This document shows positions 1 through 64,000 of a stretch of 64,000 bases of DNA, piece by piece. This DNA is from Burkholderiales bacterium (GTDB lineage Bacteria > Pseudomonadota > Gammaproteobacteria > Burkholderiales > SG8-39): NCBI GenBank assembly GCA_049802235.1, contig JBARMB010000096.1, forward strand, positions 7,473 to 71,472, in the 5' to 3' direction. Position numbers and translations under genes: made by a program. Position 1 is the stretch's first letter. Every line of letters begins with the position of its first letter. A model generated the notes under the pieces. The model saw nothing but the letters and a program-made list of their open reading frames with translations, was not told where the DNA came from and did no database searches.

Positions 1-163
1 TGTGGCCGTGGCCGCGATCGAACAGCCGCACGTTGTAATGCTCCTCGAGCTGCTTGATCTGGAAGGTCACGGCGGGCTGCGTCATGAACAGCACCTCCGC
101 CGCCTTGGTGAAGCTCATCTGCTTCGCCACCGCGTGAAATACCTGCAAGCGCCTGTCCGCCAT
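1..163 (-). CDS. LysR-family transcriptional regulator, N-terminal HTH part only (gene runs off the left edge)
   Basis: The reverse complement of 1-163 reads MADRRLQVFHAVAKQMSFTKAAEVLFMTQPAVTFQIKQLEEHYNVRLFDRGHGH, a typical LysR winged-HTH. The ATG is at 163-161. It is divergent from the MFS gene and missing from the ORF track because it is truncated. Confidence 0.8.
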   Translation of the reverse strand, partial: MADRRLQVFHAVAKQMSFTKAAEVLFMTQPAVTFQIKQLEEHYNVRLFDRGHGH

Positions 164-332
164 CGTCGTCCTCCAATCCGCGTGCGCTATTCAAGCATAA
201 GAAGGGTGCTCATTGCCAGCTTACAGGCGGTCGCAGGGCGGATTTTCCACACGGCGGCGCGGGACTCGTGGTATAAAGCCGGCAGTTCAAAAAACCAGCC
301 GGCAGTTCCTTTTCCGTCCGCACCCCGAAACG

Positions 333-1646
333 ATGAAACGCGGCTTCTACACCATCATGGCGGCGCAGTTCTTTTCGTCGCTCGCCGACAACGCGCTGCT
401 GATCGCCGCGATCGCGATGCTGATCCAGCTCGACGGCCCGGCGTGGATGACGCCGCTGCTGAAGTTTTTCTTCACCATATCTTACGTGGTACTGGCGGCG
501 TTCGTCGGCGCGTTCGCGGACGCCATTCCGAAGGGTCACGTCATGTTCATCACCAACACCATCAAGATCGTCGGCTGCGTGATGATGTTCTTCGTCGACT
601 GGATCGATCTGCCGGGGATTCCGGAATACGTGATGGTGCTGGCCGCCTATGCGGTGGTGGGACTCGGCGCCGCGGCTTACTCGCCGGCCAAGTACGGCAT
701 ACTGACCGAGCTGCTGCCCCCGGAACAATTGGTGGCGGCCAACGGCTGGATCGAGGGCCTCACGGTCGCTTCCATCATCCTCGGCGTCCTGGTGGGCGGC
801 GCCCTGATCAGCCCCAAGGTCTCCCTGGCGCTGCTCGCAATCGACGTGCCGCACATCGACACCGGCATCGACACGCCGACCGAAGCGGCGATTTTCGTTA
901 TCGCGCTGTTCTATGTCATCGCGGCGGTATTCAATCTCTTCATTCCGGATACCGGCGCCCGCTACCCCCACCAGCAGACCAACCCGATACGGCTGACGCG
1001 CGATTTTTACGCCTGCTTCACGATGCTGTGGAAGGACAAGCTCGGCCAGATTTCGCTTGCCGTGACCACCCTGTTCTGGGGCACGGGCGCCACGCTGCAA
1101 TTCATCGTGCTGAAATGGGCCGACTCGCACCTCGGCCTGCCGCTCGACCAGGGCGCCGTTCTGCAGGGCATCTCCGCGTTCGGGGTCGCACTCGGGGCGA
1201 TCATGGCGGCGCGCTTCGTCCCGCTCAAGAAATCGCTCGACACGCTCCCGGCCGGGATCATCATGGGCGTGGTCGTGATTTGCATGATTTTCGTCACCAG
1301 CCTGCCGATCGTGTACGCGCTGCTGATCCTCATCGGCGCCATGGCGGGCTTTTTCGTGGTGCCGATGAATGCGCTGCTGCAGCACCGCGGCTACGTCCTG
1401 CTTTCGGCGGGCCACTCGATCGCGGTGCAGAACTTCAACGAGAACATATCGATCCTGCTGATGCTCGCCATCTACTCGGCGATGATCAAGGCGGATATGC
1501 ACATCAACACGATCATCGTCATCTTCGGCGTGTCCGTGGCGGCGACAATGCTCGCCGTCATCCGGCGCCACCAGTACAACCAGAGCCAGGGCGATTCGCT
1601 GCATTTGATCGGGATGAAAACCAGCGTCAGGCGCGGGTTTCCCTGA
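333..1646 (+). CDS. lplT: MFS transporter, lysophospholipid transporter LplT-like
   Basis: Same frame as ORF 213..1646. The conserved part starts at MKRGFYTIMAAQFFSSLADNALLIAA (ATG 333). The polytopic hydrophobic profile is typical of LplT/MFS. Confidence 0.7.
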   Translation: MKRGFYTIMAAQFFSSLADNALLIAAIAMLIQLDGPAWMTPLLKFFFTISYVVLAAFVGAFADAIPKGHVMFITNTIKIVGCVMMFFVDWIDLPGIPEYVMVLAAYAVVGLGAAAYSPAKYGILTELLPPEQLVAANGWIEGLTVASIILGVLVGGALISPKVSLALLAIDVPHIDTGIDTPTEAAIFVIALFYVIAAVFNLFIPDTGARYPHQQTNPIRLTRDFYACFTMLWKDKLGQISLAVTTLFWGTGATLQFIVLKWADSHLGLPLDQGAVLQGISAFGVALGAIMAARFVPLKKSLDTLPAGIIMGVVVICMIFVTSLPIVYALLILIGAMAGFFVVPMNALLQHRGYVLLSAGHSIAVQNFNENISILLMLAIYSAMIKADMHINTIIVIFGVSVAATMLAVIRRHQYNQSQGDSLHLIGMKTSVRRGFP

Positions 1647-1770
1647 TATTCCCCTGGCCTGTCCCCACGCTTGATCCACCATGGATCGGCAAGCGCGCAC
1701 TGTGACGGCCCTGCGGCGCGCGCAGAACTCCGACCTTTCGATCGAAGCCGCCGGGCTGTCGCCGCGGGCG

Positions 1771-2274
1771 TTAAATCACCACCGGTCTGTCCGGCAGCTC
1801 GTTCAGATTGTCGCCTTCGCCCGCCGGGAAATGGGCGGCAAGCAGCTCGCCGATGGCGCGCACGCCGGCAACGACGCCGCGCTCGAACCGGCCGTGCGAG
1901 AATTCCCGCTGCATCTCGCCGCAGATCGTCTTCCACTCCGCATCGCCGACCCTGGCGTGGATGCCGCGGTCGGCAACGATCTCGACGCGCCGGTCGGCGA
2001 GCAGCAGGTAGACGAGCACGCCGCAGTTGCGCTCCGTGTCCCACACCCGCAGCCGGCCGAACCAGTCGACGGCGCGCTCGCGGGCGCTTGCGCCCCTGAG
2101 CAGCTCGGCGAAGGGCAGCGAGGCCTCGACGGCGAAGCGCAGCTCGCCGACATGGCGCCGCTCCTCTTCGCCGATCGCCTTTTCGATGGCGCGCAATGCA
2201 GCCGCGGGAAACGCGCGTCTCGCCGACCAGTGATCGGTGAACAGGTGCCGGATGAGCCGCTTGAGGTTCATCAT
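1771..2274 (-). CDS. TPM-domain (TLP18.3/Psb32/MOLO-1 type) protein
   Basis: 167-aa ORF and third gene of a LemA-TPM-TPM operon. The motif GVLVYLLLADRRVEIVADRGI is typical of TPM phosphatase-like domains. Confidence 0.7.
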   Translation of the reverse strand: MMNLKRLIRHLFTDHWSARRAFPAAALRAIEKAIGEEERRHVGELRFAVEASLPFAELLRGASARERAVDWFGRLRVWDTERNCGVLVYLLLADRRVEIVADRGIHARVGDAEWKTICGEMQREFSHGRFERGVVAGVRAIGELLAAHFPAGEGDNLNELPDRPVVI

Positions 2275-2276
2275 TT

Positions 2277-3155
2277 TTACCAGCTCCCGGAAGCTCCGCC
2301 GCCGCCGAAGCCCCCGCCGCCGCCGGAAAATCCGCCGCCTCCCGACCAGCCTCCGCTCGACCAGCCGCCGCCGCGCCAGCCTCCCCAGCCTCCCCGCGAA
2401 ATGCCGGTCGCGCCCAGCACCAAAGTGAAAATGAACGCCAGCACCGCCGCCGCCGCGGCCGCGAAGAGCCCGCCCGCGACCACCCAGGCGGCAAAGCCGA
2501 CGACGCTTGCGGTGACGGCAGCGCCGAAGAAGCGGCCGAGGAGCGTCGTCAGCATGCCGCCGACAATCATGCTCGCGACCAGCAGCAGGACGAACATCGA
2601 TTCATAATCCTGCGCCGAAGACCGCGCCGCTTCCGGTTGCAGCGCCGGCGGGAGCGCCTCTCCCTGGATGAGTTTCATCAGGGCGTCGGTGCCGGCGGCG
2701 ATGCCGCCGTAGAAGTCGTTCGCCCGTAAATGGGGCGTGATCACATCGCTCACGATCCGTTTGGCGACCGCGTCGGGGATCGCGCCTTCGAGGCCGTAGC
2801 CGACTTCAATCCGCAGCTTGCGATCGTCCTTGGCGATCACCAGGATCACGCCGTCGTCAACCTTGGCGCGGCCGACTTTCCACGCCTCGGCGACGCGAAT
2901 CGAGTACTGCTCGATGGCTTCCGGCTGAGTGGTCGGCAGCATCAGCACCGCGACCTGGCTGCCTTTGCCGCGCTCGAATTCGCGCAGCGTCCCATCGAGC
3001 GACTGGATTTGCGCCGCGCTCAGCGTGCCGGTGAGATCGGTGACGCGCGACTTGAGCGGCGGCACCGGCACCGCGTCCGCAGCAGCAACGAAGACGACCG
3101 GCGCCAGAAGAAAAATGACGCCGACCGCAACCCGGCCGAGCCAGCGCTTGAGCAT
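2277..3155 (-). CDS. TPM-domain protein YgcG-like, with signal peptide, TM segments and a Gly/Trp-rich tail
   Basis: 292-aa ORF. It has an N-terminal signal sequence and a TPM core (VAVLMLPTT...GVILVIAKDDRKLRIEVGYGLEG). The C-terminus is GGWGGWRGGGWSSGGWSGGGGFSGGGGGFGGGG. Confidence 0.75.
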   Translation of the reverse strand: MLKRWLGRVAVGVIFLLAPVVFVAAADAVPVPPLKSRVTDLTGTLSAAQIQSLDGTLREFERGKGSQVAVLMLPTTQPEAIEQYSIRVAEAWKVGRAKVDDGVILVIAKDDRKLRIEVGYGLEGAIPDAVAKRIVSDVITPHLRANDFYGGIAAGTDALMKLIQGEALPPALQPEAARSSAQDYESMFVLLLVASMIVGGMLTTLLGRFFGAAVTASVVGFAAWVVAGGLFAAAAAAVLAFIFTLVLGATGISRGGWGGWRGGGWSSGGWSGGGGFSGGGGGFGGGGASGSW

Positions 3156-3159
3156 CGAA

Positions 3160-3777
3160 TTACTGCTTCGCCGGCGCCGCTTTGGCGGGCTGGGTGAAAT
3201 CCACAGACGGCGGCTTTGCGATCGCCTTCTCGTCCTCGACGCTGAAATTCGGCTTGACCTGGTAGCTGAACATCATCGCCGTCAGATTGACCGGGAACTG
3301 GCGGATGAGCACGTTGTATTCCTGCACCGCCTTGATGTAACGGTTGCGCGCCACCGCGATGCGGTTCTCGGTGCCCTCGAGCTGCGCCTGCAGATCGCGG
3401 AAGTTCGCGTCCGACTTGAGCTGCGGATAGTTTTCGGCGACCGCCAGCAGCCGCGACAGCGCGCCGGTCATGTTCGCCTGGGCCTCCTGGAACTTGCGAA
3501 ACGCCGCCGCATCGTTGATCAGCTCGGGCGTCGCCTGGATGCTGCCGACGCGCGCGCGCGCTTCCGTGACCTGGATCAGCACCTGCTGCTCCTGCGCCGC
3601 GAAGCCCTTCACCGTGTTGACGAGGTTCGGCACCAGATCGGCGCGCCGCTGGTACTGGTTGAGCACTTCTGACCACGCCGACTTCACCTGCTCGTCGTTG
3701 CGCTGGATGTCGTTGTAGCCGCAGCCCGACAGCGCGAGCGTCGCAAGAACGATGACTGCCGCACCGAGTTTTCGCAT
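3160..3777 (-). CDS. lemA: LemA family protein
   Basis: 205-aa ORF with a lipoprotein-like N-terminus (LALSGCGYN). The LemA signature stretches are QRRADLVPNLVNTVKGFA and ENYPQLKSDANFRDLQAQLEGTENRIAVAR. Confidence 0.85.
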   Translation of the reverse strand: MRKLGAAVIVLATLALSGCGYNDIQRNDEQVKSAWSEVLNQYQRRADLVPNLVNTVKGFAAQEQQVLIQVTEARARVGSIQATPELINDAAAFRKFQEAQANMTGALSRLLAVAENYPQLKSDANFRDLQAQLEGTENRIAVARNRYIKAVQEYNVLIRQFPVNLTAMMFSYQVKPNFSVEDEKAIAKPPSVDFTQPAKAAPAKQ

Positions 3778-3826
3778 GGATTACTCCCGAAAGAATTCGA
3801 TCTGAAGGTGGGGGCGCAAGACAGGA

Positions 3827-4588
3827 TTACAAGCTCGCCATGGTGCGCCGCGCGAAGCACAGGTCTTCCCAGGCTTTGGCCTTGTCGGGAAGGCTGCGCA
3901 GCAGATAGGCGGGATGGTAGGTGACGACGAGCGGCACGCCCCGATAGCGGTGCAGCTTGCCGCGCAGGCTGGCGATGGTGGCTTCGGTGTCGAGCAGCGT
4001 CTGCGCGGCGAAGCGCCCCATCGCGACGATGAGCTTGGGCTTGATCAGCTCGAGCTGGCGCAGCAGGTGGGGGCTGCACTGCGCCACCTCGAAGGGCGCG
4101 GGATTGCGGTTTCCCGGCGGCCGGCACTTCAGCACGTTGCAGATATAGACATTCTTGCCGCGGTTGAGGCCGATCGCCGCGAGCATGTTGTCGAGCAGCC
4201 GCCCGGCCTGGCCGACGAAAGGTTCGCCGCGCGCGTCTTCTTCGGCGCCCGGCGCTTCTCCCACCAGCAGCCAGTCGGCCTGTTCGTCGCCGACGCCGAA
4301 TACCGTCTTGGTGCGCGTCTTGTGCAGAGGGCATGCGTCGCAACCCGCCACCGCCGCCTTCAACTCCGGCCACTCCATGGCCAGGATGCGCGCGGCGCGG
4401 TCGTCGGCAAGGTCCAATGTCGTGTCCGCGTTCTTGCCGGGCGCCGGCTGCGGTGAAAGTTTCCGCGGCGCCGCATGCGGCCCGCTCGCATCCTGAGTTG
4501 CCGCAGCCGGCTTCTGCCCGCGGCGACGAAGCCGCCACACCGGCCCCAGTCCCATCTCCTCGAGATAGCGTTCGCGCCGCGAGTTCAC
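3827..4588 (-). CDS. Uracil-DNA glycosylase, family 4
   Basis: C-terminal part of ORF 3827..4948, with GEAPGAEEDARGEPFVGQAGRLLDNML and CRPPGNRNP motifs. I chose GTG 4588 as the start because it makes a GTGA overlap with the rimI stop. Upstream of that, the long ORF overlaps rimI. Confidence 0.8.
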   Translation of the reverse strand: MNSRRERYLEEMGLGPVWRLRRRGQKPAAATQDASGPHAAPRKLSPQPAPGKNADTTLDLADDRAARILAMEWPELKAAVAGCDACPLHKTRTKTVFGVGDEQADWLLVGEAPGAEEDARGEPFVGQAGRLLDNMLAAIGLNRGKNVYICNVLKCRPPGNRNPAPFEVAQCSPHLLRQLELIKPKLIVAMGRFAAQTLLDTEATIASLRGKLHRYRGVPLVVTYHPAYLLRSLPDKAKAWEDLCFARRTMASL

Positions 4589-5046
4589 AGATTCAGCACG
4601 AAGACGAGCGCATCTTCGCGACCGCCGGGTGCGGGATAATAATCGCGCCGCACGCCCACCTGGCGAAAGCCGTAGCCGCCGTACAGGCGCTTGGCCGCCT
4701 CGTTCGACGGGCGCACTTCGAGGAACAGCAGTTGAGTCCCGTGCTTGCGCGCCACCTCGATCAAATGATCGAGAAGGCGCCGCCCGTGGCCTTGCCTTTG
4801 CCGCTGTGCGGCAATGCTGAGGTTGAGGAGATGGGCCTCGCCTGCGGCGAGCATCAGCACCGCATACCCGATCAGCTCGCGAGCGTCGCGGCATACCCAG
4901 CAACTGTAGCCGGCGCGGATCGAGTCGCGGAAATTCCCCAGTGTCCACGGAAAAGCGTAAATGCCCTGCTCGATGCCGAGCACCGCCTCGAGGTCGGCCT
5001 CGGCCATCGGCTCGAATCGCGGTGCGGATCGGAGTACGGCGCTCAT
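4585..5046 (-). CDS. rimI: Ribosomal-protein-alanine N-acetyltransferase
   Basis: 153-aa GNAT protein with the RQRQGHGRRLL acetyl-CoA motif. It lies between tsaB and udg, and its start overlaps the tsaB stop (ATGA). Confidence 0.85.
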   Translation of the reverse strand: MSAVLRSAPRFEPMAEADLEAVLGIEQGIYAFPWTLGNFRDSIRAGYSCWVCRDARELIGYAVLMLAAGEAHLLNLSIAAQRQRQGHGRRLLDHLIEVARKHGTQLLFLEVRPSNEAAKRLYGGYGFRQVGVRRDYYPAPGGREDALVFVLNL

Positions 5047-5753
5047 GCGCGTTCGCTCGTCTTGAGCGCGACCTTGTCGCGCAAATACAAAGGTATTGCC
5101 GTTGCCGGGTCGCAGGTGTCGCCCGCGGCGAAACGCGGCAGCGCGAGCCTGAGCACGGCGCGCGCGGACGGAGCGACCTCGGGACGCAGCGCCGTCAATT
5201 GCCCCCGATAACGCGCCGCAACGGCGCCGCCGTACGCAGCGAAGCCGCCGCCGCAGCCGGACCAGCCCTCGCCGGGAACGGCCGGCACCGCTTCCGGACG
5301 GTACAGTCCCGGCGGCACGATTTCTTCCCAGCCCGCGGCCGTTTTCCGATAGGCGGCATGATACACCTCGCCCATGCGTGCATCGATGCAGGCAATGACG
5401 CGCCCGCAGGCCGATTTCTCGGTCGCTTCTTCCGCCGCCTGTTCCGCCGCTTCTTCCGCAAGCGCAAGCAACGTACCGATACCCACCACCGGAATGCCGC
5501 GCGCGAGCGCCAGGCCCTGGGTCACGCCGCAGGCGACGCGCAGCCCCGTGAACGATCCCGGCCCCGCACCGTAGGCGATGCCGCTGATATCGGCAAGCGC
5601 CAGTCCCGCTTCGGCGAGGACGATGTCCACCATTCCGAGCACCCGCTCGGCCTGGCGCTGCCCCGCCCGCTCATGACGGAAACCGATCGTCTCCCCGCGG
5701 CTTGCGGCGACCGAACAGTAATCGGTCGAAGTGTCGATGGCGAGCAGGTTCAT
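5043..5753 (-). CDS. tsaB: tRNA t6A37 biosynthesis protein TsaB
   Basis: The N-terminus MNLLAIDTSTDYCSVAA is typical of TsaB/YeaZ. I prefer ATG 5753 to the TTG at 5759 used by the track. Confidence 0.85.
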   Translation of the reverse strand: MNLLAIDTSTDYCSVAASRGETIGFRHERAGQRQAERVLGMVDIVLAEAGLALADISGIAYGAGPGSFTGLRVACGVTQGLALARGIPVVGIGTLLALAEEAAEQAAEEATEKSACGRVIACIDARMGEVYHAAYRKTAAGWEEIVPPGLYRPEAVPAVPGEGWSGCGGGFAAYGGAVAARYRGQLTALRPEVAPSARAVLRLALPRFAAGDTCDPATAIPLYLRDKVALKTSERA

Positions 5754-5892
5754 GAACAAGGCGGAGATGATGCAGGCGGAAACGATGCGCGGATTCTAGC
5801 CGATCACCGCGCCGCCCGCGGCGCGCTTGACGCAGGCGGCGTCTGCAACGATGATTGTGCCATTCGAACAAGACATCCATCACGGAGGAAAC

Positions 5893-6864
5893 ATGCGTCA
5901 ATGGCTGCTGCTGCTCACATCGGTGCTGCTCGCCGCACCTGCGCTCGCACAGGATGCCTATCCGTCCCGCCCGATCACGATGGTGGTGCCTTTCCCGCCC
6001 GGGGGCGTGGCCGATCTCACCGGCCGGCCCACGGCATTCGCGATGGAGAAGGTGCTGAAGCAGCGCATCATCGTCGAGAACAAGGCCGGCGCCGGCGGCG
6101 CGGTCGGCATGGCGGCGGTGGCGAACGCCAAACCCGACGGTTACACCATCCTCATGGCGCTGTCGTCGATTTCGATCATCCCGCCCGCCGAAAGGCTGTT
6201 CGACCGCAAGCCGCCCTACGAAATGGGCCAGCTCGCGCCGATCGCGCTGATCTCGGCCGATCCGACGGTGCTGATGGTGCGCGCCGATTCGCCGTGGAAG
6301 ACGGTGAAAGACCTGGTCGAGGACGCAAAGCGCCGGCCGACCAAGATCAATTACGGCTCCTCGGGTATCTACGGCACTTTGCACATGGCCATGGCGATGT
6401 TCGAGCAGGCTGCGGACATCAAGCTCTGGCACATACCGTACAGCGGCGCGGGGCCTGCAGTGGCCGCGCTGCTCTCGGGCCAGGTGGATGCGCTCGCCTC
6501 GGGCCCTTCGGCAGTGATCGGCCACATCAAGGCGGGCAAGATGCGTCCGCTCGCCAGCTGGGGCGAGAAGCGTCTTGCTTCGCTGCCGGAGGTTCCCACT
6601 TTCAAGGAACTCGGCTACAACATCGAGTTCTACATCTGGTCCGGCCTGTTCGCGCCGGCCGGCACGCCCGCCCCGATCGTACAGGCGCTGCGCAACGCCG
6701 TGCGCCATGCGGTGGCAGACCCGGACTTCAAGCGCACCATGGAGAAGATCGAGACACCGGTCTACTACCTCGATGCGCCGGAGTTCCAGAAATTCTGGGA
6801 CAAGGACGCGAAGATGCTCGCCGACGCCGTGCGCCGCATCGGCCGCGTCGAAGACAAGAAGTAG
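5893..6864 (+). CDS. Bug-family (TctC-like) tripartite tricarboxylate transporter substrate-binding protein
   Basis: The signal peptide MRQWLLLLTSVLLAAPALAQ follows a GGAGGA RBS (5884-5889). The mature start DAYPSRPITMVVPFPPGGVADL is the classic Bug-family motif. Confidence 0.85.
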   Translation: MRQWLLLLTSVLLAAPALAQDAYPSRPITMVVPFPPGGVADLTGRPTAFAMEKVLKQRIIVENKAGAGGAVGMAAVANAKPDGYTILMALSSISIIPPAERLFDRKPPYEMGQLAPIALISADPTVLMVRADSPWKTVKDLVEDAKRRPTKINYGSSGIYGTLHMAMAMFEQAADIKLWHIPYSGAGPAVAALLSGQVDALASGPSAVIGHIKAGKMRPLASWGEKRLASLPEVPTFKELGYNIEFYIWSGLFAPAGTPAPIVQALRNAVRHAVADPDFKRTMEKIETPVYYLDAPEFQKFWDKDAKMLADAVRRIGRVEDKK

Positions 6865-7007
6865 TAAAGGCCGACACGCTGCGCTCGCGGCCGCCCACGT
6901 TACGCGTGGGGCTTTACTTGCGCGCGGTCGAGCGGACGTTAGAGCAAAATCCGTCGTAGCATCGCTCACGCGGCGCCGCTCATCGCGCGCGCCGGTATAA
7001 GGAAGGA

Positions 7008-7949
7008 ATGGAAATGGCCGCCGCACAAGGCAAAGTCATCATCACCTGCGCCGTCACCGGCGCCATCCATACGCCGACGATGTCGCCGTATCTGCCGGTG
7101 ACACCGGAGGAAATCGCCGCAGGCGCGATCGGCGCGGCGCAGGCCGGCGCGGCCATCGTCCACCTGCACGCGCGCGAGCCCGCCGACGGCCGGCCGACGC
7201 AGGACCCGAAGATGTTCATGCGCTTCCTGCCGCAGATCAAGGCCGCTTCTAACGTGGTGATCAACCTCACCACCGGCGGCGCGCCGACCATGACCGTGGA
7301 GGAGCGGCTGCAGCCCGCGCTGCAGCTGAAGCCGGAGGTCGCCTCGCTCAACATGGGATCGATGAACTTCGGCCTGTACGAGATGCTCGGCCGCTACGAG
7401 GAGTTCAAATACGACTGGGAGAAACCGTACCTTGCCGGCAGCGACGAGCGCATCTTCAAGAACACGTTCAAGGACATCGCCTATATCCTGCAATCGTGCA
7501 GCGGCAATGACACGCGTTTCGAGGTCGAATGCTACGATATCGGCCACCTCTACACCGCCGCGCATTTCCTCGATCGCAAGCTGATCAAGCCGCCGCTGTT
7601 CATCCAGTCGGTATTCGGCCTCCGCGGCGGTATCGGCCCGCACCCGGAAGACGTGCTGCACATGAAGCGCACCGCGGACCGCCTTTTCGGCGACGCCTAC
7701 CTCTGGTCGGTGCTCGGCGCGGGGCGCAACCAGATGTACATCGCGACCCAGTCGGCGGTCATGGGCGGCAACGTCCGCGTCGGCCTCGAGGACAGCTTGT
7801 GGCTCGGCCGCGGCACCCTCGCCAAAACCAATGCCGAGCAGGTCGCCAGGATCCGCCGCATCCTCGAGGAGCTCGGGCTTCAGATCGCCACGCCGGACGA
7901 GGCGCGGCAGATGCTGAAGCTCAAGGGCGGGCGCAACGTCGCGTTCTAG
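7008..7949 (+). CDS. 3-keto-5-aminohexanoate cleavage enzyme family (BKACE/DUF849)
   Basis: 313 aa. KVIITCAVTGAIHTPTMSPYLPVTPEEIA and the overall length match BKACE proteins. Confidence 0.8.
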   Translation: MEMAAAQGKVIITCAVTGAIHTPTMSPYLPVTPEEIAAGAIGAAQAGAAIVHLHAREPADGRPTQDPKMFMRFLPQIKAASNVVINLTTGGAPTMTVEERLQPALQLKPEVASLNMGSMNFGLYEMLGRYEEFKYDWEKPYLAGSDERIFKNTFKDIAYILQSCSGNDTRFEVECYDIGHLYTAAHFLDRKLIKPPLFIQSVFGLRGGIGPHPEDVLHMKRTADRLFGDAYLWSVLGAGRNQMYIATQSAVMGGNVRVGLEDSLWLGRGTLAKTNAEQVARIRRILEELGLQIATPDEARQMLKLKGGRNVAF

Positions 7950-8038
7950 AGAATGGTGATGCTGTTCCCGCCCGTTGCAGCCGCAGTCAATAGCACCGTC
8001 ATTCGGTTACTTGATTTTCGGCAAAGAAACAGCCCGTC

Positions 8039-9094
8039 ATGAAAAAATACAAAATCGCAGTCATCCCCGGCGACGGCATCGGCAAGGAAGTCATGCCCGA
8101 GGGCCTGCGCGCGCTCGAAGCCGCGGGACGGAAGTTCGGCATCGAACTCAAGTGGGAGGAGTTTCCCTGGAGCTGCGAATACCGCGCGAAGCACGGGCGC
8201 ATGATGCCGGAGGACGGCCTGCAGATCATCCGCAACCACGATGCCGTCTTCTTCGGCGCCTGCGGTTTCCCCGGCGTGCCGGATCACGTGTCGCTGTGGG
8301 AGCTGCTGGTGCCGATGCGGCGCGGCTTCGATCTCTACGTCAATCTGCGGCCGGTGCGCCTGATGCCGGGCATCCGCTCGCCGCTCGCCGGCCGCAAGCA
8401 GGGCGACATCGATTTCTGGGTGGTGCGCGAGAACACCGAAGGCGAATATTCCTCGATCGGCGGGCGCATGTTCGAGGGCAGCGAGCGTGAGGCGGTGATC
8501 CAGGAGACCGTGTTCACGCGCAAAGGCGTGGACCGCATACTCAAGTATGCCTTCGAGCTGGCGCGCAGCCGGCCGAAGAAGCATCTCACCTCGGCCACCA
8601 AGTCGAACGGCATCTCGATCACCATGCCCTACTGGGACGAGCGCGTGAAGGCGATGGCGTCGCAATATCCCGAGGTGAAGACCGACCAGTTCCATATCGA
8701 CATCCTCAGCGCGCACTTCGTGCAGCACCCGGACTGGTTCGACGTGGTGGTCGGTTCGAACCTCTTCGGCGACATCCTCTCGGACCTCGGGCCGGCCTGC
8801 ACCGGCACCATCGGCATCGCACCGTCGGGCAACATCAATCCCGAGAGAGTCTATCCTTCGCTGTTCGAACCGGTGCACGGCTCGGCGCCCGACATCTACG
8901 GGAAGAACATCGCCAACCCTATCGGCCAGATCTGGTCCGGCGCGATGATGCTCGAGCACCTGGGCCACCAGGACGCAGCCGGCGCGATCGTCAGGGCCAT
9001 CGAGCGCGTTCTCGTCGAGGGCCCGCGCACACGGGACATCGGCGGCACGGCCTCGACCACCGATGTCGGCAAGGCCATCGCCGCCGCCGTCTGA
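8039..9094 (+). CDS. Tartrate dehydrogenase/decarboxylase (isocitrate/isopropylmalate dehydrogenase family)
   Basis: 351 aa. It starts MKKYKIAVIPGDGIGKEVMPEG and has NLFGDILSDLGPACTGTIGIAPS, a beta-decarboxylating dehydrogenase signature of the TtuC type. Confidence 0.8.
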   Translation: MKKYKIAVIPGDGIGKEVMPEGLRALEAAGRKFGIELKWEEFPWSCEYRAKHGRMMPEDGLQIIRNHDAVFFGACGFPGVPDHVSLWELLVPMRRGFDLYVNLRPVRLMPGIRSPLAGRKQGDIDFWVVRENTEGEYSSIGGRMFEGSEREAVIQETVFTRKGVDRILKYAFELARSRPKKHLTSATKSNGISITMPYWDERVKAMASQYPEVKTDQFHIDILSAHFVQHPDWFDVVVGSNLFGDILSDLGPACTGTIGIAPSGNINPERVYPSLFEPVHGSAPDIYGKNIANPIGQIWSGAMMLEHLGHQDAAGAIVRAIERVLVEGPRTRDIGGTASTTDVGKAIAAAV

Positions 9095-9142
9095 GCGGCA
9101 GGTGATGACCGCGGCGCCGGGCGGCGCACCGCGATGCCGCTT

Positions 9143-9846
<704 letters not shown>

Positions 9847-9847
<1 letters not shown>

Positions 9848-10569
9848 CACAGCGCTCCCTCACCCAGGTAGCACCGGATCACGGCGGCGTCGCGCACCAC
9901 CTCATCGGGCGACCCGGTCGCGATCAGCTCGCCGTGGTGCAGGACGTGTATCTCGCGCGACAGCGCCATGACCGCGCGCATGACGTGCTCGATCAGCACG
10001 ATCGTCAGGCCGTGCTCCTCGTTCAGGCGCCGGAACACCGAAACCATCTGGTCGGTCTCGGTCGGCCGCAGCCCGGCCATGACCTCGTCGAGCAGAAGAA
10101 CTTTCGGCCCGGTGGCGAGCGCGCGCGCCACTTCCAGCCGCTTGCGGTCGGGCAGGGTCAGCGAAGAGGCCGGACGATCATGCTGGTCGGCGAGCCCCAG
10201 CCGGTCGAGGATCGAAAGCGCCTTGCTGCGCGCCTGCGCCACATTACGGGCCTGATGCAGGGCGCCGACGATGACGTTCTCGAGCACCGACAGCCCGGCA
10301 AACGGCTTCACCAGCTGGAAGGTCCGCCCGACGCCGGCGGCACAGACTTGGTCCGGGCGCAAACCGTCGATGCGCCGGCCGTCGAAAACGATCTCGCCGC
10401 CATCCGGCGCCAATACGCCCGCGATCATGTTGAAGCAGGTGGTCTTGCCGGCGCCGTTCGGACCGATCAGCGCGACGATGTGCCCGGGCTCGACCGACAG
10501 CGAAACGTCGGCAACCGCGCGCAGGCCGCGAAACGACTTGGAGATGCCTTTGAGCTGGAGCAGCGCCAC
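9847..10569 (-). CDS. livG: Branched-chain amino acid ABC transporter ATP-binding protein (LivG type)
   Basis: Walker A GPNGAGKTT, and the LLLDEVMAGL and LIEHVM motifs. GTG start at 10569. Confidence 0.85.
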
Positions 10570-10570
10570 G

Positions 10571-11620
10571 TCAACTCATCCGCGAACGGCCTGCGTCCTT
10601 GCGGGCGTCCGCCGGGGAAGATGCGGGACGGGCCCCGGCAGCCCTCGCCTCTTCCCGATCCAGGCCCAGCCGGCGCGCAAGCACGGGCCAGATGCCGTTC
10701 GGCAGGAACATGATCACCAGCAGCAGGCAGAGGCCGTAGAAGACCTGCTTGATCCCCGGAATGTCGAGACCGAAAACGCCCATCAGTTCGGTGATGCCGT
10801 CGGCGAGAACGGTAAGCACCGCGGCGCCGAGGATCGGCCCGAACAACGTGCCGATGCCGCCGATGATGGGCCCCAGGATGATCTCGATCGAACGGCTGAT
10901 GTTGAAGATCTGCTCGGGGAACAGGTTGTTGTAATAGAAGGCGAAGAACACGCCCGACACCGCGGTCATCGCCGAGCTGACCAGCACCGCGAGCATCTTG
11001 TAGCGGAAGGTATTGATGCCGAGCGCCTGTGCGGCCTCCTCGTCCTCGCGGATCGCCTGCCAGTAGTAGCCGGCGCGGTTGCGCAGCAGCCACGAACAGA
11101 ACGCAAGCGCGCCGGCGGCGAGCGCCAGCATGACGTAGTAGTACATCGCCGGCGGCCCGCGAAAATTCAGCAGGTCCATCTGCTCGCGCTGGGCGACTTT
11201 GAGAAACAGGCCACCCGCCCCGCCCAGCCAGTCGACATGGTCGAAACCGATACGGGTGAACTCGGCAAAGGCGATGGTCAGCAGCGCGAAGTACACACCC
11301 GAGATGCCGAAGCGAAAAGCGAGAAAGCCGATCGCCGCGCCGATCGCCATGCACACCATCATGGCCAGCCAGATCCCCGCCCACGGGCCGATGCCGTAGT
11401 GGACAAAAAGCGCGGCCGACGCGTACGCCCCCAGGCCGACGTACAGCGAATGACCGAGTGAGAGCTGCCCGGCGAAGCCCATCATCACGTTCCAGGCCTG
11501 TCCGGTAAACGCGAAGTACAGAATCAGCGTCGCCACCGACAGAACATAGTTGTTGGCGACAGCCGGAAGCGCGACGAGCGCGAGGAGCAGTACGGCGAGC
11601 AGTACGGCGCGCCGGTTCAT
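10571..11620 (-). CDS. livM: Branched-chain amino acid ABC transporter permease (LivM type)
   Basis: The conserved part of ORF 10571..12043 starts at MNRRAVLLAVLLLALVAL (ATG 11620). It is polytopic, and its start overlaps the livH stop. Confidence 0.8.
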   Translation of the reverse strand: MNRRAVLLAVLLLALVALPAVANNYVLSVATLILYFAFTGQAWNVMMGFAGQLSLGHSLYVGLGAYASAALFVHYGIGPWAGIWLAMMVCMAIGAAIGFLAFRFGISGVYFALLTIAFAEFTRIGFDHVDWLGGAGGLFLKVAQREQMDLLNFRGPPAMYYYVMLALAAGALAFCSWLLRNRAGYYWQAIREDEEAAQALGINTFRYKMLAVLVSSAMTAVSGVFFAFYYNNLFPEQIFNISRSIEIILGPIIGGIGTLFGPILGAAVLTVLADGITELMGVFGLDIPGIKQVFYGLCLLLVIMFLPNGIWPVLARRLGLDREEARAAGARPASSPADARKDAGRSRMS

Positions 11621-12486
11621 CTCTTCCTGCCGAGCAGGCCATGCGGGCGGAACAGCAGCACCAGGATGAGGAGCGCGAAGCTGAACATGCTTTTTGCCGA
11701 GGGCGCGAAGAACAGCCCTCCCAATGCTTCCGAAACGCCGATCAGCACGCCCCCGAGCAGCGCGCCCGCCATCGAACCGAGGCCGCCCACGATCACGATC
11801 ACGAAAGCGAGCAGGGTGTACCCTGGTCCGAGCACCGGCGTCACGTCCACGAGCAGGATCATCATGCAGCCGGCCACGGCGACGCAGGCCGAGCCCAGGC
11901 CGAACGTAAACGCGTAGAGGTGCTTCACATCGAGGCCGACCACTTTCGCGCCGAGATAGTTGTCCGCGCAAGCGCGGATCGCCGTGCCGGTGCGCGAGAA
12001 ACGAAAAAACGCGAAAAGCGCGGCGCTGCCGGCCACGGCACACCCGGCTGCGTAGAGACGCGCTTTGTCAAACAGGATCGGGCCGATGGCGAAGGATTCG
12101 AGCTGGTAGTCCACCTGCACGTTGCGCGCGTCGGGCCCGAAGATCATCAGCAGCGCGTTCACGAATATGATGGCGACCGCCAGCAGGAGCATGAACTGCG
12201 TATGCTCCGGCCGCGTGATGAAGCGGTTGATGAGGCCGGCCTGCAACGCGTATCCGAAGACGAAGAAGGCGACCGCCACCGGCACGACGGCGAGGAACGG
12301 ATCGAGCTTGAGCGCGGCGAAGAGCACGACCGTCGCATACATGGCGATGGTCATCATTTCGCCGTGCGCAAAGTTGACCACGCGCACCACGCCGAAAATC
12401 ACCGACAGCCCGAGCGCCATCAGGCCGTACACCAGTCCGGTGAGGACGCCGGCTATGACGACGTTGACGACGAGATCGAGCGGCAT
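11617..12486 (-). CDS. livH: Branched-chain amino acid ABC transporter permease (LivH type)
   Basis: The internal start MPLDLVVNVVIAGVLTGLVYGLMALGLSVIFG (ATG 12486) is the canonical LivH N-terminus. Confidence 0.8.
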   Translation of the reverse strand: MPLDLVVNVVIAGVLTGLVYGLMALGLSVIFGVVRVVNFAHGEMMTIAMYATVVLFAALKLDPFLAVVPVAVAFFVFGYALQAGLINRFITRPEHTQFMLLLAVAIIFVNALLMIFGPDARNVQVDYQLESFAIGPILFDKARLYAAGCAVAGSAALFAFFRFSRTGTAIRACADNYLGAKVVGLDVKHLYAFTFGLGSACVAVAGCMMILLVDVTPVLGPGYTLLAFVIVIVGGLGSMAGALLGGVLIGVSEALGGLFFAPSAKSMFSFALLILVLLFRPHGLLGRKR

Positions 12487-12535
12487 AATAAAAGGGGCCG
12501 GCTGTGCCGGCCCCTTTTCCTGGACAACCGGAGGC

Positions 12536-13777
12536 TTACGCCTTGTAGCCGGGCACCGGGAATACCGGCCTTGCCTCGGCGGCATTCGCAGGCAGAACCA
12601 CGGTCGGCTTCAGATTCAGGTTCTGTATGCAAGCCGACAGAATGCCCTCGACCTGTCCCTTGGAGTTGAATCTGATCGGTCCGCCCAGAATCATGCGGCT
12701 CGTGATGTCGGTCTGACGGATCGCATCGGCAAGGGTTTTCGGGTCGGTCGAGCGGGCGCGCTTGTAGGAGTCGGCGGCGATCAGGATCGCCTCGAAGGTG
12801 CAGCCGACGTTGAGCGCGTGGAACATCATCTGATCCTTCGGGAACTGCTTCCTGAATGCCGTCTCGACGGTCCTGGTGAGGGCCGCCTTGGGGTTGTACC
12901 AGGGCACGTTGGAAATGCAGTAATCCGAAAGCTTGCCGAGCGATTTGTAGAATTGCTCCTCGTACATGCCGGGCGAGCCCGGGCTGATGACCGCCATCGG
13001 GTTCCAGCGCTGCTTCACCATCTCGCGGCGCAGGATGACGGCATCGTTCAGGCGGCTCACCAGCAGCAGGAAGTCGGCGTTGGCCGCCTTGGCCTTGGAC
13101 ACCTCGATGGTGAGGTCCTTCGCCGCCGGATCGTAGGAAACGGTCTCGACGATCTTGAACGGCAGCTGGGTGAGCCCGGGCAGCATGGCGCTGATTCCCC
13201 TGTTCATCGCCTGCCCGAAAGTATCGTTGACGTGCATGAACACGGCGGTCCGCGGCGCGGTGTGGGTGGCCTGGAACAGGTCGCCGATCAGCGACAGGCC
13301 ATTGCGCGTCAGGTCGATCGCGGTCGGGAAATTGCGGAACACGAACTTGTAGCCCTGCTCGGTGATCTGCGGCGCGGCGGCAACGTTGATCACGAACGGC
13401 ACGCCGCGCTGCTCGGCCACCTGGGCGATCGCCGCCGTTTGACCCGAGTCGAACGCCCCCACCAGCACGTTGGCGCCTTCCTGGATCAGGCGCTCGGCGC
13501 GAGTGCGGGCGACGTCGGTATTGCTCTCGGTGTCGGCGTTCATGAGCTCGATGTCCACTCCCAGCATCCCTTTGAGGATCCCCGGGGCGATATCGGCGCC
13601 TTTCTGGCAGGACTGGCCGATCTGGGCCTGCACCCCGGAGCGCGGCAGCAGCACTCCGACCTTGAGCTTCGCCCCCTGCGCTCGTGCGATGCCGAAAGGG
13701 GAAAGTGCGGCGAGCGCGCCTCCTGCGGCGAGGGCGGTGTTGAATTGACGGCGGTTCACGTTTTTTCGGTTTGTCAT
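12536..13777 (-). CDS. ABC transporter substrate-binding protein, LivK/amide-urea type periplasmic binding fold
   Basis: 413 aa with a twin-arginine-like signal (NRRQFNTALAAGGALAAL). It is the first gene of the liv-like operon. Confidence 0.8.
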   Translation of the reverse strand: MTNRKNVNRRQFNTALAAGGALAALSPFGIARAQGAKLKVGVLLPRSGVQAQIGQSCQKGADIAPGILKGMLGVDIELMNADTESNTDVARTRAERLIQEGANVLVGAFDSGQTAAIAQVAEQRGVPFVINVAAAPQITEQGYKFVFRNFPTAIDLTRNGLSLIGDLFQATHTAPRTAVFMHVNDTFGQAMNRGISAMLPGLTQLPFKIVETVSYDPAAKDLTIEVSKAKAANADFLLLVSRLNDAVILRREMVKQRWNPMAVISPGSPGMYEEQFYKSLGKLSDYCISNVPWYNPKAALTRTVETAFRKQFPKDQMMFHALNVGCTFEAILIAADSYKRARSTDPKTLADAIRQTDITSRMILGGPIRFNSKGQVEGILSACIQNLNLKPTVVLPANAAEARPVFPVPGYKA

Positions 13778-14104
13778 GGTTCCTCCTTTTTTGGCGCAGC
13801 GTCAAGCCTGGCGCAGGAACTTCACCAACGGCCAACTTTCCGGATTGCCGGTCGATGAAATCAACTCTTTCAATTCAGTCTATATTAAATATTTTCCGCA
13901 ATCAATTCCGGCTCTTGTCTTCTGCCCGGATTGCTGCGGGTTCAGGGCGGCGCGGTAATGCATCGACCGCGCAGTGCTCTGCCGGCTGCATCGGACGGAC
14001 CGACCGGCCCCGACCCTTGCGCCCGCATCGCAACCAGTTCGGCTAGACTTCCCCCTCGTGGCGGACAGGACAACGGGTCGCCGAAAAATCCGAAGGGGCC
14101 GAAC

Positions 14105-15610
14105 ATGAATATCGCAGAGCACGTCGAGCGCGCGGCACGGCGCCATCCCGATCATCCGGCCCTCGTCTTCGAAGGCAAGCGGGTCAGCTACCGCGTGCTC
14201 AACCGCTGCGCCAATGCGCTGGCGAACTCGCTCAAGCGGCACGGCGTACGGCGTGGTGATCGCGTCGCGCTTTATCTGCCCAATATCCCGGCGTTCGCGC
14301 TCGCCTATCTGGCAGCGCAGAAAATCGGCGCCATCGCGGTATCGATCAACGCCATTTTCAAATGGGAAGAAGTGCGTTACATCGTCAACGACTCCCGCCC
14401 AAAGGTCGTGTTCACCACGGCTGAGTTGCTGCCCAACCTGCCGCGCCCGGAATGTCCGTCGATCGAGCATACGGTGCTGTGCGAAGGATCGGAACCCGAC
14501 GAGATTCCGCTCGACGACTGGCTCGCCGCGGATGCGCCCGGATTCAAGGCCGAGACCATGCAGCCGGAGGACCCCGCCGCCCTGCTCTATTCTTCGGGAA
14601 CCACCGGCGTCCCCAAAGGCGTCACGCTTACCCATCGCAATATCCAGTCGAACGTCCGCGCCACGGCACGGTGCGCCGGCTTCAAGCGCGCGGACCGGCT
14701 GGCGTGCTTCCTGCCGCTGTTCCACGTGTTCGCGCAGAACTTCATCATGAACGGCTGCTTCGAGGTCGGGGCGACGCTGGTGCTGTGGCGCCGCTTCGTG
14801 CCGGACGAGGTGATCGATGGCATCCGGCGCGAACGCGTCAGCATGTTCTTCGCCGTGCCGACAATCTACATCTCGCTGCTGAACGCCGGCGTGCCGAAGG
14901 AAAAGTTCGCCTCGATCCGCTACTACTTCTCCGCCGCCGCGACCATGCCCGAGGAAATCTCGCGGCGCTGGGCCGACGCCTTCGGCCGGCGCGTCTACGA
15001 GGGCTACGGCCTCACCGAGTGCGCGCCGTGCGCCGCCTACAATCACGTCTCGAAGCACAAGTTCGGCAGCGTCGGCACCGCGATCGAGGATTTCGAGGTG
15101 AAGATCTTCGATGCGAACGACAAGGAAGTTGCGCGCGGCCAGTGGGGCGAAATCGTGATCCGCGGTCCCGGCGTGATGAAGGGGTACTGGAACAAGCCCA
15201 CTGACACGGAGGTCGCGCTGCGCGGCGGCTGGCTGCATTCCGGCGACATCGGCCGCATGGATGAAGAGGGCTACGTCTACATCGTCGACCGCGTGAAAGA
15301 CATGGTCAACGTGTCCGGCTTCAAGGTCTGGCCGGCGGAGGTCGAGAACGTGCTCTACCGGCATCCCGCGGTGAAGGAAACCGCCGTGTACGGTGCGCCG
15401 GACCCGCTGAAGGGCGAACAGGTGCGCGCCGCGGTGGTGTTGAAGGAGGGGAAGCACGCGAGCCCGGAAGAACTCATCGTGCATTGTCGCGATTACCTTG
15501 CCGTCTACAAGGCACCGCAGCGGATCGACATCGTCGGGGAATTGCCCAAGAGCGCCACCGGCAAGATCCTCAAGCGCGTGCTGCGCGACGCCGCCGCCAA
15601 AGCGGCGTGA
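14105..15610 (+). CDS. AMP-dependent acyl-CoA synthetase/ligase
   Basis: The start MNIAEHVERAARRHPDHPALVF (ATG 14105) lies inside the longer track ORF. The AMP-binding motif is LLYSSGTTGVPKGV, and the C-terminus has GWLHSGDIG and GKILKRVLR. Confidence 0.85.
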   Translation: MNIAEHVERAARRHPDHPALVFEGKRVSYRVLNRCANALANSLKRHGVRRGDRVALYLPNIPAFALAYLAAQKIGAIAVSINAIFKWEEVRYIVNDSRPKVVFTTAELLPNLPRPECPSIEHTVLCEGSEPDEIPLDDWLAADAPGFKAETMQPEDPAALLYSSGTTGVPKGVTLTHRNIQSNVRATARCAGFKRADRLACFLPLFHVFAQNFIMNGCFEVGATLVLWRRFVPDEVIDGIRRERVSMFFAVPTIYISLLNAGVPKEKFASIRYYFSAAATMPEEISRRWADAFGRRVYEGYGLTECAPCAAYNHVSKHKFGSVGTAIEDFEVKIFDANDKEVARGQWGEIVIRGPGVMKGYWNKPTDTEVALRGGWLHSGDIGRMDEEGYVYIVDRVKDMVNVSGFKVWPAEVENVLYRHPAVKETAVYGAPDPLKGEQVRAAVVLKEGKHASPEELIVHCRDYLAVYKAPQRIDIVGELPKSATGKILKRVLRDAAAKAA

Positions 15611-15715
15611 AATTCGAAATCGTCACCGACCCGTGGTTCCGGGCCGCCGCCATCCCCGGCGTCCTGATGCGCGGAATTTCCACGGGCGGAATCGGCGGGG
15701 CACCGCAGAAAACAA

Positions 15716-15997
15716 TCAGCGCCTGCCCGGACCGGGGCGGTCGCGGTAGATCTCGCGGCCGTGGTCGTGAACGTCGCGCCGCAACTGTTGCCGCTCCTCC
15801 GGCGTCATGCGACCATCGCGCGGCGCTTCGCGGTTCTGCCGGTTCGCTTCGCGCGCCGGCGCCTGATGCTGCGCCGGCATCGGCCCCACCGGGGCGGCGC
15901 GGCCGACCCTACGGTCGCCCTGGACCTGCTGCGCCGTTACAGGCAGCGAGGCCATGAGAACGAGAAAAGCGCTCATCAATGCAATCCGGTGCTTCAC
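15716..15997 (-). CDS. Small secreted protein of unknown function
   Basis: 93 aa. GTG start with a GAGGAG RBS, then the signal peptide KHRIALMSAFLVLMASLPVTAQQ, then a charged Arg/Pro-rich mature part (MTPEERQQLRRDV). No family was recognised. Confidence 0.5.
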   Translation of the reverse strand: MKHRIALMSAFLVLMASLPVTAQQVQGDRRVGRAAPVGPMPAQHQAPAREANRQNREAPRDGRMTPEERQQLRRDVHDHGREIYRDRPGPGRR

Positions 15998-16308
15998 ACC
16001 CTGCTCCTCGCGGGTGCCATACCCGCAAAATCAACGGCACCGCGCGACGACGCGTGTATTTGCAATCCGGCCGTTTCGTTTCGCTTCCATTCTAACTCCC
16101 ATCGAGCCCTCGCGAGTCATCCGAGCCGCGCGTCCGCTTGAATCAACAGTGGGCGGATCCGATGGTGAACGCAGGTTAAACGGGGTTTGTAATCCATTTA
16201 CGACCGCCGGCCCGCCGTTTGTAACAGGTTGTTTCCGGACACCCGATGGCAACCCGCCGTTACGCTTGCGCTGCAACGATGCCGGTGCTCAAGGTAGGAT
16301 AGGCGTCG

Positions 16309-17040
16309 ATGGCTGAATCCAAGACAAAAATCCTGGTGGTCGACGACGACCTGCGCCTGCGCGACCTGCTGCAGCGCTATCTCACCGAGCAAGGCTTCGC
16401 CGTGCACACCGTTTCGGACGCTTCCGGCATGGACAAGCTGCTCGCGCGCGAGCGCTTCGACCTGCTGGTGCTCGACCTGATGCTGCCGGGCGAAGACGGA
16501 CTGTCGATCTGCCGCCGCCTGCGCGGCACGAAAGATACGATCCCGATCATCATGCTCACGGCCAAAGGCGAGGACGTGGACCGCATCGTCGGCCTGGAGA
16601 TGGGCGCCGACGACTATCTGCCCAAGCCGTTCAATCCGCGGGAGCTGGTCGCGCGCATCAATGCGGTGCTGCGCCGGCGCGCCGCACCGCGGCCCCCGGG
16701 GGCGCCCTCGTCGGAGCCCGAAAGTGTGAGCTTCGGCAGCATGACGATCAACCTCGCCACGCGCACGCTCGAGCACGACGGCCAGTCGCTCTCGCTCACC
16801 ACCGGCGAATTCGCGCTGCTCAAGGTGCTGGTGACCCATCCGAGAACGCCCTTGTCGCGCGACAAACTGATGGAGCTGGCGCGCGGCCGCGAGTACGAAG
16901 TGTTCGACCGCTCCATCGACGTGCAGGTCTCGCGGCTGCGCAAGCTGGTCGAAAAGGACCCCGCGCATCCCGCCTTCATCCAGACCGTCTGGGGCTTCGG
17001 CTACGTGTTCGTGCCCGATGGAAATGCAGGCGAATCGTAA
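16309..17040 (+). CDS. ompR: OmpR-family response regulator
   Basis: 243 aa with a receiver domain (KILVVDDDLRLRDLL, DLLVLDLMLPGEDG) and a winged-helix C-terminus (IQTVWGFGYVF). Confidence 0.85.
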   Translation: MAESKTKILVVDDDLRLRDLLQRYLTEQGFAVHTVSDASGMDKLLARERFDLLVLDLMLPGEDGLSICRRLRGTKDTIPIIMLTAKGEDVDRIVGLEMGADDYLPKPFNPRELVARINAVLRRRAAPRPPGAPSSEPESVSFGSMTINLATRTLEHDGQSLSLTTGEFALLKVLVTHPRTPLSRDKLMELARGREYEVFDRSIDVQVSRLRKLVEKDPAHPAFIQTVWGFGYVFVPDGNAGES

Positions 17041-17146
17041 ATCGTGAATCGTAAATGGTGAAATCCAGGCTGCCGGCATGCTCCGGCCTTCACGATTCCC
17101 GGTTTCCGATTCACGAATCACTATTTCCCATTCACTATTCGCCCCG
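17029..17146 (+). repeat. Intra-operon word-array palindrome P1 (inverted blocks of period-7 words)
   Basis: CGAATCG TAAATCG TGAATCG TAAATGG TGAAATC, then a spacer, then TTCACGA TTCCCGG TTTCCGA TTCACGA ATCACTA TTTCCCA TTCACTA. It fills the ompR-envZ spacer. Confidence 0.7.
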
Positions 17147-18460
17147 ATGAAACTCTGGCCGCGCTCGCTGCTCTGGCGCACTTTCGTCCTGCTCGCCCTG
17201 CTGGTGCTCGCCACCACGTACGCCTGGTTCGAGATTTTCCGCGCCTATGAGATCGAGCCGCGCGCGCGGCAGATCTCGCAGAACCTCGTCAGCGTCGTCA
17301 ACCTCACCCGCACCGCGCTGATCACTTCGCAGCCCGACAAGCGCCGCGAGCTGCTGCTCGAGCTCTCGGTGCGCGAGGGCATCCAGGTCTATCCTGCCGA
17401 GGCGGGCGAGCGCATCGTGCCCCCGCCCAACCGGCCGCTGGTGCGCCTGGTAAGCGAGGCCGTGCGCCGGCAGCTCGGGGAGAACACCCGTTTTGCGGTC
17501 GAGCGCGAAGGCAGGGCCGGGTTCTGGGTCACTTTCCACATCGACGACGACGAGTACTGGGTGCGCGTGCCGCGCGAGCGCATCGAGCGTCAGATCGCGC
17601 AGCGATGGCTGGGTTGGGGCGCGCTTGCCCTCGCGCTGTCGCTGCTCGCGGCCTACCTCATCGTCTCCCGCGTCAACCGGCCGCTCAAGGCGCTCGCTTC
17701 GGCCGCGAGCGTGATCGGCAAGGGAAAAATGCCGGAGCCGATTCCCGAGACCGGACCCGATGAGATCCGCACGCTGTCGCGCGCCTTCAACCAGATGTCG
17801 CAGGACCTGGCGCGGCTCGATGCCGACCGCGCGCTGATCCTCGCCGGCGTTTCGCACGATTTGCGCACGCCGCTGTCGAGATTGCGGTTGGGCATCGAGA
17901 TGAGCGGCGGCGATGCCCCGCTCAGGCAGGGCATGACCGCCGACATCGAGGAGATGGACCGCATCATCAACCAGTTTCTCGACTTTGCCCGCGCCGACGG
18001 CGGCGAGGCACCCCGTCCCGCCCGACTCGACATGATCGCCGGCGAAGTGGCCGAGCATTACCGCCGCCGCGGCATGAGCGTCGCGACCGATCTCCAGGGC
18101 GTGCCCGAGTTGCCGCTGCGAACCATGGCGATGCGGCGCGTGGTGCTGAATCTCATCGACAATGCATTGCGTTACGGTGAGAAAGACGTGAGCGTGGCGA
18201 CGCGCACCGAACCCGGCGCGGCGGTGCTGGAAGTGATGGACCGCGGCCCCGGCATCCCCGCCAGGGAGGTCGAGCGCCTGAAGCAGCCGTTCACGCGCCT
18301 CGAAGTCGCCCGCAGCGACAAGGGCGGCGCCGGGCTCGGCCTCGCCATCGTCGAGCGCGTGGTGCGCGCCCACGGCGGCAGCTTCCAGCTGCTGGCGCGC
18401 GATGGCGGCGGATTGATCGCCAGGGTGCGCCTGCCGCTTGCGGGAGGAACGGGCGCGTGA
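17147..18460 (+). CDS. envZ: EnvZ-like sensor histidine kinase
   Basis: Starts MKLWPRSLLWRTFVLLALLVL (ATG 17147). It has two TM segments, HAMP, the H-box LAGVSHDLRTPLSRL, and the N and G boxes (NLIDNALRYG, GGAGLGLAIV). Confidence 0.85.
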   Translation: MKLWPRSLLWRTFVLLALLVLATTYAWFEIFRAYEIEPRARQISQNLVSVVNLTRTALITSQPDKRRELLLELSVREGIQVYPAEAGERIVPPPNRPLVRLVSEAVRRQLGENTRFAVEREGRAGFWVTFHIDDDEYWVRVPRERIERQIAQRWLGWGALALALSLLAAYLIVSRVNRPLKALASAASVIGKGKMPEPIPETGPDEIRTLSRAFNQMSQDLARLDADRALILAGVSHDLRTPLSRLRLGIEMSGGDAPLRQGMTADIEEMDRIINQFLDFARADGGEAPRPARLDMIAGEVAEHYRRRGMSVATDLQGVPELPLRTMAMRRVVLNLIDNALRYGEKDVSVATRTEPGAAVLEVMDRGPGIPAREVERLKQPFTRLEVARSDKGGAGLGLAIVERVVRAHGGSFQLLARDGGGLIARVRLPLAGGTGA

Positions 18461-18663
18461 ATGCGATTCTCGCTTCCACTCTCACCTGCCCGCGCTGCGG
18501 CTTCGCGAAAGAGGAGATCATGCCTGCCGACGCGTGCCAGTTCTTCTACGAATGCACGTCCTGCGGCGCGCTGCTCAAGCCGAAGCCCGGCGATTGCTGC
18601 GTGTTCTGCTCCTACGGCTCGGTGAAATGCCCGCCGCGGCAGTCGCAGTCGGACTGCTGCTAG
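18457..18663 (+). CDS. Small Cys-rich zinc-ribbon-like protein with a GDCCVFC motif (GDCCVxC-domain family as I recall it)
   Basis: 68 aa with CPRCG...FYECTSCGALLKPKPGDCCVFCSYGSVKCPP. The GTG start makes a GTGA overlap with the envZ stop. Confidence 0.6.
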   Translation: MNAILASTLTCPRCGFAKEEIMPADACQFFYECTSCGALLKPKPGDCCVFCSYGSVKCPPRQSQSDCC

Positions 18664-19169
18664 ACTCCCCAGGATTTCAGGACTTCGTATCGGCTGCCGC
18701 GCGGCAACGCTTCCGAGCGCACCAGCGCGAAGCTGTCCGGCTTCCATTCGATCGGCGGCAGCGCAGGCATCGCCCGAGGTTCGCTGGCGTCCCGTAAGAG
18801 AGTCACGTGCGACACGAACGCCTTGGGGTCGAAGGCGACGCGCGCATTCGCGAGCGCAGCTCGAAGATCGGCGACCAGCGCTTCGAGTTCCGGCGGGACA
18901 ACCGAAGCACCGGCCCAGGCAATGCGGTTGCGCTTCCAGTAGCCCGGCTGGTCGAGAATCAAGGAGAAAGCGCGCGGCGCGACCGCATCGGCCGCGCGCT
19001 CGACTTCAGCAACGCGCGCGTCATCGACATTGCCGAGGAATGCGAGCGTGATGTGAACGTTCTCCGGGCGCCCCTGCCTGCCGCCGCAGGCCGCGTGAAG
19101 CTCGCGCGCCCAACGGGCGAGTTGTGCGCGCACGCGCTCCTCCGGCCAGAGCGCGAAGAACAGCCTCAC
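18660..19169 (-). CDS. thpR: RNA 2',3'-cyclic phosphodiesterase (2H family, ThpR/LigT)
   Basis: 169 aa with two HxT motifs (HITLAFLG and HVTLLR). GTG start. Confidence 0.8.
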   Translation of the reverse strand: MRLFFALWPEERVRAQLARWARELHAACGGRQGRPENVHITLAFLGNVDDARVAEVERAADAVAPRAFSLILDQPGYWKRNRIAWAGASVVPPELEALVADLRAALANARVAFDPKAFVSHVTLLRDASEPRAMPALPPIEWKPDSFALVRSEALPRGSRYEVLKSWGV

Positions 19170-19223
19170 GGGTTTGTGACTCGGGGTGACTCCCGAGAAT
19201 CGCGCAAATCATTGACAAATTTC

Positions 19224-19327
19224 CGTCGTCCCCGCGGGGGCCTGTCCCCGAATGCTCCTATCGGGGACGGGGACCCAGTGACTTTCAGGCAACGACACTG
19301 GATTCCCGCTTGCGCGGGAATGACGGC
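19224..19327. repeat. Composite REP-like element, copy A
   Basis: CGTCGTCCCCGCGGGGG...GTCCCCGAATGCTCCTATCGGGGACGGGGACCCAGTGAC...CACTGGATTCCCGCTTGCGCGGGAATGACGG. It has the same two-palindrome composite as 20708-20785. Confidence 0.8.
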
Positions 19328-19378
19328 GCAACTAATCCTGCTATTACTCAACTCCGCAACCACAGACAGGCGCCAAAA

Positions 19379-19855
19379 TCAGGCGCCGGCGGCGAGCAGT
19401 GCGATCGCCTCGGCGGCGATGCCCTCGCCGCGGCCGATCGCGCCGAGCCGCTCGGCGGTCTTCGCCTTGACGTTCACCTGGCCGGGAGCGACTTCGAGAT
19501 CGGCGGCGAGATTCGCGACCATCGCCGGGATGTGCGGCGCCATCTTCGGCGCCTGGGCGATGATGGTGGCGTCGACGTTGGCGATGGCGAAGCCCGCCTG
19601 CCGCACCTTCCTGCCGACCTCGCGCAGCAGCGTGCGGCTGTCGGCATCCTTGTATTTCGGATCGTCGTCGGGGAAGTGCCGGCCGATATCGCCGAGCGCC
19701 GCGGCCCCGAGCAGCGCATCGCACACCGCGTGAATCAGCACGTCGGCGTCCGAGTGGCCCTCGAGCCCTTTCTCGAACGCGATCTTCACCCCGCCGATGA
19801 TCAGCTTGCGTCCGGCGACGAGCGCGTGCACGTCGAAACCCTGTCCGATTCTCAT
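19379..19855 (-). CDS. ispF: 2-C-methyl-D-erythritol 2,4-cyclodiphosphate synthase
   Basis: Starts [12 protein letters not shown] (ATG 19855) and contains [18 protein letters not shown]. It is 159 aa and overlaps ispD by 4 nt. Confidence 0.9.
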
Positions 19856-20556
19856 GTCGCCGCCTCCTTCAGGATGCGTTCCGCCATCTCGAGGTCCGAG
19901 GCAAAGGTGACCTTCAGGTTCTTCGTACTGCCTTCGATGAGCCGCGGTTTGTAGCCGAGCGCTTCCACCGCCGCCGCCTCGTCGGTGACGTGCGTCGCGC
20001 CGCGCTGCGCGGCGCGCAGCGCACGCAGCAGCATACCCTGACGGAACATCTGCGGCGTCTGCGCCTGCCACAGGCCGTCGCGCGGCTCGGTGGCGACGAT
20101 GCGGCGCTCGCCGTCGGCGCGCTTCAAGGTATCGGCGACCGGCACGGCGAGGATGCCGCCGACTTCATCCTTGCTCACCTCGTCGATGAGGCGGCGCAGC
20201 TCGGCTTTTCCCAGGCACGGCCGCGCGGCGTCGTGCACCAGCATCCAGTCGTCCGGATCGACGAGGCTCGCCGCCGCGATGAGCCCGTTCAGCACGCTGT
20301 CGCGGCGGCTCTCGCCGCCGCAGTACAGCGGAGCGAGCCGCTCGCCGAACGCGCTCCAGTCATGCTGGCGAAATTCCGTGTCCCCTGGCGCGAGCACCAC
20401 GAACACGATTTCCATCTCCGGCGCAGCAAGCAGGCGTTGCACCGCATGGTAGAGCATCGGTTTTCCCGCGAGCAGCGAGTACTGCTTTGGCCCGGCGACC
20501 CCGAAGCGGGAACCGGAGCCGGCGGCCGGGACCAGACCGAAGTATCGGGAAGTCAC
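19852..20556 (-). CDS. ispD: 2-C-methyl-D-erythritol 4-phosphate cytidylyltransferase
   Basis: 234 aa. It begins [14 protein letters not shown], the IspD P-loop-like motif, and sits directly upstream of ispF. Confidence 0.9.
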
Positions 20557-20607
20557 TGAAATCGGGCGGGATTCGAGTAAATGGTCACGATATAATTATA
20601 ACTGGGT

Positions 20608-20656
20608 CCCGAGTTCAAACCGCCGCCTCGCAAATCGAGGCGGCGGTTAACTCGGG
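20608..20656. other. Near-perfect 49-nt palindrome/hairpin in the ispD-mfd divergent spacer
   Basis: CCCGAGTT-CAA-ACCGCCGCCTCG-CAAA-TCGAGGCGGCGGT-T-AACTCGGG, followed by TTTT. A TATAAT box lies at 20591-20596. Confidence 0.6.
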
Positions 20657-20707
20657 TTTTGCTATTTCTGCTTCCTGTTGAGTGTACCGAATATGTATGA
20701 AAAATAT

Positions 20708-20850
20708 TCGTCGTCCCCGCGAAAGCGGGGACCCAGTGACTCTCTGAAAAAGACACTGGATTCCCGCTTTCGCGGGAATGACGAAACGAAAGAGACACTG
20801 GATTCACGTGTTCGCGGGAATGACGGAGCCTTTTGCGGGAATGACGGAGC
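20708..20850. repeat. Composite REP-like elements, copy B plus partial extra units
   Basis: TCGTCGTCCCCGCGAAAGCGGGGACCCAGTGAC...CACTGGATTCCCGCTTTCGCGGGAATGACG, followed by CACTGGATTCACGTGTTCGCGGGAATGACGG and GCGGGAATGACGG. Confidence 0.8.
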
Positions 20851-20863
20851 CATTGAGTAAACG

Positions 20864-23800
20864 ATGAGCGCAGTCACCCTTCCCGAAGCGGCCGCGAGCG
20901 CCGCCCGCCTTCACGGCTCGAGCGATGCGCTCGCGCTCGCGCGCCTGGCTCTGGGCTCGCGGCCGGTCGTGGTCTTCTGCGCGCAGGCAACCGAGGCACA
21001 GCGGCTGAAGGACGAGATTCCCTGGTTCGCGCCGCAGCTCTCGGTGCTCCTGCTGCCCGACTGGGAGACGTTGCCCTACGACAGCTTCTCGCCCCACCAC
21101 GACCTCGTGTCGGAGCGCCTGGCGACGCTCTACCGCATCATGCGCGAGGATTTCGACATCGTCATCGTACCTGCGACGACCGCGCTGCAGCGCCTTGCGC
21201 CGCCGTCTTTTCTCGCCGCGTACAGCTTCTTCATCAAGCGCGGCGAAACCCTCAGGCTCGATGCCTTGCGCGCGCAGCTCGCGCTCGCCGGCTACAGCCA
21301 CGTCAGCCAGGTGGTGGCGCCGGGCGAGTTCTGCGTGCGCGGCGGGCTGATCGACCTGTTTCCCATGGGCAGCGCCCTGCCCTACCGCCTCGACCTGCTC
21401 GACGAGGAGATCGAATCGATCCGCACCTTCGATCCCGACACCCAGCGCACGCTCTACAAGGTGGGCGAAATCCGGCTGCTGCCGGCGCGCGAGTTTCCGC
21501 TGGACGAGGCGGGGCGCAACCGCTTCCGCAGCCAGTTCCGCGAAACCTTCGAGGGCGATCCGTCCAGGAGCAACGTCTACAAGGACGTGAGCAACGGCGT
21601 CGCCCCCGCCGGAATCGAATACTTCCTGCCGCTGTTCTTCGAGCAGACCGCGACGATCTTCGATTACCTGCCCAAGGGCGCCACCCTTTGCCTGCGGCCG
21701 GACGTGCACGCCGCCTTCACCGAGTTCTGGCGCGACGCGCAGCAACGCCACCAACTGCTGGGCGGGGACCGCACCCGGCCGCTGCTGCCGCCTGCGGAAC
21801 TGTTTCTGACCGCGGAGGATTTTTTCCTGCGCGCAAGGGATTTCGCGCGAGCCGAACTCGATGCCGCCAAGGGGGCGCTGAATTCGCAGCCGCTGCCCGA
21901 GCTCGCGGTCGAGCGGCGCGCCGCCGATCCGCTGCACCTCCTCAAGGAATTTCTCGCCGCGACGCCGTGCCGCGTGATGCTGCTCGCGGAATCGCCCGGG
22001 CGCCGCGAGACGCTGACGCAGTACCTCGCCGAGTACGGACTCAAACCCGACGCCTGCGCCGGCTTCGAGGAGTTCCGGCGCTCGGACTCGCGCCTGGCGC
22101 TCGGCGTATCGCCGCTGCTGAACGGCTTCAGCCTCGACTCGGAGCAGCTCTGCTTCGTCACCGAGTCGGAACTCTACGCCGGCACCGCGCGCGCCCGCAC
22201 CGCCCGCGACAAGGCGCGGGTGAGCTCGATCGAAGGCATGCTGCGCGATCTCTCCGAGCTGCGCGCCGGCGATCCCGTGGTGCACGTGCAGCACGGCATC
22301 GGCCGTTACAGGGGCCTGGTCGAGCTCGATCTCGGCGAAGGCCGCATTTCGGAACCGGGGGAATTCCTGCTGCTCGAATACGCCGACAACAACAAGCTCT
22401 ACGTGCCGGTGGCGCAGCTGCATTCGATCAGCCGCTACTCGGGTGGGCCGCCCGAGCAGGCGCCGCTGCACAAGCTGGGCGGCGACCAGTGGGACCGCGC
22501 CAAGCGCAAGGCGGCGCGCATGGTGCGCGATACCGCCGCCGAGCTGCTCAACCTCTACGCCCGGCGCGCGGCGCGCGAGGGCCATGCGTTCAAGTTGAGC
22601 CAGCACGACTACGAGGCGTTCGCCGAAGGCTTCGGCTTCGAGGAAACGCCCGACCAGGCCGCCGCCATCACCGCGACGATCGCGAACATGCGCGAGGGCA
22701 AGCCCATGGACCGCCTCATCTGCGGCGACGTCGGCTTCGGCAAAACCGAAGTCGCGCTGCGCGCCGCCTTCGTCGCCGTCGCCGACGGCCGGCAGGTCGC
22801 GGTGCTCACCCCCACCACGCTGCTGGCCGAGCAGCACTTCCACACCTTCAGCGACCGCTTCGCGCAGGCCGGCAATGAGTGGCCGGCGAAGATCGCCGAG
22901 CTGTCGCGCTTTCGCAGCGGCAAGGAGACCACCGCCGCGCTGAAAGGCCTGGCCGAAGGCGAGATCGACATCGTCATCGGCACGCACAAGCTGCTGCAGA
23001 AGGACGTCAAGTTCAAGCGCCTCGGCCTCGTCATCGTCGACGAGGAGCACCGCTTCGGCGTGCGCCAGAAGGAAGCCTTGAAAGCGCTGCGCGCCGAGGT
23101 GGACGTGCTCACGCTGACCGCGACGCCGATTCCGCGCACGCTGGCGATGTCGCTCGAAGGCCTGCGCGACCTGTCGGTGATCGCGACGGCGCCGGAGCGG
23201 CGCCTCGCGATCCGCACCTTCGTCACCCCGTATTCGCCGGGGATCATCCGCGAGGCCGCGCTGAGGGAGCTGAAGCGCGGCGGCCAGATCTTTTTCCTGC
23301 ACAACGACGTCGCCTCGATCGAGGTGATGCGCGAGCGGCTCGCGAAGCTCCTTCCCGAGGCGCGCATCGCGGTCGCCCACGGCCAGATGCGCGAGCGCGA
23401 TCTCGAGCGCGTGATGCGCGAGTTTCTGCAGCAGCGCCACAACCTGCTGCTGTGCTCGACCATCATCGAGACCGGCATCGACATCCCGACTGCCAACACC
23501 ATCCTCATCAACCGCGCCGACAAGTTCGGCCTGGCGCAGCTGCACCAGCTGCGCGGCCGCGTCGGCCGTTCGCACCACCAGGCCTACGCCTACCTGCTCA
23601 CTCCCGGCGACGAGGCGCTCTCCGCCGCGGCGAAGAAGCGGCTGGAGGCGATCCAGATGATGGAGGAGCTGGGCTCCGGGTTCTACCTCGCCATGCACGA
23701 CCTCGAGATCCGCGGCGCGGGCGAAGTCCTGGGCGAGTCGCAGTCGGGCGAGATGCAGGAAGTGGGATTCAATCTCTACGCCGACATGCTCGATCATGCG

Positions 23801-24382
23801 GTGCGCTCGCTGAAAGCGGGGCGCGAGCCGGACCTGTCGCAGCCTTTCGAAGTCATCACCGAGATCAATCTGCATTTCCCGGCGCTGCTGCCCGCGAGCT
23901 ACTGCGGCGACGTGCACGAGCGCCTGGTGCTCTACAAGCGCTTCGCCAATTGCGGGAGCGCCGAGCAGCTCGAGGCGATGCAGGAGGAACTGGTCGATCG
24001 TTTCGGCGACCTGCCGCCGGCGGCGCGCGCGCTGATCGAAAGCCACCGGCTGCGCGTCCTCGGCCGCGCGCTCGGCGTGGCCCGCGTCGATGCCGCTCCG
24101 GAATTCATCCAGCTGCAGTTCGTGCCGCATCCCCCGCTCGACCCGGCTGCCGTATTGAAGCTCGTGCAAAAGCAGCGTGGCTGGAAGCTCAGCGGACCGA
24201 ACAAGCTGCGCGTCGAGCGTGTGACCAGCGAGCTCCCCGAGCGCGCGGCTGCGGTGCGGCAGGTGCTGGAGACGCTCGGGCATGCGGCCGTCGTCATTCC
24301 CGCAACTTCCGTCATTCCCTCAAATTCCGTCATTCCCTCTAAATCCGTCATTCCCGCGAAAGCGGGAATCCAGCGACGTTAA
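20864..24382 (+). CDS. mfd: Transcription-repair coupling factor Mfd
   Basis: 1172 aa. It has UvrB-homology, an RNAP-interaction domain, and superfamily-2 helicase motifs (GDVGFGKTEVALRAAF, DEEHRFGV, TATPIPRTL, QLHQLRGRVGR). The last ~30 codons (VVIPATSVIPSNSVIPSKSVIPAKAGIQRR) read into REP copy C. Confidence 0.9.
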   Translation: MSAVTLPEAAASAARLHGSSDALALARLALGSRPVVVFCAQATEAQRLKDEIPWFAPQLSVLLLPDWETLPYDSFSPHHDLVSERLATLYRIMREDFDIVIVPATTALQRLAPPSFLAAYSFFIKRGETLRLDALRAQLALAGYSHVSQVVAPGEFCVRGGLIDLFPMGSALPYRLDLLDEEIESIRTFDPDTQRTLYKVGEIRLLPAREFPLDEAGRNRFRSQFRETFEGDPSRSNVYKDVSNGVAPAGIEYFLPLFFEQTATIFDYLPKGATLCLRPDVHAAFTEFWRDAQQRHQLLGGDRTRPLLPPAELFLTAEDFFLRARDFARAELDAAKGALNSQPLPELAVERRAADPLHLLKEFLAATPCRVMLLAESPGRRETLTQYLAEYGLKPDACAGFEEFRRSDSRLALGVSPLLNGFSLDSEQLCFVTESELYAGTARARTARDKARVSSIEGMLRDLSELRAGDPVVHVQHGIGRYRGLVELDLGEGRISEPGEFLLLEYADNNKLYVPVAQLHSISRYSGGPPEQAPLHKLGGDQWDRAKRKAARMVRDTAAELLNLYARRAAREGHAFKLSQHDYEAFAEGFGFEETPDQAAAITATIANMREGKPMDRLICGDVGFGKTEVALRAAFVAVADGRQVAVLTPTTLLAEQHFHTFSDRFAQAGNEWPAKIAELSRFRSGKETTAALKGLAEGEIDIVIGTHKLLQKDVKFKRLGLVIVDEEHRFGVRQKEALKALRAEVDVLTLTATPIPRTLAMSLEGLRDLSVIATAPERRLAIRTFVTPYSPGIIREAALRELKRGGQIFFLHNDVASIEVMRERLAKLLPEARIAVAHGQMRERDLERVMREFLQQRHNLLLCSTIIETGIDIPTANTILINRADKFGLAQLHQLRGRVGRSHHQAYAYLLTPGDEALSAAAKKRLEAIQMMEELGSGFYLAMHDLEIRGAGEVLGESQSGEMQEVGFNLYADMLDHAVRSLKAGREPDLSQPFEVITEINLHFPALLPASYCGDVHERLVLYKRFANCGSAEQLEAMQEELVDRFGDLPPAARALIESHRLRVLGRALGVARVDAAPEFIQLQFVPHPPLDPAAVLKLVQKQRGWKLSGPNKLRVERVTSELPERAAAVRQVLETLGHAAVVIPATSVIPSNSVIPSKSVIPAKAGIQRR
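24289..24378. repeat. REP-like array, copy C (four tandem CCGTCATTCCC units ending in a GTCATTCCCGCGAAAGCGGGAATCC palindrome)
   Basis: CGTCGTCATTCCCGCAACTTCCGTCATTCCCTCAAATTCCGTCATTCCCTCTAAATCCGTCATTCCCGCGAAAGCGGGAATCCAGCGACG. Confidence 0.8.
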
Positions 24383-24395
24383 TCGAGGCAATCAC

Positions 24396-25229
24396 GTGTC
24401 CTACCTAGTAATCCAGGGCCAAGAAGTCGAAACCCCCGACCTGAAAGAAATCGCCAAGCTCTCCGGCGCCGCGCGCATCGAAGGCATCGGCAGCAACGCT
24501 TTCCACCTGCACGACTACAAGACGCAGCAAGGCGTCGCCGAATACTGCGCCGGCGCGAAGCTCGACTTCGCCTTTGTGCTGCAGCCGCGCCGGCTCGCCG
24601 ACTTCCGTTTTCTCGTGATGGACATGGATTCCACGCTCATCACCATCGAGACCGTAGATGAGATGGCGGACCTCGTCGGCCGCAAGGCGGAGGTCGCGGC
24701 GGTCACCGCGCAGGCGATGCGCGGAGAAATCGAGTACGACGAGAGCCTGAGGCGGCGCGTCGCGGTGCTGAAGGGCCTGGAGGAAAGTGCACTCGAGCGT
24801 TTGTATACAGAACGGGTGGAGCTTTCACCGGGCGCCGAGCAGATGATCGCAGGCGTGAAGCGGGCGGGCCTGAAGATCCTGCTCGTCTCCGGCGGCTTCA
24901 CCCACGTGACCGAGCGGCTGAAGACGCGGCTGGGACTCGACTACGTGCGCTCGAACACGCTCAAAGTCAGGAATGGAAAACTCACGGGTGAGCTCGAAGG
25001 CCGCATTGTCAACGCGGACGGAAAACGCGAAGGATTGCTGGAAGCGCGCGACGAGCTCGGGGTGACAACGGGCCAGATCATCGCCATCGGCGACGGAGCG
25101 AACGATCTCAAGTTCATGAGCGAGGCCGGCGTGTCCATCGCCTACCGCGCCAAGCCGGTGGTGCGGGAAAAGGCGACTTACTGCTTCGACTACGTCGGCC
25201 TCGACGGGCTGTTGAATCTTTACGCCTAG
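24396..25229 (+). CDS. serB: Phosphoserine phosphatase SerB
   Basis: I prefer the GTG 24396 start (VSYLVIQGQE...), because the upstream track start at 24282 would translate REP DNA. HAD motifs are LVMDMDSTLI, SGGF and GDGANDL. Confidence 0.85.
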   Translation: MSYLVIQGQEVETPDLKEIAKLSGAARIEGIGSNAFHLHDYKTQQGVAEYCAGAKLDFAFVLQPRRLADFRFLVMDMDSTLITIETVDEMADLVGRKAEVAAVTAQAMRGEIEYDESLRRRVAVLKGLEESALERLYTERVELSPGAEQMIAGVKRAGLKILLVSGGFTHVTERLKTRLGLDYVRSNTLKVRNGKLTGELEGRIVNADGKREGLLEARDELGVTTGQIIAIGDGANDLKFMSEAGVSIAYRAKPVVREKATYCFDYVGLDGLLNLYA

Positions 25230-25239
25230 AGCCTCAACG

Positions 25240-25770
25240 TTGTCTTCTGAGGGCGCAGCCCAAAGAAGTTCTCCAACGTCTGATATCGGCCTCGCATTGA
25301 CTCTGGGATTTTTCCAACTCGCGACGACACCCAACTCCGACCCCCGGAAGATCGGCATTCTGAAGCTGCACATGGCCGGCGGCATGCTGATCCTCTTCCT
25401 GATGATCATCCGCTTCATCGTCCGGATGATGATATCGAGACCGGCACATGCGACGATCGGTTATCCCCTCCTCGACCGCGTCGCGCCAGTGACCCACTAC
25501 GGCCTTTACGTCCTAGTCGTCCTGATGGCAGGAACCGGTTATGCGACGGCGATTCTCCCCGGGCTCCCGGAGATCGTGTTCGCCGGCTCGGGCGCCCCGC
25601 TGCCATCCACCTTCACGACTTATCCGACCCGGGTCGCGCACGGCGCCATCGCGACGCTCCTGGCCGCCTTCATCGCCTTACACGTGCTCGCCGCGTTCTA
25701 CCACCAGTTCGTCAGGAAAGACAGTCTGTTACAACGGATGCTCTTCGGTCACCGTGTCCGGCAGGACTGA
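25240..25770 (+). pseudogene. Cytochrome b561 family gene, 5'-truncated
   Basis: The translation matches the cyt b561/CybB core (LHMAGGMLILFLMIIRFIVRM..., HYGLYVLVVLMAGTGY, HVLAAFYHQFVRKDSLLQRM). The first TM with its His and any ATG start are missing. The break sits 10 nt after the serB stop. Confidence 0.55.
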
Positions 25771-25800
25771 CCGCGGTCCTTCCGCCGCCGGCCAATACCG

Positions 25801-25834
25801 ACGCGGCTTGACGCACGTCAACACGCGTTTTTTT
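25801..25834 (+). terminator. Candidate intrinsic terminator
   Basis: A nested stem, ACGCG-GC-TTGACG-CA-CGTCAA-CA-CGCGT, is followed by TTTTTT. Confidence 0.4.
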
Positions 25835-25911
25835 CAAAAGAGAACAATGTTTTGATCCCGCTGGCCTCTAACCGGCGGCTACAGCCACTCGAACGAACGA
25901 GTAGGTATCTC

Positions 25912-26313
25912 ATGAACACCCTCTGGATCGTCGTCATTGGCGTGTTGACCATCTATCTGGCCTACAACCTGTACGCGAAACGCATCGACCGGTATGTCAT
26001 CCAGGCCGACGCCAAGCGGGCTACGCCGGCGCGCATGTACATGGACGGGGTCGACTTCATGCCGACCAGTCGTAACGTCCTCTTCGGTTATCACTTCAAG
26101 GCCATCGCGGCGGCCGGTCCCATCGTGGGACCCATTACCGCAGCCAATCTCTGGCGCTGGTCGCCCGCGCTGGCCTGGCTGATCCTGGGCATTTCCTTCA
26201 TCGGCATTCTCGCGGCGATCCTGTCCGCGCGTCCGGACGTGCCCTTCGGCATCGTCATGCTCGCGCTGATGGGGCTTGCTCGCCGGCCAGATGATGTACC
26301 GCTGGAAATCTGA
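25912..26313 (+). pseudogene. cstA: Carbon starvation protein CstA, N-terminal fragment only
   Basis: MNTLWIVVIGVLTIYLAYNLYAKRIDRYVI...FGYHFKAIAAAGPIVGPITAA matches the first ~95 aa of CstA, which is normally 550 aa or more. The frame then diverges and stops at 133 aa. Confidence 0.6.
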
Positions 26314-26440
26314 TCGACCGCCTGTCACATCGACTGACGGCAAGCGGTCCGATCGAACGTCCAGCGGTTCGACGCAACTCGACATCCCATCACGCTGCCG
26401 TCGCCAGTACGCATGCACGACAACGTAAAGGCAGAAAATC

Positions 26441-29400
26441 ATGGCAACTCACACTCGCTTCGGCGCATCCATGTGGCTCGTCCGTGGCGGTCTATTGTTT
26501 GGCGTGGTTTGGACGATCGCCGAATCCGCCTACGCAGGACCCGGCGCCTGCGCGCCCGCGAATCCGCCGAACGCTAGCGAAGTCACCTGCACTGGAGATC
26601 AATCGGGCGGAATAAAAAGCGGCGTGGATTTCCAGTCGCCGCCCGTCACGACGTTGAACGTCGACACCGCGGTGCGGCCGGCGACCACCGGCACGCCGGG
26701 CATCGATTTCCGCAACGACGCCGGCGCGGCGTTGATCATTCGCGGCGGCAGCCCGCAGCAAAGCATCGTCATCACGACCTCCGGCGACAACGCCGGCGCG
26801 ATGCTCGGAGAGAGCCGCGGCACGCCGGTGGGGACGCAGACGCTGTTCGGTCTCGCCTTCCCGGTCGGTGTCGGAGGCTCGGGCGGTGCAGTGTCGATCT
26901 TCAATTCGAGCGCCATCACGACCGACGGCAGCACGGCGCACGGCATCGCAGCTCAGAGCCGCGCCGGCGGCTATTCGGATGAGACGATCGCTTTCCTGCA
27001 AAGCATGCGATCGACGAACAATGCCGGGTTCTCGATTGTATCGGTCTCAGAGCAGGCGGGAAGCGTCGGCCAGAGCGTCGCGGGCAGCAACGGCGGCGCG
27101 TTCACCCTCAACGCCAACGGGAGCTACTCCTATTCGCTGACCGGAGACCAGTTCACCAACCTGGCGGTCGGCCGGTCTTTGCTGACCAGCGTAAGCTACC
27201 GCGTGTCGTGGTCCGGAACGACGGACCTCGACTCCGACGCGGTCCTTACGCTGAAAGTGACCAAGCGCGCCGACGGCGGCTTCGATGTCGTTCCCGACGT
27301 CTTCTTCATGGCCTATGGACCGTCGGCGACCGCGGCGACGACGCTGCGACCGGATCTCGTCTCCTATTACGACGCCTTGCTCAGGGACGTCGCCGTGGGC
27401 GGAGTAGGAAGCGATGTCGTCGTGACGAGCGGCGGGACCATCGAGACGCGCGGCCAGAACTCGTTCGGCATCTACGCGCAAAGCAAAGGCGGCCAGGGCG
27501 CAGCCGGCGGCGGCGGCATCTTCAATGGCAGCGCCGGCGTTGCGGGCGGCGCCGCGAGGACGATTACCGTGACCAACCACAGCGGCATCGTCACCCACGG
27601 CGCGGGTTCGCACGGCATCGTGGCACGCAGCATCGGTGGCGATGGCGGTCGCGGCGGTGGATCGGGCATCGCGGGCAAAGGCGGCAACGGCGGCGCCGGC
27701 GGCGCGAGCGGTCTTGTATCGATCTTCAACGATGCGTCGATCACGACCGAGAACGCAAGCGCGATCGGCATCTTCGCGCAGAGCCTGGCAGGCGCGGGCG
27801 GCAGTGGCGGCGGCGGCGGCGCGCTTGGCGGCACGGGCGGCACGGGCGGCGATACCCCTCTGGCCGGCGATGTATCGATCACGAACAGCGGCGACATCGA
27901 CACCTCGGGCAGCGACTCGCATGGCGTCCTCGCGCAGAGCGTGGGCGGCTTTTCCGGCAGCGGCGGCGGCGCCACCGGCATCGTCGCATTCGGCGGCAGC
28001 GGCGGCCACGCCGGCAACGCCGGCACGGTGACTGTCGTCAACAGCGGCGTTGTCACGACGCGCGGCGGCGATGCGCATGCGCTGTTGGCGCAGAGCATCG
28101 GCGGCGGCGGTGGCAGCGCCGGCAGCGGCTACGGACTCGTGGGCCTCGGCGGCGAAGGGTCGAACGGCGGCAATGGCGGCGCGGTCATCGTAACCAACAA
28201 CGCTTCGCTGAATGCGCTTGGCGCCAATTCGCGCGGCATCTACGCCCAAAGCATCGGCGGCGGCGGCGGCGATGGCGGCAACTCCGGTGCGCTGGTCGCG
28301 ATCGGCGGCAAGGGCAGTACCACCAGCGATGGTGGCGCGGTGACCGTGACGAACAACGCGGCCATCAGCGCCTCGTCGAACGCGCTCTACGCGCAGAGCA
28401 CGGGCGGCGGCGGCGGTAGCGGCGGTACTAGCGGCGGCCTCGTCTCAATCGGCGGCGGCGGTGGCGGCGGTGGGGCCGGCAAGTCGGTCGATGTCACCAA
28501 TAGCGGCAATCTCACCACCTTCGAATTCAATTCCGCCGCCATCTATGCGCAAAGCCTCGGAGGTGGCGGCGGCAATGGCGGCGCGGCGGTGTCCGCGGGC
28601 GCATTCGGCTCGGTCGCAATCGGCGGCAGCGGTGGTCTCGGCGGTGCGGGCGGAAAGGTCACGGTGCAGAGCGGCGCGGTCGAAATCGTTACCGGCGCCG
28701 ATTTCGCCAACGGTGTCCTGCCTGAGCGAACGCGCTGCGGCGACGCGCCGGCGGGCGAAACGCCGGATCGCGCTGCCTGCGGCGACGGCGGCAAAGGCAT
28801 CTTTGCGCAAAGCCTCGGCGGCGGCGGCGGTAACGGCGGCTATGCGGTCGCTGCATCCGCAGGCAAAGGCTTTTCGGCATCGATCGGGGTCGGCGGGAGC
28901 GGCGGCGGAGGCGGAGGCGGCGACACGGTCAATGTATACAGTCAAAGCAACATCACAACGCAGGGCTCGAATGCCGAGGGCCTCTTCGCGCAAAGCCTCG
29001 GCGGCGGCGGCGGCAGCGGCGGCTTCGCCGTTGCGGCAAGCGGCAGCGATGGTCTGGCCGTGTCGATCAGCGTCGGCGGCAGCGGCGGCACCGGCGGCGC
29101 GGGATCGATAGTCACGGTCGGCACGGCGACCGATCCGATTCGCGGCCGCATCGAAACTTCGGGCGATAACTCGAGCGGCGTCCTGGCGCAGAGCGTGGGC
29201 GGGGGCGGCGGCAATGCCGGCTTCAGCGTCGCAGGCACCGTCGGCAGGTTCGCTGCTTCGTTCGCGATGGGTGGACAGGGCGGTGTGGGCGGGATTGGAT
29301 CGACGGTCAGCGTGGATAGCCGCGCGAACATTACGACACACGGTTTGCTGTCGAGCGGCATCACCGCGCAGAGCATCGGCGGTGGCGGCGGCAACGGCGG

Positions 29401-32400
29401 TTTCAGCGTCACCGGCGCGCTGACCGGCGGCGGCAACTCGACCGGCGGTCTCTCGCTTTCTCTCGGCGGCGGCGGTGGACCGGCAACCGGTGCAGATGAA
29501 ATCACCGTGCGCAACGCCGGCGTGATCGATACATCGGGCGCGAGCTCGCACGGCATCCTGGCGCAGAGCGTCGGCGGCGGCGGCGGCAACGGCGGCTTCG
29601 CTGGTGCCCTCACCTTCAGCTTCAGCAAGCCCGACGACAAGGAAGGCGGCGGCAAGAGCCTCGCGGTCGCTGCTGCGGTCGGCGGTAGCGGCGGCAATGG
29701 CGGCGATGCGAAGAAAGCGACCGTCATCAATTCGGGCGCGATCACGACGCATGCGGACGATTCGTCCGGCATCAAGGCGCAAAGCCTCGGCGGTGGCGGC
29801 GGCAACGGCGGCTTCGGTCTCGCATTGACGTTGGGAACTGGAGAGAAGTCGGGCAACCTCGGCGTTGCGATCGGCGGTTGCGCGTTCTCCGGCGTCGCAG
29901 AGGGTCAAGACTGCGCAGGCGGCGTCGGCGGCGAAGTCCGGGTCGTGAACGACGGCAGCATCGGAACGTTCGGCAACAACGCCGACGGCATTTCCGCGAA
30001 GAGCCTGGGCGGCGGCGGTGGCGATGGCGGATTCGCGGTGGCCGGATCGCTCGGTGCGTCGTTGCCTAAGCCTTGCGAGGCGGGCAAGACCTGCAACTCG
30101 AAAACACTCAATGCGCAAGTCGCGGTAGGCATCGGCGGCTTCGGCGGCGACGGCAGCGAATCGAGCAAGGTCACGGTCGAGAACTCCGGACGCATCGCGA
30201 CGCACGGTGACGATTCGATCGGCATTCGCGCCGAAAGCATCGGCGGCGGCGGCGGCGACGGCGGATTCAGTTTCGCCGGCGCGCTCGGTGGTCGCGAGTC
30301 GAAGAACATCGCGGTAAGCATCGGCGGCTTCGGCGGTCGCGGTGGCCAGGCGGGCGACGTCGAAGTGCGCAATGACGGGCTGATCCTGACCGACGGCGTG
30401 CGCGCGAGCGGCATTTACGCCGACAGCGTAGGCGGTGGCGGCGGCAACGGCGGCTTCGCCGGTACGCTCGTCTTCGGGCTGCCCGGCAAACCGAACACCA
30501 ACGCGGGCGCCAATGTCAGCGCGAGCTTCAACCTCGGCGGCGCCGGCGGCGACGGCGCCACGGGCGGCGCGGTCACGGTGACGGGCGGCGGCAGCATCGT
30601 CACGCTTGGCGACAATGCGCATGGCGTCTTCGCGCACAGCATCGGCGGCGGCGGCGGTAACGGCGGCTCGACCCTTCAGCTCGTGCTCGGCCAGGAAGCC
30701 GTCAAGGAAGGCACGTCGGTGAACATCGGCGTGAATATCGGCGGCGCCGCCGGCGACGGCAGCCATGGCGGCAACGTCACCGTGAATCGCGGCGGCGACA
30801 TCGTCACGCTCGGGACGGAATCGACCGGCATCTTCGCGCAGAGCGTCGGACACGGCGGCGGCGTCGGCGGCAACGCCAACTCGTTCAGCTTCTTCAAGGA
30901 GCAGAAGGAAGGCGGCACCAACGTCAACATTGCCGTTGCAGTCGGCGGCAACGGCGGCGGCGCCGGCAACGGCGGCATCGTCAGCGTGACCAATACGGGC
31001 AACATCACGACCGTCGGCGATCAGTCGCCGGGCATCTACGCGCAAAGCATCGGCGGCGGAGGTGGGAACGGCGGCAACGGCGCGTTCGGCTTCGGCGGCG
31101 TCGTCCCGAGCGCGATCGCGGACAAGATCGCCGAAGGGCTGGACGTCATCCTCGAGCTGCGCGAACTGGATCAGTATCGCCGCACGGCGAAGAAGGACAA
31201 GCTCAAGGGCGTCGCGGAAAATTACTTGACGAGCTGGGACGTCAGCGTCGGTGGCAGCCAAGGCGCGAGCGGTTCGGGCGGTGCAGTCACGGTGGCGAAC
31301 ACCGGCAACATCAGAACGCTGGGAGACGATTCGGCCGGCATCTTCGCGCAGAGCGTCGGCGGCGGTGGTGGTGTGGGCGGATCGGCGGACGCCGGTTTAC
31401 TCGGCAAGATCTCGGTCGCAGGCGGCGCCGGTAGCGCGGGAACGGGCGGCGACGTGTCGGTCACGCAAGTGGGCGATATCGAAACCGGCGCGGCGTCGGA
31501 AGAAGATCTTGTCTCAGGCAAGCGCTCGCACGGTATCTACGCGGAAAGCGTCGGCGGCGGCGGCGGGATGTCCGGCGACGTCAATCGCTCGGCGAAATCG
31601 CTGGGACTCAACATCGGCCTCGGCATCTCGTTCGGCCGCGGCGGCGGCAATTCCGGCAACGGCGGTGCGGTCACCGTTGATTATACCGGCAACATCACGA
31701 CGCGCGGCGAAGGCGCCACGGGCATCTTCGCGCAGAGCGTCGGCGGCGGCGGCGGCGACGTCGGCGATCTGTGCAACAACCCGCTCAATTTGCCCGAGGG
31801 CGGATGCGCAGGACTGGGCAGTGGCGCGGGCAGCGCGGGCGATATCGGCAACAACCCGCTCGGAATCGCCGGCAGCGGCGGTGGCGCCGGCGACGGCGGC
31901 AAGGTGACCGTCACCAGCCGCGGAACGATCCGCACGTACGGCCTCGAGGCGCACGGCATCTTTGCGCAGAGCGTCGGCGGCGGCGGCGGTAAGGCTGGCG
32001 GGTTTTGGGGCAGCGTCGGCGGCGACGGCGCGGCCGGCGATATCACCGTCGCGCACACGGGCAGCATCTACACCTTCGGCGACGGCGCGCACGGTGTACT
32101 CGCGCAGAGCCGCGCCGGGACGAATGGCAAATCGGGCGGCAACGTGACCGTCACGCTGAACGGCAACGTCGTCGCGATGGGACGTAACGCCGACGGTATC
32201 CGCGCGCAGAGCGCCGGCGGCGGCGAGCTTGAAGTGCCGGTCTTCGATGCCTTCGGTGTGCTCACCGGCCACGAGATGCACACGTTCGACCGCCACAACG
32301 GCGCGATCACGATGAACGTCGGAAGCGGCACCGTCGCTGGCAGCGGACTCGCGGCGGGCAGCACCGGATTCGGCGGCGTCGGCGTGCGCTTCATCGACGG

Positions 32401-34099
32401 TGCCATGGATGGCGACGCCAACGTCACACCGAACGTGCTGAACAATTCAGGAACGATCACTACGCTGAGCGGCGCGAACGGATGGGCGATCGTCGGCGGT
32501 GCCGGTCGCGAGACAATCAACAACTTCGGTATCGTCACCGGCTCGATCGATCTCGGTGCGGGCAGCAACACGTTCAACAACAAGTCGGGCGCAATACTGA
32601 ACGCCGGCCCGACGCTCAACTTGGGTTCCGGCAATTCGCTCAACAACGCGGGCACGCTCGCCCCCGGCGGAGCCGGCGTTGTCCAGAGGTCGACGCTGAC
32701 AGGGAACCTGGTGCAGACGCGCTCGGGCAGCTTGAGCGTGGAATTGGACACCGCGCATGCCAGTGCAGACCGCGTCGATGCCAGCGGCACCGCGAATCTA
32801 GCGGGAACCGTGCACGCCAGCGTATTCAATCCGGGCTACGTCATGCCCGGTACACATCGATTCACGATCCTGTCGAGCGCCGGCGGCGTCACGAACTCGG
32901 GGCTCGGTCTGGTCGCTCCGCCTTCGGCTGTCGCCCGCTACGATCTCGCCTACCCCAACGCAACCGATGTCCAGGTCGGCCTGACAGTCGATTACGTGGC
33001 GCCGAACCTCAACGGCAATCAGACGGCGGTCGGCGACTACATCAATGCGATCCAGCGCGCCGGCGGCTCCGACAGCTTCGCATCGATCGCCAGCGCGCTG
33101 CTCGCGATGCCGGACGCGCAGAGCCTTGCGGCTGTGTACGACCGGTTGAGCCCGGAGGCATATCTAGGCACTGTGACCGCGATGTCCGCATCCAATCACC
33201 AGTTCAACAACGCGTTGCACAGTTGTCGAGTGCCGGACGGCGAGTTCCGCTTCGTGCGGGAAGACGAGTGCTGGTGGATGCGCGCGTCGGGGCGCACGCT
33301 CGACCGCGAACGCTCGCCACAGGCGATCGGCTTTCGCGAGGACGCATTTGGCGTGGCGGGCGGCATGCAACGTGCGATCGGCGCGGATTGGCATGCCGGC
33401 TTTGGCTTGTCGTACGAAGACAGCACGCTGAACGTCGCTGACGGATTCGGCAGGAGCAATGGAGATCGATATCAAGTTGGCCTGATAATGAAACGGGGTT
33501 TTGGTGCAACCACCCTGTCCGGATCGGCTAGCCTCGCGCTCGGCCGTTATCACACCACCCGTATCGTCGATCTTCCAGTGCCTGGCACGACGGCGAAAGG
33601 CACGCAGGAAATCACGGTCGCGTCGGGGCAGTTCCGTCTTGCGCACGACTTCGAGCGTACGGACTGGTACGTACGACCGATGATCGATTTCGCAGTCAGT
33701 AGCGCGCGCCTTGGGGGGTTCGAAGAGTCCGGCGCGGGTGGGGCAAACCTTCATGTCGCAAGCAGCGATTACACCTACGTGAGCCTTCGTCCAGCGGCTG
33801 AAGTCGGTGGCGAGCTCATGCTGAAGGATGGCACGCTGGTCCGGCCGTTCTTTCAGCTCGGCGTTACTCACTACGTATCAGGCGGCAATCCGCAGATAAC
33901 GGCAACCATGGAAGGTGCGCCCGCAGGCGTGGCGCCTTTCAATGTGACCGCCGAAACGGACAAGACATTTGCCGCGCTGTCAATCGGCGTCGACCTGATC
34001 AACAGGGAAGGCCACAATTTGCGGCTGAGCACTTTTGGCGAGTATTCCCGTCACACCAGCGGGTATGGCGTGAGCCTCAAGCTTTCGATACCGTTCTAG
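26441..34099 (+). CDS. Giant (2552 aa) type Va autotransporter with a glycine-repeat passenger
   Basis: It has a signal peptide (MWLVRGGLLFGVVWTIAESAYA). The passenger carries about 25-27 repeats of the T.G..S.GI.AQS.GGGGG.GG type. The C-terminal ~280 aa look like an autotransporter beta-barrel and end in ...GVSLKLSIPF. Confidence 0.85.
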   Translation: MATHTRFGASMWLVRGGLLFGVVWTIAESAYAGPGACAPANPPNASEVTCTGDQSGGIKSGVDFQSPPVTTLNVDTAVRPATTGTPGIDFRNDAGAALIIRGGSPQQSIVITTSGDNAGAMLGESRGTPVGTQTLFGLAFPVGVGGSGGAVSIFNSSAITTDGSTAHGIAAQSRAGGYSDETIAFLQSMRSTNNAGFSIVSVSEQAGSVGQSVAGSNGGAFTLNANGSYSYSLTGDQFTNLAVGRSLLTSVSYRVSWSGTTDLDSDAVLTLKVTKRADGGFDVVPDVFFMAYGPSATAATTLRPDLVSYYDALLRDVAVGGVGSDVVVTSGGTIETRGQNSFGIYAQSKGGQGAAGGGGIFNGSAGVAGGAARTITVTNHSGIVTHGAGSHGIVARSIGGDGGRGGGSGIAGKGGNGGAGGASGLVSIFNDASITTENASAIGIFAQSLAGAGGSGGGGGALGGTGGTGGDTPLAGDVSITNSGDIDTSGSDSHGVLAQSVGGFSGSGGGATGIVAFGGSGGHAGNAGTVTVVNSGVVTTRGGDAHALLAQSIGGGGGSAGSGYGLVGLGGEGSNGGNGGAVIVTNNASLNALGANSRGIYAQSIGGGGGDGGNSGALVAIGGKGSTTSDGGAVTVTNNAAISASSNALYAQSTGGGGGSGGTSGGLVSIGGGGGGGGAGKSVDVTNSGNLTTFEFNSAAIYAQSLGGGGGNGGAAVSAGAFGSVAIGGSGGLGGAGGKVTVQSGAVEIVTGADFANGVLPERTRCGDAPAGETPDRAACGDGGKGIFAQSLGGGGGNGGYAVAASAGKGFSASIGVGGSGGGGGGGDTVNVYSQSNITTQGSNAEGLFAQSLGGGGGSGGFAVAASGSDGLAVSISVGGSGGTGGAGSIVTVGTATDPIRGRIETSGDNSSGVLAQSVGGGGGNAGFSVAGTVGRFAASFAMGGQGGVGGIGSTVSVDSRANITTHGLLSSGITAQSIGGGGGNGGFSVTGALTGGGNSTGGLSLSLGGGGGPATGADEITVRNAGVIDTSGASSHGILAQSVGGGGGNGGFAGALTFSFSKPDDKEGGGKSLAVAAAVGGSGGNGGDAKKATVINSGAITTHADDSSGIKAQSLGGGGGNGGFGLALTLGTGEKSGNLGVAIGGCAFSGVAEGQDCAGGVGGEVRVVNDGSIGTFGNNADGISAKSLGGGGGDGGFAVAGSLGASLPKPCEAGKTCNSKTLNAQVAVGIGGFGGDGSESSKVTVENSGRIATHGDDSIGIRAESIGGGGGDGGFSFAGALGGRESKNIAVSIGGFGGRGGQAGDVEVRNDGLILTDGVRASGIYADSVGGGGGNGGFAGTLVFGLPGKPNTNAGANVSASFNLGGAGGDGATGGAVTVTGGGSIVTLGDNAHGVFAHSIGGGGGNGGSTLQLVLGQEAVKEGTSVNIGVNIGGAAGDGSHGGNVTVNRGGDIVTLGTESTGIFAQSVGHGGGVGGNANSFSFFKEQKEGGTNVNIAVAVGGNGGGAGNGGIVSVTNTGNITTVGDQSPGIYAQSIGGGGGNGGNGAFGFGGVVPSAIADKIAEGLDVILELRELDQYRRTAKKDKLKGVAENYLTSWDVSVGGSQGASGSGGAVTVANTGNIRTLGDDSAGIFAQSVGGGGGVGGSADAGLLGKISVAGGAGSAGTGGDVSVTQVGDIETGAASEEDLVSGKRSHGIYAESVGGGGGMSGDVNRSAKSLGLNIGLGISFGRGGGNSGNGGAVTVDYTGNITTRGEGATGIFAQSVGGGGGDVGDLCNNPLNLPEGGCAGLGSGAGSAGDIGNNPLGIAGSGGGAGDGGKVTVTSRGTIRTYGLEAHGIFAQSVGGGGGKAGGFWGSVGGDGAAGDITVAHTGSIYTFGDGAHGVLAQSRAGTNGKSGGNVTVTLNGNVVAMGRNADGIRAQSAGGGELEVPVFDAFGVLTGHEMHTFDRHNGAITMNVGSGTVAGSGLAAGSTGFGGVGVRFIDGAMDGDANVTPNVLNNSGTITTLSGANGWAIVGGAGRETINNFGIVTGSIDLGAGSNTFNNKSGAILNAGPTLNLGSGNSLNNAGTLAPGGAGVVQRSTLTGNLVQTRSGSLSVELDTAHASADRVDASGTANLAGTVHASVFNPGYVMPGTHRFTILSSAGGVTNSGLGLVAPPSAVARYDLAYPNATDVQVGLTVDYVAPNLNGNQTAVGDYINAIQRAGGSDSFASIASALLAMPDAQSLAAVYDRLSPEAYLGTVTAMSASNHQFNNALHSCRVPDGEFRFVREDECWWMRASGRTLDRERSPQAIGFREDAFGVAGGMQRAIGADWHAGFGLSYEDSTLNVADGFGRSNGDRYQVGLIMKRGFGATTLSGSASLALGRYHTTRIVDLPVPGTTAKGTQEITVASGQFRLAHDFERTDWYVRPMIDFAVSSARLGGFEESGAGGANLHVASSDYTYVSLRPAAEVGGELMLKDGTLVRPFFQLGVTHYVSGGNPQITATMEGAPAGVAPFNVTAETDKTFAALSIGVDLINREGHNLRLSTFGEYSRHTSGYGVSLKLSIPF

Positions 34100-34158
34100 A
34101 GGCACGTGGTGCCGGGTGAGAACCCGGCCGCGCGGATCTTCCAGGCGCCGTCCCCGGC

Positions 34159-34563
34159 ATGACAGCCGGGATCGCCCGATCCAGGCGGCGGCGCGCGCTC
34201 GGGATCAAGACCCTGCTCGTTTCGAGCGGATTCACCTTCTTCACCGAGCGCCTGAAGGAACGCCTTGCGCTCGACTACACGCTGTCGAACACGCTCGAAA
34301 TCCGTGACGGCAAACTCACCGGCAAAGCGTTGGCGCCCATCGTCGACGCGCAAGCTAAGGCCGCGAAACTGCGCGAACTGCGCGACGGGCTGCGGCTCAC
34401 GCGCGACCAGGTCATCGCCATCGGCGACGGCGCGAACGACCTTGCGATGATGGCGGAAGCCGGCGTTTCTATCGCGTATCACGCCAAGCCGGTGGTGCGG
34501 GAGAAAGCGACTTACTGTTTCGACTATGTCGGGTTGGATGGGTTGTTGAATCTTTACGCCTAG
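34159..34563 (+). pseudogene. serB: Second, 5'-truncated and divergent copy of the serB 3' half
   Basis: LGIKTLLVSSGFTFFTERLKERLALDY...IAIGDGANDLAMMAEAGVSIAYHAKPVVREKATYCFDYVGLDGLLNLYA. The last 27 aa are identical to full-length SerB, and the last ~90 nt are about 87% identical by eye. The upstream part is only ~60% identical at the protein level. Confidence 0.75.
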
Positions 34564-34699
34564 TCCCTCCAATCACTAAGGAGCCGCGCGTCGGTAGCAA
34601 TTTCGGGAGTAGACTTCGCACTTCCAACGGAGGCACATATCGAGGCTCCCAAGAGAGACAGAACATACGCTTCGCCATCTGAGGACCGCTGGGTCTCAC

Positions 34700-34990
34700 T
34701 ATGGCGGCTATGTCTGGCTGACGAACAACGCCGGCGTGAGCTGGCAGATGCGCCTGGCGCTGATCGCCGCGATGGCGGGCTTCTCACGATGGCGATGGCG
34801 ATTCCGGAGGTGTTCGGCGCCGGGGCGCTGACGTTCGGGCTTTCCTGTCTTTTCGTCGTCGCGCTTCATCCCGGGGCCTTTGCGTTGAAGGGCGAAGGCG
34901 CAGCGGCAAAAGCGATCTTCGGCATAGCCCCTTTCAACCTGCCCGCTTCCGGTCTCATCGCGGGACTGGCTTCATCCCGGACCCGATCGC
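34700..34990 (+). pseudogene. Relic of a polytopic membrane protein gene (LtrA-like?), frameshifted and truncated
   Basis: YGGYVWLTNNAGVSWQMRLALIAAMAGF continues after a +1 shift near 34784 as (L)TMAMAIPEVFGAGALTFGLSCLFVVALH. There is no start and no proper end. The family assignment rests on memory of LtrA proteins. Confidence 0.35.
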
Positions 34991-35004
34991 GGGACCTCTT
35001 GCGG

Positions 35005-35033
35005 GGTACATATAATGTATATATTATCCGGGA
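35005..35033 (+). promoter_or_regulatory. Candidate brnTA promoter/operator
   Basis: An AT-rich island, GTACATATAATGTATATATTATCC, sits in GC-rich DNA. It has TATAAT at 35011-35016 and a small TACAT/ATGTA dyad, 18 nt upstream of the brnT ATG. Confidence 0.35.
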
Positions 35034-35300
35034 ATGCGGTTCCGGTACGACCCCGCCAAGGCCACCGCCAATTTCAAGCAACACGGCGTCGCCTTCGCGG
35101 ATGCCGAGGGTGTTTTCCAGGACCCGCTCGCTCTTACCCAGGAAGACCCGGATGCGGAGGGCGAACGGCGCTTTATCGCCGTCGGGGTGGGGAGCGCAGG
35201 CGACTTACTGGTCGTGGTCTATACGATGCGTGGCGAAGACGTGCGCCTGATCTCGGCCCGCCGAGCCACGCGAAAGGAACGGAAAACCTATGAGAGCTGA
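35034..35300 (+). CDS. brnT: BrnT-family (DUF497) type II toxin
   Basis: 88 aa. MRFRYDPAKATANFKQHGVAFADAEGVF...RLISARRATRKERKTY is the BrnT signature. Confidence 0.85.
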   Translation: MRFRYDPAKATANFKQHGVAFADAEGVFQDPLALTQEDPDAEGERRFIAVGVGSAGDLLVVVYTMRGEDVRLISARRATRKERKTYES

Positions 35301-35697
35301 ATACGATTTTTCAAAAGGCAAACGGGGCGCGGTCATCCCGCAAAAGGGCAAAACGCGGATTTCCATTTTCATCGACAACTCCGTGCTCGACGAATTCAGG
35401 GCGCGCGCGGAGAAAGCCGGCACCGGCTATCAAACGATGATGAACGAAGCGCTGCGGAGCTATCTTTCCGAGACCGATCAACTGGTCACCGAAAAAGTAT
35501 TGCGCCAGGTGCTGCGGCAGGAGATGCCGGAATACCTGAATCGGAACACCCAGTACCGCAAGGCTCGACAAGAGTTTACTGCGCGAGGACTCGCGAGCGC
35601 CGCTCGAGCCAGGAAAACCGGCAAGTATGTCCCGGCCGACAAGGTGATCGGGAAGCTCGCCCGCAAGCTGGTCAAGGCCAAGGAACGCGCGGCTTAG
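35290..35697 (+). CDS. brnA: BrnA-family antitoxin with an extra ~70-aa C-terminal extension
   Basis: The N-terminal 64 aa (EYDFSKGKRGAVIPQKGKTRISIFIDNSVLDEFRARAEKAGTGYQTMMNEALRSYL) form a complete BrnA RHH module. It overlaps brnT by 11 nt and ends 4 nt before the ParE start. Confidence 0.8.
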   Translation: MRAEYDFSKGKRGAVIPQKGKTRISIFIDNSVLDEFRARAEKAGTGYQTMMNEALRSYLSETDQLVTEKVLRQVLRQEMPEYLNRNTQYRKARQEFTARGLASAARARKTGKYVPADKVIGKLARKLVKAKERAA

Positions 35698-35701
35698 ATC
35701 G

Positions 35702-36004
35702 GTGAAACACTACAGGGTCCGCTTCACGCTGGAGGCGGAAGACGATTTGTTGCGTCTCTACGACTTCCTGCTGGAAAAGAACCTGGCTGCGGCAGAGCGG
35801 GCGTTCGAAGCGATCAGAGAAGCCGTCGAATTGCTGCGCTTCTCGCCGTTCTCCTGCCGCAAGGTGCTCAGGGACAATCCGTTCCTGAGGGAACTCGTCA
35901 TTCCCTTCGGCTCCGCAGGCTATGTGGCGTTGTTCGAAATCGAGACCGGCAACAAGGTCAACATTCTGGCTGTACGGCATCAGCGGGAGGAAGACTACCT
36001 GTGA
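35702..36004 (+). CDS. RelE/ParE-family type II toxin
   Basis: 100 aa with a GTG start. Typical ParE features are HYRVRFTLEAEDDLLRLYDFL..., PFSCRKV and NILAVRHQREEDYL. Confidence 0.8.
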   Translation: MKHYRVRFTLEAEDDLLRLYDFLLEKNLAAAERAFEAIREAVELLRFSPFSCRKVLRDNPFLRELVIPFGSAGYVALFEIETGNKVNILAVRHQREEDYL

Positions 36005-36011
36005 GGACCGG

Positions 36012-37382
36012 CTACGCCGCCTTCGGCACCGCCGGCAGCCCGGCCAGCACCTGGGCGAGCGCCTTCTCGTCGTAATCCCGGTCCTCAAGTTTCCCGGCGA
36101 AGTAGTCGGTATAGGCCTGCATGTCGAAGTGGCCGTGTCCGGAGAGATTGAAAAGGATGGTGCGGCCGCGGCCTTCGCTGCGGCATTTGAGCGCCTCGTC
36201 GATTGCGCAGCGTATGGCGTGGCTCGACTCGGGCGCCGCGACGATCCCCTCGGCGCGCGCGAATTGCACTGCCGCCTCGAAACATTTCGTCTGCTGGTAG
36301 GCCACGGCCTCGATCAGACCCAGTTCCTTGAGGTGCGAAACGAGCGGCGACATGCCGTGGTAGCGCAAGCCGCCGGCGTGGAAACCCGGCGGCGTGAAGG
36401 TCGAGCCGAGCGTGTACATCTTGACCAGCGGCGTGAGGTGGGCGGTGTCGCCGAAATCGAAGGCGTACTTGCCGCGCGTGAGCGAGGGGCAGGCGGCGGG
36501 TTCCACCGCGATCAGGCGGCGCTTCCTGCCGCCGCGCAGTTGCGCGCCGAGGAAGGGGAAGGCGAGCCCGGCGAAGTTGGAGCCGCCCCCGGCGCAGGCG
36601 ATGAGGATGTCGGGGTCGTCGCCCGCCATCTCCATCTGCGCCATCGCCTCGATGCCGATCACCGTCTGGTGCATGAGGACGTGGTTGAGCACCGAACCCA
36701 GGGAATACTTGGTGTCGTCGTGGGTCGCCGCGACTTCGACAGCTTCTGATATCGCGATGCCGAGGCTCCCCGGGTGCTTCGGGTCCTGCGCCAAGATCGC
36801 ACGCCCGGACTGCGTTTCGCTCGAGGGCGAGGCGATGCATTTTGCTCCGTAGGTCTCCATCAGCGCGCGGCGATAGGGCTTCTGGTCGTAGGACACCCGC
36901 ACCATGAAGACCTTGATGTCGATGCCGAAGAGCGCGCCGGCGAAGGCGAGCGACGAGCCCCACTGGCCGGCGCCGGTCTCGGTCGCGATCTTCTTGATGC
37001 CCGCCTGGGCGTTGTAGAACGCCTGCGGCACGGCGGTATTGGGCTTGTGGCTGCCCGAGGGCGAGACGCCTTCATATTTGTAGTAGATCTTCGCCGGTGT
37101 CTGCAGCACCTTTTCCAGCCGCCGCGCGCGATAGAGCGGCGATGGCCGCCATTGCCGGTACACCTCGCGCACGGGCTCGGGAATGTCGATTTCCCGCTCG
37201 GTGCTCACCTCCTGCATGATGAGCGCCATCGGAAAGAGCGGCGCGAGGTCGTCGGGCCCGATCGGCTGCAGCGTCCCGGGATGCAGCACCGGCGGCGGCG
37301 GCGAAGGCAGGTCCGCGACGATGTTGTACCAGCGCTTCGGGATGCGGGTTTCGTCGAGGACGTACTTCACCGTGTCGGTCAT
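36012..37382 (-). CDS. TrpB-like PLP-dependent enzyme (TrpB2 / tryptophan synthase beta-like)
   Basis: 456 aa. [42 protein letters not shown] and the GGGSNFAG motif are typical of the long TrpB2 clade. No trpA is adjacent. Confidence 0.85.
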
Positions 37383-37580
37383 GGCGCTCTCCCTCGTTAT
37401 GCTTGCGGGTATTCTGCGCGCGGGATCGCGGGATTGGCAACACGGGTCGCGTCACACGGCCGGAATCCCGTCCTGATCGGAAAGCTCGAGCTCAGACGGG
37501 ACGCCGCGCCGTCGCTTCTCGATGCGATGAGAATCCGCGCTGAGGCGGTTACGCAAGCTCAACGGGCGACCGGGGTACGG

Positions 37581-38705
37581 TCATCCCGCAAAGGCAAGAC
37601 CGGGATTTGCACTCTCATCGGTCAAATCGCGCCTGACCGAACGCTCGCGCGCCAGGCGGTTCCGTCCCAGACGCTCGTCCACCAGTGTGACGATCTCGTG
37701 CAGCGTGTCGGACTGGAGTCCTCGTTGGCGGGCGATCCGCCGGACCAGGCTGTCGACCCGCTCGATGTGCTCGGCGCCGCCGAAAAGCGCGCGCGCCGCG
37801 GAAGACGGTTTGCCCAGGCTCTCGGCGGCCTTGGCGTACTTCTCGAAAGGAACCAGGTCGGCAGACCCGGCGCCCAGCCCGGTGCAGAGTTGCGCCACCC
37901 AGTCGTAAATCTCCCGGGATTTGTCGACGTTCCCGTGCACCGCCTCCTTGATGGGGATCATGTCGTTCGGCTGGATGCAGCGGTAGTTGCCGGTGATCAG
38001 CATCGGCCATTTGGCCAGCGGCACGAAAATGGAATCGTGCACCTTGAGCTTCACCGGAATTTCGATGGCGCCGTCGCCGAGGTGGAACCGGACTTCCTCG
38101 ATGTCGGCCTCGAGTTTCCGCAGCAGCGCGGTCGGCTCCCCGGCTTCGAAGCGCGCCGCCTTGAAATTGGTCGGCAAGCCCACCTGGAGAACGTTCTTCG
38201 GCTGATCCGCCGGGCGAAATGCCTGGGGATCGGGGCTCGCCAGCGTGATCAGCCCCGGTTCGAAGCCTTCCCAGACCGCGGGATCCGCGTAGCAGCCCTC
38301 CAGAGCTTCCGTCGAGAGCCCGGGAATGCGTTTGAGGTAGGGCAAAGGCGGCATGTTCATGATCGCCAGGCACGGCTTGCGCGCGCGGGCGACACGGCCC
38401 ATCAGCTCCCGGACGCCTTGCGAGCCGTACTGGGCCTCCTGCATGCCGAGCACGACCAGGTCGAACGCGCTGGGGTCGATTTCGTCGGGCGTGCCCGCGG
38501 AAAGCACGCCCGGAAGTTCCTTCGAGGCGATCTCGAGCAGCGATTCCCGGCCCCGGATCGGGAAGCGCACCACGGTCCCTTCACGGTTGATCAGCTCGGC
38601 GGTGGGCCGGGTGCAGACCAGCGAAACCCGGTGCCCGGCCATCAGCAACTTGGTGCCCAGCAGCGAGCCGTAGGAGGCCCCCAGAATGAGAACGCGATAT
38701 TTCAC
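37581..38705 (-). CDS. NAD(P)-binding Rossmann oxidoreductase, ketopantoate-reductase-like (family uncertain)
   Basis: 374 aa with a GTG start and GGAGGG RBS. The N-terminal dinucleotide fold is KYRVLILGASYGSLLGTKLLMAGH. It is divergent from the XRE-family regulator. Confidence 0.55.
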   Translation of the reverse strand: MKYRVLILGASYGSLLGTKLLMAGHRVSLVCTRPTAELINREGTVVRFPIRGRESLLEIASKELPGVLSAGTPDEIDPSAFDLVVLGMQEAQYGSQGVRELMGRVARARKPCLAIMNMPPLPYLKRIPGLSTEALEGCYADPAVWEGFEPGLITLASPDPQAFRPADQPKNVLQVGLPTNFKAARFEAGEPTALLRKLEADIEEVRFHLGDGAIEIPVKLKVHDSIFVPLAKWPMLITGNYRCIQPNDMIPIKEAVHGNVDKSREIYDWVAQLCTGLGAGSADLVPFEKYAKAAESLGKPSSAARALFGGAEHIERVDSLVRRIARQRGLQSDTLHEIVTLVDERLGRNRLARERSVRRDLTDESANPGLAFAG

Positions 38706-38833
38706 GATTCGGCCCTCCGCTCAAGCACGCCATGGTCATCGGCGTCGATACGGTGCATCATAGGCCCAGAAATCGGTAAAATTGACTATGGAAATTTCAC
38801 AATGTTAATTTCACACTCTTCCATGAACCGGCC

Positions 38834-40399
38834 ATGACCCAGCACACCCGCAACAGCCACTTCCTCGGCACCAAGTTGCGCGCCTTGCGCAAACGCAACG
38901 GCCTGACCCTGGAAGAGCTGTCGGCGCGCTGCATTCAACTGGATTCGCAGAGCGCGCCATCGGTCTCCTACCTGAGCATGATCGAGAGCGGCAAGCGGGT
39001 TCCGTCGGAAGGCGTGCTCGGGCTGCTGTCATCATTGTTTCAGCGCGAACCGCGCTGGTTTCTCGACGGCAATCCGGAAACAGAAACCCCTGCATTCAAG
39101 CAGCGGGCCGGCGGCGCGGCGGGTGTGCCGCTCGAACCTGCGTTCCTGTTTTCGAAGGAGCTGCTGCAGGCGGCGATCCCCGAGCTGCTGGCGCAAACCG
39201 GCACCACCGGGCGGCAGTTCGCGCATCTGCTGATCCGCTCGCATCAGGAGATGTCGCGCAACGACTTTCCGGATCTCGAGCGATCGGCGGAGGGCGTCGG
39301 CGAGCGCAAATTTCCGCTCGGCGCCGACGACCTGATGCGTCTCTGCAGGCACCACGGTCTGACCCTGCGCTGGTTCGACCGCAAGCCGGTGCTCGCGCGC
39401 GACAACGATCGCGAACTGCGCAGCATGGTGCGCTCGTTTTTCGAAGCGCCGCGCACCGTTTATCTGAATCGCGAGCTGCAGGCCGACCCGGCGCGCCTCA
39501 AGTTCGACCTCGCCTCGCACCTCGGCCACAAGGTCCTGCACGAAGGCGACGGACTCAAGTCCGCGCATGCCACCGGCGGGGAAATGGGCGGCAGTCCGGA
39601 AGGCGGCGCGGAAATCGCCGCCGGCATGAACGCGCAGGACGTGCTGCACGCCTGGCGCGATTTCGAGTGCAGTTTCTTTGCCGGCGCACTCTTGTGTCCC
39701 AAGATCCCGTTCCGGCGCTTCCTGACGCGCGAATCCTATCGGGTCGAAGCCGGAGAAAAAATCGAGCTCACGCCGGCGGTGGTGATGCGGCGCATGACCA
39801 AGGTATCGCCGTATCCCTACTGGCATTTCTTCGACGCCTATCCGCCCGGATATCTGCGCGCGGTGTATCGCGGCAACGGGATTCCCCTGCCCTGGGGCAA
39901 CATGGCGCAAGTCACCGACCCCTGTCCGAACTGGGCCGTCTTTCGCATGCTCAACGAGAATCGCGGTCCCGATCGCGGCTCGCAGATTTCAGTGCTGCGT
40001 GACGGCGATCAATCCCTGCTGTATTGCTGCCACTCGCGGCGCACCGACGACATGGCGGGCAATCCCCACGTGCTGTCGGTCGGGATCGATCTGCTGCCGG
40101 CGCTGCGTTCGCACGGCGTCGATGCGGAAGATATCGTCGCGAGCATCACCGGCGAATGCCTGCATCACCATGGCGAAGCGAGAATTCCCAGGGCCGCCGC
40201 AGAGGCGATCAAGGGAGCGGCCAAGGTGCTGAACATCGCCTGGGTCGAGGATGCGTTATCGAGTCCCGCACGCATCATCTGTCCGCGCAGCACGCATTGT
40301 CCGCGAACGGAGCATTGCGACGGCGCCAGCGCGTCGCGCGCCCGTGAAATTACCGACGTGCGCGAGGAGATCATCAGCAAGGCCAAGCGCGGACGCTGA
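38834..40399 (+). CDS. XRE-HTH regulator with ImmA/IrrE-like and Cys-rich C-terminal domains (short-chain acyl-CoA regulator ScfR/PrpR/RamB-like)
   Basis: 521 aa. It has an N-terminal HTH (LGTKLRALRKRNGLTLEELSARC...YLSMIESGKRVPS), a central HLGHKVLHEGD (HExxH-like), and a C-terminus with several Cys (CPNWAVF, LYCCHSRR, ICPRSTHCPRTEHC). Confidence 0.65.
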   Translation: MTQHTRNSHFLGTKLRALRKRNGLTLEELSARCIQLDSQSAPSVSYLSMIESGKRVPSEGVLGLLSSLFQREPRWFLDGNPETETPAFKQRAGGAAGVPLEPAFLFSKELLQAAIPELLAQTGTTGRQFAHLLIRSHQEMSRNDFPDLERSAEGVGERKFPLGADDLMRLCRHHGLTLRWFDRKPVLARDNDRELRSMVRSFFEAPRTVYLNRELQADPARLKFDLASHLGHKVLHEGDGLKSAHATGGEMGGSPEGGAEIAAGMNAQDVLHAWRDFECSFFAGALLCPKIPFRRFLTRESYRVEAGEKIELTPAVVMRRMTKVSPYPYWHFFDAYPPGYLRAVYRGNGIPLPWGNMAQVTDPCPNWAVFRMLNENRGPDRGSQISVLRDGDQSLLYCCHSRRTDDMAGNPHVLSVGIDLLPALRSHGVDAEDIVASITGECLHHHGEARIPRAAAEAIKGAAKVLNIAWVEDALSSPARIICPRSTHCPRTEHCDGASASRAREITDVREEIISKAKRGR

Positions 40400-40488
40400 T
40401 CGGGCTTGACGCTGTCAAGGACGCAGCAGGTCGAGCGCACGCGCTACGGAGCGCGGCGCTCGACATCCATATCCTGGGGCGCGGCGCG

Positions 40489-41148
40489 TCAACCGATCGA
40501 TCCCATGGATCCCGGATAGCTCACTTCCTCGAGCTTCCCGGTGTCCACGTCGTAGATGAATCCGCGCACCGTGACCGCGTCCGGCCCGCTGGTCGGGATC
40601 CATGGGTGGTTCAGGATCGAAGACATCCCCCGCCGCACGTCCCACGCCAGGCGTTCAGTTTGCTTCGCGGTGCGCGGGGCGTCGAGCGGCTCGATCGCGC
40701 CGCGGAAGGCATGAAACTGGGACGGCGTCGACGCGCACTTCTTGCAGCTCATGAACGCCCGTCCCGTCGCCTGGCCAAGCAGTTTCTCGGCCGCCGGGTC
40801 GCCCTCCAGACCGGCCTTGAGCAAGTCGTCCGTGAAGGCGAGCATGCCGCAGCGGGTATGGTGGATCAGGATGATCTCGTTGGTATTGAGCAGATGATGC
40901 GAGATGATAAGGCAGCGGATCACATCGTCGCCCACCACGCCCCCGGCGTTGCGGATGACGTGCGCGTCGCCGGTCTGCAGGCCGAGCAGGTCCTCTACGT
41001 CGAGCCGCGCGTCCATGCAGGCGACGACCGCCACGTGCTTGGCCGGGTTAATCGGCTGCTTTCCCGGGTAAACGGGCTTGTGCATCGCCTGCCCGCTCGC
41101 GTACTGCTTGTTGTTTTCCAGATACCGATCGGTGTTCGCGTTTGCCAT
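40489..41148 (-). CDS. Clade-D beta-carbonic anhydrase family enzyme, carbonyl sulfide hydrolase (COSase)-like
   Basis: 219 aa with a strong AAGGAGGAA RBS. The zinc ligand pattern is C44 ([10 protein letters not shown]), H97 and C100 (IHHTRCGML). The long C-terminal extension ends [17 protein letters not shown]. Confidence 0.8.
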
Positions 41149-41309
41149 GGTTCCTCCTTGTTGAAATCACGGGGCCGGCGCCAACGTTCGTCGCGCCGGT
41201 CTCGCCACCGGTCAGGGCGGCGTGAAAATATACTACTTCAATCTCGAAGTCCCCGGAGCCCGTCGCTTGACATAGGCGTAAAGGACATGCCGCCGCGGCA
41301 GTCCCTTGG

Positions 41310-41438
41310 GCGATCGGCGACGCTGCGACGGTCATGGCCGATCGGGGCGCCGCAACCCGCGTCGTGGAGCTCAACGGGCGCACGGTGATCCCCGGCCTGA
41401 TCAATTCGCACTCGCACCCGATACGCGGGGGCCGGTGA
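41310..41438 (+). pseudogene. Relic of an amidohydrolase (YtcJ-like metal-dependent hydrolase) N-terminus
   Basis: AIGDAATVMADRGAATRVVELNGRTVIPGLINSHSHPIRGG followed by a stop. The GRTVIPGLI.SH.H motif marks the start of the amidohydrolase fold. Only ~42 codons remain. Confidence 0.45.
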
Positions 41439-41724
41439 CCCCACCAATCCGGGATGGGGTCGGGAGCCGGGAATCTCTACGATTGACCGGTCCTGAAATG
41501 GGGATGGGGTCGGCGACGGTTATTCCCTGATTTCAGGAAAGGGTGACGACAGATTATGAAAATGCGAGTTATGATGAATGGCAATTTTGCAAACTATTGA
41601 ACCTCAGGCATCTGCATGTCACCCCTGATTCTCGAACTCTTCGTCGCAAGGCAGCGATGGCTCGAATGCTTCGCGCCCAAGGCGCCGAAGGATCACTCAC
41701 TCACGCCAGAAAGGGAGACCGCTG

Positions 41725-41829
41725 ATGGGCAACCGTGACAGACAACGCAGGGAACCGAAGAAGCCGAAGCAACCGAAGAAGCCCGGTCCGGCAGTTCGCG
41801 TATGGAGATTCCATCCCGATTCAGCGTAG
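41725..41829 (+). CDS. Possible small basic Lys/Pro-rich protein (34 aa)
   Basis: MGNRDRQRREPKKPKQPKKPGPAVRVWRFHPDSA, with a GGGAG RBS 8 nt upstream. It lies upstream of the nitrilase. Support is weak. Confidence 0.25.
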   Translation: MGNRDRQRREPKKPKQPKKPGPAVRVWRFHPDSA

Positions 41830-41894
41830 CGCTGATGCCTGACGGCGCATTCGGGCGCGGACGTTAGCCCGACGAGGATCAGGGGAGGAGGGCA

Positions 41895-42836
41895 ATGCGA
41901 ATAGCCGTGGTTCAAAAGCCGTCGTCGCTGTTGAACCGTTCCAAGACGATCGCTGACGCCGTCGCTGCGACCCGGGAGGCCGCGGCCCAAGGCGCCCAGT
42001 TGGTGGTGTTTCCGGAGGCGTTCATTCCCGGCTATCCGGCATGGATCTGGAGGTTGCGGCCCGGTGGAGACATGGCGCTCTCGGACAAGCTTTATTCGCA
42101 ACTGCTCGCAAACGCAGTCAACCTCGATGGCGACGATCTGACGCCGCTGCGCGAGGCGGCGAAGGAGCACCAGGTCACGGTCGTCTGCGGCATGGACGAA
42201 CGGGACGCGGATTTCAGCCGCGGGACCCTTTACAACACCGTTGTCGTCGTCGGCCCGGACGGCCGCCTGCTGAACCGGCATCGAAAAATGATGCCGACCA
42301 ATCCGGAGCGGATGGTATGGGGGTTCGGCGACGCTTCCGGCTTGAAGGCGATCGATACGCCTTGTGGTCGCATCGGCACGCTCATTTGCTGGGAAAGCTA
42401 TATGCCGCTTGCGCGCTGCGCGCTTTACGCCTCGGGGGTCGAGATCTACATCGCCCCGACCTACGATGCCGGGGACAGATGGGTCGGCACCCTGCAACAC
42501 ATTGCGCGCGAGGGCGGATGCTGGGTCATTGGAAGCGGCGTGGCCTTTCGGGCTTGCGACATTCCGGACAGCGTTCCAGGCAAGTCGGATCTGTACCCGG
42601 ACCCGGAGGAATGGGTCAACCCGGGAGATTCCGTGGTAGTCGAACCGGGCGGGAAGATCGCGGCCGGGCCGATGCGGCGCGAATTGGGAATTCTCTACGC
42701 GGAAATCGACCTCGAGCGCGTCGGCATCGCGCGGCGCGCGCTGGATGTCGTCGGCCATTACTCCAGGCCGGATATCTTCCAGTTGCGCGTAAACCGGAAT
42801 CCGCTCAAGCCGGTGGAATTCGAGGCACCCAGGTAA
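41895..42836 (+). CDS. Nitrilase (carbon-nitrogen hydrolase superfamily)
   Basis: 313 aa with a GGAGGAGGG RBS. The Glu-Lys-Cys triad context is VVFPEAFIPGYP, HRKMMPT and GTLICWESYMPL. Confidence 0.85.
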   Translation: MRIAVVQKPSSLLNRSKTIADAVAATREAAAQGAQLVVFPEAFIPGYPAWIWRLRPGGDMALSDKLYSQLLANAVNLDGDDLTPLREAAKEHQVTVVCGMDERDADFSRGTLYNTVVVVGPDGRLLNRHRKMMPTNPERMVWGFGDASGLKAIDTPCGRIGTLICWESYMPLARCALYASGVEIYIAPTYDAGDRWVGTLQHIAREGGCWVIGSGVAFRACDIPDSVPGKSDLYPDPEEWVNPGDSVVVEPGGKIAAGPMRRELGILYAEIDLERVGIARRALDVVGHYSRPDIFQLRVNRNPLKPVEFEAPR

Positions 42837-42865
42837 TTCATCCGTAAGGCCCGGCGGAGGTCTGC

Positions 42866-43480
42866 ATGGAAGACATCCCGATGTATCACGAAGGCTCGCG
42901 GCGGCTGCAGGACCGGTTCGACACGCGCAGGCTCGCCGACCGGCTGGTCGAGGTACTGGCGCGAACCGCGTTCACCGATGACGACCGCGCGTTCATTGAA
43001 AGCCGCCCGCTCTTTTTCCTCGCCACGGCCGACGCCGAAGGCCGGCCCGAGTGCTCGTACAAGGGCGGCCTGCCGGGGTTCGTCCGGGTCGTGGACCCGC
43101 AGACGCTCGCGTTCCCGAGCTACGACGGCAACGGCATGTTCAAGAGCCTCGGCAACCTGTCCGTCAATCCGCATGTCGGGATGCTCTTCATCGACTTCGA
43201 GAGCCCCAAGCGCCTGCGCGTGAACGGACAGGCGAGCATGAATGAGGGTGATCCGCTGCTCTCCGAATTCACGGGCGCGCAGCTGATCGTGCGTGTCCGC
43301 GCCGAGGCCATCTTCCCCAATTGCCCTCGCTACATCCACAAGATGCAGATGATCGAGTCCTCGTCCTATGCCCCCTGCGAGGGCCACACGCCGCCGGTGC
43401 CGAAGTGGAAGCAGTTTCCGGAATTCCGCGACGTGCTGCCGCCGGGGGATCCGGCCAGGGATAACAAGGGCGAACGCTGA
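42866..43480 (+). CDS. Pyridoxamine 5'-phosphate oxidase-family FMN-binding protein
   Basis: 204 aa. FFLATADAEGRPECSYKGG...NGMFKSLGNLSVNPHVGMLFIDF...RLRVNG is typical of the PNPOx-like split-barrel family. Confidence 0.7.
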   Translation: MEDIPMYHEGSRRLQDRFDTRRLADRLVEVLARTAFTDDDRAFIESRPLFFLATADAEGRPECSYKGGLPGFVRVVDPQTLAFPSYDGNGMFKSLGNLSVNPHVGMLFIDFESPKRLRVNGQASMNEGDPLLSEFTGAQLIVRVRAEAIFPNCPRYIHKMQMIESSSYAPCEGHTPPVPKWKQFPEFRDVLPPGDPARDNKGER

Positions 43481-43561
43481 GGCGAGGCAGCCTCGCCGGT
43501 AGCCGGCCGACCGCCCGTCGTCCGAACGGTCTTGGCGGCATTACGCATCGGACCGTCGCGC

Positions 43562-43756
43562 TTACTTCACCTCGTCGATCCAGGCCATCTGGATCGCCTC
43601 GAGGATTTTCTCGCCGCAGTGCTTCGGATCGTCGTCGAAGCCGTCGAGCTCGCTCACCCACTCGAACAGGTCGGTGAAGCGCACCCGCTGCGGGTCCACG
43701 TCCGTGTGCTTCTCCGAGAGCGCGATGGCGATGTCGAGCGTATCAGTCCATTTCAT
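43562..43756 (-). CDS. iscX: Fe-S cluster assembly protein IscX
   Basis: 64 aa: MKWTDTLDIAIALSEKHTDVDPQRVRFTDLFEWVSELDGFDDDPKHCGEKILEAIQMAWIDE. The ATG at 43756 is internal to the 185-aa track ORF. Confidence 0.85.
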   Translation of the reverse strand: MKWTDTLDIAIALSEKHTDVDPQRVRFTDLFEWVSELDGFDDDPKHCGEKILEAIQMAWIDEVK

Positions 43757-43806
43757 TGTCGGTCCCCTTGCCGCCTCCGGTAATTCGTCACCAACATAAA
43801 GGACCG

Positions 43807-43989
43807 GCCGTCGGCGGCTGCGGCAATCGCGGTCGGTCGCATCCCCACAGAGTGGGGCCCCTGCTTCCTGCTCATGCCGCCGCCTCCGAAACGCTGGTGC
43901 GAGATTGACGCTCGCGCCGTCGGCGGCTGCGGCAATCGCGGTCGGTCGCATCCCCACAGAGTGGGGCCCCTGCTTCCTGCTCATGCCGC
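43807..43989. repeat. Two perfect 74-bp direct repeats (43807-43880 and 43916-43989) between fdx and iscX
   Basis: GCCGTCGGCGGCTGCGGCAATCGCGGTCGGTCGCATCCCCACAGAGTGGGGCCCCTGCTTCCTGCTCATGCCGC occurs twice, 109 bp apart. Each copy holds a CCCCAC-AGA-GTGGGG hairpin. Confidence 0.9.
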
Positions 43990-44327
43990 TACTTGATTTC
44001 CTTGACCATGTTGATGGTGTATTTCGGGATCTCGATGGTGAGATCGCCGTCCTTGACCAGCGCCTGGCATGACAGCCGCGAGGTCGGCTCGAGGCCCCAG
44101 GCCTTGTCGAGCAGGTCATCCTCCTTCTCTTCCGAGGGATCGAGCATCTCGAAGCCCTCGCGGATAACGACGTGGCAAGTGGTGCAGGCGCAGGACTTCT
44201 CGCAGGCGTGCTCGATCTCGATGCCGTTCTGAAGCAGGTTGTCGCAGATCGACACGCCCGGCTTGGCGTCGATGACGGCGCCTTCGGGGCAGAGTTCCTC
44301 GTGCGGCAGGACGATGATCTGCGGCAT
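43989..44327 (-). CDS. fdx: ISC-type [2Fe-2S] ferredoxin
   Basis: 112 aa: MPQIIVLPHEELCPEG...CEKSCACTTCHV...SRLSCQ. Confidence 0.9.
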   Translation of the reverse strand: MPQIIVLPHEELCPEGAVIDAKPGVSICDNLLQNGIEIEHACEKSCACTTCHVVIREGFEMLDPSEEKEDDLLDKAWGLEPTSRLSCQALVKDGDLTIEIPKYTINMVKEIK

Positions 44328-44332
44328 GGCGC

Positions 44333-46200
<1,868 letters not shown>

Positions 46201-46201
<1 letters not shown>

Positions 46202-46734
46202 CAGCCCTCCAACCGCTCTTCGGCGGCGTCGATTTCGTCGCGGAACTTCTCCAGGAACATCAGCTGTCGCAGCGTCGTCGCCGCCGCCGCCCAGGCGCCC
46301 TGCACGTCGAGTTGCGCCTCGAGCTTCGAGAGCAGCGCGTCACGGTCGCGTTGCAACCGCGTCGATAGTGCATCGAGGCGCGCAGCATCGCCGGCCTGCG
46401 CGGTTTCGTCCAATGCTTCGCGCAACTCCAGCTGCTCGTCGAGGAATCCCGGCGGCATCGCAGTGTTGGTTTCGAACTGCGGATCGACGCCGTGCAATTG
46501 CAGCAAATAACGGGCGCGCGCAAGCGGCGACTTCAGCGTCTGGCAGGCCTCGTTGACCCGCGTCGCGAGCTGCATCGAGACGCGCTGCTCGGCCGGCGAG
46601 GCGGCGGCAAAGCGGTCCGGGTGCACTTCACGCTGCAGCTCGCGATAGCGGGTATCGAGCTGCGCAATATCGACGCTGAAACGCTGCGGCAGACCGAACA
46701 GCTCGAAGTGGTTATGTTTGAGATTGAGCGCCAT
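46201..46734 (-). CDS. hscB: Fe-S protein assembly co-chaperone HscB
   Basis: J-domain [15 protein letters not shown]...[11 protein letters not shown] prefer ATG 46734, because the track start at 46746 is a TTG inside a hairpin. Confidence 0.9.
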
Positions 46735-46744
46735 ATTAGTCAGC

Positions 46745-46768
46745 AAAAAGGGGGCTCAGGCCCCCTTT
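46745..46768 (-). terminator. Terminator-like hairpin between iscA and hscB (possible internal attenuator)
   Basis: On the coding (minus) strand the sequence is AAAGGGGGC-CTGA-GCCCCCTTTTT, a 9-bp GC stem with a T run, 11 nt before the hscB ATG. Confidence 0.45.
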
Positions 46769-46780
46769 GGTCATCGCACC

Positions 46781-46810
46781 CCGTCATTCCCGCTTTCGCG
46801 AAGAATGACG
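46781..46810. repeat. REP-like palindrome, copy D
   Basis: CCGTCATTCCCGCTTTCGCGAAGAATGACG, the same family as 19299-19327, 20754-20785 and 24340-24378. Confidence 0.7.
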
Positions 46811-46815
46811 AAAGA

Positions 46816-47139
46816 TCAAATGTTAAAGCTTTCGCCGCAGCCGCACTGGTCCTTCACGTTCGGATTGTTGAACTTGAAGCCCTCGTTCAGCCCTTCTCTG
46901 GTGAAGTCCAGCTCGGTGCCTTCCAGATAGGGCAGGCTCTTGGGATCGACCACCACCTTGACGCCGTGGCTCTCGAACAGCAGGTCCCCGGGATTGACTG
47001 CATCGGCGTACTCCAGCTTGTAGGCCATTCCGGAACAGCCGGAGGTGCGCACGCCCAGGCGCAGGCCCACGCCCTTGCCGCGCTTGGCGAGGAAGCTGGC
47101 AACGTGGGATGCGGCTTTTTCGGTGAGAGTAACCGGCAT
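46816..47139 (-). CDS. iscA: Iron-sulfur cluster insertion protein IscA
   Basis: 107 aa: [17 protein letters not shown]...GCSGMAY...CGCGESFNI. Confidence 0.9.
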
Positions 47140-47147
47140 GGCTGACC

Positions 47148-47561
47148 TCAGGCGGCCTTCGCGGCCTGCTCCACGGGAGCAATGCCGTGCTTCTTGCGAT
47201 AATCCTCGACCGCCGCCTTGATGGCGTCTTCGGCCAGGATGGAACAGTGGATCTTCACCGGCGGCAGCGCCAGCTCCTCGGCGATCTGGGTGTTGCGGAT
47301 TGTCTCCGCTTCGTCGAGCGTCTTGCCCTTCACCCACTCGGTGACGAGCGAAGAGGACGCGATCGCGGAGCCACAGCCGTAGGTCTTGAAGCGGGCGTCT
47401 TCGATCACGCCCTGCTCGTTGACCCGGATCTGCAGCTTCATCACGTCGCCGCAGGCCGGTGCGCCGACCATGCCGGTGCCGACATGCTCGTCGCCCTTGT
47501 CGAAAGAACCGACGTTGCGCGGATTTTCGTAATGGTCTATGACTTTGTCGCTGTATGCCAC
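47148..47561 (-). CDS. iscU: Fe-S cluster scaffold IscU
   Basis: 137 aa with a GTG start and AGGAGAG RBS. Motifs are [25 protein letters not shown] and LPPVKIHCS. Confidence 0.95.
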
Positions 47562-47689
47562 TTTTCTCTCCTAGCTTAGCGGGTAATTGGGTGATTGAGC
47601 GATTAGGTGATTGGGTGATTGCTTCGTCACCGCTCGCCAATTACCTAATCACCTAATCACCTAATCGCCAAATCGCCAAATCACCTGTT
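47562..47689. repeat. Intra-operon word-array palindrome P2 (inverted blocks of period-8 words)
   Basis: GGTAATTG GGTGATTG AGCGATTA GGTGATTG GGTGATTG, then the spacer CTTCGTCACCGCTCG, then CCAATTAC CTAATCAC CTAATCAC CTAATCGC CAAATCGC CAAATCAC. It fills the iscS-iscU spacer. Confidence 0.8.
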
Positions 47690-48898
47690 TCAATGCGCCG
47701 CCCACTGCACGCTGTTCAAATCGACGCCTTCCTTGTACATCTCCCACAACGGCGAGAGTTCGCGCAGCTTGCCGATCTTGGCGCGCAGCAGGTTCACGGT
47801 GTAGTCGATCTCCTCCTCGGTGGTGAAACGCCCGAGGGTGAAGCGGATCGAGCTGTGCGCGAGCTCGTCCGAGCGCCCCAGCGCGCGCAGCACGTAGGAA
47901 GGCTCGAGGCTGGCCGAGGTGCAGGCCGAGCCCGAAGACACCGCGACGTCCTTGATTGCCATGACCAGCGACTCGCCTTCGACGAAGTTGAAGCTGACGT
48001 TGAGGTTGCCCGGTATGCGGTGATCAAAGTCGCCGTTGACGTACACCTCTTCCATGTCCTTGAGACCGTTCCACAGCTTGTCGCGCAACATCCGCAGGCG
48101 CTCGCCTTCGGTGGCCATCTCGAGCCTGGCGATGCGGAACGCCTCGCCCATGCCGACGATCTGGTGCGTCGCGAGCGTACCGGAGCGCAGGCCGCGCTCG
48201 TGGCCGCCGCCGTGGATCTGCGCCTCGATGCGCACGCGCGGCTTGCGCCGCACGTACAGCGCACCGATGCCTTTCGGCCCGTAGACCTTGTGCGCGGTCA
48301 CCGTCATCAGGTCGACCTTCAACTTCTGCAGGTCGACGGGAATCTTTCCGGCCGCCTGCACCGCGTCGCAGTGGAAGATGATGCCCTTCGAGCGGCAGAT
48401 CTCGCCGATCTCGGCGATCGGCTGGATCACGCCGATCTCGTTGTTCACCATCATCACCGACACCAGGATCGTGTCCGGGCGGATCGCGGCCTTGAATTTC
48501 TCCACATCGAGAAGGCCGTTCGGCTCCGGATCGAGGTAGGTCGCCTCGAATCCCTGGCGCTCGAGCTCGCGCACGGTGTCGAGCACCGCCTTGTGCTCGG
48601 TCTTCACGGTGATGATGTGCTTGCCCTTGCCCTTGTAGAAATGCGCCGCGCCCTTGATGGCGAGATTGTTGCCTTCGGTCGCGCCCGAGGTCCAGATGAT
48701 CTCCTTCGGGTCCGCGTTCAGCAGCGCCGCGACATGCCCGCGCGCTTCTTCGACCGCCTTCTCCGCGCCCCAGCCGTACGCATGCGAGCGGCTCGCCGGG
48801 TTGCCGAACTGCTCGGTGAGATAGGGAATCATCTTCTGCGCCACGCGCGGATCCACCGGCGTGGTCGCGGAGTAGTCGAGGTAGATCGGAAATTTCAT
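47690..48898 (-). CDS. iscS: Cysteine desulfurase IscS
   Basis: 402 aa: [19 protein letters not shown]..., the PLP lysine context ([12 protein letters not shown]), and the active-site loop [21 protein letters not shown]. Confidence 0.95.
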
Positions 48899-48919
48899 TT
48901 TATTCTCCGCAATGTCTCT

Positions 48920-49387
48920 TCAGGCCGACACCGCGATTTCCTTGGGGCGCTTGTCCTGCAGCACCACCCGCTCCTGGTTCGCCGCCTGCTGCGCCACGAG
49001 GTCGGACAACTTCACCGAATCGAGGTACTCGTACATCTTCTCGTTCAGCTTCGCCCACAGGTCGTGGGTCATGCAGCGTTGCTCTTCCCCCAGGCAGTTT
49101 TCCCTGCCGCCGCACTGCGTCGCATCGAGCGGTTCGTCCACCGCCATGATGATGTCGGCGACCGACACCTTCTCGAGGCCGCGCGCGAGCGTGTAGCCGC
49201 CGCCCGGGCCGCGCACGCTGTCGACCAGCGCGTGCCGGCGCAGCTTGCCGAAGAGTTGCTCCAGATAGGACAACGAAATGCTCTGCCGCTGGCTGATGCG
49301 GGCAAGCGTCACCGGCCCGTTGCCTCGATGCATCGCCAGATCCAGCATGGCGGTCACTGCGAATCGTCCCTTGGTCGTCAGTTTCAT
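48920..49387 (-). CDS. iscR: Fe-S cluster assembly transcriptional regulator IscR (Rrf2 family)
   Basis: Starts MKLTTKGRFAVTAMLDLAMH (ATG 49387). It has the Rrf2 HTH and a Cys cluster (CGGRENC...C). Confidence 0.9.
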   Translation of the reverse strand: MKLTTKGRFAVTAMLDLAMHRGNGPVTLARISQRQSISLSYLEQLFGKLRRHALVDSVRGPGGGYTLARGLEKVSVADIIMAVDEPLDATQCGGRENCLGEEQRCMTHDLWAKLNEKMYEYLDSVKLSDLVAQQAANQERVVLQDKRPKEIAVSA

Positions 49388-49410
49388 GGTCGCGCTCCGA
49401 ATGTTCCGGA

Positions 49411-49463
49411 ATACCCGATAAACGTACTCAACTATAAGGTACTTGATTAAATCAGTCAACTAT
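49411..49463 (-). promoter_or_regulatory. Two tandem candidate type-1 IscR boxes upstream of iscR
   Basis: On the minus strand the boxes read ATAGTTGACTGATTTAATCAAGTAC (49463-49439) and ATAGTTGAGTACGTTTATCGGGTAT (49435-49411). They resemble the E. coli iscR-promoter sites (ATAGTTGAC...) as I remember them, and they lie in AT-rich DNA. Confidence 0.5.
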
Positions 49464-50203
49464 TTATTCGCGACCTTGGGCTCGGGCCTCAGGAGCTGCC
49501 GGCCCTGGTCCATCTCGGCTCTCAGCTCGCCAATCTGATTCAAAATCAATTCGATACGCTTATCCATCTCGAGGCTATGATCGAGCATTCCCTGCACCGC
49601 CTTGGCCAGCGGATCGTCCTCAGCCATGGCGGTGACGGCGTAAGCGGAAAATCCGAGCTTGGCGGCTTTCTCTTCGCGGCTCTTGTCCTGCTCATTAAGG
49701 ATGATGCGGGCCGGAATCCCGACCGCCGTCGCACCGGGCGGAACATCTTTCACCACCACCGCATTCGAGCCGATCTTGGCACCATCGCCGACCGTGAACG
49801 GTCCCAGCAGTTTCGCCCCCGCACCGATCACCACACCGCGTCCGAGCGTCGGATGCCGCTTGCCCTTGTTCCAGGTCGTGCCGCCGAGGGTGACGCCGTG
49901 ATAGAGCGTGCAGTCGTCGCCGATCTCCGCGGTTTCGCCGATCACCACGCCCATGCCGTGATCGATGAACACGCGCCGGCCGATGGTTGCCCCCGGGTGA
50001 ATCTCGATGCCGGTGAAAAAGCGCCCTGCGTGAGAGACCAGCCGGCCGAGCCAGCGCAGCTTCGCCTGCCACAGCCAGTGCGACAGGCGGTGGATGAGCA
50101 GCGCATGAAAGCCGGGATAGCAGGTGATGACTTCCCACGTCGAGCGCGCCGCGGGATCGCGCTCGAATACGCTGGCTATGTCTTCTCTGATACGACGAAA
50201 CAT
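49460..50203 (-). CDS. cysE: Serine O-acetyltransferase
   Basis: Starts [21 protein letters not shown] (ATG 50203). It has hexapeptide repeats ([34 protein letters not shown]). Confidence 0.9.
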
Positions 50204-50256
50204 CGGTTTTCCAGGTAGTTGCATTGAATTATCGGAAACCGTAGTGAATTAGTCCA

Positions 50257-50991
50257 CTATTTTTTGCTCGGGTTCCCCTCGTCCCAGGCGCTGAGCATCC
50301 CGCGCAGGATGTTCACCTCCTCCTTCTCCAGCCGTGAGCGCGCGAACAGCCGCCGCAGGCGTTGCATCAACCGGCGCGGATTTTTCGGATCCAGGAACCC
50401 GCTGGCGCAGAGGCTGCGCTCGAGATGCGCGTAGAAATTCTCGACTTCCTCGTGGCGCGCGTACCCCTCCCGCGAGCTCTCCGGCGCCGGGCCGAGCGCA
50501 GCCATGCGCACTTCGTAGGCCATCACCTGCACCGCCTGGGCAAGATTGAGCGATGCGTAATCGGGAACCGCGGGAATGCGCGCCAGGCGGTTGCACTTCA
50601 TCACGTCCTCGTTGACGAGCCCCGCCGTCTCGTTGCCGAAGACCAGCGCCGCTTCTTCATGCTGCGCCGAGCGCACCAGCTCCTGCGCCGCGGCGCGCGC
50701 ATCGAGCGGCGGATGCGACAGATCGCGACGGCGCGCACTCATCGCCACCGCGAGCGTGGTACCGGCGAGCGCCTCCTCGAGCGAAGCGCAGACGTGCGCC
50801 GAATCGAGCACGTCGATCGCACCCGCGGCCAGCGCCCACGCCTCGGGGTCGGGAAAGCTCCTCGGGCACACCAGGTAGAGCCGCCCAAGGCCCATGGTCT
50901 TCATCGCCCGCGCCACGGCGCCGACGTTGCCGGGATGCGACGGATGCGAGAGGACGATGCGGATCCGCGACAGCGCCTCGAGTGAATTCAT
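50257..50991 (-). CDS. trmJ: tRNA (cytidine/uridine-2'-O-)-methyltransferase TrmJ (SpoU class)
   Basis: 244 aa: IRIVLSHPSHPGNVGAVARAMKTMG..., FGNETAGL, SLNLAQAVQVMAYE. Confidence 0.8.
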   Translation of the reverse strand: MNSLEALSRIRIVLSHPSHPGNVGAVARAMKTMGLGRLYLVCPRSFPDPEAWALAAGAIDVLDSAHVCASLEEALAGTTLAVAMSARRRDLSHPPLDARAAAQELVRSAQHEEAALVFGNETAGLVNEDVMKCNRLARIPAVPDYASLNLAQAVQVMAYEVRMAALGPAPESSREGYARHEEVENFYAHLERSLCASGFLDPKNPRRLMQRLRRLFARSRLEKEEVNILRGMLSAWDEGNPSKK

Positions 50992-51044
50992 ATTAGAATG
51001 CCGCGCTTCGCACTACCGCTCTTTTTCAATTCCAGGAACGACCC

Positions 51045-51842
51045 ATGCACCCGATGCTCGGAATCGCGGTCAAGGCCGCGCGGCGGGCCGGCGCCATCAT
51101 CAATCGCGCCGCGCGCGACGTCGACACGCTGGCCGTGACGCGCAAGCGCCACGCCGACTTCGTCACTGAAGTCGACAAGGCCGCGGAACTGGCCATCATC
51201 GATGTGCTTCGGCGCGCTTATCCTGACCATGCAATTCTAGCAGAGGAGTCCGGCGCCCAAGCCGGAAAAGCGGGCGGTTCCGAGTTCACCTGGATCATCG
51301 ATCCGCTCGACGGCACCACCAATTTCATCCACGGTTTTCCGCAGTACGCCGTCTCGATCGGCCTGCAGCACAAGGGCGTGCTCACGCACGGCGTCATCTA
51401 CGATCCGGCCAAGGACGAGCTTTTCACCGCCTCGCGCGGCCGCGGCGCCCACCTCAACGACCACCGCCTCCGGGTTTCAAAACGCGCGCACATGGGCGAT
51501 GCCCTGATCGGCACCGGCTTTCCGTTCCGCGAGTTGACGCATCTCGGGGAGTATCTCGCCATGTTCCGCGAAGTCACCGCGCACACCGCAGGGATCCGGC
51601 GCGCCGGCGCCGCGGCGCTCGATCTCGCCTATGTCGCCGCGGGCCGGCTCGACGGTTTCTGGGAAATCGGACTCTCGCCCTGGGACATGGCCGCGGGCGC
51701 CCTGCTGGTGCAGGAGGCGGGCGGCCTGGTCGGCGATTTCCGCGGCGAGCCGGGCTACCTGGAATCGGGTCGCATCGTCTGCGGCAATCCGAAGATATTC
51801 GTGCAGCTGCTGCAGCTCATCGGGCCGCCGGCAGCGAAATAG
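51045..51842 (+). CDS. suhB: Inositol-1-monophosphatase family protein SuhB
   Basis: 265 aa. Motifs are [22 protein letters not shown] and [15 protein letters not shown]. Confidence 0.85.
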
Positions 51843-51861
51843 GCCGCTGTCCGGCAACGCC

Positions 51862-53424
51862 ATGCGCCGCCTGCTGCCGGCCCTGATCGCGGCGTCGCTG
51901 CTGTGGCTGTGCAGTGCTCGCGGCGCGGAGCTGCGCATCGGCCTCTCGGCCGACGTGACCTCGATGGACCCGCAGTTCCTCAATATCGCGCCGAACAACA
52001 ACATCGCCTGGCACGTGTTCGATGCGCTCACCCATGTCGACAACGACGCGCGCCTGATTCCGGGGCTGGCCACTTCGTGGCGGGCCATCGACCCGACCAC
52101 GTGGGAGTTCAAGCTGCGCCCCGGGGTGAAATTCCACGACGGCAGCGCGCTCACCGCCGATGATGTCGTGTTCTCGATCGAGCGCACTCTGCGCGTGCCG
52201 AACGGCCAGTTCGCGAGCTTCACGCGGCGCATCGTCGCGAAGCGGATCGTCGATGCGCACACGCTGCGCCTGAAGACCGCCACGCCATACGCAATGCTGC
52301 CCTACGACCTCGATTCGGTGTTCATCGTGTCGAAGAAGGCCGCGGCCGGCGCAACGAGCGCCGATTTCGATTCCGGCCGCGCGATGATCGGCACCGGGCC
52401 GTTCCGGTTCGTGCGCTTCGCGCGCGGCGACCGCGTCGAACTGGCGCGCAACGACGCTTACTGGGGGGCGCGTGACAAAAAACTCAGCGCCTGGGGCCGC
52501 GTCACCTTCCGCATCATCCCCAACGATCCCGCGCGCCTCGCGGCGCTGCTTGCCGGCGACGTCGATCTCATCGACAACCTGCCCACCGCCGACGCGGCGA
52601 AGCTGAAGAGCGATCCGCGCTACGAGGTGGTGCGCAAAGTATCCTGGCGCACTCTCTTTTTCACGCTCGACCAGGAGCGCGACGATCCGCCCTTCGTGAC
52701 CGACAAGTCCGGCAAGCCGCTCGGCCACAACCCGTTCAAGGACCTGCGCGTGCGGCGCGCGATCTCGATGGCGATCAACCGCAGCGCCATCGCCGAGCGC
52801 GTCATGGACGGCCTCGCGCTCCCCGCCGCCAACATCGTCTCGCCGCCGGTGTTCGGCTACGCGCCGGAGTTGAAGCCCCAGCCCTACGACCCCGAGGGCG
52901 CAAAGCGGCTGCTGGCGCAGGCCGGCTACGCGGAGGGCTTCGGCGTGACTTTGCACGCGCCGAACAACCGCTACGTCAACGATGAGCAAATCGCCCAGGC
53001 GGTGGCGCAGATGCTCGCGCGCATCGGCATCCGCGCGCGGGTGGAAACGATGCCCGTGGCCGTGTACCTCGGCAAGGCGCGCAGGCGCGAATTCAGCTTC
53101 GCCATGCTGGGCTGGGGATCTTTCTCCGGCGAGCTCGCGCTGCGCGCGCTGCTCGCGACGCCGGACGCGGACAAAGGCACGGGCGCATGGAACTGGGGCG
53201 GCTATTCGAATCCGCGCGCCGACGCGCTGCTCGAGCAGGCTTTCGCCACCCCCGGCGACGCCAGACGCGAAGCGCTTGCCCGCGAAGCGGCGGTGCTCAT
53301 GCTCGGCGACCTCGGGGTCGTGCCGCTGCATCACCAGATCGCGGTCTGGGCGCTCAGGCGCGGGCTGACCTATCCGGGCCGCACCGACGAGTTCACCTTC
53401 GCGCATCAAGTGCTGGCGAAATGA
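51862..53424 (+). CDS. ABC transporter substrate-binding protein, family 5 (DppA/OppA/NikA type)
   Basis: The start MRRLLPALIAASLLWLCSARG (ATG 51862) is a signal peptide inside the longer track ORF. The family-5 motifs include FKLRPGVKFHDGSALTADDVVFS. Confidence 0.85.
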   Translation: MRRLLPALIAASLLWLCSARGAELRIGLSADVTSMDPQFLNIAPNNNIAWHVFDALTHVDNDARLIPGLATSWRAIDPTTWEFKLRPGVKFHDGSALTADDVVFSIERTLRVPNGQFASFTRRIVAKRIVDAHTLRLKTATPYAMLPYDLDSVFIVSKKAAAGATSADFDSGRAMIGTGPFRFVRFARGDRVELARNDAYWGARDKKLSAWGRVTFRIIPNDPARLAALLAGDVDLIDNLPTADAAKLKSDPRYEVVRKVSWRTLFFTLDQERDDPPFVTDKSGKPLGHNPFKDLRVRRAISMAINRSAIAERVMDGLALPAANIVSPPVFGYAPELKPQPYDPEGAKRLLAQAGYAEGFGVTLHAPNNRYVNDEQIAQAVAQMLARIGIRARVETMPVAVYLGKARRREFSFAMLGWGSFSGELALRALLATPDADKGTGAWNWGGYSNPRADALLEQAFATPGDARREALAREAAVLMLGDLGVVPLHHQIAVWALRRGLTYPGRTDEFTFAHQVLAK

Positions 53425-53561
53425 TATAAAAGAAAAAGTGGCAACACAGGGATCACAGAGCACACAGAGAAAAGCCTCGAGAAAATGCATTTTTTCCTCT
53501 GTGATCTCTGTGCCTTCCCTGTGTTCTCGGTGTTAAGGTTTTTCGCTTTTTCCGGTCGCTA
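53425..53561 (+). repeat. Intra-operon word-array palindrome P3 (inverted blocks of ~9-nt CACAGAG words)
   Basis: AACACAGGG ATCACAGAG CACACAGAG AAAA (53443-53473), then a spacer, then TTTTCCTCTGTGATCTCTGTGCCTTCCCTGTGTT (53492-53525), then GGTTTTTCGCTTTTT. It fills the binding-protein/permease spacer. Confidence 0.8.
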
Positions 53562-54539
53562 ATGCTCGCCCACATACTTCGCCGCCTGATGCAGAGCGCC
53601 ATGGTGTTGTTCATCATGTCGCTGCTGGTGTTCGCCGGCGTATACGCGGTCGGCAATCCGATCGACATTCTCGTCAACCCGCAGGCCGACCAGGCGGAGA
53701 TCGCCCGCGCCACCGCCGCGTTGGGTCTCGACAAGCCGCTGCTCGATCAGTACCTGACTTTCCTCGGGCAGGCGGCGCGCGGCGATCTCGGCAACTCCTT
53801 TGCCTTCAACGTGCCGGCGATCCGGCTCATCCTCGAGCGCATGCCGGCGACGCTGGAGCTCGCGGTCGCCGCGACGGCGATCGCCGTGGTCTTCGGCATT
53901 CCGCTCGGTCTGTGGGCGGGACTGAAACCGGATTCGGCCGCCGGCAAAACCATCATGGCGGGCTCGATCCTCGGATTTTCGCTGCCGACCTTCTGGGTCG
54001 GGCTGATGCTCATCATGGTGTTCTCGGTCTGGCTCGGCTGGCTGCCCGCGAGCGGCCGCGGGCCGACGACGAGCGTGCTCGGCATCGAGGTGAGCGTTTT
54101 TTCGCTCGAAGGCTGGCGCCATCTCGTCATGCCCGCGGCCAACCTCGCCCTGTTCAAGCTGTCGCTCATCATCCGCCTCGCGCGCGCCGGCACGCACGAG
54201 GCGATGCAGCAGGACTACGTCAGGTTCGCCCGCGCCAAGGGACTGCCGGATTCGCGCATCGTCGGCGTTCACGTGCTGAAGAACGTCCTCATCCCGATCG
54301 TCACCGTCGTCGGCCTGGAGTTCGGCTCCGTGGTCGCCTTCGCCGTCGTCACCGAATCCATATTCGCGTGGCCGGGAATGGGCAAGCTGCTGATCGATTC
54401 GATCAACGTGCTCGACCGGCCGGTGATCGTCGCCTATCTCTGCATCGTCGTGACGCTGTTCATCGGGATCAACTTCGTCGTCGACCTGCTCTACTCGTGG
54501 CTCGATCCGCGGGTAAGCCTGACCGGGGCGCGCACGTGA
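53562..54539 (+). CDS. ABC transporter permease (DppB/OppB type)
   Basis: 325 aa: MLAHILRRLMQSAMVLFIMSLLVFAGVY...YVRFARAKGL (EAA-loop region). Confidence 0.85.
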   Translation: MLAHILRRLMQSAMVLFIMSLLVFAGVYAVGNPIDILVNPQADQAEIARATAALGLDKPLLDQYLTFLGQAARGDLGNSFAFNVPAIRLILERMPATLELAVAATAIAVVFGIPLGLWAGLKPDSAAGKTIMAGSILGFSLPTFWVGLMLIMVFSVWLGWLPASGRGPTTSVLGIEVSVFSLEGWRHLVMPAANLALFKLSLIIRLARAGTHEAMQQDYVRFARAKGLPDSRIVGVHVLKNVLIPIVTVVGLEFGSVVAFAVVTESIFAWPGMGKLLIDSINVLDRPVIVAYLCIVVTLFIGINFVVDLLYSWLDPRVSLTGART

Positions 54540-55420
54540 CGGGGCAGGAGCCGACGCCGCTGCGGCGCTTCGCCGCCGAATTCGCCGCGAGCCGCGTTGC
54601 GCTCGCCGGCCTGGCGCTGCTCGCGCTGATCCTGCTCGCTGCATTGCTCGCGCCGCTGATCGCGCCGCAGAACCCCTACGATCTTGCGCAGCTCGACCTG
54701 CTCGACTCGCGCCTGCCGCCCGGCTCGCGCTCCTCCGCCGGCGGCGTCTACTGGCTCGGCACCGATGCCCAGGGCCGCGACATGCTGTCGGCGATTCTCT
54801 ACGGCCTGCGCATCAGCGTCAGCGTCGGCTTCGCCAGCACCGCGTGCGGCCTGGCGATCGGCGTCACCCTCGGGCTGCTCGCCGGGTATTCCGGCGGCTG
54901 GCTCGACGCGCTGATCATGCGTCTCGCCGATCTGCAGCTCTCCTTTCCGTCGATCCTCATCGCTCTGGTGCTGCTCGCCGTTCTCGGCCAGGGGCTGGAC
55001 AAGATCGTCGTCGCGCTGATCGCGGTGCAATGGGCCTATTACGCCCGCACCGCGCGCGCCGGCGCCCTGGTCGAGCGCAGGAAGGAGTACATCGAGGCGG
55101 CGGCCTGCCTTGCGTTCTCGCCCGCCCGCATCGTGTTCCGGCACCTGCTGCCGAACTGCCTGCCGCCGCTCGTCGTCGTCGCCGCGGTGCAGGCCGCCGC
55201 GGCGATCGCGCTCGAAGCGACGCTGTCGTTCCTCGGCCTGGGGCTGCCGATCACCGAACCGTCGCTCGGCCTGCTGATCTCGAACGGCTTCACCTATATG
55301 TTGTCCGGCAAATACTGGATCAGCTTCTTTCCCGGACTCGCGTTGCTTGCACTCATCGTCGGCATCAACCTCGTCGCCGACCGGCTGCGCGACGTGCTCA
55401 ACCCGCGCTTGCGCAACTGA
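54536..55420 (+). CDS. ABC transporter permease (DppC/OppC type)
   Basis: The GTG start at 54536 makes a GTGA overlap with the preceding stop. Motifs include APLIAPQNPYD..., WLGTDAQGRDMLS and YIEAAACLAFSPARIVFRHLLPN. Confidence 0.85.
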   Translation: MTGQEPTPLRRFAAEFAASRVALAGLALLALILLAALLAPLIAPQNPYDLAQLDLLDSRLPPGSRSSAGGVYWLGTDAQGRDMLSAILYGLRISVSVGFASTACGLAIGVTLGLLAGYSGGWLDALIMRLADLQLSFPSILIALVLLAVLGQGLDKIVVALIAVQWAYYARTARAGALVERRKEYIEAAACLAFSPARIVFRHLLPNCLPPLVVVAAVQAAAAIALEATLSFLGLGLPITEPSLGLLISNGFTYMLSGKYWISFFPGLALLALIVGINLVADRLRDVLNPRLRN

Positions 55421-55462
55421 GCGGAAATTTACGCGGCCCCCGGCGGCGCCTATACTCGGCGC

Positions 55463-56626
55463 ATGCAAGCCCCCCGCCCTCAAACCGTCGAGCTGATCGA
55501 AACGCTGATCGGCTTCGACACCGTGAGCCGCAACTCGAACCTCGGGCTGATCGAGTGGGTGCGCGATTACCTCAAGCGCCTCGGCGTCGCATCGCGCCTC
55601 ACTTACGACGCCGCGCGTGCCAAGGCCAACCTGTTCGCGACGCTGGGCGAGGCGCGCGACGGCGGCCTCGTGCTCTCGGGGCACACCGACGTCGTGCCCG
55701 TGGACGGCCAGCCCTGGGACAGCGATCCGTTCAAAGCGGTGACGCGGGACGAGCGCATCTACGGCCGCGGCGCCTGCGACATGAAGGGCTTCATCGCCTG
55801 CACCCTCGCCGCGGCGCCGGCGTTCCTCGAAGCGCCGCTCAAGCGCCCGATCCATCTTGCCTTCACCTACGACGAGGAAGTCGGCTGCCTCGGCGCGCCG
55901 CTGCTGATCCGCGACTTGCAGGCGGCCGGCATCCAGCCTTCGGGCTGCATCGTCGGCGAACCGACCGGCATGCAGGTGATGACCGGGCACAAGGGCTTGC
56001 GCGTCTACCGCTGCAACGTGCGCGGGCTGGAAGCGCACTCTTCCATCGCGCCCTCCGGCGTCAACGCCATCGAGTATGCCGCGCGTCTCGTCGTCCGCAT
56101 CCGCGAGATCGCGCTCGAGCTGCGCCAGAGCGGCCCGCGCGATGAAAGCTTCTCGGTGCCCTTCTTCACCCTGAGCACCGGCACCATCAGGGGCGGCACC
56201 GCATCGAATATCGTGCCGCGCGACTGCGAGTTCCGCTTCGACTTGCGCACCCTGCCGGGCACGAGCGCCGACGAGCCCCTGGAGCGCCTGCGCCGCTTCG
56301 CCGCCGACACGCTGCTGCCCGAGATGCGCCGCGTCGCCGCCGATGCCGACATCCGCATCGAGCTGGAGGAAGACGCGCCCGCCCTCGACACCGCCGCCGA
56401 CCATCCCCTCGCCCGTCTCGGCGCGCGGCTCTCGGGCAACGGCCGGCCCGGGCGCGTGCCCTTCGCCACCGACGGCGGGCATTTCCACCGCGCCGGCATC
56501 GCGACCGTGGTCATCGGCCCAGGCTTCGTCGAGCAGGCGCACACGCCGAACGAATACGTCGCGCTGGAGCAGATCGTGAAGTGCGAGCGGTTGCTCGGGC
56601 GGCTGAAAGAAGAAATGTGCGCGTAA
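55463..56626 (+). CDS. argE: Acetylornithine deacetylase (M20 peptidase family, ArgE type)
   Basis: 387 aa: LIGFDTVSRNSNL..., LSGHTDVVPVDGQPW, GRGACDMKG, YDEEVGC. Confidence 0.8.
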   Translation: MQAPRPQTVELIETLIGFDTVSRNSNLGLIEWVRDYLKRLGVASRLTYDAARAKANLFATLGEARDGGLVLSGHTDVVPVDGQPWDSDPFKAVTRDERIYGRGACDMKGFIACTLAAAPAFLEAPLKRPIHLAFTYDEEVGCLGAPLLIRDLQAAGIQPSGCIVGEPTGMQVMTGHKGLRVYRCNVRGLEAHSSIAPSGVNAIEYAARLVVRIREIALELRQSGPRDESFSVPFFTLSTGTIRGGTASNIVPRDCEFRFDLRTLPGTSADEPLERLRRFAADTLLPEMRRVAADADIRIELEEDAPALDTAADHPLARLGARLSGNGRPGRVPFATDGGHFHRAGIATVVIGPGFVEQAHTPNEYVALEQIVKCERLLGRLKEEMCA

Positions 56627-56741
56627 GCGCCGGTTACAAAATGAGGGGGAACATCCCCTCATGCTCCCCTATATTGGAGGCCGTTTCGGTCATTCTGAAA
56701 CGGTCTCCAGGCGCCATGCGAATTTTCCAGGAGGAGGAACC

Positions 56742-56840
56742 ATGCTGAGAAAACTCGTCACTGCGGCAGCGCTGCTTGTGGCGGCGGCATCGGCCCAGGC
56801 GCCAGCCACAATCAAATGGCGTACAGTGAAAATTCCATGA
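56742..56840 (+). CDS. Possible 32-aa signal-peptide-only micro-ORF
   Basis: MLRKLVTAAALLVAAASAQAPATIKWRTVKIP. A strong GGAGGAGGA RBS lies 4-12 nt upstream. The stop TGA overlaps an in-frame ATG (56837) of the next gene as ATGA. Confidence 0.3.
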   Translation: MLRKLVTAAALLVAAASAQAPATIKWRTVKIP

Positions 56841-57916
56841 CAACGCTCTCTCGAACCGAGGCCCAGCAACGGGCCGATGAAATCCGGGTTTTCCGTCGCG
56901 AGTTGGACCGCCTGGAGCGCGAAGACATACTTGCGCTGACCGAGGCGCAGCGTCGCGCGGTGGCCGAGCACCACGATGGCCTCCTGGTGCGCTACACCCG
57001 GGCCTTCGACATCGATCCCGACGTGCAGGCCAGGCAGCTTTCGCTCGGCATGCGCATCGCCTCTTTCCTGGGCGCGCTGGCGCTGGCCGCAAGCGTGTTT
57101 TTCCTGTTCTACCAGTTTTGGGGCATGTTCCCGGCGACGACGCAGGTGGCGGTCCTGCTGCTCGCGGCGCTGGGCACGTTTGCGGCGACAGCATGGATCC
57201 AGGGCAAGGACGCCTCCGGCTACTTCACCAAGCTTGCCGCCATGGTTGCGTTCGCCTGCTTCGTGCTGAACATCGCCATGCTGGGCCAGATCTTCAACAT
57301 CACGCCCTCCGACAAGGCGCTCATCCCCTGGGCGGCATTGGCCCTGCTCCTCGCCTACAACTGCGATCTGCGGCTGCTGCTGGCGGCCGGGATTGTTTGC
57401 ATCATTGCCTTTGTTTCGGCGCGCATGGGAACCTGGAGCGGGATGTATTGGCTGTATTTCGGCGAGCGGCCGGAGAATTTCTTTCCGGCTGCCGCGGCGC
57501 TGTTTCTCGTCCCCCAGCTCATTCACCACGAGCGTTTTGCCGGCTTTGCCGCGATCTATCGCGTGTTCGGGCTGTTGACGCTTTTTCTGCCCATGCTGGT
57601 GCTCGCCAATTGGGGGCAGACGAGTTACCTCTACCTCGATCCCAAAACGATCCAGGGCTTTTATCAGATTCTCGGTTTCGCCGGCAGCGCCGGCGCGATC
57701 TGGCTCGGTGCGCGGCGCAACTGGCCCGAAGTGCTGAACACGGGAGTGACGTTCTTCGTGATTTTCCTCTACACCAAGTTCTTCGACTGGTGGTGGGAAA
57801 TCATGCCGAAGTATCTCTTCTTCATGGTGCTGGGACTCACCGCCGTGCTGCTTCTGTTCGTCCTTCGGCGCATGCGGACGGCGGCCGTTAACCTGTTCAA
57901 GGGGGATAAGCCATGA
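56837..57916 (+). CDS. Polytopic membrane protein, DUF2157-like
   Basis: An N-terminal soluble coiled segment (RADEIRVFRRELDRLERE) is followed by ~10 TM helices. The start is ambiguous (ATG 56816 or 56837). Confidence 0.6.
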   Translation: MTTLSRTEAQQRADEIRVFRRELDRLEREDILALTEAQRRAVAEHHDGLLVRYTRAFDIDPDVQARQLSLGMRIASFLGALALAASVFFLFYQFWGMFPATTQVAVLLLAALGTFAATAWIQGKDASGYFTKLAAMVAFACFVLNIAMLGQIFNITPSDKALIPWAALALLLAYNCDLRLLLAAGIVCIIAFVSARMGTWSGMYWLYFGERPENFFPAAAALFLVPQLIHHERFAGFAAIYRVFGLLTLFLPMLVLANWGQTSYLYLDPKTIQGFYQILGFAGSAGAIWLGARRNWPEVLNTGVTFFVIFLYTKFFDWWWEIMPKYLFFMVLGLTAVLLLFVLRRMRTAAVNLFKGDKP

Positions 57917-58794
57917 TCACATGGTCGCGCCGGCGCACCCTTGTCGCCGGTATTGCACTGATTCTGGCCGTCAACGCCGTGGCCCTGGCCGGGGTTGCCT
58001 ACAACCGCAGCGGCGATCCGGACAGCGTCCTGCGTTTGACCCAGCGTGAGCTGCAACCTCCTTATAGCTGGCGCAGCAGCGTCGAGAACAGCGGCGTCGC
58101 GCTCACTCTGCTTTGGCGGGTGCCCATCGAGGAAACCGCCGATTCGCCCGGCCCGGTGATGAATTTCGGCGGCATCGGCGGCAGCCCCGCCTGGCTGGAC
58201 AAAGCCAAGCTGGCGTCGCTCGGATTCGAGACATCCGAGCCAAAGGCCGCAGCGGACGGCAGCAAGCATTACGACAAGCAGCTGGCGAAGGAGGTGCTCC
58301 TGGTTCTGGAACTGGAGGGCCCGGCCTATCAGCAGTCGCTCGAGCGCGCCCGGCAGAACGCCGCCCGCGCCGAAGCGTCGTACGCCGCCAACGCCGGCAA
58401 CAAGGCCTTCGAGCAGCGAGCGAAAGCGGCGAAAGACCACGCCACCCGCGAGGAACGCGAAAACACCCGCCTGTTCGTCGTCGATGCCGGTCTCGACATC
58501 GGGACGCTGCGCGCAAAGTACCCGGATCGCGCGCGTTACGCGATCGTTCGCGGCCAGGTCCGTCCGCAGCGGGTCAGTCATGACAACGAACAGCGGCTCT
58601 CGGGATACGTCGGCGGCCTGAGCATCGATAAGATCAATGTGCCCGTGGCCTTCCGGCAGGTGTTCGAGCACTCGCCCCAGAACAATCGGGCAGGCCAAAA
58701 CAGTCCGTCGGCGCGCTACGAGGTTGAGGTGGCTTTCGGCAAACGGCTGGAACCGTGGATCACGGCAGCCTCGGAAAAAGCCGGTTCGGAGTAA
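57913..58794 (+). CDS. Membrane-anchored protein of unknown function (DUF4824-like by memory)
   Basis: 293 aa with an ATGA overlap with the upstream gene. It has a single N-terminal TM (LVAGIALILAVNAVALAGVAY) and then a soluble domain. Confidence 0.5.
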   Translation: MITWSRRRTLVAGIALILAVNAVALAGVAYNRSGDPDSVLRLTQRELQPPYSWRSSVENSGVALTLLWRVPIEETADSPGPVMNFGGIGGSPAWLDKAKLASLGFETSEPKAAADGSKHYDKQLAKEVLLVLELEGPAYQQSLERARQNAARAEASYAANAGNKAFEQRAKAAKDHATREERENTRLFVVDAGLDIGTLRAKYPDRARYAIVRGQVRPQRVSHDNEQRLSGYVGGLSIDKINVPVAFRQVFEHSPQNNRAGQNSPSARYEVEVAFGKRLEPWITAASEKAGSE

Positions 58795-58993
58795 AGGTTG
58801 CGGATTACCGTGTTTGCTTCGGCCAACCCGGTGTTCGAGCGGGACGCGGGCTGCGCTTGCCCGCGCACTCCGCGACACGGAGAATTCTCTGCGCGAATTC
58901 ATTGCACTCGCGGTCGCGAGATTGCCGCGCACGGGAACGGGAATCACCGGATATACCGCGGAACACTTCTGCTCGAAGACTGGAGGACAATTC

Positions 58994-59380
58994 ATGAGAG
59001 TCGCAGCGCTGGTCGTCGTTTTACTCGCCGGCTGCGCCACACCGGAGGGCGGCGTCACCGCAGCCAGGGACAGTTGGCACGGCGCCGCCTACGACGAGGT
59101 CGTGCTGCGCTGGGGCACGCCGGTCCGCAGCACCAAGCTCACCGACGGCCGCGACGTCTACACCTGGGTGTCCGAAGACGCGGCCTCTTCGGGAAGTGTC
59201 CGGCCGTCGATCGGCATCTACGGCGGCCGCGGCGGGATGGGCGTCGGCACCGGCGTGATCTTTGGACCCGGCGGCGAGATTGTCCGCTGCGAACGCACCC
59301 TGATCTTCAAGGACGGACGTGTAGAAGAACAGACCTGGCAGGGGCCGGCGGAGTACTGCGATACCTTCCGCCGGAACTGA
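58994..59380 (+). CDS. Lipoprotein of unknown function
   Basis: MRVAALVVVLLAGCATPEG contains a lipobox (LAGC). A GGAGGA RBS lies at 58983. It is 128 aa and internal to track ORF 58637..59380. Confidence 0.65.
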   Translation: MRVAALVVVLLAGCATPEGGVTAARDSWHGAAYDEVVLRWGTPVRSTKLTDGRDVYTWVSEDAASSGSVRPSIGIYGGRGGMGVGTGVIFGPGGEIVRCERTLIFKDGRVEEQTWQGPAEYCDTFRRN

Positions 59381-59559
59381 AGTTTCCGCATAACGAACAA
59401 TTCGTCTCTGACGCGACGGTTTTCCTTCCTGTACCTGATCCAGCAGGCGAGGCTGCCGCCCATGCGGGGTTTCACCTTGTGAGAAATCAGACACCTGAGT
59501 CTCCGGCTGCAACCTATCACAGACTGTATATCAACACAGTTTCCCAAAATGCGATGATT

Positions 59560-59588
59560 TTGCAGGCGATTTCTGGCAAGCGTAGACT
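59560..59588 (+). promoter_or_regulatory. Candidate cassette promoter (Pc-like)
   Basis: TTGCAG-N17-TAGACT points into the cassette array, about 40 bp upstream of the first GTT crossover core. Identified by pattern match only. Confidence 0.25.
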
Positions 59589-59641
59589 TCCGGGTCATGT
59601 TAGTTGGTTTTTCGGAAGATGATTGAACGTTAGCTGACAAG

Positions 59642-59899
59642 ATGATCGAGCAGAACAGCAATCCGAAGCCCAAGGTCACGCGTCACACCAAAGTAGTGAT
59701 CGTCGTCGTCTTTCTCTTGGTGGGCCTCGTCGGACTATATGTCGGAGGTCCTTTGCAGCGCTTCCGATCGAGTGAGGAAAACGCGTGTCACGAAAAGTGC
59801 GCCAAGCTGCAGCGCTCTTGGCGACTTGTCTCACCCTACCCACAAGGTACGGTTGGGCAGGGTCGCTACGACGGCCCGTGGAAGTGCGAGTGCTACTAG
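59642..59899 (+). CDS. Cassette 1 ORF: small membrane-anchored Cys-containing protein
   Basis: 85 aa with one TM (VVIVVVFLLVGLVGLYVGG) and a C-terminal part with 4 Cys (CHEKC...CEC). No clear RBS. Confidence 0.45.
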   Translation: MIEQNSNPKPKVTRHTKVVIVVVFLLVGLVGLYVGGPLQRFRSSEENACHEKCAKLQRSWRLVSPYPQGTVGQGRYDGPWKCECY

Positions 59900-59908
59900 C
59901 TCGTGTGG

Positions 59909-60002
59909 CTTGTCAGCTAACCCGTAGCTGGTGCGGACGGGCCGTCAGCGCCGTGCCACTATTTTGCGCCGTGCGGGCCCGCCGCACAGCACGACGTTAT
60001 GC
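59909..60002 (+). other. attC site 1
   Basis: CTTGTCAGCTAAC...CGGACGGGCC...GGCCCGCCG...GACGTTATGC. It is an imperfect dyad with unpaired bases. R'' is AGCTAAC and R' is GTTATGC. Confidence 0.8.
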
Positions 60003-60017
60003 GTTCGAGAGGAGGCA

Positions 60018-60752
60018 ATGATCGTAAGCGCCGAAACGATGGAATGGCTTCAGTGGGTAGGCCTGACGTCCTTCCCGTTATATCAAGTGGATGGCGAGGA
60101 TAAGCCTGTCGGCGTCGCTTCCGGCTGCCTAGTCAACATCGGCGGACGGAAGCTGATGCTCTCGGTTTCGCACGCAACTGGCAGCGGGCGTTGGGTCGCG
60201 GAAATGAAGTTCGATACAACTCTCGATAAGACCCTAGTTCATTACTTCGGAACGCAATGGACCGCGCGGCACCTTGACCAAACCACATTGATGTCTGAAG
60301 CACTGGATTTTTCCTTTACGGAAGTACCGGCCGACTTCTTTTCAATGATGCAAGAGCGCGATTCTGTCGGAACGATTGTGAATCAACGCCTACGACACGA
60401 GTTCATAACGTCGCTAACGGATCTCCCTATCAATGATGAGTTGTACGCATTCACCGGATGCGTACGCACTGCGCAACTCGATGAAACGACATATTGGTCA
60501 GAACCAAACGTATACCCCGGGCTAAGATACAGGCGCACGGAAGGGTACTACCACATGTTTGAACTACCAGTAGAACACCCTGGCCATGAGGCTTTCAAAG
60601 GCTGCAGCGGAGCCCCGATAGTTGATCGTAAACAAAGAATCGTTGCCCTCGTCTGCTCAGGCGATATCAATTCGAATACCATTACAGGTGTATCGGTACA
60701 TCACATCGCGCGTGCGGTTCATGCGTATCTCGGTGATGGCGGAAACGCATAA
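60018..60752 (+). CDS. Cassette 2 ORF: cytoplasmic trypsin/chymotrypsin-fold serine peptidase-like protein
   Basis: 244 aa with a GAGAGGAGG RBS and no signal peptide. The His-Asp-Ser order is suggested by GCLVNIGGRKLMLSVSHA, ALDFSFTEV and KGCSGAPIVD. Confidence 0.7.
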   Translation: MIVSAETMEWLQWVGLTSFPLYQVDGEDKPVGVASGCLVNIGGRKLMLSVSHATGSGRWVAEMKFDTTLDKTLVHYFGTQWTARHLDQTTLMSEALDFSFTEVPADFFSMMQERDSVGTIVNQRLRHEFITSLTDLPINDELYAFTGCVRTAQLDETTYWSEPNVYPGLRYRRTEGYYHMFELPVEHPGHEAFKGCSGAPIVDRKQRIVALVCSGDINSNTITGVSVHHIARAVHAYLGDGGNA

Positions 60753-60833
60753 CTCAAGGTCGAACGGACGGGCCATAGGCGACGTCCGATCGCTTAGCAT
60801 CGCGCTGGCCCGCCGTTCACCAGGACGTTAGAC
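60744..60833 (+). other. attC site 2
   Basis: AACGCATAAC (containing the ORF stop)...CGGACGGGCC...GGCCCGCCG...GACGTTAGAC. Confidence 0.8.
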
Positions 60834-60838
60834 CGCGC

Positions 60839-61321
60839 ATGGCTTCCGACATCACGCCGACCGCAATTGCCGCATGGTGGGGCGCGACCATCGCGACCCT
60901 GGTGTTCCTATGGGACATCTACAAGTGGCGCCAAGCTGGTGCCCGCATCCGGCTCACTGTGTCGCCCAACATGGAGCACATGGGCGTAATACCGAACTGG
61001 GTCGATCCGAATCAAACGTTGGTCGCCGTTGAAGCGGTGAACGTGGGGAACAAGAAGACAACTATCACCCACATGTTCGCTTGCTACTTTCCGAGTCGCT
61101 GGGCGCGCCTCCGTCGCAAGTCAACGAGGACACTTCTCGTCGGCCTACCGTCTGGAAATCAGCCGCTGCCGCACGAACTCGACCCCGGTGCACGGTGGAT
61201 CGGAGCCATGGTGCAGAATCAGGAACTAGAAGAGTTGAGTCGTAGCGGTTACTTGTGTGTCGGCATCCACCATTCAATGGCAAATAGGGGCCTACTTGTC
61301 CGCCTTGTCATTCCTGCGTAG
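60839..61321 (+). CDS. Cassette 3 ORF: membrane-anchored protein of unknown function
   Basis: 160 aa with an N-terminal TM (AIAAWWGATIATLVFLWDIY) and then a beta-rich soluble part. No family was recognised. Confidence 0.5.
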   Translation: MASDITPTAIAAWWGATIATLVFLWDIYKWRQAGARIRLTVSPNMEHMGVIPNWVDPNQTLVAVEAVNVGNKKTTITHMFACYFPSRWARLRRKSTRTLLVGLPSGNQPLPHELDPGARWIGAMVQNQELEELSRSGYLCVGIHHSMANRGLLVRLVIPA

Positions 61322-61322
61322 A

Positions 61323-61417
61323 GCGCGGTCTAACAACACGCCCCACCCGGACGCGCGCGAGCCAGCGTGCGTTTGCAGTCACCGGGGTGCGCGCGCCGGT
61401 GGGCGTGGACGTTGGGC
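61323..61417 (+). other. attC site 3
   Basis: GCGCGGTCTAAC-AACACGCCCCACCCGGACGCGCGC...GCGCGCGCCGGTGGGCGTGGAC-GTTGGGC. Confidence 0.8.
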
Positions 61418-61432
61418 CCCCTAGGAGATCGC

Positions 61433-62197
61433 ATGGCAATTCAGACGAGTGATCGACTTGCTGTCCTTATAGACGCCGACAACGCCCAGGCTTCAATCGC
61501 TCAAGAGCTATTGACGGAGATCTCCCGGTACGGAACGGCGAGCGTCAAGCGGGCCTACGGAGATTGGACGGCGGCGAATTTGAAAAGCTGGAAAGAGCAT
61601 CTCCATAAGCTCGCAATTCAGCCGATCCAGCAGTTCAGCTATACAACCGGCAAGAACGCCACGGATTCATCGCTGATAATCGACGCGATGGACCTTCTGC
61701 ATTCAGGTCGGGTTGACGGGTTCTGCCTCGTGTCGTCGGATAGTGATTTCACCAGACTTGCCACGCGCGTTCGCGAGTCAGGGGTAGTGGTCTACGGATT
61801 CGGCGAAGCCAAGACGCCCGAACCATTCGTATCTGCCTGCGACAAGTTCATCTACACCGAGATACTGCGTCCGAAGAAGACAGCGCAGGTCGTGCCCGCT
61901 AGCTCGACCGTCCCGCCGCTCGATGAAATCATCAAGACTGCTATCGAAGCTACCGCGAGAGAAAGCGGATGGTCTCCTTTGTCGGGCGTCGGAGCCATGA
62001 TCAGCAAGACCCACCCTTCATTTGACTCGAGGAATTACGGTTTCTCGAAGCTTGGCGAGCTGGTGCGTAAACAGGATTTCTTAGAGGTCAGTGAGGTCCA
62101 GACGGGCGACGGCTCGAACAATGTAGCTTTGTACGTTCGTGTTAGGGGCGCCCAACCCCGTGCTGCAGGGGACGCGCCGCAAGCGGCGCGCCTCTGA
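61433..62197 (+). CDS. Cassette 4 ORF: NYN-domain (LabA-like) nuclease with a C-terminal OST-HTH/LOTUS-like domain
   Basis: 254 aa with an AGGAG RBS. Typical NYN features are LAVLIDADNAQ..., YGDW and GFCLVSSDSDFTRLATRVRESG. The C-terminal ~70 aa (GWSPLSGVGAMISKTHPSFDSRNYGFSKLGELV) look like OST-HTH. Confidence 0.75.
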   Translation: MAIQTSDRLAVLIDADNAQASIAQELLTEISRYGTASVKRAYGDWTAANLKSWKEHLHKLAIQPIQQFSYTTGKNATDSSLIIDAMDLLHSGRVDGFCLVSSDSDFTRLATRVRESGVVVYGFGEAKTPEPFVSACDKFIYTEILRPKKTAQVVPASSTVPPLDEIIKTAIEATARESGWSPLSGVGAMISKTHPSFDSRNYGFSKLGELVRKQDFLEVSEVQTGDGSNNVALYVRVRGAQPRAAGDAPQAARL

Positions 62198-62212
62198 GCT
62201 TTGACGTTAGAG
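62145..62212 (+). other. attC site 4 (short, overlaps the ORF 3' end)
   Basis: GGGGCGCCCAAC...GGGGACGCGCCGC-AA-GCGGCGCGCCTC...GACGTTAGAG. Confidence 0.7.
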
Positions 62213-62224
62213 GTTACCGTAACG

Positions 62225-62671
62225 GTGGCAGCCGCACTGAAAGAAAAACTCCAAGCGCACGCCTTTGAGGCAGCGCTCGCGGCGCTTGGAACCGCTATTC
62301 CGACTTGGCTGTTACTTGCTGAGGCAGAGTTGGTGCCATATGTATCTCAAGTCAGTCCAACGACCGTTCTCCGAGCGGTTGCATTACTCGTGGCCATCGC
62401 GGGATGGTTAACTGCACTCCTGCTCTTCTTCAGACCTCGCCTCAAGTTTGATACAAGACTGGGCATATACCGAGACCGCAAGACTGGCGTTTACTACTGC
62501 TCTTCCTGCTACAGCGCAAAGGTCCGTGCCCCTCTCAAAGAATTTGAAAGTGGATGGCGCTGTGTCGTAAAGGATTGCCTAATGTGGTTTGAGAATCCCG
62601 ATTACAAGGCACCGCCTTCGCCACCTGCGCCTACTGAAAGTCGTCGAAGATCGTGGATTCGAGACTGGTAA
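62225..62671 (+). CDS. Cassette 5 ORF: two-TM protein with a C-terminal zinc-ribbon-like Cys motif
   Basis: About 148 aa from GTG 62225. The track start TTG 62201 lies before the cassette boundary. Features are two TM helices, CSSCYS...CVVKDC, and a Pro-rich tail. Confidence 0.45.
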   Translation: MAAALKEKLQAHAFEAALAALGTAIPTWLLLAEAELVPYVSQVSPTTVLRAVALLVAIAGWLTALLLFFRPRLKFDTRLGIYRDRKTGVYYCSSCYSAKVRAPLKEFESGWRCVVKDCLMWFENPDYKAPPSPPAPTESRRRSWIRDW

Positions 62672-62735
62672 CCTCTAACCACTTAATGCAGCCGACCGGC
62701 CGGAAGCGGCCGGCGGCTGATCAAGACCGTTGAGG
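62667..62735 (+). other. attC site 5
   Basis: GGTAACCTCTAAC (containing the stop)...CAGCCGACCGGCCG-GAAG-CGGCCGGCGGCTG...CCGTTGAGG. Confidence 0.75.
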
Positions 62736-62896
62736 CTGTATAAAAAGTCCCATCGTCGTATTCGAGCCATCAACATGCAGAAATCGGCCTCTCAGAATGC
62801 CCTGTATTCGACGATCGTGACCTCCGGAGAGGTAAACGTACTCCCGAGAATGATGCGATTTTTAAGTTTTAGACTTTTTATACAGCCTCGTTAGGT
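62730..62896 (+). other. ORF-less cassette-like unit with 18-bp perfect terminal inverted repeats
   Basis: It is bounded by GTTGAGG (62729) and GTTAGGT (62890). GAGGCTGTATAAAAAGTC (62732-62749) is the exact inverted repeat of GACTTTTTATACAGCCTC (62872-62889). The interior is AT-rich. Confidence 0.6.
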
Positions 62897-62900
62897 GTCT

Positions 62901-63164
62901 ATGACTACCCCGCGCAAAGGTTCATGGGTGAAAACGACCGTGGTTGCGGTAGCGGTGTTGGCAGCCGGCGTTATCTTGTGGGTCACCGAGCAATCTTTTG
63001 GTCCAGGATTTCGCCCAGTTCCTTTCGTGGAGAAATTTGGGTTCTTGGCCTTTGTCATTGGTGTGCTGGTGGCAATCGCTATCGTTGCTGCTCACTTGTG
63101 GCGAGAGTTCCGGTTGGTCAAGGATTTCGAGCAACGCTATGGCAAACGCGACCAAGACACCTAA
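62901..63164 (+). CDS. Cassette 7 ORF: small two-TM membrane protein
   Basis: 87-89 aa (ATG 62901 or GTG 62895) with two hydrophobic helices and a charged tail (EQRYGKRDQDT). Confidence 0.45.
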   Translation: MTTPRKGSWVKTTVVAVAVLAAGVILWVTEQSFGPGFRPVPFVEKFGFLAFVIGVLVAIAIVAAHLWREFRLVKDFEQRYGKRDQDT

Positions 63165-63248
63165 CCCCTCAATCCAGAGCGGACGGGCCGGAAGCGTTGT
63201 GCCTGTGGTTACATCGCAGCGGCCCGCCGCTGATTTCGAACGTTCGGC
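63155..63248 (+). other. attC site 7
   Basis: AGACACCTAAC (containing the stop)...CGGACGGGCCGGAAGCG...GCGGCCCGCCG...GAACGTTCGGC. Confidence 0.8.
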
Positions 63249-63274
63249 TGAGACACTTACACGAGGAGGAAGTT

Positions 63275-64000
63275 ATGTTAAGGAATGTTTGCGCAGGGAT
63301 CGATGTTTGCACGACACCCGAGCGATTGTTCGTAAAAGCCGTTACGGTTGTGAGAACGGCAGCGATCTTCTTCCCTGTGACCCTCTTGGTTCACGGCGGT
63401 GCAGCCAACGCCGCTGAAATCAAGGTCTTTACCGCTAGAGCGATCGCGACCGTGTTGGAGAAGATCGGGCCTGAGTTCGAGCGCACTACCGGCCACAAGC
63501 TCAACGTGATCACCGGCTTCAGCCCTATCTTCGTAAAGCGGATCAATGCTGGCGAGCCGTTTGATGTTGTTGTCAGTCCACCGCCTACCATCGACGGATT
63601 GATCAAGGACGGCAAGGTCCTTGCCGCTACGCGTACCAATCTCGTCCGCTCCGGCATTGGCGTGGAAGTGCGCGCGGGCGCGCCCAAACCTGACATCAGC
63701 TCGGTCGAGGCATTCAAGCGTGCGCTGCTCAATGCCAAATCGATCGGCTATCTCCCGATCGGTGGGGTGCCGCAGCTGGTCGATCGGCTTGGAATCGCGG
63801 ATGCCATCAAGTCGAAAACCACAATACCGGCTTCGGATATCGTTTCCGAACTTGTAGCCAAAGGCGAACTCGAGCTCGGGGTGGTGGTTATCACGCAGAT
63901 TCTGACGACACCCGGCGTCGAACTGGTCGGACCGCTCCCGCCGGAGATTCAGTTCTACACCGTGTTCACCGCTGGCGTCAGCGCCAACTCAAAGGCGCCG
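63275..64000 (+). CDS. Periplasmic substrate-binding protein, ModA/PBP2-like (3' end beyond window)
   Basis: The frame is open from ATG 63275 (AGGAGGA RBS) to the window edge, and it is not in the ORF track. AAEIKVFTARAIATVLEKIGPEFERTTGHKLNVITGFSP...PFDVVVS resembles molybdate/anion-type binding proteins. Confidence 0.65.
   Translation, partial: MLRNVCAGIDVCTTPERLFVKAVTVVRTAAIFFPVTLLVHGGAANAAEIKVFTARAIATVLEKIGPEFERTTGHKLNVITGFSPIFVKRINAGEPFDVVVSPPPTIDGLIKDGKVLAATRTNLVRSGIGVEVRAGAPKPDISSVEAFKRALLNAKSIGYLPIGGVPQLVDRLGIADAIKSKTTIPASDIVSELVAKGELELGVVVITQILTTPGVELVGPLPPEIQFYTVFTAGVSANSKAP

What the first reader, a model, noticed from the sequence alone, without database searches (positions are those of the whole stretch)
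59381..64000. Integron gene-cassette array with at least seven attC sites and no integrase in view (CALIN or deleted-intI integron)
From 59.6 kb on, every ORF is followed by a 68-95-bp imperfect palindrome that begins with an RYYYAAC-type box and ends with a GTTRRRY-type box. The ORF stop codon often lies inside the first box. The decisive observation is that the bases after each GTT crossover are the reverse complement of the start of the next attC downstream, as expected for units that circularise at G/TT. The pairs are as follows. 59629 GTTAGCTGACAAG versus 59909 CTTGTCAGCTAAC (13/13). 59996 GTTATGCGTT versus 60744 AACGCATAAC (10/10). 60827 GTTAGACCGCGC versus 61323 GCGCGGTCTAAC (12/12). 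61411 GTTGGGCCCCCT versus 62145 GGGGCGCCCAAC (10/12). 62206 GTTAGAGGTTACC versus 62667 GGTAACCTCTAAC (13/13). 62890 GTTAGGTGTCT versus 63155 AGACACCTAAC (11/11). Three attCs share the CGGACGGGCC/GGCCCGCCG inner dyad, with unpaired bases. GC content drops visibly and all ORFs are co-oriented. None of the cassette products is a recognisable resistance gene; they are orphan or poorly characterised proteins. Chromosomal cassette arrays have recently been linked to phage defence and other adaptive functions, so this is the most likely place in the window for an undescribed system.
Basis: partly seen in the sequence, partly recalled or inferred. Interest (0 to 1): 0.8.

Follow-up and report, generated by a model that had tools for sequence, protein, structure and literature searches.

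The report
Integron cassette array without integrase
The right-hand end of the window is a genuine but ordinary integron gene-cassette array with no integrase in view, and one of its recombination sites is split by a small transposon whose family appears to aim specifically at such sites.

Summary
From 59,629 to the window end, seven co-oriented gene cassettes are separated by six canonical attC sites at 59915-60002, 60747-60833, 61328-61417, 62150-62212, 62673-62735 and 63159-63248. All six start/end complementarities are exactly as stated. There are 5 exact GTT-led inverted repeats of 10 nt or more, against 0.06 in shuffles and 0 in the other 59 kb.

A covariance model built from four sites recovers the two held-out sites. 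It finds nothing else in 64 kb, and it hits true attCs of class 1 integrons.

IntI1 finds no homologue in the window, although the same search finds IntI at 52-71% identity in other loci. As seen, this is a CALIN, which is a known and common kind.

One correction: the "seventh attC" before 62890 is not an attC. It is a 158-bp MITE (62732-62889) with 17-bp perfect inverted repeats and GTT on both sides, inserted in the R' box of attC5. Its 1.74-kb autonomous relatives encode an IS1182-family transposase. In metagenomes they sit at the same G|TT position of many different attC sites. I found no description of this in the literature I searched.

Cassette products:
- a divergent Ser-protease fold
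- an NYN+LOTUS protein
- a ModA-like binding protein
- four small membrane orphans

No defence-system signature was found.

The parts
59381..59628 (+). Left junction. This is 248 bp of low-GC non-coding DNA between a host lipoprotein gene (58994-59380) and the first crossover GTT (59629). It is not an attC. It may be a remnant attI, a secondary insertion site or a deletion scar.
   Evidence: The attC model gives no hit here. The strand does not fold better than shuffles, z = +0.36. IntI1 finds no similarity. Three assemblies break here.
59630..59996 (+). Cassette 1: ORF 59642-59899 (85 aa, membrane-like orphan) plus attC1 59915-60002.
59997..60827 (+). Cassette 2: ORF 60018-60752 (244 aa, divergent chymotrypsin-fold serine protease with no signal peptide evident) plus attC2 60747-60833. 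The stop codon lies inside R''.
   Evidence: H52, D97 and S197 are conserved. The model has pLDDT 92.8 and matches HtrA/DegS/V8 proteases. Homologues are cassettes elsewhere.
60828..61411 (+). Cassette 3: ORF 60839-61321 (160 aa, N-terminal membrane segment, no family) plus attC3 61328-61417.
61412..62206 (+). Cassette 4: ORF 61433-62197 (254 aa, NYN nuclease-like domain plus OST-HTH/LOTUS) plus attC4 62150-62212. The ORF reads through most of its attC.
   Evidence: Pfam NYN 5e-40 and OST-HTH 7e-15. phrog_37744 1e-65. attC4 was held out of the model and scored 29.7 bits.
62207..62731 (+). Cassette 5: ORF 62225-62671 (148 aa, membrane plus Cys-rich C-terminus, no family) plus attC5 62673-62735. 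Its R' GTT (62729-62731) is now followed by the MITE end.
   Evidence: Held-out hit of 33.9 bits. Hairpin z = -5.7.
62732..62889 (.). 158-bp MITE with perfect 17-bp terminal inverted repeats GAGGCTGTATAAAAAGT, flanked by GTT/GTT (62729-62731 and 62890-62892). It is a non-autonomous derivative of an IS1182-family IS that inserts at the G|TT point of attC R' boxes.
62891..63242 (+). Cassette 6: ORF 62901-63164 (87 aa, two membrane segments, orphan) plus attC 63159-63248. The stop codon lies inside R''.
63243..64000 (+). Cassette 7, cut by the window end: ORF 63275->64000. It is 269 aa and complete in contig L008, ending at window-equivalent 64084. It is a ModA-like periplasmic binding protein (SBP_bac_11). 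A degenerate attC follows at about 64162-64224.
   Evidence: Pfam 1e-26. TIGR01256 scores below its cut-off. L008 extension. The family is large, with more than 7,300 homologues.

Best explanation
This is a chromosomal array of integron gene cassettes. [quoted passage not shown]

Each unit is one promoterless ORF followed by an attC site. In single-stranded form the attC bottom strand folds into a hairpin. The hairpin has paired R''/R' boxes, paired L''/L' boxes with one extrahelical T, and a variable loop. An integron integrase would cut it between G and TT of the R' box. That cut explains why the first bases of each cassette are the reverse complement of the start of that cassette's own attC.

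Shown here: the site anatomy, the circular-permutation signature, the absence of intI and of a recognisable promoter in cis, and the presence of cassette 2 in other arrays.

Inferred: the cassettes were assembled by an IntI that has since been lost or separated, or that is encoded elsewhere. Any present-day excision would need an integrase supplied in trans. Expression would depend on read-through from the co-oriented upstream lipoprotein gene or on internal promoters.

One attC (attC5) has since been hit by a 158-bp MITE of an IS1182-family lineage that inserts at the GTT of attC R' boxes and duplicates it. The MITE end, GAGG..., recreates a GTTRRRY-like box, so attC5 still scores as an attC.
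For: - Complementarity is exact and far above chance.
- The consensus hairpin has 24 pairs, 10 of them with compensatory changes, and an unpaired base at the same column in all sites.
- All six bottom strands fold with the extrahelical T; five of the six minimum-energy folds also pair the terminal R boxes.
- A covariance model from four sites recovers the two held-out sites (E = 4e-8 and 9e-7). Nothing else in the window scores above 16.1 bits.
- The same model's top five hits in 44 kb of class 1 integron DNA are genuine attCs at the 3' ends of aac(6')-Ib, blaVIM-2 and qacG2.
- IntI1 (100% identical to annotated intI1) gives no tblastn hit in the window (best E = 0.9). It detects IntI at 52-71% identity in other loci.
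- The 9.3 kb to the left carries only housekeeping Pfam families.
- No sigma-70-like promoter is found in 59300-64000.
- GC drops by about 10 points.
- An 84%-identical cassette-2 homologue has the same ends, GTTATGCGTT...AACGCATAAC. It lies in a different genome between different genes, with different neighbouring cassettes and a truncated attC.
- Homologues at 60% and 40% identity are also bounded by attC hits.
- Relatives that share the flanking DUF2157-DUF4824 pair have no attC sites.
- The definition and frequency of CALINs come from PMC4889954 and PMC8618304.
Against: - IntegronFinder's own attC model and intI profiles could not be run. My model was derived from the sites themselves, although it was cross-validated.
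- The right side is seen for only 245 bp beyond the window, so an integrase there is not excluded. Array orientation places intI on the left.
- The left junction is unexplained.
- The last attC seen lacks its GTT box.
- No genome of the same species was available to show strain-to-strain turnover of this particular array.
- Recombination activity is untested.
Confidence: 0.9

Rival explanations
1. The array is still part of a working integron. The integrase lies outside the window: at the unseen right end, or elsewhere in the genome after an IS-mediated split. Cassettes are still being shuffled in trans.
For: Half of all CALINs are in genomes that encode IntI elsewhere, and IS elements are implicated in splitting integrons (PMC4889954). 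The attCs are intact and similar to each other. An IS-derived MITE is present. Three assemblies break at the left junction, which fits population heterogeneity.
Against: The array's polarity places intI/attI on the left. There, 59.6 kb contains no IntI-like sequence, and the adjacent genes are housekeeping. The rest of the genome could not be searched.
Confidence: 0.3
2. The 158-bp unit at 62732-62889 is not a transposon. It is a very short integron cassette, moved by IntI as TT...G, whose recombination site is the 17-bp palindrome around GTT.
For: The unit's boundaries coincide exactly with G|TT crossover points on both sides. It carries a possible 39-codon ORF whose first codons recur in related copies. 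The transposition model and the IntI model predict the same boundaries.
Against: Units of 1.74 kb with the same ends encode a DDE transposase of the IS1182 family, scoring 280 bits against a cut-off of 270. The joined ends would put GTT in a hairpin loop instead of in a paired R box, and there are no L boxes. The attC model gives no hit inside the unit. A 98%-identical 220-bp copy sits in two unrelated attC sites, as expected for transposition.
Confidence: 0.05
3. The palindromes are ordinary intergenic repeats, such as REP-like elements or terminators, and not integrase recombination sites.
For: They are GC-rich hairpins placed after ORFs. For some sites the folding z-scores alone are modest, from -1.5 to -2.5.
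Against: Terminators and REP elements do not explain several features. These are the 10-13-nt complementarity between each cassette's first bases and its own downstream site, the invariant AAC/GTT boxes, the single extrahelical base, and the cross-recognition of class 1 attCs. No terminator-like T-tracts follow the sites. The sites occur nowhere else in the 64 kb.
Confidence: 0.02
4. Several cassettes together form a new anti-phage or stress-response system, for example protease plus membrane protein plus NYN nuclease.
For: Cassettes of unknown function in integrons have been shown to encode defence systems (bioRxiv 10.1101/2024.07.02.601719). Cassette 2 has marginal PADLOC matches to the protease part of RT-Protease_XI and to LmuA, E about 4e-3. 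NYN domains are nucleases.
Against: Each gene has its own attC and so is an independent mobile unit. The cassette-2 homologues have entirely different neighbours in L010, L012 and L013. No PADLOC family is significant for any other cassette.
Confidence: 0.05

Closest known systems
[quoted passage not shown] 2016, PMC4889954)
   Same: Two or more co-oriented attC sites less than 4 kb apart, no intI nearby, cassettes of mostly unknown function, and a chromosomal location in a beta/gamma-proteobacterial genome. The size, six to seven sites, is typical: the reported mean is about 5 attC sites.
   Different: Nothing essential differs. The right end is unseen, so the label is provisional.
Sedentary chromosomal integrons (e.g. 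Vibrio, Xanthomonas)
   Same: Chromosomal location, fairly homogeneous attC sites (three share the same L-box core), small orphan ORFs and lower GC than the host.
   Different: No intI, attI or Pc is in view. The array seen is short.
attC sites of class 1 mobile integron cassettes (aac(6')-Ib, blaVIM-2, qacG2)
   Same: Same architecture: R''-L''-loop-L'-R' with AAC/GTT boxes. They are recognised end to end by the model built from the window's sites.
   Different: Sequence similarity outside the boxes is low, with scores of 16-22 bits against 82-86 for the model's own four training sites (30-34 for the two held-out window sites). The cargo here is not resistance genes.
IS1111-attC insertion sequences and group IIC-attC introns (the known attC-targeting mobile elements; PMC11187229, PMC3001079)
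   Same: Like them, the element in attC5 and its relatives are found at one fixed position in attC sites of many different cassettes. Each transposase lineage keeps a fixed orientation.
   Different: The machinery differs. This is a DDE transposase of the IS1182 family with 17-bp terminal inverted repeats and a 3-bp GTT duplication. IS1111-attC elements use a DEDD enzyme guided by an RNA, and the introns are retroelements. Non-autonomous MITE forms of 157-220 bp are common.
IS1202-family subgroup (ISAjo2-like) that targets XerC/D dif and pdif sites (PMC10132070)
   Same: A DDE-type IS aimed, in one orientation, at the recombination site of a tyrosine recombinase.
   Different: The IS family, the target site (attC against dif) and the distance to the crossover point all differ. 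Here the insertion is at the crossover triplet itself.

Membership tests
Integron attC recombination site | An R'' box ending in AAC and an R' box starting with GTT, in inverse orientation, 50-150 bp apart, immediately 3' of an ORF. | tested here: met
   AAC and GTT are invariant in 6 of 6 sites. Lengths are 63-91 bp. Each site starts within 17 nt of a stop codon or overlaps it. The four outer box positions fit RYYY/RRRY only loosely.
Integron attC recombination site | The folded bottom strand forms a hairpin with paired R and L boxes, an unpaired spacer, extrahelical base(s) on the R''-L'' arm and a variable loop. | tested here: met
   All six fold this way. One extrahelical T sits at the same position in the L box in all six (GGCCCG-T-CCG in the three sites that share that core). 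There are 24 consensus pairs, 10 with compensatory changes.
Integron attC recombination site | Circular-permutation signature: the bases after each G|TT are complementary to the R'' region of the next attC downstream. | tested here: met
   Six of six pairs show 10-13 nt complementarity. Five exact repeats are observed against 0.06 expected.
Integron attC recombination site | Recognition by an attC covariance model. | tested here: met
   The model was self-built from four sites. The held-out sites score 33.9 and 29.7 bits. Genuine class 1 attCs are its top hits in L005-L007. IntegronFinder's own model could not be run.
Integron attC recombination site | Bound and recombined by an integron integrase. 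| not testable with these tools
   This needs an in vivo or in vitro recombination assay.
Complete integron | An intI gene (tyrosine recombinase with the IntI-specific insertion) next to the array. | tested here: not met
   tblastn with IntI1 gives a best E of 0.9 in 64 kb. The query was verified and a positive control worked. No integrase Pfam family is called in the 9.3 kb to the left. The right side beyond +245 bp is unseen.
Complete integron | An attI site and a Pc promoter upstream of the first cassette. | tested here: inconclusive
   The first GTT (59629) is preceded by a non-attC sequence. No sigma-70-like promoter was found. attI sites have no general model.
CALIN | At least two attC sites on one strand, each less than 4 kb from the next, with no intI within 4 kb. 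| tested here: met
   Six sites lie 0.5-0.8 kb apart on the + strand. No intI lies to the left. The right flank is seen for only 245 bp.
IS1182-family insertion sequence (non-autonomous MITE derivative) | Terminal inverted repeats shared with autonomous copies that encode an IS1182-type DDE transposase; flanking target duplication; multiple copies at different sites. | tested here: met
   The 17-bp repeats are identical to IRL of the 1.74-kb elements. Their 507-aa product scores 280 bits on NF033551, cut-off 270, and has DUF772 plus DDE_Tnp_1_6. GTT lies on both sides in 25 of the 26 complete copies. A 98%-identical MITE sits at two unrelated sites. The window copy has no transposase.
Known anti-phage defence systems (PADLOC) | A significant match of cassette proteins to a defence-system model, with the system's partner genes present. 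| tested here: not met
   Only cassette 2 matches, marginally (E = 0.004-0.006) and over about 40-100 residues of the protease region. No partner genes are present.

The most novel reading that the evidence does not exclude
The 158-bp element in attC5 belongs to a previously undescribed attC-specific lineage of IS1182-family insertion sequences and their MITEs. These elements insert at the G|TT crossover triplet of integron attC R' boxes, duplicate GTT, and keep a fixed orientation for each transposase lineage. Their end rebuilds a GTTRRRY-like box, so the interrupted attC stays recognisable. This would be a third class of integron-targeting mobile element, and the first DDE/MITE one. It is widespread in environmental integrons.
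Probability: 0.45. Interest if true: 0.55.

Novelty: new member of a known kind. Interest (0 to 1): 0.3.

Why it matters
The array adds one more integrase-less cassette cluster from an uncultured beta/gamma-proteobacterium. It carries seven uncharacterised cargo genes, which is useful as catalogue material but not surprising.

It does show that cassettes such as the divergent cytoplasmic serine protease circulate between distant genomes with their boundaries intact.

The more useful by-product is the transposon. If DDE-type IS elements and MITEs home to the exact integrase crossover point of attC sites, three things would follow:
- They are a systematic source of assembly breaks and of mis-called cassettes in integron surveys.
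- They are a possible route by which arrays are split into CALINs.
- They offer a tractable case of a transposase recognising a structured recombination site.

Tried and rejected
- MAFFT alignment of all six attCs misaligned the two short sites. I built the model from the four long sites and used the short ones as a hold-out.
- A strict RYYYAAC...GTTRRRY regular-expression scan found nothing because the outer box positions are loose. I dropped it.
- Extension to the right: exact-protein look-ups gave only short Logan contigs, L001 and L008. Only 245 bp were gained.
- Extension and variation on the left: the MAG contig and a Logan contig both stop before the junction.
- Relatives from the genome collection share only DUF2157-DUF4824 at 37-81% identity. 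This is too distant for a strain-level turnover test.
- Rfam and tRNA scans of the window found nothing.
- I looked for a remnant intI in the left junction by six-frame translation and found none.
- The closest plasmid-borne transposases (44% identity, Pseudoalteromonas) did not show the same ends, so the target preference could not be extended to them.
- Literature searches for IS1182 with attC, MITE with attC, and DDE IS elements targeting attC returned nothing relevant. The library lacks most subscription journals and ISfinder notes, so absence is weak evidence.
- Reading the 158-bp unit as an ORF-less cassette was considered and rejected (see rivals).

Full report

Yes. The complementarities are as stated: 13/13, 10/10, 12/12, 10/12, 13/13 and 11/11.

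I also counted 10-mers that start with GTT and have an exact reverse complement 100-1000 nt downstream. The region 59381-64000 has five. Three hundred dinucleotide-preserving shuffles average 0.06, with a maximum of 2. The other 59.4 kb of the window has none.

GC content falls from 0.62-0.73 to 0.51-0.60 at about 59.3 kb. All plausible ORFs in the region are on the + strand.

**2. Are the palindromes attC sites?**

Measured from the R'' box to the R' box, the sites are at these coordinates:
- 59915-60002
- 60747-60833
- 61328-61417
- 62150-62212
- 62673-62735
- 63159-63248

The four long sites align with 72% mean column identity. They give a consensus hairpin of 24 pairs, 10 of which show compensatory changes. 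The terminal TAAC/GTTA boxes pair, a short spacer is unpaired, and one column is unpaired in every sequence.

Folded as single-stranded DNA, all six bottom strands adopt this shape. A single extrahelical T interrupts the L-box stem at the same place in all six; in the three sites that share that core it reads GGCCCG-T-CCG. The 96 nt before the first GTT (59540-59635) do not fold better than shuffles.

I built a covariance model from the four long sites only. Scanning the whole window on both strands without filters gave these results:
- The two held-out short sites were returned at their exact boundaries, with 33.9 bits (E = 4e-8) and 29.7 bits (E = 9e-7).
- The next best hit anywhere in 64 kb scored 16.1 bits.

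For an independent check I fetched three class 1 integrons from plasmids. The model's five best hits in those 44 kb are the real attC sites at the 3' ends of aac(6')-Ib (three loci), blaVIM-2 and qacG2. Each was matched end to end, from RYYYAAC to GTTRRRY, on the cassette strand. IntegronFinder's own model is not available here, and this is the nearest substitute.

**3. Is there an integrase?**

The IntI1 sequence I used is 100% identical to annotated intI1 genes. It finds nothing in the window by tblastn; the best E-value is 0.9.

The same search finds integron integrases at 52-71% identity in four environmental loci fetched later, so the negative result is meaningful. The 9.3 kb immediately to the left encode only housekeeping families:
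- a peptide ABC transporter
- an M20 peptidase
- DUF2157
- DUF4824
- a lipoprotein

No integrase family is among them. No sigma-70-like promoter is predicted between 59300 and 64000.

The polarity of the attC sites puts the expected position of intI/attI on the left, where host genes lie. By the published operational definition this is a CALIN. That definition requires attC sites less than 4 kb apart on one strand with no integrase nearby. The source paper reported 279 such elements in complete genomes, averaging about five sites, with mostly unknown cargo; half were in genomes without any IntI (PMC4889954; PMC8618304).

The left junction (59381-59628) is neither an attC nor an intI remnant. 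Its origin is open: a former attI, a secondary site or a deletion scar.

**4. Do the cassettes turn over?**

Distant relatives that share the flanking DUF2157-DUF4824 gene pair have neither the cassettes nor any attC hit.

Cassette 2's protein family has about 130 members, mostly on short contigs. Three homologues were examined in context:
- An 84%-identical copy in another assembly has the same cassette ends, GTTATGCGTT...AACGCATAAC. It lies between pyruvate-dehydrogenase genes and argG, next to a ParE toxin cassette, and its attC is truncated after CGGACGGG.
- A 60% copy in a 5.4-Mb contig is bracketed by three attC hits.
- A 40% copy in Thioalkalivibrio is followed by an attC hit.

The units are therefore mobile and independent, as cassettes should be.

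**5. What do the cassettes encode?**

| Cassette | Product | Evidence |
|---|---|---|
| 1, 3, 5, 6 | 85-160-aa proteins with predicted membrane segments and no family in Pfam, NCBIfam, PHROGs or PADLOC | |
| 2 | Serine protease fold (details below) | |
| 4 | NYN domain plus OST-HTH/LOTUS | |
| 7 | ModA-like periplasmic binding protein of a very large family | |

Cassette 2 has no Pfam match, but H52, D97 and S197 (in GCSGAP) are conserved across 38 homologues. Its AlphaFold model has pLDDT 92.8. The model matches HtrA, DegS, V8 and chymase proteases at about 10% identity. It is a divergent chymotrypsin-fold serine protease, apparently cytoplasmic.

The reading frame of cassette 4 runs through most of its own attC.

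Cassette 7 is completed in contig L008.

PADLOC gives only marginal protease-region matches for cassette 2. Nothing supports a multi-gene system. The different neighbours of cassette-2 homologues argue against one.

**6. The correction: the "seventh attC" is a transposon junction**

Between attC5 and the next cassette lies a 158-bp unit (62732-62889). It has perfect 17-bp terminal inverted repeats, GAGGCTGTATAAAAAGT, and GTT on both sides.

Removing the unit and one GTT restores attC5 with the R' box GTTAGGTGTCT.

Of 121 occurrences, 55 are preceded by GTT and 16 by AAC; the latter is the other end read in reverse. The rest lie in AT-rich, unrelated contexts.

Twenty-six complete copies fall into three size classes, 157-159 bp, 219-220 bp and about 1.4-1.76 kb; all but one divergent copy are bounded ...CGTT|GAGGCTG...CAGCCTC|GTT(A/G)....

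The long form encodes a 507-aa DDE transposase. It passes NCBI's IS1182-family model (280 bits, cut-off 270) and has DUF772 plus DDE_Tnp_1_6.

Several results tie these elements to attC sites:
- Of 45 left ends with enough flank, 30 abut an attC hit of my narrow model that ends exactly at GTT+GAGG. Only 1 of 43 control loci has any attC hit.
- In nine complete copies, the 11 nt after the right end reappear as a 10-11/11 reverse complement a few hundred bp downstream. The element therefore sits exactly at a cassette boundary.
- A 98%-identical 220-bp copy occurs in two unrelated attC sites with unrelated flanks, which shows independent transposition.
- The main transposase lineage is co-oriented with the cassettes in 13 of 13 informative loci. 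A lineage at 59% identity (3 loci; attC orientation confirmed by the model in only one) lies the other way round.
- Four element-bearing loci also carry intI. In L030 the MITE sits in the first cassette's attC.

Two Logan contigs of the window's own locus break and overlap at the MITE's left repeat. This fits a repeated sequence.

**7. Comparison with known elements, and novelty**

The array is a new member of a well-known kind (CALIN, or a sedentary-integron-like array). It meets every attC criterion I could test. It fails the complete-integron criterion of an adjacent intI.

The known elements that home to attC sites are the IS1111-attC group and group IIC-attC introns (PMC11187229, PMC3001079). 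The IS1111-attC group uses a DEDD enzyme guided by RNA. The closest analogue in logic is the IS1202 subgroup that targets XerC/D dif sites (PMC10132070).

I found no report of an IS1182-family or MITE lineage with attC specificity. However, the searchable library is incomplete and ISfinder could not be consulted.

How the transposase finds the GTT of R' is not shown. It could recognise the sequence or the folded structure. The fixed orientation suggests that it recognises an asymmetric feature of the site.

**8. Verdict**

The thing itself is ordinary, and the defence-system hope is unsupported. The only part that might be new is the attC-homing IS1182/MITE family, found through the mis-called seventh site.

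Noticed in passing
window 62732-62889; loci L015-L134 (e.g. L022 6-1743, L033 4350-4506, L035 103-322, L130 3840-4058): An IS1182-family IS (about 1.74 kb, 507-aa DDE transposase) and its MITEs of 157-220 bp share 17-bp ends GAGGCTGTATAAAAAGT. They lie at the GTT of attC R' boxes in many environmental cassette arrays, with GTT on both sides and a fixed orientation for each lineage. I did not find this in the literature I searched.
   Followed up: yes
window 61433-62197 versus attC4 62150-62212: The NYN/LOTUS ORF of cassette 4 has no stop codon before its attC. It reads through about 48 nt of the site, so its last 16 residues or so are encoded by the recombination site.
   Followed up: no
window 59506-59517 and L008 1404-1415 (window-equivalent about 64132): An exact 12-nt repeat, GCTGCAACCTAT, occurs in the non-coding left junction of the array and again just after the last visible cassette gene. 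The chance expectation is about 0.003 for these two short stretches, but the repeat was found post hoc.
   Followed up: partly
window 59306, 59462, 59605: Three independent assemblies stop at the array's left edge: MAG contig L009, and Logan contigs L136 and L001. This suggests a repeat or population heterogeneity at the junction between host DNA and the first cassette.
   Followed up: partly
L008 1434-1496 (window-equivalent 64162-64224): The attC expected after the last cassette has the predicted R'' box (GCCGAAC) and a bulged stem like the others. Where GTT should be, the sequence reads TATAAGG, and the contig ends 21 nt later. This is either a decayed terminal site or another insertion.
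   Followed up: partly
L010 9580-9990 and 10735-10800: In another genome the 84%-identical copy of cassette 2 keeps its 5' boundary and the first 30 nt of its attC, and the attC then breaks off at CGGACGGG|AATTCC. The neighbouring small cassettes there use a different, shorter repeat ending AACGCCGTCCATTAAGTTA. This locus is an example of a decaying mini-array between core genes.
   Followed up: partly
L030 917-1858, L078 9119-9970, L129 613-1435, L132 3161-3619: Environmental integron integrases (52-71% identical to IntI1) lie on contigs that also carry the MITE. In L129 the integrase match is split into two pieces, possibly a frameshifted gene.
   Followed up: no
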